NCBI RefSeq assembly: GCF_002135375.1
Contig: NZ_NEGH01000007.1
Span: 2,907-42,906, forward strand
Direction of reading: 5' to 3'
DNA from: Acinetobacter sp. ANC 4558
GTDB taxonomy: Bacteria > Pseudomonadota > Gammaproteobacteria > Pseudomonadales > Moraxellaceae
Length of the DNA: 40,000 bases
The position numbers were made by a program, and so were the translations under genes. The notes beneath the pieces were generated by a model. It saw nothing but the letters and a program-made list of their open reading frames with translations. It searched no databases and had not been told where the DNA came from. Position 1 is the first letter of the stretch, and each line of letters starts with the position of its first letter. This document shows, one piece after another, positions 1 to 40,000 of this stretch.

Positions 1-1544
1 AAGTTAGTATTTCGGTGCACTTCTACTGAAAGCTGCTCTAGTGTAATTTTTCCTGATTTGTACTGCTGCACAAGTTTATTAAACTCACTCGCCTGTGCGG
101 TTGACATATCAGTGCTACGACTCATTTTTAATGAATGTGAAACAAGCTCTTGATTTACCTGCTCATAAGATCTAGTTAATTCATCCAAAGTCTCGCGTTC
201 TTCAACAATTTGCCCTTTGCGCTCCAACTCTCCTAGCTCTTTGTATTTCTTAATTGCATCTTCGACTGTGGTGTTATTTTCACGCAACGATACTGTTGAG
301 TGTTTTGTGTTATCTCTAAATAAAAGATAAGACGCAGCAACACCTGCAACAGTTAAACCTAAACCTACTGGCCCACCCAATACACTTGTTATACTGGCAC
401 TCGCTAATGCTGCTGTTTTTGCTGCCGCTGCTTGTTGATATGCCGCTCGCGCATTGCTAATCATTGCTGCTGTCTGTGCATTGGTGACACCCATTGATCG
501 AACCATTGCTGCAGTTGCAGCAAGATTTGATTTAGCAACATCATAATCAGCAATCGCCTTACTTCTTTGAGCAGCGATATTTGTGATTTTGGAAATAGTA
601 TCTGCTACTGTCGCTTGAGTCCCTTTAATTACAATTGGAATATAGGTGCCAGCCATAAATGCCACAGCAGTCCCACCAACAACAGTTAAAACATCCAAAT
701 TTTGAGACGCCCAAACCATTGTATCGCCAGCAACAGCTAAACCAGCAGCTAATTTATTAGTCGCACCCGTAGCAATATTTACCTCACCTACAAGCACACT
801 AAAACCATTTTTCACAGCAAACATACCATCAGCAAGTGAGTTTTCCATTGCGTCTGCTAATTCTTTGTTTGCATCCTTTGAAAGTAAAAAGCCTTTGTGA
901 AGGTCTGCTGCTGCAAGTTTGCCTTCCGCACCCAATTTACGAACTTCTTGTGTAGATTTTCCAGTTGCTTTTGCAACATCATCAAGAACATTGGGTACTG
1001 CAGCAATAATAGAAAACCATGAATTAGCTTCAACTTTATTTTTATCTAAAACCTTGCCGTAAGCACTCATTGCAGACTGCGCTTTATCGGCAGAAGTTGC
1101 ATTATGCACAAAAGAAAAAGAAAGGGAATCCGAAATATCTAGAACTTGCTTTGTGTCGTAGCCCAGCTCCTTTAGGCCACCTGAAACCCCAAGATATACT
1201 TCTTGAGCTTCACCTAATGCACGATATGTGCTATTTGCAGTTTTTAATAATCGTTGCTGAACATAATCATATTCTTCAGTAGAGTTTGCAGCATCTTTTG
1301 TTGCATTTCTAATTCGTGCTGCGTTCTGTGTATAAGCATCCGCGGTTTTAACAATTTCACCCACCGTTAAACCAGCAATGGTTGCAGCACCAAAACTAAG
1401 AATAGCTTTAGTTGCTGAATTTACACTTGATTCAATTCTTTTTGATTCACGTTGGGCGGTATCGCCAGCACTCTTCATTGGGCCAACAAAATTGCTGATC
1501 TTAGCAATCATATCAAGTGTCAATGTTCCGAGTTTTGCACTCAT
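1..1544 (-). CDS. Tail tape measure protein, N-terminal part (3' end runs off the window)
   Basis: Minus-strand ATG at 1544 with GAGG 5 nt upstream. The frame has no stop before the window edge, so it is absent from the ORF track. It begins MSAKLGTLTLDMIAKISNFVGPMKSAGDTAQRESK. The product is Ala/Gly/Thr-rich, and the gene lies downstream of the G/GT chaperone. Confidence 0.8.
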   Translation of the reverse strand, partial: MSAKLGTLTLDMIAKISNFVGPMKSAGDTAQRESKRIESSVNSATKAILSFGAATIAGLTVGEIVKTADAYTQNAARIRNATKDAANSTEEYDYVQQRLLKTANSTYRALGEAQEVYLGVSGGLKELGYDTKQVLDISDSLSFSFVHNATSADKAQSAMSAYGKVLDKNKVEANSWFSIIAAVPNVLDDVAKATGKSTQEVRKLGAEGKLAAADLHKGFLLSKDANKELADAMENSLADGMFAVKNGFSVLVGEVNIATGATNKLAAGLAVAGDTMVWASQNLDVLTVVGGTAVAFMAGTYIPIVIKGTQATVADTISKITNIAAQRSKAIADYDVAKSNLAATAAMVRSMGVTNAQTAAMISNARAAYQQAAAAKTAALASASITSVLGGPVGLGLTVAGVAASYLLFRDNTKHSTVSLRENNTTVEDAIKKYKELGELERKGQIVEERETLDELTRSYEQVNQELVSHSLKMSRSTDMSTAQASEFNKLVQQYKSGKITLEQLSVEVHRNTN

Positions 1545-1559
1545 ATAAACCTCAGGCGT

Positions 1560-1582
1560 AAAAAAACCGCCTAAAGGGCGGT
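1560..1582 (-). terminator. Intrinsic terminator after the 1600-2043 gene, immediately upstream of the tape measure RBS
   Basis: On the minus strand: ACCGCC-cttta-GGCGGT followed by TTTTTTT, then the tape measure SD and ATG. Confidence 0.7.
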
Positions 1583-1599
1583 GTTGCTGTTTTTTAACA

Positions 1600-2043
1600 T
1601 CAATATCTTAATTTTCGATCAACTTGATCCATGTATTTTAATTTTAAACAAACCGACTCTTTATCAGCAACCAGTCTATTAACCCAGTCTTTATTTAAGT
1701 CTGACTCACTTAAATCATTTAAATCTAAACGCTCACCATTGGCATTGATAGCATTATATATGTATGTTGTATAAGCAATTTGATCTAGCTTTTTTAATGA
1801 ATCGTCTGAGCATACAATTTTTTCATAATTGCTAATTGGATTTTTGCAACTTACAGGTGTTTTTATCCTTTCATCACTTGGATCCAACCAATAGAGTTTA
1901 GCATCTGCTTTATCCTTCTTTAATGCTTTATTAAGGACACCATTCTTATCTGCATCTTTTAATAAGAATACACACTCCTCATCATTAAATGCATTTGAAA
2001 ACGTACATGTGAAAACCAGACACAACCCTAATATCTTTTTCAT
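1600..2043 (-). CDS. Small secreted/periplasmic protein (moron) inserted between the G/GT chaperone and the tape measure gene
   Basis: The likely start is M5 of the track ORF (ATG 2043, with GGAGGG 4 nt upstream). It has a signal peptide MKKILGLCLVFTCTFSNA. The spaced Cys residues and the LDQIAYTTY motif faintly resemble DUF1311/LprI-type periplasmic proteins; this is unverified. Confidence 0.6.
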   Translation of the reverse strand: MKKILGLCLVFTCTFSNAFNDEECVFLLKDADKNGVLNKALKKDKADAKLYWLDPSDERIKTPVSCKNPISNYEKIVCSDDSLKKLDQIAYTTYIYNAINANGERLDLNDLSESDLNKDWVNRLVADKESVCLKLKYMDQVDRKLRY

Positions 2044-2105
2044 AAAACCCTCCAAAGAATAGCTCTAAGATAATGAGATTTATATGAAAAAGAAACCAAC
2101 CTAAG

Positions 2106-2821
2106 TTAATTTCCCTCTCCATAATGCTGCATCATATAATCCTCAAGCGACATTTCCACTTTTAGTGGCTTTTCTTCATGAGGCATAAAGTTGTATGGAT
2201 CAACATCTTTAACGCCTTTAACGGATACATAGAGTGCTGATAAGCCACCTATTGATTGCTCAATACGTCTTGCAGTAAAAAGAGAGCCCCGTTTTTCACG
2301 ATAAGCTCTCCATATTTGAAGCTCAGAATGTTTTATTCTTCGTTTGGCTTCCGCAATGGTTCTTCCCCCAATTCCGTTGATGACAAGTTCACACCAGAAT
2401 TCTTCTTCGCCAATTTCTCTACCAGATACTTTCCCACAAAATCATTCACTTCGTCCGCAACAACATACATTGCATCTACAATTTGTGGAGCAGCAACACC
2501 TGTTGAATCTAATGTTGGGAAAATAAGCTCATTTGTATCAAAATTATAAACACAAGCCTGAACACGAATTTTAATGACATCAGCCATGAGCATCTTAGAT
2601 GTATCTTTACCACGCACTAAATTTACAACTTCATCGTACGACAATGATTTAACACCAACGATGGCTCGAAACTCTTGATCGCCACGGAAAAAAGAAATTT
2701 CTTTTTTCACAAGTTCAGTTGTTATATTGGCAGACATTGCTAATAGACTATCAATATCCAATGTACTACCTACAACCCCAGCAGTATCTTTAGGCTGAGC
2801 TAATTTTTTCTTTCTAGTCAT
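2106..2821 (-). CDS. Tail assembly chaperone -1 frameshift product (gpGT-like)
   Basis: I checked the -1 frame codon by codon. It opens 3 codons before GGGAAAG and stays open to TAA at 2106-2108. The extension reads ...SELQIWRAYREKRGSLFTARRIEQSIGGLSALYV..., which is gpT-like. Confidence 0.75.
2333..2821 (-). CDS. Tail assembly chaperone (gpG-like)
   Basis: A 162-aa ORF between the tail tube and tape measure genes. It contains a canonical slippery heptamer and has an overlapping open -1 frame. Confidence 0.8.
   Translation of the reverse strand: MTRKKKLAQPKDTAGVVGSTLDIDSLLAMSANITTELVKKEISFFRGDQEFRAIVGVKSLSYDEVVNLVRGKDTSKMLMADVIKIRVQACVYNFDTNELIFPTLDSTGVAAPQIVDAMYVVADEVNDFVGKYLVEKLAKKNSGVNLSSTELGEEPLRKPNEE
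2429..2435 (-). promoter_or_regulatory. Programmed -1 ribosomal frameshift heptamer G GGA AAG
   Basis: The zero frame reads GTG GGA AAG (..FVGK..), which fits X XXY YYZ. The heptamer is identical to the lambda G/GT slippery sequence. Confidence 0.75.
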
Positions 2822-3291
2822 TATTTAGTCACCGTGCGTGGAGTGATTACAACTGCTGATGTGCGGATAAGGGTAAATGTATATCCAACCATTGCATCTG
2901 TCTCAATTGTTGGTGCTGCTGGATTGATGTAGCCTTTGAATGACCACCAAATACGATCTTCAGGTAATGCAATACCTGATACTGATTCATAAGTCGGTGG
3001 TGATTTCGAGTGGCTAGAACCAATGTACCATTCGATTTTATTCCCTGAGTCAGCAAGCTCAATAAGTTGAAGATGACTTGCATTTTCATCATCCAAGTCA
3101 ATTTGAATAGAGCCTTCACCAGGATCACGCAAACCACGTTCATAATCTTTTGTGTCAGAATCTAAACATGTTGTGTCAATTTTGGTAAAAGTATCATCAC
3201 CAAATGTGAATGCTTTAGGGCATGAAAAACGCACTACTGTGTTATCAATAACAGCAAAGACCTGTGTGCCTTGTGCTTTAACATTTGCCAT
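2821..3291 (-). CDS. Major tail (tube) protein
   Basis: A 156-aa ORF directly upstream of the chaperone gene. Its size and position are typical of siphovirus tube proteins. The ATGA-type junction at 2821 suggests translational coupling. Confidence 0.75.
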   Translation of the reverse strand: MANVKAQGTQVFAVIDNTVVRFSCPKAFTFGDDTFTKIDTTCLDSDTKDYERGLRDPGEGSIQIDLDDENASHLQLIELADSGNKIEWYIGSSHSKSPPTYESVSGIALPEDRIWWSFKGYINPAAPTIETDAMVGYTFTLIRTSAVVITPRTVTK

Positions 3292-3316
3292 GAGTAGCTA
3301 CTCCTCTTTTTAGGCA

Positions 3317-3340
3317 TAAAAAAACCTCCTTTAAGGAGGT
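3317..3340 (-). terminator. Intrinsic terminator directly upstream of the tail tube RBS
   Basis: On the minus strand: ACCTCCT-taa-AGGAGGT followed by TTTTTTT ATGCCT. The 15-mer GGTTTTTTTATGCCT is shared with the terminator at 4648-4674. Confidence 0.7.
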
Positions 3341-3360
3341 GGGTTTAAAAACAAGGTTAA

Positions 3361-3690
3361 TTAATGCTTTTGTGCTTTTAGTTCTTTCCAATGGAAAGCT
3401 TTATCAAGGCGATGATCACCCATAGCTGAATCACCTATGGATAACTCAGCTTCCAAAGTTTGCAATTCAAGTACTGATTGGAAGTAATTAAATAATGGCG
3501 CATAAGTTGTCATTACTTTATGGTTTGGAAATGCGTTAATTAGCTTTTCATGAGCATCTTTAATACCATTTTGTAAACAGACCTCAACAGCCACTATTAC
3601 TAATGACTCGCCATTTAATATGAAATCTACTTCTTCATCCTGATCAGTTGCATCTTTACAAGCCATAGTTAAATACTGATATTGGCTCAT
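3361..3690 (-). CDS. Small acidic hypothetical protein (109 aa), translationally coupled to the KilA-N gene
   Basis: ATG 3690 overlaps the upstream TGA (3687-3689) as ATGA. The track ORF start at 3759 would overlap the upstream gene by 73 nt. Confidence 0.6.
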   Translation of the reverse strand: MSQYQYLTMACKDATDQDEEVDFILNGESLVIVAVEVCLQNGIKDAHEKLINAFPNHKVMTTYAPLFNYFQSVLELQTLEAELSIGDSAMGDHRLDKAFHWKELKAQKH

Positions 3691-4523
3691 ACTGCATACT
3701 CCTGTTCGGGCATCACTAAACGTAATTGACCTTTTGCTTGTGGAAAGGCTTGATAACAACGAGTTATAAAATCTTGATAATCAGTAGAACTATTAGCAAT
3801 AACTTCTATTGAATTAATTTGTTTTGATAGCATTTGCTCACCACCATTAGTAAGCCATTGATGCATCTTTTCACCATCACGTTTATTCTCTCGAACCTCC
3901 AATAGAACTTCTTTTGGCATAATGATTCGATATACCCATTTATTGGTAATGTCACCAAATATGGCAGGACTACCACCAACATGATTATTGAATTTAGTGT
4001 TGGTTATTTTCGCTAAAGCTTTGTAATAGGAATCAGGAAATCGCTTCTCCCAAGTGGATGCGGAAGGCAACAACATTAAGCGAATCATATCCTGTACGGA
4101 TGGAGGTGCTTGATTTGCCTGAATCAGATTATCTATTTGCTCATCACACCAAATTGCGAAATCAATATTTAACCAACGAGCAAAAGCGATCGCCAATTTA
4201 GGATGCAGCCATGTGCCACCACCATTGTCTGGTGAACCAGATTTGGCTTTCACAAAGCCAGTTTTCTTAGCTAAATTTAGAACTTTGTTTCTTGATGTTG
4301 ACTTACTTCCATCTAACTTTATGATTTCATTGAACTCTGTCAGAAAGTCACTTTTGCCTTGTCGCTTGGCTAGAGCAGAAAGATATTCTGCTGTATCTCT
4401 TTGTCGCAACCACATGTATGGTTCTTTATTAAATCTTTTGGCAGCTTCTGTTGCATTAAACCAACCCGAACTATCAAATGATTGGTCTACATTTTCATAT
4501 TTGATTTTCACTATTGCATTCAT
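3687..4523 (-). CDS. KilA-N domain DNA-binding protein with a C-terminal domain of unknown function (possibly P63C-like)
   Basis: KilA-N signature GWFNATEAAKRFNK...GGGTWLHPKLAIAFARWLNIDFAIWCDEQI. The preferred start is ATG 4523 (GGAG 7 nt upstream) rather than 4544, which has no SD. Confidence 0.7.
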   Translation of the reverse strand: MNAIVKIKYENVDQSFDSSGWFNATEAAKRFNKEPYMWLRQRDTAEYLSALAKRQGKSDFLTEFNEIIKLDGSKSTSRNKVLNLAKKTGFVKAKSGSPDNGGGTWLHPKLAIAFARWLNIDFAIWCDEQIDNLIQANQAPPSVQDMIRLMLLPSASTWEKRFPDSYYKALAKITNTKFNNHVGGSPAIFGDITNKWVYRIIMPKEVLLEVRENKRDGEKMHQWLTNGGEQMLSKQINSIEVIANSSTDYQDFITRCYQAFPQAKGQLRLVMPEQEYAV

Positions 4524-4545
4524 TGCTTTACTCCAACTATTCATT

Positions 4546-4625
4546 AAAAAAAAGAAAAGCCGACAAGAAGATGCAATGAATAGTCGAAACGACCATCTTC
4601 TCTTTCGGGAGCTACCCTAGTCGGC
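4546..4625 (-). other. Compound structured RNA element ending in a U-run (second terminator or attenuator, or small RNA) in front of the KilA-N gene
   Basis: On the minus strand: outer stem GCCGAC/GTCGGC (4625-4620 / 4564-4559), inner perfect 8-bp stem AGAAGATG/CATCTTCT (4601-4594 / 4573-4566), small internal hairpins, then TTTTCTTTTTTTT. Confidence 0.45.
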
Positions 4626-4647
4626 TTGGTTGCCATTTTTCAGGCAT

Positions 4648-4674
4648 AAAAAAACCGCCCAATAAGGACGGTTT
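4648..4674 (-). terminator. Intrinsic terminator after the tail-completion gene
   Basis: On the minus strand: CCGTCC-ttatt-GGGCGG (one mismatch) followed by TTTTTTT ATGCCT. Confidence 0.6.
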
Positions 4675-4689
4675 AATTAACTTTTTAAA

Positions 4690-5064
4690 TTATCGATCTA
4701 CAAACCAATTTGTATCAAAACCAGTTCGATAAAGTTTTGTGTCTGATTCTCGACTGTTACCACGTAAACCTGTAATCGTGCATGAGTTATCTTTTTCTAA
4801 TGCGCGTCGCACAGCATTTTTAATTTGAAGCAAATCATCTGGCGTTTCAGCATACACATCAAATTGAATAGAAATATGATCGACTAATGCAGGGCAATCA
4901 AGATTGTTTTGGGGTGTGCCTGAAATGTCCTGCCACACTAAATATGGCTTTTTAGGACTATCAGATGCCAAACCAAATTCATATGCACGCAATACACCTC
5001 CTGACTCTAAGAATGATTTAACATCTTCACTCGCATCGAGCAATTCATAAATAGGTGCTGTCAT
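4690..5064 (-). CDS. Tail completion/terminator-like neck protein (DUF3168-like)
   Basis: A 124-aa ORF in the position between the HK97 gp10-like gene and the tube gene. The assignment rests on size and order. Confidence 0.5.
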   Translation of the reverse strand: MTAPIYELLDASEDVKSFLESGGVLRAYEFGLASDSPKKPYLVWQDISGTPQNNLDCPALVDHISIQFDVYAETPDDLLQIKNAVRRALEKDNSCTITGLRGNSRESDTKLYRTGFDTNWFVDR

Positions 5065-5543
5065 GATATTTTGCCTTTCGCTATTGCAAGCTCAATTGAT
5101 TTCATAAAAGTTTGTGCAAAGACATCAGTGACTTTTTCAACATTTTGTTCCAATGCTGGGCGCATAAAAGGCACTGCTTGAACTTTACTTGTACCAAATT
5201 CAATATAACGCCAGTAGACCGTTTCACCACCCGGCAAAGCTGCCAGTTTTGCACGATTAGATTTGCTATTTACGGCTGCACCACCCAATACACCAACACG
5301 CATTCGAATTGTGGCCATATTTCTTGTTTTGCCTGCGCGAGTGACAATATTTTTCTCAATATCTTCTCTCGTTGCTGGGTCATCAATATAAGCAGCACCA
5401 ATCTTTGCAGATAGTTCAACAATTTTCATTGCTTTACGTGCTGCTGACATGCCTTTTGATCTGACTTTTTTAATATCAGTGAGTTCTGCTATTTTTTTAT
5501 TAAAATCATCCAAGCCTTCAATATTTAATTGCTTTGCTGCCAT
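5061..5543 (-). CDS. HK97 gp10-like head-tail joining protein
   Basis: A 160-aa ORF with a VPFMRPAL-type motif. It overlaps its neighbours by 4 nt (5061-5064) at its 3' end and by 19 nt (5525-5543) at its 5' end. Confidence 0.65.
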   Translation of the reverse strand: MAAKQLNIEGLDDFNKKIAELTDIKKVRSKGMSAARKAMKIVELSAKIGAAYIDDPATREDIEKNIVTRAGKTRNMATIRMRVGVLGGAAVNSKSNRAKLAALPGGETVYWRYIEFGTSKVQAVPFMRPALEQNVEKVTDVFAQTFMKSIELAIAKGKIS

Positions 5544-5881
5544 AATGATTCACCTTCTGCAAGGTTTAGAGTCAGCCACTCAAGACCTGATTCATTATCA
5601 GGCATTGGCTCACCATCAATTTTCCAATATTTACCTCGAAACAAAACTCGCATAGTTGAATCAATTTGATTAGCTTTAGAACTAAAACGAATCTTACAAC
5701 GAGCAGTCATTTTGGAATTAATCGCTTGAGCTTGGAGGATATCTTTTGTGGATAAAGGCTCAAGTTTTCCCCAAACAGTCGTAAATTCTGACCACTGTTT
5801 AGTAATTCGGCCTGTCTTTTTGTCTTGAGTTTCAATGAAGGTTTCTATCCGGATGCGGTGAGGAAGTTTTCCTGCTTTCAA
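5525..5881 (-). CDS. Head-tail adaptor / head closure protein
   Basis: A 118-aa ORF. Its N-terminus GKLPHRIRIE and the later WGKLEPLS motif are typical of the phage head-tail joining family. Confidence 0.65.
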   Translation of the reverse strand: MKAGKLPHRIRIETFIETQDKKTGRITKQWSEFTTVWGKLEPLSTKDILQAQAINSKMTARCKIRFSSKANQIDSTMRVLFRGKYWKIDGEPMPDNESGLEWLTLNLAEGESLWQQSN

Positions 5882-5882
5882 T

Positions 5883-6329
5883 TTACACCCCTAAATCAAC
5901 TCTAAATGGCTGTACTACATTTTTCACAGACTGAGGTAAATCTTCAAAATCTTCGCGCGTTTCATAAAAATAGCCAAATGTGAGCAACACGCCTGCCCGA
6001 ATAAGTGGATTGATTACAAGGCCATTCACGATCATTGAAATTTGACGATCATTATCGTATTTCTTTTGCTTGGCTAATTTTTCATATAACTTAGAATTGC
6101 TTTCTGACTTATCGAGTAATTTTTGATACTCAGTTTCAAACCTTTGCTGAATTAAATCAATCTGATCAAATGCAGTATTTAATGCATTTTGATCTGGGTA
6201 AAAATAACGTCCAATAAACTGTGCAACCATTAATTCAGCTGCATCCAACTTTGATTGTATGTCGCTATCCTCGTCATCATGATCAATCTTTTGATGTAGC
6301 TTTGCATCCTCAATGGTGAGCACAGACAT
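5883..6329 (-). CDS. gp6-like head-tail connector protein
   Basis: A 148-aa ORF. The N-terminus (LTIEDAKLHQKIDHDDEDSDIQSKLDAAE) is typical of connector/DNA-packaging proteins that follow the capsid gene. Confidence 0.6.
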   Translation of the reverse strand: MSVLTIEDAKLHQKIDHDDEDSDIQSKLDAAELMVAQFIGRYFYPDQNALNTAFDQIDLIQQRFETEYQKLLDKSESNSKLYEKLAKQKKYDNDRQISMIVNGLVINPLIRAGVLLTFGYFYETREDFEDLPQSVKNVVQPFRVDLGV

Positions 6330-6332
6330 ATT

Positions 6333-6767
6333 TTATTCCTTTGGAATTAAAGCAAGAAGCTCATCCTTCTTAGCACTTTGTTTAAACCCAATTCCTTTTT
6401 CAATAAGAATTGCTTTTAATTGATCATTGTTCAGTTTTGAATAATCTTGAGCTTGATCGTCCTGATCGGATTGCTGATCACTGTCTAACTCAAGTTCAGC
6501 CAACCGTGCCTTTAATGCATCTGGGCTATTTTTAAGTGCATTATACTCAGCCTCTAATGCATCGTATTCAGACTTAGCCACATAGTGACTTAAATCAATA
6601 CCATCTTTGCATTCTGATATTTTTTCAGGTTCAAGGGAGACCGCTTGTTTTAATGCGATTAACTGTTTTGCAGCATGATCAGAAGCTTCAAATTCATCAT
6701 CAGGCTTTAGAACAACACCCATAAAATCATAGGTTTTTAATGCCTTTAATTTCATAATATTTTCCAT
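6333..6767 (-). CDS. Head-module hypothetical protein with an acidic coiled coil and a C-terminal HeH/SAP-like motif
   Basis: A 144-aa ORF between the capsid and connector genes. The C-terminus reads LNNDQLKAILIEKGIGFKQSAKKDELLALI. Confidence 0.45.
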   Translation of the reverse strand: MENIMKLKALKTYDFMGVVLKPDDEFEASDHAAKQLIALKQAVSLEPEKISECKDGIDLSHYVAKSEYDALEAEYNALKNSPDALKARLAELELDSDQQSDQDDQAQDYSKLNNDQLKAILIEKGIGFKQSAKKDELLALIPKE

Positions 6768-6799
6768 TTAATAGGGCATGTGATATGCCCCGATTTTGA

Positions 6800-7984
6800 T
6801 TAAGGGCCTTTTTTACTAAAAGTGCCTGTGACAAATGCTTCAGGACGATATACAGCCAGCGCTAAACGCTCTTCTGCACGAATAGAAACCATATTATTTT
6901 CAAAATCTTTGTCGTTTTCAGTAGAGAGAAGAACCTCGATATCCATACGATCAAAGATTTGTGCACCCATACCAAATGCACCTGTCAAGAAGTTATCGAC
7001 TACCATTGCCTGTGTTTCAACAGTCGGAAGATTCCATAATGTTGGCGCATTACCATTCACCGGATTACCAATGATATAGCGCCCTTCATTGTCTTTTGTG
7101 AGTTGAATTCCAGCCCAATCAATCGGGTTCAATACGATACCTGTAGATGGCAATTCTGCAAGGACCGCTTGCAGCAATGCATAACGAATACGATCAATTG
7201 CAGTCGCATTTGAAATTTTCACTAATGCTTCATCAAAGGTTTGTGCTTGAGGAATAATGCCATGCAGGTTTTGACCTGCACCATTACCAAGTAATAATTG
7301 ACGCTCTTCTGCAAGCTGTAGCCCATAACGAGCACGTGCATCGATATAAGATTGAAGCGCAGGAGCATCATCTAAGATTTGTCGGGATGCTTTGAATAAA
7401 TGTGCAATGGTACGAACATTCGCAGTCACATTATCAAACTTAATATCTGAATAAGGTTTAGGCTTACCTTCTTCGACTGTTGCAGCATTATTGGTAAAGC
7501 CTGTTTCAACCGTATATTCAATTGCATTTGAACTTGTTTGACCGGGTGCAATTAAGTCACGTACAGTCAAACGCTGAGTTACAGGTGCAATAATCCCCTG
7601 GTGATCAGGAGTTACCGATGGTCCTGTTGAAGTTAGAATGGCTTGTCGAGGCATAGCAATACGCATATTACCGCGGAATGTTGAGCTTGCATTGGTTTTG
7701 AAATCTTCACTTTCAACAACACGCTGTCCAGCAGATTTAAACGTAGACTGTGCTGGTGTATTCGGACGATCTAACTGTTGCTGCATATTTTGCATGCTTA
7801 ACTGCAACTCATTAAATTTACTTAAAGCATCATCAGCTTTCTGTTTAGTTTCAGCATTTGCATCACCAAATTGCTTGACCTGTTTTTCAACGTTTTCAGC
7901 ATATTGTTTAACATCATCACCAACTTTCTTTAAGTCAGTTTGAACTTGCTTGTATTCGTTTTCGAGCTTTACTGTATCAGTCAT
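6800..7984 (-). CDS. Major capsid protein, HK97 family
   Basis: A 394-aa ORF with an N-terminal coiled-coil delta-domain-like region. It lies directly downstream of the prohead protease gene. Confidence 0.9.
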   Translation of the reverse strand: MTDTVKLENEYKQVQTDLKKVGDDVKQYAENVEKQVKQFGDANAETKQKADDALSKFNELQLSMQNMQQQLDRPNTPAQSTFKSAGQRVVESEDFKTNASSTFRGNMRIAMPRQAILTSTGPSVTPDHQGIIAPVTQRLTVRDLIAPGQTSSNAIEYTVETGFTNNAATVEEGKPKPYSDIKFDNVTANVRTIAHLFKASRQILDDAPALQSYIDARARYGLQLAEERQLLLGNGAGQNLHGIIPQAQTFDEALVKISNATAIDRIRYALLQAVLAELPSTGIVLNPIDWAGIQLTKDNEGRYIIGNPVNGNAPTLWNLPTVETQAMVVDNFLTGAFGMGAQIFDRMDIEVLLSTENDKDFENNMVSIRAEERLALAVYRPEAFVTGTFSKKGP

Positions 7985-8861
7985 TGTTAAAAATACCTTT
8001 TAAAGAGTTTGAGATTCTTGAAGCCGAACCATCGGCAAACGAAATTGAACCAGCGTCATGCGTGGTTTTTTGAGCAGCATTAGGCGTGCTCGGTACGACA
8101 GCGTTTTGCGTGTCGGCTTTAATTGCTTGAAATAATTTGCGTCGTTCTTGACGAGGAATATTTTGCTTTGCCAATATTTGATCTAATTTACGAATGGCTG
8201 CTTGTGCTGGTTGCTCTTCGGATTGCTCAACTTGATCTGCTGGTAAATAATCATCTGCAAATCCTTTTTCAATCGCTTGTGAGCCTGACAACCAAGACTC
8301 CACATCCATCATTTTGGCAATTTCTTTTTCATCAAGATTGGTGCGTGTTCGATAAATATCATTTGCAGACTCATCAAAAACCGCTAAGTAATCTGCTGCT
8401 TCACGCATATCATGTTGATTTCCAACTGCATAAGACCAACAGTTATGGATCATGACAAAGCCAGCACGTGCAATTTGAATTTCATCACCTGCCATGGCAA
8501 TAACGGATGCTGCACTTGCTGCAACTCCCAAGACACGAACAGTTACTTTCCCTTTATGAGCGCGTAATAAGTTATAAATTGCCAAGCCTTCAAATACATC
8601 ACCACCTGGTGAATTAATATTGACGATGACATCTTGATCATCACCAATAAATCGCAATGCCGATGCGATCCGCTGGGCAGTCACTCCACCATCCGTCCAC
8701 CAGTCATAGCCAATTTCTTCATAAATCGAAATCGTATTGTCAGTTTCAGAAGATGCTTTTATATTTGCTTGCCATTTATTTAGCACCGAGTCAGGCAAAT
8801 CAAACCGAACATTAGGTTTATTAAGCGCCTTTGGTGCCATTGGCATATTTCGTTTTGTCAT
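7977..8861 (-). CDS. Prohead (head maturation) serine protease, ClpP/S14-like
   Basis: ClpP-like core motifs (INSPGGDVFEGLAIYN, AASAASVIAMAGD). It lies between the portal and capsid genes. Confidence 0.85.
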   Translation of the reverse strand: MTKRNMPMAPKALNKPNVRFDLPDSVLNKWQANIKASSETDNTISIYEEIGYDWWTDGGVTAQRIASALRFIGDDQDVIVNINSPGGDVFEGLAIYNLLRAHKGKVTVRVLGVAASAASVIAMAGDEIQIARAGFVMIHNCWSYAVGNQHDMREAADYLAVFDESANDIYRTRTNLDEKEIAKMMDVESWLSGSQAIEKGFADDYLPADQVEQSEEQPAQAAIRKLDQILAKQNIPRQERRKLFQAIKADTQNAVVPSTPNAAQKTTHDAGSISFADGSASRISNSLKGIFNND

Positions 8862-8885
8862 TTGATTTACCTTTTAAATGGCAAT

Positions 8886-8907
8886 AAAAAAGCACCTTAA
8901 AGGTGCT
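8886..8907 (-). terminator. Intrinsic terminator after the gp49-like moron
   Basis: On the minus strand: AGCACC-tttaa-GGTGCT followed by TTTTT. Confidence 0.6.
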
Positions 8908-8922
8908 GTGATCTAGATTGTT

Positions 8923-9225
8923 TTAACCACCCGAAAATAAGCGATAACCTTCGAGCTCCCAGAGCTTATTTTCTGCAATTTTTAAAGCATCTTTAGTTGA
9001 GCGTTCAATTCCTAGCTCTTCATTAAAATGCCCTGTTGCAATGTCAGCTTTAGAAATAGCGGTTCCTAAATGAAATTTTCCATCAAGCCATGCAACCGCC
9101 ATAACATGTGATGTAGGTGTGTCACATGTAGTTGTGTGAACTTCAACACGATTCAATAATGCTTCGATTCTTTCTTTTGTTACACGCGGTACAATCTGTT
9201 CATTGTTTTTCATTTCTTTACTCAC
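8923..9225 (-). CDS. N4 gp49 / Sf6 gp66 family-like small protein (moron between portal and protease)
   Basis: The C-terminal FNEELGIERSTKDALKIAENKLWELEGYRL parallels the family signature as I remember it. Terminators flank the gene on both sides. Confidence 0.5.
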   Translation of the reverse strand: MSKEMKNNEQIVPRVTKERIEALLNRVEVHTTTCDTPTSHVMAVAWLDGKFHLGTAISKADIATGHFNEELGIERSTKDALKIAENKLWELEGYRLFSGG

Positions 9226-9246
9226 AAAAAAAGAGCCTATTGGCTC
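9226..9246 (-). terminator. Intrinsic terminator after the portal gene
   Basis: On the minus strand: GGAGCC-aata-GGCTC followed by TTTTTTT. Confidence 0.6.
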
Positions 9247-9270
9247 CGTGGTTAATTTAAATTGTAAAAC

Positions 9271-10488
9271 TTACTCTTGCCCAGCTTCATCAATTGGAAC
9301 GTTTTGTTTTTGAATCGTGAGTTTGCTTGCTATACCACCATGTTTAGGTAGATTTTCCAGTGTTCTAACTTCATCACGAGTATAAATACCGTTATTCACC
9401 ATTTTGGAATAATATTCAGATCGTGCTACAGAGTCAGCTCTAAGCAAACCTTCAATATTAAATTCAATTTTGTATTTAGCACGTTCAGCAGGGCTTAATA
9501 GATTTTTATTCATAGCCTGCTCAATCAAAACAAGCCATGGTCGAAGTGTAAATGTGAGGAAACCAATCATTTCCTGTTCCATTCCACTTCCCCACTTAGT
9601 CTGTCCTTTTCCTGCGTAACCAATCATCCAACCAGGAACACGGAACCAACGGCAAATCGTTTCAATGCTAAAATTTCGTGATTCCAGAAGTTGTGCATCT
9701 GCTGGATTAATCCCAATCATTTCTGGTGTAACACCTTGTTCCAGAACAGGTGATTTCCCTGCATTTAAAGCACCTGATACCTCTTTTACATAATCGCGAA
9801 ATACTTCACGTTGCTCTTTGGTCATTGTGCGTTCGACTTTAAAAGCAACTGTAGGCATCAATCCATTTTTAAATGTACCACTTGCTGCTTTATCAGCTGC
9901 CATCGCATTACCGAAGGTATTCGCACCGTACTGAATGGGTGATAATCCAATTCGACCATCTAAAGAAAATGCAGGGATATGGAGTATTTCTTTATTACTA
10001 ATTTCAAATTGTTGACCACTTCGATCTGTATATTCATAAATAAGATCATCTCGATCTGACCAACTTAATTTCATTCGATCAGGTGATAAGAAGTTAAGGC
10101 TAGTTACTCGATCTCCTTGACGCTTTACCTGTGTAAAACCATTACCACGAAGCAAAAGAGATGCTGTTAATGCTTGAGTGTAATTCACCGAAGTCATATG
10201 AATATTCGGTTGATTCCGCAAAATATTAAACAACGGATGATCTTTTGCTGGTATCCGACTGCCATCTGTTTGGCTTTCATAAAGCATAATCGGTAATGTT
10301 GACGTTGTTTCAGAAAGCAAACGTACACACGCCCAAACCGCATCAAGCTTTAATGCTTTTTCAACATTAACCGACTCACCGCTTGTTGATATAGCTCCAA
10401 AGAAATTAGACCAACTTCCATCGGTTAATTTGATTGATTGCTTGGGTTTAACTACGGCATCACTCAGGGTTTGTAGAAGTGTTTTCAT
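9271..10488 (-). CDS. Portal protein, HK97 family
   Basis: A 405-aa ORF downstream of the large terminase gene. Its size and sequence style are typical of portal proteins. Confidence 0.9.
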   Translation of the reverse strand: MKTLLQTLSDAVVKPKQSIKLTDGSWSNFFGAISTSGESVNVEKALKLDAVWACVRLLSETTSTLPIMLYESQTDGSRIPAKDHPLFNILRNQPNIHMTSVNYTQALTASLLLRGNGFTQVKRQGDRVTSLNFLSPDRMKLSWSDRDDLIYEYTDRSGQQFEISNKEILHIPAFSLDGRIGLSPIQYGANTFGNAMAADKAASGTFKNGLMPTVAFKVERTMTKEQREVFRDYVKEVSGALNAGKSPVLEQGVTPEMIGINPADAQLLESRNFSIETICRWFRVPGWMIGYAGKGQTKWGSGMEQEMIGFLTFTLRPWLVLIEQAMNKNLLSPAERAKYKIEFNIEGLLRADSVARSEYYSKMVNNGIYTRDEVRTLENLPKHGGIASKLTIQKQNVPIDEAGQE

Positions 10489-10645
10489 CTATCAATCCTT
10501 TTCTTAAAAATGATGCAAAACCAAATAAGCCAAATGCGATAACCAAAAGCATCCAGCCCATACCCCATAGAATATAGATCCCTATACCAAGACAAATTGC
10601 ACCGCTTAACAGCAGTAGCAGATATAAAATTACTGCTGTATTCAT
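10460..10645 (-). CDS. Small two-TM membrane protein
   Basis: A 61-aa ORF that is almost entirely hydrophobic (two helices). It lies between TerL and the portal gene. Confidence 0.45.
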   Translation of the reverse strand: MNTAVILYLLLLLSGAICLGIGIYILWGMGWMLLVIAFGLFGFASFLRKGLIDENTSTNPE

Positions 10646-10654
10646 ATGACCTCT

Positions 10655-12373
10655 TTATACGATTATTGGGTTACTGATTGCATCCATGAAATTATCATCC
10701 GATGAAGCATCAATAGTTGTCAGCACGATTCGATTGATACCCATTAAAGCTGCAACAGCACCATCAATTTTCTTAAAACTCTTTTCCTTATCTGGAAATT
10801 CTGTTTCATTTTTTCCAGTCTTAGAGATTACGTTGCCAATCATCCATGACAATATTGGATTGCCATCATGATGGAATCGCCCTGATGCAATTGCTGCTTC
10901 AAGCTCTTTCATGGCTGGTGAAAATGTTTTGGTATTTTTAGGGATCTTGATTGATGTATATCCTGCATCATCAATATTTTTTGCAATCTGAAAACCTCCC
11001 CACTCGTCATATGGGACCTCTTTAACCTTTAGATTACTGGCATCATCAATGATCTCTTGCGCTATTTCATTTAAATCATTTTCAGCATCACCACTGATAG
11101 TGAGCAATTCTAAGTTCAACCACTTTTGATATCGCTCAGTTACTTGCTTTTCATCACCGTTATAAACAGTGTCATAAGGTAAGTAGAACCTTGGCTTAAT
11201 GCTGTAGTAGTGAATCTTCCCTTTAATAACCCGATAAAAGAGATTAATTCGTGCCGCAATATCAATCTTTGAAGATAAATCAACACAAATCATGCAAGCA
11301 TCATTACTAAAATCTTCAATTTTCAATGAAGTGTCTTTGCAGCGATTCCATTGCTCCATGTTAAAAAACGCTGATTTTGCAGAAACCCATACATTGAGAT
11401 GTTTTGTTTTAAAGGCATTCTGCTTAGATGCACTCTGAATTGCACGACGTTGCTGCGACTCTAAGTAATCTGCATATACAGATACACCATAGTTTGGGTT
11501 CGCTTTCTGCAACACTTTTGGATCAGTCCAATCATCCCCTTCATCAATTGTAAAGATGAACCCAAACAACTCGTCATCTGGAACAGTGCCCTCAAGCATC
11601 TCCTGAACGCGAATTTGAAGATCATAACAAGGGCCTTCAATATTAAAACCCGATGTGGTGATTGTAAAAATCAACGGTTGTCGACGTGCCCCCATTCCTG
11701 TTTGCATCGTGTCGTATAGCGCAGAAGTGGGATGTTCATGGAATTCATCAACAATTGCACAATGTGGACTCTGACCATCTGGTGGATCTCCAATAATGGT
11801 TTCAAATAAAGAACCATCTTCAGGAATTTCCAAACTGCCTGCATTAATTAGTATGCCAGCAGCTTCAACTAATTCAGGTGATCGTGCAGCCATCAGTCGA
11901 GCTGGTTTAAATACTTCCCATGCTTGTTTTTCAGTAGTAGCACCTGCATAAACCTCAGAACCAAACTCCCCATCGTTCGCAAACATATTAAGGGCAACAC
12001 CTGCTGCAATAGCAGACTTGCCATTCTTACGCGGTACATTCCAATAGCTCTCACGAAAACGCCGATATCCATCTTTCTTTCGCACCCATCCAAATGTGCA
12101 TGCGATTCCGAATTTTTGCCAAGGCTCGAGCGAAATTAACATTCGCTTCATCGCCCATTCACCCTTCGTGTGAGGTAAAAGTTCTATAAAAGCTATCTTT
12201 TTTTCAGCTAATTTAGCGTCGAATTTATATAAAAAATCTTTATTTTTGCTATTTTTTAGGTCGTTTAAGTGTCTTTCACAAGCTAATTTCACCCATTTGC
12301 ATGCTGGAATTTTATTTGAAATGACTTGTTTAGCCCACTTATTTGCAATATCTACGTTCGGGTAAGCCGTCAT
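10655..12373 (-). CDS. terL: Terminase large subunit
   Basis: A 572-aa ORF with an ATPase region (VPRKNGKSAIAAG, Walker A-like) and DEFHEH (Walker B-like), followed by a nuclease half. Confidence 0.9.
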   Translation of the reverse strand: MTAYPNVDIANKWAKQVISNKIPACKWVKLACERHLNDLKNSKNKDFLYKFDAKLAEKKIAFIELLPHTKGEWAMKRMLISLEPWQKFGIACTFGWVRKKDGYRRFRESYWNVPRKNGKSAIAAGVALNMFANDGEFGSEVYAGATTEKQAWEVFKPARLMAARSPELVEAAGILINAGSLEIPEDGSLFETIIGDPPDGQSPHCAIVDEFHEHPTSALYDTMQTGMGARRQPLIFTITTSGFNIEGPCYDLQIRVQEMLEGTVPDDELFGFIFTIDEGDDWTDPKVLQKANPNYGVSVYADYLESQQRRAIQSASKQNAFKTKHLNVWVSAKSAFFNMEQWNRCKDTSLKIEDFSNDACMICVDLSSKIDIAARINLFYRVIKGKIHYYSIKPRFYLPYDTVYNGDEKQVTERYQKWLNLELLTISGDAENDLNEIAQEIIDDASNLKVKEVPYDEWGGFQIAKNIDDAGYTSIKIPKNTKTFSPAMKELEAAIASGRFHHDGNPILSWMIGNVISKTGKNETEFPDKEKSFKKIDGAVAALMGINRIVLTTIDASSDDNFMDAISNPIIV

Positions 12374-12384
12374 TTCAACCCCAT

Positions 12385-12834
12385 TTACATATTAAGCACC
12401 TTCGCAAAACGGTTTTCATTTGGCTTCTTTTGTGCACCTGTTAAGCGTGTACGAGAAGAAGGATCAAGCCCCAACATTGCCCCAAAAGAAGCCATTTGTT
12501 TTGATGCCTCATTGAGAGCTGTTAGTGCAGGATTTTTAATTACACTTCCTTGATCGGTGGTTAGCGTAATCCCCATCAATGCTACTTCTTGCTGTGATTT
12601 TCTTAGGTTTTCATAGGCAATACAGAACATTTCAACATTGTGCATATCGGTTATTTTTAGCGTCTTTCTTTCCAGTAATTTTGGTACAACAGACCGCCAC
12701 ATAATAGATGCATTTTCCATCCCTTCCATGTAGTCAGGAACCACTATATCAAACACACCTTCAAAGTCATTGCTTGGGTCGGGCTTCACTTTTGTTTTTC
12801 GACCGACTCCAGCGACTGCCTTAACTCCACCCAT
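12385..12834 (-). CDS. terS: Terminase small subunit (P27-family-like)
   Basis: A 149-aa ORF immediately upstream of terL, in a phage that also carries an HNH endonuclease. Confidence 0.7.
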   Translation of the reverse strand: MGGVKAVAGVGRKTKVKPDPSNDFEGVFDIVVPDYMEGMENASIMWRSVVPKLLERKTLKITDMHNVEMFCIAYENLRKSQQEVALMGITLTTDQGSVIKNPALTALNEASKQMASFGAMLGLDPSSRTRLTGAQKKPNENRFAKVLNM

Positions 12835-12929
12835 TTGTCAACACCCTGAATTTTTAATTTCGCTCACGTAAAAAAATACCTAAAGGGGCGGTCATTTCAG
12901 AAAAAGCTCTGAACTTTTCACCTCCCCCC

Positions 12930-13121
12930 CTACCATCTACAGCGCCTTTCATCTTCTGCTATATTTTTTTGAGCTTTTTTGGCTTGTTTTTTAACTTCAC
13001 ATGCAAGCTTTATGAATTCTTCAATGTCATTCGTTGTTGCACCAATGCCTGAACTTAACTGTGCAACCGCATAATCATGTGCCATTTCTTCGATAGTTTT
13101 CTCAGTCATCATAATACTCAC
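12930..13121 (-). CDS. Hypothetical protein
   Basis: A 63-aa ORF that overlaps the upstream gene by 4 nt. Confidence 0.4.
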   Translation of the reverse strand: MSIMMTEKTIEEMAHDYAVAQLSSGIGATTNDIEEFIKLACEVKKQAKKAQKNIAEDERRCRW

Positions 13122-13405
13122 TTGTTAGCAAAGGGATCTTCATACACTTCAAGAAATTCTTTTTCATTCATAACACTCAGTTTATTTTTGTCATCAATGA
13201 AAATCATGTCTGTACCCTTTGCATCTCGCAAACAACGATCTCGACATTCAACCTGAACCACAGACCCACCTATCATGATTTTATTTTCTTGAAACTGTTT
13301 CTTAAACCATGTTGGAAGTTTTGACCAATTGTCTTTCGATAGGCTAATTACCTTCTCAGCACTTATACCGCTTACGGTTTTGTGCTTGGTTTGATAAACA
13401 ATCAT
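13118..13405 (-). CDS. Hypothetical protein
   Basis: A 95-aa ORF, tightly packed in the operon. Confidence 0.5.
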   Translation of the reverse strand: MIVYQTKHKTVSGISAEKVISLSKDNWSKLPTWFKKQFQENKIMIGGSVVQVECRDRCLRDAKGTDMIFIDDKNKLSVMNEKEFLEVYEDPFANK

Positions 13406-13408
13406 CCC

Positions 13409-13699
13409 TTAACCTCCTGAGCAGTCCTTTAAGTATTGAACACATATGTTTTCAAAGAACATAAATGTTTCTTTTTGAATGAATTCATATTTCCCATTAA
13501 ATAAAAGAGAAAACTTCTCACCTACTCTCCTAAAGGAAAACACCACATCATCCGCTGACATATCAAATATCACGCTACGACCAGTTCTTTCGTGAAATAA
13601 ACACTTGATGCTTGTGTTTTGTTCATTCCATGAATCAACAAAACTTTTAAACTCTTGAGCAACAGCACCTTTTTCAATATCAAACCACTTACTACTCAT
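13409..13699 (-). CDS. Hypothetical protein
   Basis: A 96-aa ORF that overlaps the HNH gene by 4 nt. Confidence 0.5.
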   Translation of the reverse strand: MSSKWFDIEKGAVAQEFKSFVDSWNEQNTSIKCLFHERTGRSVIFDMSADDVVFSFRRVGEKFSLLFNGKYEFIQKETFMFFENICVQYLKDCSGG

Positions 13700-14055
13700 A
13701 TCTTTCCTTCCATCGCTGTTTTTTCTTTATGACACGGCGAGCACAATGACTGTAAATTTGATTCATCATCTGTACCACCATGAGCCTTAGCAACTATATG
13801 ATCAACATCTGTTGCTTCAGTCACTCGACCTTTAGCCATACAAGTTACGCATAGATATTGATCACGCTGTAGTATGCGTTTACGCAGCTTCTGCCACTGA
13901 TAACCATAACCACGCTCTGTAGTTGAACCTGTTCGATCTACACGGCGAGTCCAGCCAGTACGCTTAGATGCATGTGCATCACAATATCCTTTTTGATTTC
14001 GTGACTTGACTAAATTAGGACACAGCGACTCTCTACATGGTCTGCTCATAATCAC
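13696..14055 (-). CDS. HNH endonuclease (packaging-associated)
   Basis: Motif DVDHIVAKAHGGTDDESNLQSLCSPCHKEKT, plus an N-terminal Cys cluster. It lies upstream of the terminase genes, as in HK97-like cos phages. Confidence 0.9.
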   Translation of the reverse strand: MIMSRPCRESLCPNLVKSRNQKGYCDAHASKRTGWTRRVDRTGSTTERGYGYQWQKLRKRILQRDQYLCVTCMAKGRVTEATDVDHIVAKAHGGTDDESNLQSLCSPCHKEKTAMEGKI

Positions 14056-14249
14056 CCATCCAAATATGCAGATTGAGCTTTAGGCTCATCAATTCCACTC
14101 ATCGCAATCAATTCATTATTCTGATCGATGATCTGTGCTATTAGTTGGCTTTGCGCTGCCATTAATTTGTTTTGTTCCGCCATGCTTTGAATCAGCGTCA
14201 ACACCAAGCTGTTGCAAGCACAATCGCATTCTTTCTTTTGCTCTTTCAA
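14052..14249 (-). CDS. Hypothetical coiled-coil protein (TTG start; start uncertain)
   Basis: A 65-aa ORF whose stop overlaps the HNH start. It overlaps the alternative ORF 14116-14298 in another frame. Confidence 0.35.
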   Translation of the reverse strand: MKEQKKECDCACNSLVLTLIQSMAEQNKLMAAQSQLIAQIIDQNNELIAMSGIDEPKAQSAYLDG

Positions 14250-14298
14250 TTTGTTTGCTCATCCATTCACGGCGTTCATCACAGCCTTTACATGCCAT
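14116..14298 (-). CDS. Alternative small ORF (MACKGCDERREWMSKQIERAKE...)
   Basis: A 60-aa ORF with an ATG start 21 nt after the lipoprotein stop. It overlaps 14052-14249, so at most part of each is likely translated. Confidence 0.3.
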   Translation of the reverse strand: MACKGCDERREWMSKQIERAKERMRLCLQQLGVDADSKHGGTKQINGSAKPTNSTDHRSE

Positions 14299-14319
14299 AT
14301 CAATTCTTCTTTGAAAAAT

Positions 14320-14706
14320 TTAATTAATCTTTAGGTCAATATCAGAAATGATTGATTGTGGTTTGAAGGTAACTTTGTAGTGATAAGCACTAACACCCTT
14401 ACCACCTAATTGCTCAGAAAAATAAGTCACATTATCTGAAATACCTAAAGAATGTTTCTTGTACTCAGAAGGACCTGTTTTGCAAGTAACATCAACCTTA
14501 CGATCACTAATCACATCAAATGAGCATTTACCCTCTATCGTTAAAATATAGTCGTTGGTGATACCGTTATAAAACACAACACGGCGATCTAATTCAAAAT
14601 TATCGGCAGCATAAGATAGGTTTTTAGATGCCACTTGAGCATCACGAGCGCAACCAACAAATGTCATAACAGACATCAAACTAATAGCGATTAGTGATTT
14701 CTTCAT
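14320..14706 (-). CDS. Lipoprotein (128 aa), function unknown
   Basis: The internal start M63 of the track ORF (ATG 14706, with AGGAG upstream) gives MKKSLIAISLMSVMTFVGCARD, which contains a lipobox FVGC. Confidence 0.7.
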   Translation of the reverse strand: MKKSLIAISLMSVMTFVGCARDAQVASKNLSYAADNFELDRRVVFYNGITNDYILTIEGKCSFDVISDRKVDVTCKTGPSEYKKHSLGISDNVTYFSEQLGGKGVSAYHYKVTFKPQSIISDIDLKIN

Positions 14707-14720
14707 TTCTTTACTCCTAA

Positions 14721-14786
14721 AAACAAAAACCCCACCGAATTTATTATTGGTGGGGTTTTGTGCCAGTGGCAATGTCACCGAAGTGA
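14721..14786 (-). repeat. 66-bp direct repeat, copy A (terminator hairpin plus GTCAC-cgaa-GTGAC hairpin)
   Basis: Identical over 66/66 bp to 16972-17037 (AAACAAAAACCCCACCGAATTTATTATTGGTGGGGTTTTGTGCCAGTGGCAATGTCACCGAAGTGA). On the minus strand the stem CCCCACC/GGTGGGG is followed by TTTTTGTTT. Confidence 0.9.
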
Positions 14787-14817
14787 CGAGGGTTTTAATT
14801 AGGGTGAATCCACCCAT

Positions 14818-14838
14818 AAAAAAACCACCCGAAGGTGG
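14818..14838 (-). terminator. Intrinsic terminator right after the HipS-HIRAN gene
   Basis: On the minus strand: CCACC-ttcg-GGTGG followed by TTTTTTT. Confidence 0.6.
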
Positions 14839-14848
14839 TTGTAAGAAA

Positions 14849-15571
14849 TTAAATTTCTTTAAACTGCTCATCATCAAATGGCTCAAAACCATTCTTCCAT
14901 GGTGCCTTTAACTCACATAAAATTCTATATTGAGCGGGCGCCGATGTGTTTACTTTTAAAATGTTAATACTAATTTCACTTTTATCACTGAAATCCATTA
15001 ATCTCTTAAGGTCATTACATAAGTAATGGGGTAAATATCCTACTTTTTTTTCAGCTTCTTTGAATAAAAGAGTTGCTTTATTATCATAGTGATTATCTAG
15101 CTCAAATTCAAAATCTAAACGATCACCGTCTTGCAAGTTATCTGCATTACCCTTTTCTTGATCTGTTAGATGATTTACGCCACTAACAAAAAATTTAGTT
15201 GTATAGAAAGCATTTTCATTTTTAGGAATATTCACAATCCTAAAATGATCTGTCTTTTTTTCACCTCCAGAGATAGCTAACAACTGGATATAATCTTTAC
15301 AATCTGACGAAAGTCCAGCCCATGCAAATAGGCTATCATGCTCTGGTCGACTTTCTGGAATTAGTCGATTTTTAAAAAAATTAAAAAGTGTTGCAGATTT
15401 ATAAACCTTAGACTTATCCTCCATGTTTGGAAAACATGAAAAAGATTTATGGTTCGCACCTTTTGTATACTTAAACAAATAGTCACTTTCAGACTGTTGT
15501 GTTAATTTTGCTACAGGATGCCACATTCTGGTATCTGCCATATCTTGCCACATAACATATACACTTTTCAT
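14849..15571 (-). CDS. HipS-like (HipA N-terminal subdomain) + HIRAN domain fusion protein, putative kinase partner/antitoxin
   Basis: LFNFFKNRLIPESRPEHDSLF...YIQLLAISGGEKKTDHFRI parallels E. coli HipA VFNFFDNLLPDSPIVRDRI...FDLLSEIGRDSVGAV. The C-terminus GDRLDFEFELDNHYDNKATLLF..KVGYLPHYLCNDLKRLMD fits the HIRAN signature. Confidence 0.7.
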   Translation of the reverse strand: MKSVYVMWQDMADTRMWHPVAKLTQQSESDYLFKYTKGANHKSFSCFPNMEDKSKVYKSATLFNFFKNRLIPESRPEHDSLFAWAGLSSDCKDYIQLLAISGGEKKTDHFRIVNIPKNENAFYTTKFFVSGVNHLTDQEKGNADNLQDGDRLDFEFELDNHYDNKATLLFKEAEKKVGYLPHYLCNDLKRLMDFSDKSEISINILKVNTSAPAQYRILCELKAPWKNGFEPFDDEQFKEI

Positions 15572-15596
15572 AATGACACTCTCTCAATATAGGTTT

Positions 15597-16526
15597 TCAT
15601 AAAAACACGTTTCTCAATTCCAATAAATTAGCCTTATTGCATAGGATTAATTGGACAGTAAACTTTTTAGCAATTTCAGACATTAATGCTGGAGGTACTT
15701 TTTGTATTATTTTCCAAACAATTTCTTCTGTTACATTATCGTTCAAACGATTAAGCCAAGATAATGCAGCACCTTTTTCTTTCAGACCATAAAAATGAAA
15801 GGCATCCAATAATTTAAGTCGCTTATTATTAGAAGGACTATGAAATTGAGATCGCGCTTTTTTTACATATACTGAAAGCATTTGTCCTTTATCTTTAGTA
15901 TTTAACCGTGTATTTCGCACTTCATCACTCTCATTCCTAGCAAGACTCGCACCATGATCATAACTAGGTGCTAAATGCTTTCCAGAAATTGAACTAATCA
16001 TTCCCCAATTTTCATTGTGTCTATCTTGATTTGCAATTAAAGCATCAAACATAAGATAACCCACAAAAAATTCACTAGCTGAATCAATCTTTTCATAAGA
16101 AATTGATTCAATTGGTTTTAATCCAATCATATTAGTCATAACACTGTGAACATGATCAATATATTGAATATTTGGATTTTCACCATTTGCATCCAAATAA
16201 GTCTGTAGTAATAGATTCCCAGCTAAGAGCTGTTGATCTGTTCGATTGATAAAATTAGGCGTAATAACCCCCCTTTCGGAGTTATATGTTGCTAACTCAT
16301 AATGAGCATGAGGTAATCCAATTAACTCAGCAAGCTCACAAGCAATTTTTTCTGCCCAATCTTCACCATACCTAAAACCATCTTTTGTTTTTGTGCTTTT
16401 GAAAAGAATATCCTTTTTAGTATCACGCTCCAAATACCAAAACTTACTTTTCGTTCCAAGTTGCTCATATGAGTCTTCCTCTTCCTGAGATATATCATGA
16501 ACTGTATAAAACTCAATGTCTGTCAT
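15597..16526 (-). CDS. HipA-family serine/threonine kinase lacking the N-terminal subdomain (HipT-like architecture)
   Basis: Catalytic motif DALIANQDRHNENWG, a downstream APSYDHGASL, and LGTKSKFWY in the nucleotide-loop position. At 309 aa it is shorter than the ~440 aa of full-length HipA. Confidence 0.8.
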   Translation of the reverse strand: MTDIEFYTVHDISQEEEDSYEQLGTKSKFWYLERDTKKDILFKSTKTKDGFRYGEDWAEKIACELAELIGLPHAHYELATYNSERGVITPNFINRTDQQLLAGNLLLQTYLDANGENPNIQYIDHVHSVMTNMIGLKPIESISYEKIDSASEFFVGYLMFDALIANQDRHNENWGMISSISGKHLAPSYDHGASLARNESDEVRNTRLNTKDKGQMLSVYVKKARSQFHSPSNNKRLKLLDAFHFYGLKEKGAALSWLNRLNDNVTEEIVWKIIQKVPPALMSEIAKKFTVQLILCNKANLLELRNVFL

Positions 16527-16576
16527 AATGGTGTTTGAAAATTATAAGGTACTTATAAAAAGGTTAATAGAGCTAT

Positions 16577-16593
16577 GCGACACAAAATGTCGC
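16577..16593. promoter_or_regulatory. Palindrome GCGACA-N5-TGTCGC upstream of the kinase promoter candidate
   Basis: A perfect 6-bp inverted repeat. It lies just upstream of a minus-strand TTAACC-N16-TATAAT promoter candidate that ends ~14 nt before the kinase ATG. Confidence 0.35.
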
Positions 16594-16694
16594 CATAGAA
16601 TAAGGATTAGTATAAATACCAAACATTAATATGACTAGGCTCAATTTGTTACTAAACAAAACCCCGAAAATACGAAGTTTTATCTCTAAATGTT

Positions 16695-16904
16695 TTATAA
16701 AATAATATTTTTATCCAAATCCACAACTACTGGATTTAGAATCGATCGATTATTATCAACCTCATTAGATGCAGCAAGAGTAATTACTTTTTTTCGATCA
16801 ATAGTACCATTTGTATAAATATCCTCAGCCGTCACAGGTAATCTTATTTGACCTGAATCAACTGTATAAATGATTACTAAATTACTTTTATTATCAGTTC
16901 CCAT
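16695..16904 (-). CDS. Hypothetical 69-aa protein
   Basis: An ATG-started ORF inside the repeat-bracketed cassette, followed by a weak hairpin with a U-run. Confidence 0.4.
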   Translation of the reverse strand: MGTDNKSNLVIIYTVDSGQIRLPVTAEDIYTNGTIDRKKVITLAASNEVDNNRSILNPVVVDLDKNIIL

Positions 16905-16971
16905 TATGAATAGCTTCCATTTTTTAATATGAAAACCAATAATATCATATGCCTTTTAAATAAATACATGT

Positions 16972-17037
16972 AAACAAAAACCCCACCGAATTTATTATTG
17001 GTGGGGTTTTGTGCCAGTGGCAATGTCACCGAAGTGA
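16972..17037 (-). repeat. 66-bp direct repeat, copy B
   Basis: Identical over 66/66 bp to 14721-14786. It serves as the terminator of the 17058-17726 gene. Confidence 0.9.
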
Positions 17038-17057
17038 TGAAATACGACTAATTCAAT

Positions 17058-17726
17058 TCAACGATCAAGCTTTTGTTTGAGCCGATATAGCTCCATATAA
17101 TTTTCAATTGCTATTGAAAATTCAACCCTAACCTTTTCTACTGTTGATAATTTTTCAACCTGTAAATCAACATTGTCACTTACCACATGATCAATTAGAA
17201 ATGAAATGTACATTGGTTGAGGATATTCTCCATATTGATCCAGCTTATATTTTTTTTCTTTTAGGTGCGATTTTATAGCTTGAAATTGCTCTTTAATCAA
17301 AATATCAACACTTAATTTAATTTCGCTTTTTAAATCATCAGTCAATTTTCTTTCATTTATTTTTTCCAGAATATCAAAAAAATTGCGAATTCTTGTTATT
17401 ACTAATGAATTATCCTTAAACGTACTATTTGGGTATCTGTTGTTTCCTAGCAACATGCGAAAGCTTTCCAGATTCACATCTTTAAGCTCTCTAAGTACAT
17501 CTCTAGCTTCATCTGTTGCTTCTTTTAGTTTTAATGTGGTTCCAGCAACAGATATCTCAACAATTGATTTTTTAAAAGCTATCAAACAACAAATCACTAA
17601 AACCACTGTTATAAGAGCAACATAATTACCACCATCTATTTTTTTTAGAAATAATAAAAGAGTGCTAGCGCCACTTAGAATGCAAAAAATTAATATTGAA
17701 CACCATACATCGTACTTATTCTTCAA
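17058..17726 (-). CDS. Membrane-anchored (2 TM) coiled-coil protein, candidate exclusion/abortive-infection factor
   Basis: A 222-aa ORF with two N-terminal hydrophobic helices followed by a charged helical domain. The gene is AT-rich and has its own terminator. Confidence 0.55.
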   Translation of the reverse strand: MKNKYDVWCSILIFCILSGASTLLLFLKKIDGGNYVALITVVLVICCLIAFKKSIVEISVAGTTLKLKEATDEARDVLRELKDVNLESFRMLLGNNRYPNSTFKDNSLVITRIRNFFDILEKINERKLTDDLKSEIKLSVDILIKEQFQAIKSHLKEKKYKLDQYGEYPQPMYISFLIDHVVSDNVDLQVEKLSTVEKVRVEFSIAIENYMELYRLKQKLDR

Positions 17727-17762
17727 GTGTAAAACTCTTTTATATAAATTTTTTTTAATTAT

Positions 17763-17789
17763 AAAACAAAAAGCCCACCGAATGGTGAG
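17763..17789 (-). terminator. Terminator, diverged copy of the 66-bp repeat family
   Basis: On the minus strand: CTCACC-attc-GGTGGG followed by CTTTTTGTTTT. It shares ACTGGCACAA and the GGTGGG-T-run half with the 66-bp repeat. Confidence 0.6.
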
Positions 17790-17842
17790 ATCTTGTGCCA
17801 GTGATAAACTATTGAGGTAGTGGGGCAGCTATAAATATTAGT

Positions 17843-18460
17843 TTATAAATTCCAGATTTCTTTACTCTCGTTCAAATCCCGTAAATATGGTGGTGAATTT
17901 TTCGATATAAAAGACTGAATTTCATCTTCCGAAAAATCATTAAAATAATTACCTAAATAATGCAAAAGCTCTTTTTCAATTTCAGGGTTAATTGAATAGT
18001 GAAATATTTGCATACCATTAGACATATTTCTTCCATATTTTGAGGATAAATAAATTACCCCTTTTGTTACCAACAAGGTTACCTCTGGTGCTTGCACTGG
18101 CAACCAAGTCGTACTAGATGATTCCAGTAAATATATATATAAAATAATTACTTCTTTGGCATTAATACCATCAAGTAACTTAGGTATGTTTTTTTTAAAT
18201 TTTTTCCTTCTAAAATAATTTACTATCTTATTTTTTAGTCCACCAAAAACACCATCAGCAATTAAAAATACAAAACTAGAGACACATATCAAAAATATTA
18301 AGCCAATAATGGAAATATAAAGCTGCTCTAATTTGTCAACTCCTAATATATACCTTAGACCCAATACATCAAATGTAATAACACCACTACAAACCAACAG
18401 TATGTACAAAATAATATTATGCGTCTTAAATATATTAAAAATATTATTGATATATTCCAT
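17843..18460 (-). CDS. Membrane protein, possibly SieB-like superinfection exclusion protein
   Basis: A 205-aa ORF with N-terminal TM helices and a soluble C-terminus. The motif LLDGINAKEVIILYIYL...WLPVQAPEVTLLVTKGVIY resembles my memory of SieB-family C-terminal regions; this is unverified. Confidence 0.5.
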   Translation of the reverse strand: MEYINNIFNIFKTHNIILYILLVCSGVITFDVLGLRYILGVDKLEQLYISIIGLIFLICVSSFVFLIADGVFGGLKNKIVNYFRRKKFKKNIPKLLDGINAKEVIILYIYLLESSSTTWLPVQAPEVTLLVTKGVIYLSSKYGRNMSNGMQIFHYSINPEIEKELLHYLGNYFNDFSEDEIQSFISKNSPPYLRDLNESKEIWNL

Positions 18461-18513
18461 TATTAAATCATTACTGAAAAGATATTCAGTAATATATCTA
18501 TTTTCCAGACAAC

Positions 18514-18537
18514 AAAAAAGCCCACCTTTCGATGAGC
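18514..18537 (-). terminator. Terminator of a short leader transcript downstream of the Q-position gene (tR'-like)
   Basis: On the minus strand: GCTCATC-gaaa-GGTGGGC (with G-U pairs) followed by TTTTTT. Confidence 0.55.
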
Positions 18538-18574
18538 TTTAATTCGTTGGTCTCGGATAAACCGTAATACGACC

Positions 18575-18603
18575 AGTATAGTAAAACTATACCTTAATGA
18601 GAA
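18575..18603 (-). promoter_or_regulatory. Candidate late promoter (PR'-like): TTCTCA-N17-TATACT
   Basis: The hexamers were read on the minus strand, immediately after the stop of the 18609-19181 gene. The predicted transcript would reach the 18514-18537 terminator after ~55 nt. Confidence 0.4.
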
Positions 18604-18608
18604 AAATT

Positions 18609-19181
18609 TTACCACCCTTTGGCTTGTATTTCTTTATAAGTATCTTTTTTGTACTTTTTAACAGCTTTTGATGCCTCATCTATTGCTGATTCAATTGCTA
18701 ATATCATTAGTTTTTCATACTGCTTCCAAGTTCGATCATAAGCTTTCAATGTCATCTGGTGACTACCAACACCTGCATAATATAAGCGCCCTTTAGCTGT
18801 GTAGTTTTCCTCAAGTTCAGGATTTAAAGAGAAATCTATAACCATACGTGCAATAAGATATGCCAAATGGTACATGCTGATATTTTCAGGTTCACGCTTC
18901 TTATCACTGGTCGCGCTTCTCAACATAATATTTGCCAAATGATTACGCACATACTCATAATCACTTTCGCTCTTTCCATCAAATACAATCAAAGCTGTTA
19001 CTGATTTCGCTAACTGGCTTTCCATTGAAGCTATAGCACCCAAACGATCTTGATAGTCCAATGGTTTCTCTCCCGTGCCATGTGCTTGTGGTTCAAAATT
19101 AGGTGACTTTGCAGTAATGCCATGAGTCAGCCATTCAAATTGTTCAAACTTTTCCGATGCTACATTCACTGCAATATTCAT
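18609..19181 (-). CDS. Hypothetical protein in the late-regulator (Q) position
   Basis: A 190-aa ORF that follows RusA, in the position Q occupies in lambdoid phages. I could see no lambda-Q Zn-finger, so the function is inferred from position only. Confidence 0.35.
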   Translation of the reverse strand: MNIAVNVASEKFEQFEWLTHGITAKSPNFEPQAHGTGEKPLDYQDRLGAIASMESQLAKSVTALIVFDGKSESDYEYVRNHLANIMLRSATSDKKREPENISMYHLAYLIARMVIDFSLNPELEENYTAKGRLYYAGVGSHQMTLKAYDRTWKQYEKLMILAIESAIDEASKAVKKYKKDTYKEIQAKGW

Positions 19182-19191
19182 CCTATTCCCC

Positions 19192-19680
19192 TCAAACTTT
19201 CTTAACCGAAATAATCAATTTCCCATTTTTATGAACTGGCAGTCGTTCGACCACCAACTTATCCACTTGCCTATCATCTAAAATCAGTCCACATTTTGAG
19301 AGTGAATCAAAGATAGGCTTCACTATGTTGTCTATATCCCTTACTTTTGCATCAGGTGGCGCAAATTGGACGTTTACCGACACTTTCCCATCGTACCTAC
19401 ACGGACTAATAAAACGCTTCATAACAGCCATAAAATGCTTTGCTCGTTTGCTTAATCTTTTTCGTGCTTTTCCTGAATCTAACCAGTAGTTGTTGACTGA
19501 CGGTGGCACTATTTCGATTTCGCATAACAGCAAGTCATCTTCAAACAATCCATCACTTGCAAAGCCTTTGACCAAATTAGGAGGGATTGTCGGTGCAGGA
19601 TCAGGATTGCGTTTCTTCTTTGATGCAGGCTTATTACCCACACCTTGAAGTTTTCTAACCTCTGCAACGGTCATTCGCAT
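19192..19680 (-). CDS. rusA: RusA-family Holliday junction resolvase
   Basis: Motifs PPSVNNYW and RDIDNIVKPIFDSLSKCGLILDDRQV. Confidence 0.85.
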   Translation of the reverse strand: MRMTVAEVRKLQGVGNKPASKKKRNPDPAPTIPPNLVKGFASDGLFEDDLLLCEIEIVPPSVNNYWLDSGKARKRLSKRAKHFMAVMKRFISPCRYDGKVSVNVQFAPPDAKVRDIDNIVKPIFDSLSKCGLILDDRQVDKLVVERLPVHKNGKLIISVKKV

Positions 19681-20048
19681 GAATTACCTCGCAAGGTTTT
19701 CTTAATTTCAGCAATACAAAATCTCAAAGCAAATACGCGCTGTGAATTTCCAGACTTAAGGTTTTGACTCAAAGCAAATTCAAGCTGCTTGATCAGCATT
19801 TCAGATGACATTCTTAATCTGTCATTTTCCTGCTTTAAGCCATGAAGCTCTTGAGCAAGTAAATCTACTTCTAAAATTGCTTGTTCTCTTGTGAGTTCCT
19901 GATCAGCAAAACATGAACCGTCATAGTGACAATAACCATCAGCACCACAATATGGGTTATGACCTTTACAACGCATCACAGCATTAGCCCATACATTATG
20001 ATTTTTGCTTAATAAATCGTGTTCACAAGGTATTTTGATTGCTTTCAC
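19671..20048 (-). CDS. Hypothetical Cys-rich/coiled-coil protein
   Basis: A 125-aa ORF with a GTG start overlapping the upstream stop. Confidence 0.5.
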   Translation of the reverse strand: MKAIKIPCEHDLLSKNHNVWANAVMRCKGHNPYCGADGYCHYDGSCFADQELTREQAILEVDLLAQELHGLKQENDRLRMSSEMLIKQLEFALSQNLKSGNSQRVFALRFCIAEIKKTLRGNSCE

Positions 20049-20587
20049 GACTCACCTCGTAAGGCTTTTTCTAAAGCATTGATTGTTAATTGCGTAATAT
20101 ATCGATCATGCTTTTTAATAACGTCTTTTACAGATACAATTTGATCTTGCTGTTCTTGCATCTTACCTAGGTAGCGTTTGTTCATTTCAGCAAGGTGAGC
20201 TTTCTCCTTCTCCAACTGCTCGATTTTTTCTTTATATGAATCAAGCAAATCAAAATTAAATGGCTTGCCCAGCGGTGGCTTTACCAACATTGCACCACCT
20301 TCAATTTTTTCTTGGCTTAGCACTGCATATTGCTTGAGTTCATCTTCCTCACTTTGGCCGTAGTAGTGTTGGTCAATTTTGGATTGTTGTTCTTGGAACA
20401 CATACCAAGCGCCATTTATAAAACCTTGTGAGTATTCAGGTAGTCTTTCCGATCTATACTCGTTGTCTGATTCATCAAAGGTGCAAGCTGATACAACGTG
20501 CTTAATATTTCCCAACGCCTCAAACTTCTGTCTTAACTCACCCACCACACACCTCCGCATCAACCCCATACCAAAGACCATCATCAA
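20045..20587 (-). CDS. Hypothetical protein (start uncertain; ATG 20560 or 20569 are possible)
   Basis: A 180-aa ORF with a coiled-coil C-terminal half. Its 5' end overlaps the upstream ORF. Confidence 0.5.
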   Translation of the reverse strand: MMMVFGMGLMRRCVVGELRQKFEALGNIKHVVSACTFDESDNEYRSERLPEYSQGFINGAWYVFQEQQSKIDQHYYGQSEEDELKQYAVLSQEKIEGGAMLVKPPLGKPFNFDLLDSYKEKIEQLEKEKAHLAEMNKRYLGKMQEQQDQIVSVKDVIKKHDRYITQLTINALEKALRGES

Positions 20588-20705
20588 AACAATCAGCTAG
20601 TTCATTCGCTTCTGATCTTGTTTTCACTTGATCAATAAGATGCCAATACCCACCACTATAATAACCAACACACCACGTTCTATTAATTCTGCGAACCTTG
20701 TGCAT
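20538..20705 (-). CDS. Hypothetical small protein
   Basis: I chose the internal ATG at 20705 because the track start at 20756 overlaps the 53-aa ORF found at 20722-20883. Confidence 0.4.
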   Translation of the reverse strand: MHKVRRINRTWCVGYYSGGYWHLIDQVKTRSEANELADCFDDGLWYGVDAEVCGG

Positions 20706-20721
20706 TCTTGCAAACTGACGT

Positions 20722-20883
20722 TTAGCCACCGCACACCTCCCAATTCTCATCATCATTCAATGCATCTTCTTCAGCACGGCGATGCAATTCATTCCATTGT
20801 TCTTGTAATTCCATCTCATCATCACTATGAGCAATAGGGCTATTTAACTTGTCACGAAGCGTTTTAAAATCAGGATTGGTCAT
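20722..20883 (-). CDS. Hypothetical acidic 53-aa protein (below the ORF-track size cutoff)
   Basis: Translated codon by codon: MTNPDFKTLRDKLNSPIAHSDDEMELQEQWNELHRRAEEDALNDDENWEVCGG. The start overlaps the upstream stop as ATGA. Confidence 0.45.
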   Translation of the reverse strand: MTNPDFKTLRDKLNSPIAHSDDEMELQEQWNELHRRAEEDALNDDENWEVCGG

Positions 20884-21122
20884 GCTGTCACCAGTCTTTC
20901 CGCATTTGATCGAATGTGATTGCGACGAGTTGCATTACGTTTTCTGTAAAACACCTCATAACAAGCTTTGCAAACTGCATCAAATTGAGGGATGCGAGTT
21001 CCATCTTTTCTTGGATTCCCTAATCGCGCAAAGAAGAACTCAGAATCCATGGGCCAAAAGTCTTTGCACTTACTGCACTGTTTTTCATTACCAAGTTCGG
21101 TTTCAATAATTGGATTTTTCAT
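20880..21122 (-). CDS. Hypothetical protein with two CxxC pairs (zinc-ribbon-like)
   Basis: An 80-aa ORF containing CSKC....CKAC. Confidence 0.5.
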   Translation of the reverse strand: MKNPIIETELGNEKQCSKCKDFWPMDSEFFFARLGNPRKDGTRIPQFDAVCKACYEVFYRKRNATRRNHIRSNAERLVTA

Positions 21123-21130
21123 GCCACCAC

Positions 21131-21325
21131 CTACTTGCTAAATACTTTGATCAAAAGAACAAACACCACAAATACGATCAGCAAACCCAATCCAAAGCAG
21201 TAACCACGATTTACCCACTCAATAGCACCATCAAGATTTTTTCTTCCTGTGATTAAGCCTTTTGCAAAGTCATAGGTGTAAAGAACAGCGATACACACAG
21301 CAATTATTTGTAGTACATCCTTCAT
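21131..21325 (-). CDS. Small two-TM membrane protein
   Basis: A 64-aa ORF with two hydrophobic helices. It overlaps the P-like gene by 4 nt. Confidence 0.45.
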   Translation of the reverse strand: MKDVLQIIAVCIAVLYTYDFAKGLITGRKNLDGAIEWVNRGYCFGLGLLIVFVVFVLLIKVFSK

Positions 21326-21930
21326 GCCACACCGCCTTTATTCAAAGAATTAATACCTCTCAACTGAGCAACAAACTCAGGTGGACATGGCACACAATTA
21401 CGCTTTGATTCATCAAACCCAAGTCTTTTAGGTTCAGGCGGTTTGACATAAAACTCTTGAGCTTTTCCTTGGTCTTTGGCACGGCGCAAATAATCTTGAT
21501 AAATATCTTTAAAAGCGAAATGCGCGGCTCTTTGCCCTTCTGCCACTAGAACATGGCGAACCTCATCGAGTGTGTGCTTTGCAAGCTTGGTAATTTTGGT
21601 TGTTGGATCTGCTTCAAACTGCAACGCTTTCGCCCAAGCCATTTCAGCAGTCCACCACTCACCACCTTGTTCACACCAACTACGGAACTTAGGAAGATTT
21701 GGACACCATTCCTCAGAATTCATGCGTAACAAGCCACGTTGAATATCTTCTGGTGTTAGACCACTCAAAACCGTACATGTTAGCTGTTGGAGTTCTGAAT
21801 CTGAGTAACCATGGTATTTCTTACTAAACTCAGTGCCATACAAATCACTAATACGACTTAAAACCAAATTTGCTACTTCAACTGGAAATTCAACCTGAAA
21901 AGCATTTTTGAAAAGTTCGATATCACCCAT
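21322..21930 (-). CDS. Lambda P-like replication protein (helicase loader)
   Basis: GLTPEDIQRGLLRMNSEEWCPNLPKFRSWCEQ parallels lambda P GITTMEQVNAGMRVARRQNRPFLPSPGQFVAWCREE. The gene lies downstream of the O-like gene. Confidence 0.6.
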   Translation of the reverse strand: MGDIELFKNAFQVEFPVEVANLVLSRISDLYGTEFSKKYHGYSDSELQQLTCTVLSGLTPEDIQRGLLRMNSEEWCPNLPKFRSWCEQGGEWWTAEMAWAKALQFEADPTTKITKLAKHTLDEVRHVLVAEGQRAAHFAFKDIYQDYLRRAKDQGKAQEFYVKPPEPKRLGFDESKRNCVPCPPEFVAQLRGINSLNKGGVA

Positions 21931-22777
21931 GAGTAAATCCTCCTACATCACGCATTTGATGTTCGTTAGATTGCTCACCAAAACGACGGCGCTGTGTTTC
22001 TTGAGTGTTTTGCATGTGAGCCGATGGTGCTGGTTTGTGCTTCGGGAAATACACGCTTTGGTAACTGCTCACGATTGAGGTTTCCAAAGCTTCATTTGCT
22101 TGATCACCAAAACCATGTAATTTTTTTAATAAAATTTTTACAGCGTTTTCAGTGAGTGGCTTTTTGATTGATTTACGCATCTCAACAAACTGGTTCCACA
22201 AATCACGATTTACGTTGCCTGGTAATTCAACCGATATTGCATCGAATGAATTTTGTTTTTCAGCCTTAGGTTGTTCAGAACCACTTTCACTTTTTTTATT
22301 TATTTTTTTATTTTGATAGTGTTTATTGATAGTGGATCTTTGTGTGTAAAAATTTTTTACTAGCAGAGGTAAAATATTTTTACTAGTGTGGTTAAAATTT
22401 TTTACTAGCAGGGGTAAAGATTTTTTACTAGCAATCGTCTTGTTTTCACCTAGTAAAATATTTTTACTAGGGAAATTCATCACCAAATTAATACTTGAAT
22501 CATCACCTAATTTATAAGTTTTTCCATGAATCGTACTTGGCTGTTCAACCACTAAACCAAACTTAACTAACTCACGTAAGCACTTAACAATGGTAGGACG
22601 GCTTTTACCTGTGAACTCCTCAAACTGAGTCAGAGAGATAGAATCCATCTCCTTGTTCCAACCACGAGTTTTACGAGAAATTAACAAGTAAATTTTTGTC
22701 GAAGCATCAGAAATCTTGCACATGACTTCATCAACAAATGCATTCGGCACTTGAAAAGCGTTAGGGATAAAACTCAT
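21923..22777 (-). CDS. Lambda O-like replication initiator
   Basis: An N-terminal winged-helix region (ISRKTRGWNKEMDSISLTQFEEFTGKSRPTIVKCLRELVKFGLV). Iterons lie inside the coding sequence. Confidence 0.75.
   Translation of the reverse strand: MSFIPNAFQVPNAFVDEVMCKISDASTKIYLLISRKTRGWNKEMDSISLTQFEEFTGKSRPTIVKCLRELVKFGLVVEQPSTIHGKTYKLGDDSSINLVMNFPSKNILLGENKTIASKKSLPLLVKNFNHTSKNILPLLVKNFYTQRSTINKHYQNKKINKKSESGSEQPKAEKQNSFDAISVELPGNVNRDLWNQFVEMRKSIKKPLTENAVKILLKKLHGFGDQANEALETSIVSSYQSVYFPKHKPAPSAHMQNTQETQRRRFGEQSNEHQMRDVGGFTHG
22353..22470. repeat. Replication origin iterons (core TTTTTACTAG) inside the O-like gene
   Basis: Direct copies start near 22353, 22377, 22398, 22421 and 22461, with one inverted copy at 22450-22458. 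An A/T-only tract lies adjacent at ~22284-22325. Confidence 0.75.
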
Positions 22778-23070
22778 GAAACCTCCGCAAGTGCTAATTC
22801 AGCTTCGGAAAGACGGCGTTTGGCTTGGAGTTCAGCTACCGTTGCGTGGCGAATGTTCGTTATATCTACGCAAAAACCAGCAAGAATAGACATAGATCTA
22901 CTTAATCCTGGTGCATATAGACTTACTTGTACTGAGCAACCATTAACATTCTCAAAAACATAAAGATTATTTTTAGTTGGTCTCCATGCTTCAGTAATAC
23001 AGATCACATCGCCTATTAAAAAATCTACATCGTTGTTTTGATTGGGTTGTTGTGGTAAATTTGATTTCAT
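22774..23070 (-). CDS. Hypothetical protein
   Basis: ATG 23070 is preferred. The track start at 23103 is a GTG buried in a 10-bp hairpin stem. Confidence 0.5.
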   Translation of the reverse strand: MKSNLPQQPNQNNDVDFLIGDVICITEAWRPTKNNLYVFENVNGCSVQVSLYAPGLSRSMSILAGFCVDITNIRHATVAELQAKRRLSEAELALAEVS

Positions 23071-23099
23071 ATTTAAATCTCGCTGATTTGAATTAATGA

Positions 23100-23131
23100 C
23101 CACTTCTAGTTGCTGCTAGAAGTGGTTTTTT
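23100..23131 (+). terminator. Strong hairpin plus T-run oriented for plus-strand (antisense) transcription, between the cII-like gene and the next gene
   Basis: CCACTTCTAG-ttgctg-CTAGAAGTGG (a perfect 10-bp stem) followed by TTTTTT on the plus strand. On the minus strand the hairpin is followed by TCATTAATTC. Confidence 0.55.
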
Positions 23132-23486
23132 AATAACCTAACTTTTCTTTTTGACCGCTAATTTCGTCATGAAATAGATCATCTACCGATTCAATACGGC
23201 TCATCCAGCTTTTAGACATGACGAGTAACGCCTCAACTCTAGATTTATCAATACTTTGGTATTCCTTAGGAACAATCTTTAACCCTAAGCAGCTCAACAA
23301 CTCACAAAAAATTTCAATTTCATTCAAGCCATTGTTTTTCTTATCAGTTTTAAGTCTTGTCACCGTACTCGGATCAACACATAGGTGCTCTGCTATTTCT
23401 TTTTGATTGCCCAAATCAAGACCTTGCAATATTCGAGAAACGCCATTTCTAGCACTTGCAGACAATTCAATAGATACTTTATTCAT
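23130..23486 (-). CDS. CII-like HTH transcriptional regulator
   Basis: HTH GNQKEIAEHLCVDPSTVTRLK. It lies directly after the cro-like gene, with an ATGA start/stop overlap at 23483-23486. Confidence 0.55.
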   Translation of the reverse strand: MNKVSIELSASARNGVSRILQGLDLGNQKEIAEHLCVDPSTVTRLKTDKKNNGLNEIEIFCELLSCLGLKIVPKEYQSIDKSRVEALLVMSKSWMSRIESVDDLFHDEISGQKEKLGY

Positions 23487-23674
23487 GCACATGATCCTTG
23501 TTCATATAGCTTTTGAAGTTTTCTTCCTCTGCTATATGTCACCTCGGTCAATTCCTCATTGAGAATTTTTGAAATTGAACTTTGGGAAATATTGGTTAAT
23601 TGTGAAATTTGAACTTGAGTTAATGATTTTGAAAGAACTAGTAGCATCTCTCTAATGGTTGGTTCTTCACTCAT
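23483..23674 (-). CDS. Cro-like HTH repressor
   Basis: A 63-aa ORF with HTH LTQVQISQLTNISQSSISKIL. It is the first gene divergent from the cI-like gene across the operator region. Confidence 0.65.
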   Translation of the reverse strand: MSEEPTIREMLLVLSKSLTQVQISQLTNISQSSISKILNEELTEVTYSRGRKLQKLYEQGSCA

Positions 23675-23702
23675 AAACTGATCCTCCTTTTCACGAATTA
23701 TT

Positions 23703-23767
23703 ATTCATATGTGAATAGGTGTCAATTCATTAGTGAATTATTTATTAATTCATATTCAAATTTGAAT
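23703..23767. promoter_or_regulatory. OR-like operator cluster: three 14-bp palindromes ATTCA-N4-TGAAT in the cI/cro divergent region
   Basis: The sites are 23703-23716 (ATTCATATGTGAAT), 23725-23738 (ATTCATTAGTGAAT) and 23754-23767 (ATTCAAATTTGAAT). Confidence 0.75.
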
Positions 23768-23799
23768 AATATGTATTTATGAGTTAGTGAGTTCGCAGT

Positions 23800-31468: not shown

Positions 31469-31739
31469 ATTATTTATTTTTAATATAAATCAATTACCCC
31501 AAAATTGACTTTTTTTTCAACAAATAGATGATCAAACCAAAACTTTAGCATTAAAACCAATCGATTAATTAACCCATTAATTTTTAAAATAATAATTTTT
31601 TAAATTTAGATTAATTACTCTATTTTTCACTTAATTCATGAGTTCACAGCGCTTTTCTGATGCAACTGAGTATTTACTCTTTTTTTATTTATGTTACTTT
31701 TCCACCACTTTTTGTTACAAAATAGCATCAGGGAATACC

Positions 31740-32873
31740 ATGAAGCTGAATAAATTATATCTTGCGGTAAGTTTATCTACCCTTTCTTTCTCATCTATTG
31801 CAGCAGGTCTAGATCGCTCAGGTCAGTCTATCGCCGCATTTTTACAGCCTAATAATTATGCAGAAGCCAGCTTCCATCTATTAGATCCGAATGTAAAAGG
31901 TAAAGACAAACATGGAAATGCCGTCGGTAATATGGGGGAACATTACTACTTCCCTACAGCTGCAATAAAAGTACAAGCAACCAATCAAATTTCTTTAGGT
32001 CTGCTCTATGATCAGCCATATGGTGGCGATGCTTCATATCAAGTTGATGGTTCTGACTTTGCCAATGCTAAAGAAGGCACAAAAGTTAAAGTTCGTACCA
32101 ATAATCTAACAGCGCTCATTGGGTATCAACCTACTGAAAACTGGAATATTTACGCAGGTCCAGTTTGGCAAACTGTTGAAGCTGATATTTCCTTACGTGG
32201 CAATGCCTATAGTGTACTCAGTGGCTATGATATTAACGTAAAACAAAAAGATGCCTACGGTTGGGTTGCAGGTCTTGCTTATCAAATTCCTGAAATTGCC
32301 TTAAAAACTTCGATTACCTATCGTTCTGAAATCAAGCACAATGCACATGCAACTGAAAGCCATCCACTTTTAGGTTCTTTTCAAAATCGTTTAGAAGCGA
32401 TCACCCCACAATCTGTGAATTTAGATTTACAAACTGGGATTAGTCCAAATACTTTAGCATTCACCAATGTTCGTTGGGTTCACTGGGATCACTTTGTTGT
32501 CAGCCCCACCGCGTTAGGCAATGCTACTCAAATGTTTACAGGAACACGTCAAGATCTGATCAGCTATTCTAAAGATCAATGGTCAGTGACAAGTGGTCTG
32601 GCACACAAATTCACAGACAAATGGTCTGGAACAGCATTGGTTGGATGGGATTCAGGCGCTGGTAATCCAATTACAGTACTTGGTCCTACAAAAGGATATT
32701 GGAGTTTTGGGTTAGGTGGACAATATAGCCCAGCAAAAGACTACTTTATTCAAGCAGGAATGAAATATTTCTGGTTAGGTGATGCAGATGGGCAAACTGC
32801 TGGATCAATCAAAGGAAAATTTGAAAACAACCATGCATTGGGTTATAGCGTAAAAATCGGTTATAAATTTTAA
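31740..32873 (+). CDS. FadL/OmpP1-family outer-membrane transporter (short paralog, 377 aa)
   Basis: ATG 31740 (AGGGAA SD) gives the signal peptide MKLNKLYLAVSLSTLSFSSIAAG. The product is collinear with the upstream paralog and ends ..KIGYKF. Confidence 0.85.
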   Translation: MKLNKLYLAVSLSTLSFSSIAAGLDRSGQSIAAFLQPNNYAEASFHLLDPNVKGKDKHGNAVGNMGEHYYFPTAAIKVQATNQISLGLLYDQPYGGDASYQVDGSDFANAKEGTKVKVRTNNLTALIGYQPTENWNIYAGPVWQTVEADISLRGNAYSVLSGYDINVKQKDAYGWVAGLAYQIPEIALKTSITYRSEIKHNAHATESHPLLGSFQNRLEAITPQSVNLDLQTGISPNTLAFTNVRWVHWDHFVVSPTALGNATQMFTGTRQDLISYSKDQWSVTSGLAHKFTDKWSGTALVGWDSGAGNPITVLGPTKGYWSFGLGGQYSPAKDYFIQAGMKYFWLGDADGQTAGSIKGKFENNHALGYSVKIGYKF

Positions 32874-32886
32874 TTGAATCTAGATT

Positions 32887-32914
32887 AAAAAAGGGCGTGT
32901 AATACGCCCTTTTT
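32887..32914. terminator. Bidirectional terminator between the second FadL paralog and thrH
   Basis: An A-run, then AGGGCGT-gtaat-ACGCCCT, then a T-run. Confidence 0.75.
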
Positions 32915-32931
32915 AATAATCATTCAAATGA

Positions 32932-33549
32932 TTAAGCAGGAATATCACGCACTGATGCGTTACGAATCGCTTCTTTTAATGCTGCATAACCATGAATTGC
33001 TGGAAATTGTGGAAACTCAGCAATGACATTGGCAGGTGCATCAAATAAGAATCCTTGATCTGCTTCACCCAACATTGTCGTGTCGTTATAAGAATCCCCC
33101 GCTGCAATCACACGATAATTTAAACCATGTAATGCTTTAACCGCTTCACGCTTTTGATCTGGTTGGCGTAATTTATATGCGGTAATCATTCCATTTTCAT
33201 CTGTTTCTAACTTATGACAGAAAATCGTTGGCCAACCTAATTGTTTCATTAGCGGATGCGCGAATTCATAAAATGTATCTGACAAAATAATCAATTGAAA
33301 ATGGGTACGTAACCATTCTACAAATTCTTTTGCGCCTTCAAATGGCCCCATATCAGCAATCACGTCTTGAATATCATTTAACCCTAAGCCGTGTTGCTTT
33401 AAAATATTAAGACGCTGAGTCATTAATACATCGTAGTCTGGGATATCACGAGTTGTTGCTTCTAACTCTTTAATTCCAGTTTTTTTTGCAAAATTGATCC
33501 AAATTTCTGGAACCAAAACACCCTCAAGATCTAGACATACGATTTCCAT
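32932..33549 (-). CDS. thrH: Phosphoserine phosphatase / homoserine phosphotransferase ThrH
   Basis: MEIVCLDLEGVLVPEIWI...AAGDSYNDTTML closely parallels Pseudomonas ThrH as I remember it. The start is ATG 33549 with a GGAGAA SD. Confidence 0.85.
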   Translation of the reverse strand: MEIVCLDLEGVLVPEIWINFAKKTGIKELEATTRDIPDYDVLMTQRLNILKQHGLGLNDIQDVIADMGPFEGAKEFVEWLRTHFQLIILSDTFYEFAHPLMKQLGWPTIFCHKLETDENGMITAYKLRQPDQKREAVKALHGLNYRVIAAGDSYNDTTMLGEADQGFLFDAPANVIAEFPQFPAIHGYAALKEAIRNASVRDIPA

Positions 33550-33752
33550 GGGTTCTCCAAATGCCACTATGATTTAAAATTTCCCTATCATAGCCAAGAA
33601 ATCAAATTTTCTCATCAATTATCTTTTAAATCTGTTTTTTTCATAAGTATCTATTTTTTAGTGATAAGTGTGTTTTAACATTTCTATTAAAATAGGTATG
33701 AATTTATTGAATATAGGTTTTGAAGCCTCCAAGCCTATTTGCCAGGACTCTC

Positions 33753-34484
33753 ATGACTACAATTCCGACGATTGATATTGTCGATGCGCTTGCATCTGAA
33801 TATAAAGATAAATCACCAAGTGAAATTTTAGAACTCGCACTCAGCCAAGAAGGTGAAATTGCAATTTCTTTTTCTGGTGCAGAAGATGTTGTTCTGATTG
33901 ATATCGCCTCACATTTAGGTAAGCCATTTCGCGTATTTAGCCTAGATACCGGACGCTTACATGCTGAAACTTATCAATTTATCGAGCAGGTTCGTAAACA
34001 TTATAAAATTGATATTGAAATCTGCTTCCCTGAATCTGACGCTGTACAAAAACTTGTCACCGAAAAAGGCTTGTTTAGCTTTTATCAAGATGACCATAAA
34101 GAATGTTGCGGTATTCGGAAAGTACAACCTTTACGTAAAAAACTTGCTACGCTAGATGGATGGATTACTGGTCAACGTAAAGATCAAAGTCCAGGAACAC
34201 GTAATGAAATTCCTGTAATACAAGCAGATGTAGGGTTTTCAGGAGTTGGCAAGCAATTAATTAAATATAATCCTCTCGCAAATTGGTCAAGCGCTGATGT
34301 CTGGAATTATATTCGTCTAATGGAAATTCCATATAATCCACTACATGAACGTGGTTTTACTTCTATTGGTTGTGAACCTTGTACTCGCCCTGTCCTTCCT
34401 AATCAACATGAACGAGAAGGTCGCTGGTGGTGGGAGGAAGCGACCCATAAAGAATGCGGATTACATGCCGGAAACTTAAAATAA
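33753..34484 (+). CDS. cysH: Adenylylsulfate/phosphoadenylylsulfate reductase CysH (Fe-S type)
   Basis: KECCGIRKV and GCEPCT cysteine pairs plus a C-terminal ECGLH motif. The start is ATG 33753 with an AGGA SD. Confidence 0.9.
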
Positions 34485-34658
34485 TCTTTTTTAAATTAAA
34501 GACTTTCATGTAAAGTCTTTAATTTATTATTTGAAAACTCACGTACTCATATATTTATTTAATAAAGTCGCTATAATTTAATTGAAACATCAAATTCCTA
34601 AAAAATATGGCCGCTCATAAAGGAGTAGCAACGTTTTTGCAGTGAGGCAATAAGTATT

Positions 34659-36038
34659 ATGCGTCCATTACACCCTATTGATATTATTTTTCTTTCTTTA
34701 GAAAAAAGACAACAACCTATGCATGTAGGTGGACTTTTTTTATTTCAAATTCCTGAGAATGCTCCATCTTCATTTATACAAGACTTAGTTGCAGATATTA
34801 GACAGTCAAAATCTATTCCAATTCCTCCTTTTAATAATAAACTGAGCGGACTTTTTTGGGGCGAAGATGAAGAGTTTGATCTAGATCATCACTTCCGACA
34901 CATTGCTTTACCTAAGCCAGGTCGCATTCGTGAGTTATTAACTTATATTTCCCAAGAACACAGTTCACTCATTGATCGTGCGAAACCTTTATGGACATGC
35001 CATATTATTGAAGGAATTGAAGGCAATCGTTTTGCCATGTATTTTAAAATTCATCATGCGATGGTTGATGGTATTGCAGGTATGCGTCTCCTTGAAAAAT
35101 CATTTTCTAGAGACCCGAATGCCAAACGTATTGTCCCACCTTGGTGTATTGAGGGTGAACGATCTAAACGCTTAAAACAAACGAAATTAAGCAGAATCAA
35201 AGGAGTCGTTTCTGGCTTAAAGAGTCAACTTGAAGCAGCTCCTGGTGTATTTCATGAGCTTTCACAAACCATTACTAAAGATATTGGTCGAAATCCAGAT
35301 TACGTTTCTAGCTTTCAAGCGCCAGCATGCATACTCAATCAACGTGTCAGTTCATCCCGCCGATTTGCTGCCCAATCATTTGAATTTTCACGTTTAACGC
35401 ATATTGCTCAATCATTAAATGTCACGATCAATGATATTATTTTAGCCGTTTGTTCTGGTGCTTTACGTGAATATCTCATTTCTCAAAAAGCATTACCTCA
35501 TAAACCACTCATTGCAATGGTGCCGGCTTCTATTCGAGATGATGATTCTGAAGTGTCGAATCGAATTACCATGATTCTTGCAAATTTAGGAACACATAAG
35601 GAAGATCCTTTAGAGCGCTTACAAATTGTACGTCGTAGCGTTTTAAAAGCAAAACAACGATTCAAACGTATGACACCTAATCAAATTTTAAATTATAGTG
35701 CCTTTGTATATAGTGCAGCGGGTTTAAATATTATTTCGGGTCTCATGCCAAAACGACAAGCCTTTAATTTAGTGATATCAAACGTTCCTGGCCCTAGAGA
35801 ACCTTTGTATTGGAATGGCGCAAAATTAGAAGCATTATATCCAGCATCAATTGTTTTGGATGGGCAAGCTTTAAATATCACCATGACCAGCTATCTAGAT
35901 AAACTTGAAGTTGGCTTAACTGCTTGCCGTAACTCGTTACCTAAAATGCAAAATTTATTGATTCACTTAGAAGATGAAATTCAACGCTTTGAGAATTTAA
36001 TTAAAACACCACAGCTTGAGCTTCAAGAAGTCAGTTAA
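34659..36038 (+). CDS. atfA: Wax ester synthase / acyl-CoA:diacylglycerol acyltransferase
   Basis: The HHAMVDG active-site motif is present. The product is near-collinear with Acinetobacter baylyi AtfA (MRPLHPIDFIFLSLEKRQQPMHVGGLFLFQIP...) as I remember it. Confidence 0.95.
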   Translation: MRPLHPIDIIFLSLEKRQQPMHVGGLFLFQIPENAPSSFIQDLVADIRQSKSIPIPPFNNKLSGLFWGEDEEFDLDHHFRHIALPKPGRIRELLTYISQEHSSLIDRAKPLWTCHIIEGIEGNRFAMYFKIHHAMVDGIAGMRLLEKSFSRDPNAKRIVPPWCIEGERSKRLKQTKLSRIKGVVSGLKSQLEAAPGVFHELSQTITKDIGRNPDYVSSFQAPACILNQRVSSSRRFAAQSFEFSRLTHIAQSLNVTINDIILAVCSGALREYLISQKALPHKPLIAMVPASIRDDDSEVSNRITMILANLGTHKEDPLERLQIVRRSVLKAKQRFKRMTPNQILNYSAFVYSAAGLNIISGLMPKRQAFNLVISNVPGPREPLYWNGAKLEALYPASIVLDGQALNITMTSYLDKLEVGLTACRNSLPKMQNLLIHLEDEIQRFENLIKTPQLELQEVS

Positions 36039-36073
36039 AAAGTGTTATTACTGTAAAATCTATAGATAAAATT

Positions 36074-36092
36074 AAAGGGCTTAGCGCCCTTT
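36074..36092. terminator. Hairpin terminator after atfA
   Basis: AAAGGGC-ttagc-GCCCTTT followed by AATTT. Confidence 0.55.
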
Positions 36093-36391
36093 AATTTAGT
36101 TTTTAATATTTCGACATTGCTTTAATAATTGCTGACACACTGTTCTCACCATCGCAGTTGTAATCTGAACTTCTTTACCTTCCGCATCAAGCATATATCC
36201 GCGATGCGTATTTTGACTTTCAAGTACTTTGATGCTTTTCTTAATAACTGTATCCACATTCATGATTACTACCCCTTGGCTTAGACCTCTATAACGAGTC
36301 TTTGTTTAGCTAATGCGTGTAGTATTGTGAATTTAACGCAAAAAGTAAAATTACAGATGTAACAACTGTTTAATGATATTTTGTTACACAT

Positions 36392-37846
36392 TTAACTCAA
36401 AATGATATCATATTGCTCTTGCGTATATAAATTTTCCACTTGAAACTTTATGACTCTATTCAAGAAATGCTCTAAATCTGCGACAGACGTCGCTTCTGTT
36501 GTTAATAAACGATCGACAACCAAAGGATGCGCAACGACAGTAAAGCCACTCTGAGAAGCATATGCACGAGCATATCTCATGATTTCTCGAAAAATTTCGT
36601 AACAAATAGACTCTGCTGTTTTAACAAAACCACGTCCTTGACAAATTGGACAAGATTCACATAACAAATGTTCTAAAGATTCACGTGTTCTTTTACGTGT
36701 CATTTCAACCAAACCAAGCTCAGAAACTTGTGTAATTTTGGTTTTTGCATGATCCCGTTCAAGCATCCGTTCAAACTGAAGTAGCACTTCTTCACGATGA
36801 TGGGATTCTTGCATATCAATAAAGTCAATAATAATAATGCCACCCAAATTTCTTAATCGAAGTTGGCGTGCAATAATTTGGGTTGCTTCCATATTGGTTT
36901 TAAAAACCGTATCTTCCAATGAACGGCCTCCCACATATGACCCAGTATTTACATCAATAGTGGTCATCGCCTCAGTCTGGTCAATCATCAAGTAACCGCC
37001 CGATTTGAGAGCTACCCGTGTTTGTAAGGCTTTTTGGATATCTTCTTCAATATTATACAAATCGAAAATTGGGCGCTCACCTGGGTAATGCCCCAAGCGA
37101 TTTTTCATCATTGGTACAAATTCTTCAACAAACTCTGCTAACTTTCCATGTACTTCTCTTGAATCGACATAAATTTTTGCGGTGTTTTCATTGGCTAAGT
37201 CACGAATCACACGTTGAGGTAATGGTAATTCCTCAAAAATGAGGGATGGTACGCTCACCAATTGTTGTTTGCGTTGAATATGTTTCCAAAGTTTAGCCAA
37301 ATATGCCATATCTTGGGCGATTTCTTCTTCTGAAACGCCTTCCGCAGCAGTACGAACAATCACTGAACCTGGTAATTTATGTTGTTTTTGAATCCGTTCA
37401 ATAATATTTTTTAAGCGCTCACGCTCAACATCAGACTCAATACGTTGAGAAACACCTATATGATTTCCATAAGGCATCAAGACTAAATAACGTGATGGAA
37501 TTGAGAGATCGGTGCTTAAACGCGCACCTTTGGTTCCCAACATATCTTTCATGACTTGTACAACCAATATTTGACCTGGTTGTAATAATTCAAAGACATT
37601 TGGAATGGCTTGATTACGCGGCCATACCATATCATTAATATGTAAAAATGCAGTTCTAGATAATCCAATATCAACAAAAGCAGCTTGCATACCTGGTAAA
37701 ACACGCACAACTTTACCTTTATAGATATTTCCCACCAACCCACGCTTTGCCGTACGTTCAATAAATAATTCATTGACCGTTCCGTTTTGAATTAATGCTA
37801 CACGACATTCCATGGGTGTAACATTAATCAGTAACTCGTCTGACAT
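36392..37846 (-). CDS. rng: Ribonuclease G
   Basis: MSDELLINVTPMECRVALIQNG...IYKGKVVRVLPGMQAAFVDIGL parallels E. coli RNase G. ATG 37846 is preferred over the TTG at 37858. Confidence 0.9.
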   Translation of the reverse strand: MSDELLINVTPMECRVALIQNGTVNELFIERTAKRGLVGNIYKGKVVRVLPGMQAAFVDIGLSRTAFLHINDMVWPRNQAIPNVFELLQPGQILVVQVMKDMLGTKGARLSTDLSIPSRYLVLMPYGNHIGVSQRIESDVERERLKNIIERIQKQHKLPGSVIVRTAAEGVSEEEIAQDMAYLAKLWKHIQRKQQLVSVPSLIFEELPLPQRVIRDLANENTAKIYVDSREVHGKLAEFVEEFVPMMKNRLGHYPGERPIFDLYNIEEDIQKALQTRVALKSGGYLMIDQTEAMTTIDVNTGSYVGGRSLEDTVFKTNMEATQIIARQLRLRNLGGIIIIDFIDMQESHHREEVLLQFERMLERDHAKTKITQVSELGLVEMTRKRTRESLEHLLCESCPICQGRGFVKTAESICYEIFREIMRYARAYASQSGFTVVAHPLVVDRLLTTEATSVADLEHFLNRVIKFQVENLYTQEQYDIILS

Positions 37847-37892
37847 AATAGAACTCAAAACATTATAAAATTATAAAAATTTGGTTCAGCAG

Positions 37893-38459
37893 TTAATGTA
37901 AAGCCCCAACTGTCTGTAATAATTGTCTAGTTTCAAATAAAGGAAGACCAACAACATTGCTATAGCTGCCTATAATTTTAGGGATATACTGTGCTGCAAT
38001 TCCTTGAATTGCATAAGCACCAGCTTTTCCGATCGGCTCGCCTGTTGCCCAATAATATTCCATATCATTTTGGCTAAGCTGTTGAAATTCAACTTTAGTG
38101 CTTACCACTATACTCAATTTTTGTTGCTTTGTCTGAACACAAACACCTGTGTATACATGATGTTCACGCCCAGAAATTAATGTCCACATTTCAAAAGCAT
38201 GTTGTTTTGATTTAGGTTTCCCCAATATTCTTTGATCAATTTCCAAGCTTGTATCTGCCGCAATAATCACAGCATCAGGAAATTTTTCCAACACGATATT
38301 TGCTTTTTCTACAGAAAGCCTTTCTACATAGTGCTCAACAGGTTCATGTTGCAATATAGCTTCATTAATCTTTGGACTATAAGTATCAAAGTGTAGGCCT
38401 AATTGTAATAAAAGCTCACGACGTCGTGGTGAGCTTGAAGCAAGTATTATATTCGCCAT
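37893..38459 (-). CDS. maf: Maf-like nucleoside triphosphate pyrophosphatase
   Basis: ATG 38459 gives MANIILASSSPRRRELL. The track's longer ORF would run through mreD. Confidence 0.85.
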   Translation of the reverse strand: MANIILASSSPRRRELLLQLGLHFDTYSPKINEAILQHEPVEHYVERLSVEKANIVLEKFPDAVIIAADTSLEIDQRILGKPKSKQHAFEMWTLISGREHHVYTGVCVQTKQQKLSIVVSTKVEFQQLSQNDMEYYWATGEPIGKAGAYAIQGIAAQYIPKIIGSYSNVVGLPLFETRQLLQTVGALH

Positions 38460-38938
38460 CTTTTCAATACATAATAAAATATAGGCCAAACAACAACGGT
38501 CGGAAACCACGGTGTCCAATGACGAGTGAATACAAAATCGGTACCACTCATAATGTGTGCTAAAAAGGTGATCGTCAAATATGCCGTCACACCTAAAATA
38601 GTGATAATCCACAAATTCATAAACGTCATAATACGGCGTTCACGTGTTAAATAACGTGCGATGAAGGTGATCACCACAAAAGAAAATGCATTTAATCCTA
38701 ATGGCGCATCTAATAATAAATCGGTAAATATACCAGTTGCAAAAGCAAACCAAACACCACACCACGTTGGCTGACATAAGACCCAAAATAACATGACGAT
38801 AAACATAAAACATGGTCGCCATCCAGAGAAGGTATATGAGAGTGGATAAACCGTTAAAACAGATGCCACCAAGATCGATATTATAATTGGAAATAATGGA
38901 TCTCTAGATTTTGAATACCCTATTTTAGCGCTCAGCAT
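38447..38938 (-). CDS. mreD: Rod shape-determining protein MreD
   Basis: A 163-aa polytopic membrane protein downstream of mreC. Confidence 0.85.
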   Translation of the reverse strand: MLSAKIGYSKSRDPLFPIIISILVASVLTVYPLSYTFSGWRPCFMFIVMLFWVLCQPTWCGVWFAFATGIFTDLLLDAPLGLNAFSFVVITFIARYLTRERRIMTFMNLWIITILGVTAYLTITFLAHIMSGTDFVFTRHWTPWFPTVVVWPIFYYVLKRWRI

Positions 38939-39782
38939 AAGGTTGCTCCATTGCTAGAGAGTTTGAATAAAGTACAACAACATGATGACCACTCGCGAGT
39001 TGTGCCGCAGGTATAACATCTATTTGTGCGAACTCACCCGTATTATGTCGACTGACTTTTGCAACTGTTCCAACTAAATAGCCAGCTGGAAAATGTTCGC
39101 CAAGCCCTGAACTATATACTTTTTCACCTACTTTAATATCTGCACTAGTAGGCACATATTCCATTTTAAGTAATCCTAAGTCTCCAGTACCCGAAACAAT
39201 AGCACGCATTCCACTTCGTTCTAAACGAACAGATAAGGAATGTTCTTTATCAGATAACAGCATGACACGACTACTTCTTGGTGACACAGAAATAATTTGT
39301 CCAATAATCCCTTTATCATCCAGTACCGTTTGACCTACCTTAAGTTGGTTCATTGATCCACGATTAATGACAATAATATGACGTAATGGGTCAGCATCTG
39401 TACCAATGACTTCGGCAATTTCCATCCGTCCATCAATAATTAATGGCGTATCAAGCAAACCGCGCAAACGTGTATTCTCAGCAGATAGTTCTGAGAGTTT
39501 TTGAAGACGTACATTCGCCTGCGATAATTCTGCACGCATTGCTGTATTTTCACGACGTAATTGCGCTTCTGATTTACTTTGTTGACTCAGCCACTCTCGC
39601 GAAAGTACGGGATAACTTGCAAGGGTATAAATTGGATTATAAGCCGTGTACAAGACATCTCTTGCAGGTTGAATTACATGTGGCATACGATAATTAAAAA
39701 ACAATATGACCAGACACGTAATCACTGCAATAATAAATGAGCGAAAAGATGGCGGTTGTCTAGAGAACAAATTTGCTTGCAC
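38925..39782 (-). CDS. mreC: Rod shape-determining protein MreC
   Basis: A 285-aa ORF with an N-terminal TM helix, a coiled coil and beta-rich domains. It has a GTG start and lies downstream of mreB. Confidence 0.9.
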   Translation of the reverse strand: MQANLFSRQPPSFRSFIIAVITCLVILFFNYRMPHVIQPARDVLYTAYNPIYTLASYPVLSREWLSQQSKSEAQLRRENTAMRAELSQANVRLQKLSELSAENTRLRGLLDTPLIIDGRMEIAEVIGTDADPLRHIIVINRGSMNQLKVGQTVLDDKGIIGQIISVSPRSSRVMLLSDKEHSLSVRLERSGMRAIVSGTGDLGLLKMEYVPTSADIKVGEKVYSSGLGEHFPAGYLVGTVAKVSRHNTGEFAQIDVIPAAQLASGHHVVVLYSNSLAMEQPYAER

Positions 39783-39798
39783 CCGCCTTATCCTTTAA

Positions 39799-40000
<202 letters not shown>

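Follow-up and report, generated by a model that had tools for sequence, protein, structure and literature searches.

A hipIN kinase cassette borne as a moron by a lambdoid Acinetobacter prophage, and its possible role in abortive infection

The locus described here belongs to a lambdoid prophage and lies on a 40,000-nucleotide stretch of DNA (the window, to which all coordinates refer) from Acinetobacter sp. ANC 4558. It consists of a cassette of approximately 1.8 kb with two genes on the minus strand: the kinase gene, hipI (15597..16526, 309 aa), comes first and is followed by hipN (14849..15571, 240 aa), which encodes a two-domain partner. The two reading frames, the gap of exactly 25 nt between them (15572..15596, minus strand, in which a GAGAG ribosome-binding site can be read) and every motif quoted for the encoded proteins were present as given in an original prediction made from the sequence; these motifs are LIANQDRHNENWG at residue 163 and APSYDHGASL at residue 186 of HipI, and LFNFFKNRLIPES, YIQLLAISGGEKKTDHFRI, GDRLDFEFELDNHYDNKATLLF and KVGYLPHYLCNDLKRLMD at residues 62, 94, 149 and 176 of HipN, respectively. 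Copies of the cassette in A. baumannii have the same 25-nt spacing, and in Vibrio- and Alteromonas-type copies the kinase gene and hipN share 4 nt (ATGA), which implies that they are translated together.

The upstream control region of the cassette (16527..16594, minus strand) starts where homology with A. baumannii cassettes begins, at 16594. Alignment revealed in it an inverted repeat, CGACATTTTGTGTCG (16592-16578, minus strand), and a perfect TATAAT (16546-16541, minus strand) located 14 nt before the hipI ATG. The repeat core and the TATAAT are conserved with respect to the A. baumannii cassettes, and the repeat persists in A. calcoaceticus copies of 60% identity. The accompanying -35 element is poor (TTAACC, 15-nt spacing), and a generic sigma-70 scan of the sequence, which returned 21 sites versus 25.6 expected from shuffled sequence, did not flag the TATAAT site, so that we infer a promoter at hipI from the conserved -10 box alone. 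The 3' end of the cassette (14811..14848, minus strand), where homology stops at 14811, carries an intrinsic terminator detected by terminator scan, a stem-loop followed by a T-run (14840-14823, minus strand); the A. baumannii cassettes share this hairpin, its stem kept and its loop differing. GC content of the cassette is 0.327, versus about 0.385 in its surroundings. Pfam and NCBIfam profiles revealed no HTH or HipB-like ORF in the cassette; the kinase-first order and the missing HipB had both been predicted. A conserved third gene, HipB-like or encoding some other regulator, was also considered and rejected, the small upstream ORFs being mutually dissimilar (69 aa in the window, 64 aa and RHH-like in Phytobacter, 55 and 75 aa in Vibrio, and a 165-aa neighbour in A. 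baumannii).

By its core motifs and predicted fold, HipI is a catalytically complete, short Ser/Thr kinase of the HipA superfamily. Pfam HipA_C (PF07804) matches residues 24-213 (E=6e-10, 39.6 bits versus a cut-off of 30.5), the PADLOC profile PDC-M03A is covered from position 4 to 302 of 305 (2.4e-105), and the AlphaFold model is of high quality (pLDDT 90, pTM 0.90). The Gly-rich loop occupies residues 23-28; beginning in effect at this loop, the protein comprises the core kinase only and lacks N-subdomain-1, the segment of about 100 aa that opens full-length HipA, as expected of the split HipA-family kinase that had been proposed. [quoted passage not shown] The catalytic loop aligns with GNFDRHNGNWG of CtkA and GNEDMHLKNFS of Legionella HipT. 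In Foldseek comparisons the HipI model matched CtkA with TM scores of 0.72-0.81 (E=7.7e-14), as against 0.37-0.67 for HipA and HipT, with E values of about 1e-6 for E. coli HipA, Shewanella HipA and Legionella HipT. The nearest solved relative of HipI is CtkA of Helicobacter pylori, rather than HipA or HipT, and the target of the kinase is therefore not inferable from its kinship; an aminoacyl-tRNA synthetase as target would be an extrapolation by analogy and not a family trait.

HipN is modelled as a compact protein of two domains (pLDDT 89, pTM 0.84 across both), an N-terminal HipS fold (residues ~1-118) and a C-terminal HIRAN fold (residues ~122-228). Pfam Couple_hipA, the HipA N-terminal domain, matches residues 18-103 (E=1.6e-5, 25.8 bits versus a cut-off of 22.5), Pfam HIRAN (PF08797) matches residues 126-224 (E=3.3e-10, 40.1 bits versus 24.7), and PADLOC profile PDC-M03B is covered from position 1 to 241 of 245 (8.4e-83). 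In fold searches the N-terminal half resembled HipS of Legionella as seen in the HipS-HipT complex (8ezr_A, TM 0.78, rmsd 2.8; 7vkb_B, TM 0.79), while the HIRAN domain resembled a bacterial HIRAN structure (3k2y, TM 0.77) and that of human HLTF (4s0n and 4xzg, TM ~0.6). The HipS-HIRAN composition foreseen for the partner is thus borne out by domain profiles and structures together, and the profile searches, designated beforehand as a refutation test, placed HipA_C, Couple_hipA and HIRAN all above the Pfam curated thresholds.

Couple_hipA aside, the HipS-like domain is linked to solved HipS structures by fold search only: NCBIfam TIGR03071 scored 17.7, below its cut-off of 27.8, and a family profile of the domain, run against the PDB, reached neither HipS nor HipA. 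One position in this domain deserves comment. Trp65 of HipS has been described as a hydrophobic plug inserted beside the Gly-rich loop of the kinase (PMC10627512). In an alignment to the HipA segment 'FNFFDNLLPDS' that holds at motif level only, the corresponding residue of HipN is an invariant arginine, R75 of 'ESRPE'. If Arg does stand in place of Trp, HipN may inhibit the kinase in a different way, or may even activate it.

The HIRAN domain was compared with the 3'-OH pocket of HLTF, using an HLTF sequence that agreed with the profile span in the alignment. Asn91, Asp94 and Gly109 of HLTF, the first two of which contact the DNA 3'-OH, correspond to N160, D163 and G178 of HipN, all invariant. 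Other pocket positions have fared less uniformly: H110 is represented by Y179, invariant in the family; K113 by H182, with K or R in other family members; Y93 by Y162, which varies across the family; and R71/Y72, by motif, by N133/H134, while the region of F142 gave no alignment to HipN. As judged from these correspondences, the pocket is kept only partly. A scan of longer HipN-family outliers (308-516 aa) for alternative sensor domains yielded nothing informative.

On the strength of its sequence profiles, together with its architecture, gene order and kinase length, the pair is identified as the hipIN module of Gerdes et al. 2021 and as the PADLOC candidate PDC-M03. The hipIN module was defined bioinformatically in that study, which placed the HipS-like domains of HipN and HipL on a separate branch and noted that no kinase family of main clade XI, hipIN included, had by then been analysed experimentally (PMC8262856). 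It also proposed that HIRAN recognizes the DNA ends of an invading phage, leading to activation of the kinase and abortive infection (PMC8262856); the idea of an abortive-infection trigger coupled to DNA-end sensing, which the original prediction had advanced as an inference, had therefore already been published. PDC-x entries of PADLOC are unpublished, experimentally unverified candidates, and at least one other, PDC-M63, gave no defence when tested. Our searches of the literature on hipIN, HipL, HipN, PDC-M03 and HIRAN-linked defence found no experimental study, two seeming matches being to the author name Hirano, in keeping with the earlier impression that Hip kinases with HipS-HIRAN partners had been noted only in comparative genomics, and the pair goes unmentioned in Payne et al. 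2024. The cassette type was already catalogued, and what is reported here is the recognition of a candidate system, not a discovery. To the existing description we add the host, the prophage-moron setting and its recurrence in A. baumannii prophages, the precise limits of the cassette, its conserved TATAAT box and the inverted repeat upstream, its own terminator and low GC, the constant pairing of the two genes in related loci, the position of some Vibrio copies after a prophage repressor gene, and the closeness of the kinase to CtkA.

The surrounding prophage is recognizable from genes for a CI-like repressor, a CII-like regulator, an O-like replication protein, RusA and an HNH protein, and from genes for the small and large terminase subunits, portal and major head protein. 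The cassette sits between RusA and terminase, on the strand of the early-right and late genes. Immediately upstream, and outside the cassette, is a low-GC cargo island (16595..18540, minus strand) encoding a SieB-like superinfection-exclusion protein (17843-18460, minus strand; Pfam SieB 1.9e-16), a 222-aa membrane/coiled-coil protein (17058-17726, minus strand; phrog_8083) and the 69-aa ORF mentioned above (16695-16904, minus strand), with terminators found by scan (18540-18517 and 17789-17774, minus strand) separating the island genes. Over island and cassette together (14811-18540) GC content is 0.307, versus 0.384-0.386 in the flanks. The SieB-like and 222-aa genes were considered as parts of the system and rejected as separate cargo, since none of the three island genes occurs beside the pair in other loci. 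For a VG64-like protein downstream of the cassette, the PHROG label 'recombination directionality factor' was dropped in view of its lipoprotein signal sequence.

Cassettes of about 82% identity to that of the window occur in at least five different, unrelated prophage backbones of A. baumannii, in a slot between the early region and terminase. Homology to these cassettes is confined to 16594-14811, with sharp borders and unrelated flanks. Further afield, in P2-like prophages of Vibrio, the pair follows straight after the CI repressor gene on the same strand, and is found beside putAbiC, GmrSD and integrase; in Vinavirales-type prophages of Vibrio it is cargo adjoining the integrase. Ordinary chromosomal islets, with neither phage nor defence genes nearby, house some of the copies, and these we count against the defence proposal set out below. 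Phage TRS1 has other genes in the corresponding region, and searches with the kinase and with the DNA of the cassette gave no match to it. The cassette is a moron, a discrete insertion that is present or absent between phages and differs in composition from its surroundings, as the original prediction had it, and it travels from one prophage to another, unrelated one and among other mobile elements.

These observations bear on whether the pair might serve the lytic cycle of its own prophage, the kinase being expressed by read-through at induction and, much like T7 Gp0.7, reprogramming proteins of the host, with HipN tying its activity to phage DNA ends. The placement of the cassette between RusA and terminase, and its sharing a strand with the early-right and late genes, do make read-through possible, and the prophage generates DNA ends of its own through HNH endonuclease and terminase. 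However, terminators bracket the cassette, which has its own conserved -10 box; it occupies non-homologous positions and elements, from repressor and integrase sites in Vibrio to chromosomal islets free of phage; and related phages such as TRS1 do without it. We regard a lytic-cycle function as very improbable, and the cassette provides no core phage function.

Whatever its role, the partnership of the two genes appears obligate, as argued by all 45 related loci examined (L002-L046), in each of which the two, kinase first, are neighbours on one strand, by the 4-nt overlaps in many copies, and by identities to the window pair that fall in step (kinase/HipN 78/82, 59/62, 47/46, 43/44, 36/38 and 34/31%). 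Decay of the pair is one-sided. The kinase is broken and HipN intact in two loci (L012 and L015), and the reverse, a broken HipS-like domain with an intact kinase, was never seen among the 45, an asymmetry like that expected of a toxin. A third locus (L022) has an intact kinase and a truncated HIRAN domain; it derives from a MAG and may contain sequencing errors.

The reading we prefer is that of abortive infection. The HIRAN domain of HipN would act as a sensor for free DNA 3' ends brought by a superinfecting phage, whether as injected linear genomes, as intermediates of replication and recombination or as packaging cuts. Binding of such ends would alter the hold of HipN on HipI, which would then phosphorylate some protein essential to the host; to judge from HipA/GltX and HipT/TrpS, this would probably be a translation factor. 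Growth would stop and the infection abort, protecting the lysogen population and with it the prophage. Docking of the HipS-like domain on the kinase is supported by its fold match, which is to HipS from a HipS-HipT co-crystal, and a role as DNA-end sensor by the HIRAN fold together with the invariance of D163 and N160, the equivalents of HLTF Asp94 and Asn91. The genomic context suggests functions in defence or in the lysogen, given the SieB-like neighbour here and CI, putAbiC, GmrSD and integrase in the Vibrio prophages. Neutralization by HipN, DNA-end sensing and abortive infection itself we nevertheless only propose. Taken as a whole, the view that hipIN is a moron of this lambdoid prophage whose kinase is released through HIRAN sensing to abort infection seems to us evenly poised between right and wrong. 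Its more explicit form, in which HIRAN would sense phage 3' ends, the HipS-like domain would switch on a CtkA-like kinase, and unrelated temperate phages (lambdoid, P2-like and Vinavirales-type) would carry the module to exclude competitors, is put forward only tentatively, and we would sooner doubt it than rely on it.

The arginine at the plug position and the intact kinase beside a truncated HIRAN domain can also be accommodated if HipN is not an inhibitor at all but a required subunit, its HipS-like domain completing the kinase and its HIRAN domain bringing the complex to DNA 3' ends. Defence would then be by direct targeting, through phosphorylation of DNA-associated proteins of replication, recombination or packaging, belonging to a competing phage or to the host. 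The N-subdomain homologous to this domain is integral to active HipA, and HipS is its structural equivalent; HipN appears to be without the inhibitory Trp plug; its compact model suggests a rigid adaptor; and HipL, in which the domains form a single chain, makes better sense as a holoenzyme that is always assembled. Weighing on the other side, HipS of E. coli O127 and HipS of Legionella, the nearest counterparts studied by experiment, act as inhibitors, loss of the kinase with HipN retained suggests that harm comes from the kinase, the correspondence at R75 holds at motif level only, and the MAG copy may simply be misread. We consider such a holoenzyme unlikely.

One-sided decay of the kinase would suit any toxin-antitoxin relationship, including that of a conventional addiction module stabilizing its prophage or mobile element, in which HIRAN would be an autoregulatory DNA-binding part replacing HipB. 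On loss of the element HipN would decay faster than HipI, and the cured cell would be killed or arrested. The pair does reside on or beside mobile elements, hipBA modules are known as plasmid stabilizers, and the cassette encodes no HTH protein despite the conserved inverted repeat upstream of its kinase, from which it may be argued that some regulator is needed. Yet the HIRAN domains characterized so far bind DNA ends and not specific operators, and the neighbouring genes (SieB, AbiC, GmrSD) are those of defence and exclusion rather than stability. Post-segregational killing is moreover of little gain to an integrated prophage, and differential decay of an antitoxin is ruled out for the sister family HipL, where kinase, HipS-like domain and HIRAN are one polypeptide. 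A pure addiction module is distinctly unlikely in our estimation.

Should the abortive-infection reading prove true, hipIN would be the first case of defence in which recognition of nucleic-acid ends by HIRAN is coupled to protein phosphorylation, a reader of DNA damage of eukaryotic type joined to a bacterial toxin kinase, and a direct sensor of DNA ends would join the short list of known abortive-infection triggers. Control of Hip kinases has been grounded experimentally in two ways, HipB/HipA and HipB/HipS/HipT. Under the same reading, the module might also hint at the original role of H. pylori CtkA. The locus is a convenient test case, with 1.8 kb of defined borders in a culturable Acinetobacter and copies in many prophages of A. 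baumannii, a species in which phage resistance matters for phage therapy.

Among known systems, the window pair is closest to hipIN as defined by Gerdes et al. (HipI kinases of 279-321 aa, PMC8262856). Its 309-aa kinase falls within that range, with an N-terminal Gly-rich loop and Thr/Ser beside it, and is followed by a gene for a HipS-like and HIRAN protein, kinase first and without HipB; the two agree in architecture throughout. The PDC-M03 profiles, too, are covered by both proteins over nearly their full length, the PDC-M03A match being only a proxy for placement in the HipI subclade of main clade XI. The HipL kinases (Gerdes et al. 2021) unite a core kinase, a HipS-like domain and HIRAN in one polypeptide from one gene; the window pair has these three domains spread over two genes.

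HipBST, known from E. coli O127:H6 and Legionella pneumophila, likewise has a kinase without N-subdomain-1 and supplies the domain as a separate protein of HipS fold. It differs in possessing HipB, in its reversed gene order and in a HipS that is free of HIRAN. The sequence profile of HipN does not reach HipS, the Trp65 plug is apparently R75 at motif level, and HipI matches HipT in sequence only marginally (E=0.011). TrpS, the target of HipT, cannot be assumed for HipI. Having no third gene with an HTH, the window pair is not a HipBST system, though it could work similarly. CtkA (JHP0940; PDB 3akj, 3akk and 3akl), carried on the tfs3 ICE of H. pylori, is the nearest solved structure (profile 9e-15) and shares with HipI the catalytic loop DRHNxNWG, a similar size and carriage on mobile elements, but identity is about 20% and no HipS-HIRAN partner has been reported for it. 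It has been described as a pro-inflammatory kinase that acts on host cells via a type IV secretion system.

The HIRAN domains of HLTF and Rad5, fork-remodelling enzymes of eukaryotes, resemble that of HipN in fold (TM ~0.6) and in pocket residues Asn91 and Asp94, kept as N160 and D163. They accompany, however, a SNF2 ATPase and a RING ligase instead of a kinase regulator, and HLTF Tyr72 and Tyr93 have no conserved equivalents in the HipN family, the Phe142 region being unaligned. Finally, HipAD/DS-6 (Brenes & Laub 2025; DefensePredictor, PMC13092281) pairs a HipA-family kinase with a partner other than HipB on prophages of E. coli. That partner contains DUF3037 and DUF1829, with predicted HipB-like DNA binding, and is neither HipS-like nor HIRAN. 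Protection from phage by this system has been demonstrated experimentally and depends on the catalytic residue (PMC13092281); by analogy, HipAD is the best functional precedent for hipIN.

The kinase gene hipI (309 aa, 15597-16526, minus strand) and the partner gene hipN (240 aa, 14849-15571, minus strand) are separated by exactly 25 nt, within which lies a GAGAG ribosome-binding site. The original prediction, of a split HipA-family kinase accompanied by a protein with HipA-N/HipS-like and HIRAN-like domains, read this pair correctly. The motifs quoted for both proteins were all found at the expected residues, and in the Pfam profile searches set beforehand as the refutation test all three families passed their curated thresholds: HipA_C in the kinase (E=6e-10, 39.6 bits versus a curated cut-off of 30.5), and Couple_hipA (E=1.6e-5, residues 18-103) and HIRAN (E=3.3e-10, residues 126-224) in the partner. 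The kinase ORF opens at the Gly-rich loop (residues 23-28), and therefore lacks the N-subdomain of full-length HipA, as had been claimed. Near full length, HipI and HipN also match PADLOC profiles PDC-M03A (2.4e-105) and PDC-M03B (8.4e-83), which describe a candidate defence pair. In Acinetobacter sp. ANC 4558 they correspond, at 100% identity, to B9T31_09590 and B9T31_09585, which carry only the annotations HipA-domain and HIRAN-domain protein. The hipIN module of Gerdes, Baerentsen and Brodersen (2021, PMC8262856) has no HipB: the gene for a short HipI kinase, from main clade XI, comes first and is followed by that for HipN, in which HIRAN is fused to a HipS-like domain. The window pair has this architecture, and is a fresh member of a module already defined computationally.

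Alignment of 25 HipI homologs (43-78% identity) revealed invariant core motifs: G24, T25, K26 and K28 of the Gly-rich loop; K43; D168, R169, H170 and N173 of the catalytic loop, which is alignable with those of CtkA and Legionella HipT; and D190 with H191. The AlphaFold model of HipI (pLDDT 90, pTM 0.90) matched most closely seven H. pylori CtkA chains (E ~1e-13, TM 0.72-0.81); HipA of E. coli and Shewanella came next, together with Legionella HipT (E ~1e-6). The sequence profile of HipI scored CtkA at 9e-15 versus 0.31 for HipT. From these motifs, fold matches and profile scores, HipI is predicted to be a competent, catalytically complete HipA-superfamily kinase of the CtkA-like branch; the tRNA-synthetase targets of HipA and HipT are not simply transferable to it. 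CtkA (PDB 3akj/3akk/3akl), its nearest solved relative, is encoded on the tfs3 ICE of H. pylori and has been studied solely as a pro-inflammatory effector. As a separate observation, the HipI family shows a nearly invariant Glu, E21 (window about 16464-16466), along with the invariant T25 and a common S27. By motif alignment E21 would occupy the position of the autophosphorylated Ser150 of HipA (S-V-A-G in HipA versus E-Q-L-G in HipI); it could represent a built-in phosphomimetic, or regulation could proceed via T25 or S27.

[quoted passage not shown] The HipS-like half is divergent as judged by sequence: its family profile found no HipS or HipA chain in the PDB, and it scored under the cut-off of the NCBIfam model. 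This agrees with the placement of HipN and HipL HipS-like domains on a branch of their own (Gerdes 2021, PMC8262856). In the HIRAN half, profile alignment equates the invariant N160, D163, G178 and Y179 with HLTF N91, D94, G109 and H110, of which D94 contacts the 3'-OH. At position 182, the counterpart of HLTF K113, the window protein has His where other members have Lys or Arg; the equivalent of HLTF Tyr93 is Tyr in the window protein and variable in the family, and the regions of HLTF Arg71/Tyr72 and Phe142 are not conserved. A DNA-end-binding pocket is plausible, though preserved only in part. The motif R75-P76-E77 is strictly conserved in HipN, and by motif-level alignment to the HipA segment FNFFDNLLPDS the invariant R75 presumably falls at the position of the HipS Trp65 plug. 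If R75 replaces this residue, whose plugging role was described for HipBST (PMC10627512), the contact chemistry of HipN would be unlike that of HipBST. The apparent absence of a Trp plug, together with the existence of the single-chain HipL, makes a serious alternative of a holoenzyme, in which HipN would complete the kinase and target it to DNA ends with no inhibition; we consider this unlikely.

Related loci were drawn from contigs with exact homologs, species-representative genomes, IMG/VR viral contigs and GenBank phage records, sampling Acinetobacter, Vibrio, Aeromonas, Shewanella, Alteromonas, Oceanospirillum, Phytobacter, Rhizobiaceae and one Bryobacterales MAG. In all 45, a kinase homolog lies directly upstream of HipN on the same strand, and kinase/HipN identities to the window pair drop in step (78/82, 59/62, 47/46, 43/44, 36/38, 34/31%); these sequences show obligate co-inheritance. 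The two genes overlap by 4 nt in many copies, which implies co-translation. The family is large (259 clusters at 50% identity for E<=1e-30, 904 for E<=1e-10) and its members differ little in length, nearly all having 240-270 aa. The kinase is frameshifted in an Acinetobacter MAG (L012, 9044-9975) and reduced to an 84-aa remnant in Vibrio albus (L015, 9750-10004), each beside an intact HipN. A damaged HipS-like domain beside an intact kinase was found in none of these loci, a small sample; in a Vibrio MAG with intact kinase (L022, 6863-7498), HipN lacks only its last ~30 HIRAN residues. Within so small a sample, the decay is asymmetric in the way that a toxin paired with a neutraliser would be expected to show.

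The window holds a lambdoid prophage (CI-like repressor, CII-like regulator, O-like replication protein, RusA, HNH, small and large terminase, portal and major head protein), with hipIN placed between the RusA region and the packaging genes. GC content is 0.307 across 14811-18540, versus about 0.385 on both flanks; three minus-strand intrinsic terminators split this stretch into separate units, and it also houses a SieB-like superinfection-exclusion gene and a 222-aa membrane/coiled-coil protein. Comparison with five A. baumannii prophages, whose homology of ~82% is confined to 16594-14811, bore out the proposed moron status and fixed the borders of the hipIN cassette precisely; these prophages have differing replication and packaging modules and carry the cassette in the same slot, between the early region and terminase. 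The shared segment begins 68 nt upstream of the kinase ATG and includes a perfect TATAAT (16546-16541, minus strand); homology ends just after a hairpin terminator (14840-14823, minus strand) with conserved stems and differing loops. An inverted repeat, CGACA-N5-TGWCG (16592-16578, minus strand), lies ~30 nt upstream of the TATAAT box, is kept in 60%-identity A. calcoaceticus copies, and is a candidate operator or activator site. The same repeat was noted in L002 (about 7950-7965) and upstream of the kinase in L011 and L046. No HTH or RHH protein is encoded in the cassette. The assembly collection indexes the kinase protein in 121 blocks. In the related phage TRS1 other genes occupy the region, and phage searches gave no match of TRS1 to the kinase or to cassette DNA. 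Short terminator hairpins at 18514-18542 and 14815-14842 reappear, with 93% identity, at non-homologous positions in L005 (9803-9831) and L004 (15761-15788), respectively; such modules may mark cargo-exchange junctions in Acinetobacter prophages.

The SieB-like protein (17843-18460, minus strand; Pfam PF14163, 1.9e-16) occupies its own unit bounded by terminators at 18540-18517 and 17789-17774, so that the prophage has at least two adjacent exclusion/defence-type cargo units. Between it and the kinase are the 222-aa protein (17058-17726, minus strand; phrog_8083), which starts with two hydrophobic helices and continues into a long helical C-terminal part, and a 69-aa ORF (16695-16904, minus strand) with no family match; neither was found beside hipIN in other loci, and both may be further cargo. 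At its end, hipN is overlapped by a mechanical 190-aa ORF (14320-14892, minus strand), for which Met63, about 14706, is probably the true gene start, giving a protein with a lipoprotein signal peptide (MKKSLIAISLMSVMTFVGC) and a Phage_VG64 match (7.8e-51), a family for which the PHROG label "recombination directionality factor" seems a doubtful one. Ahead of this gene is a promoter-like site (14772-14743). The small and large terminase genes (10655-12834, minus strand) are preceded directly by an HNH endonuclease (13696-14055, minus strand), as is typical of cos-type packaging. On induction the prophage will generate DNA ends of its own, and would have to avoid triggering its own HIRAN-linked kinase. 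A role for hipIN in the phage's own lytic cycle is very improbable.

The cassette is apparently autonomous, mobile, and enriched on temperate phages and beside exclusion or defence genes. The pair occurs on ten IMG/VR viral contigs and as cargo adjoining the integrase in 14-kb Vinavirales-type prophages of Vibrio cyclitrophicus. P2-like prophages of V. fluvialis and V. parahaemolyticus carry it between the CI repressor gene and the integrase, immediately downstream of the former and in the same orientation. This slot is transcribed in lysogens and recognised as a site of defence cargo; the flanking neighbours of the V. fluvialis copy are putAbiC, GmrSD and an MrcB_N/NOV_C protein. Small chromosomal islets, none with obvious defence genes nearby, carry the pair in Aeromonas, A. 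calcoaceticus and Phytobacter, in the last of these beside SymE. In Phytobacter ursingii (L009, 6787-6981; L010, 129-323) a ribbon-helix-helix-like 64-aa ORF (TFQIRITPELKAQFEAAAKDAGMSLGNWL), absent from the other related loci, lies ~75 nt upstream of the kinase and could be a lineage-added local transcriptional regulator. In Aeromonas caviae (L040-L042, 7125-7631) a 168-aa AAA_33/KTI12-like P-loop protein, conserved in 3/3 Aeromonas contexts, lies ~370 nt upstream of the pair, and in one of these loci an IS (rve) element directly follows hipN.

In the reading we prefer, HipN would keep HipI inactive via its HipS-like domain until HIRAN binds DNA 3' ends made by a superinfecting phage; end binding would alter the HipN-HipI contact, and the released kinase would phosphorylate an essential host protein, aborting infection. 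We infer this whole chain with about even confidence. A plain addiction module, with HIRAN substituting for HipB, is a reading we hold to be distinctly unlikely. Recognition of invading-phage DNA ends by the HIRAN domain of HipN or HipL, with kinase activation and abortive infection, was proposed by Gerdes 2021 (PMC8262856); the interpretation in the original prediction therefore restates what is the current published hypothesis. Full-text literature searches found no experimental study of hipIN, HipL, HipN or PDC-M03. According to their users, PDC-x entries are unpublished candidates, never experimentally verified, and another PDC-M system was inactive when tested. New here are the cassette borders and control elements, the constant pairing, the contexts expressed in lysogens and the kinase's nearness to CtkA; the family is a good experimental target, for which the window cassette is convenient. 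Among known systems, HipA-HIRAN pairs were reported in 2025 beside deoxydinucleotide nucleases in Actinobacteria, with the link left open. In function, the best precedent is HipAD (DS-6), in which a HipA-family kinase carried on a prophage and paired with a different partner, DUF3037 plus DUF1829, protects E. coli in a manner dependent on the catalytic residue (PMC13092281).
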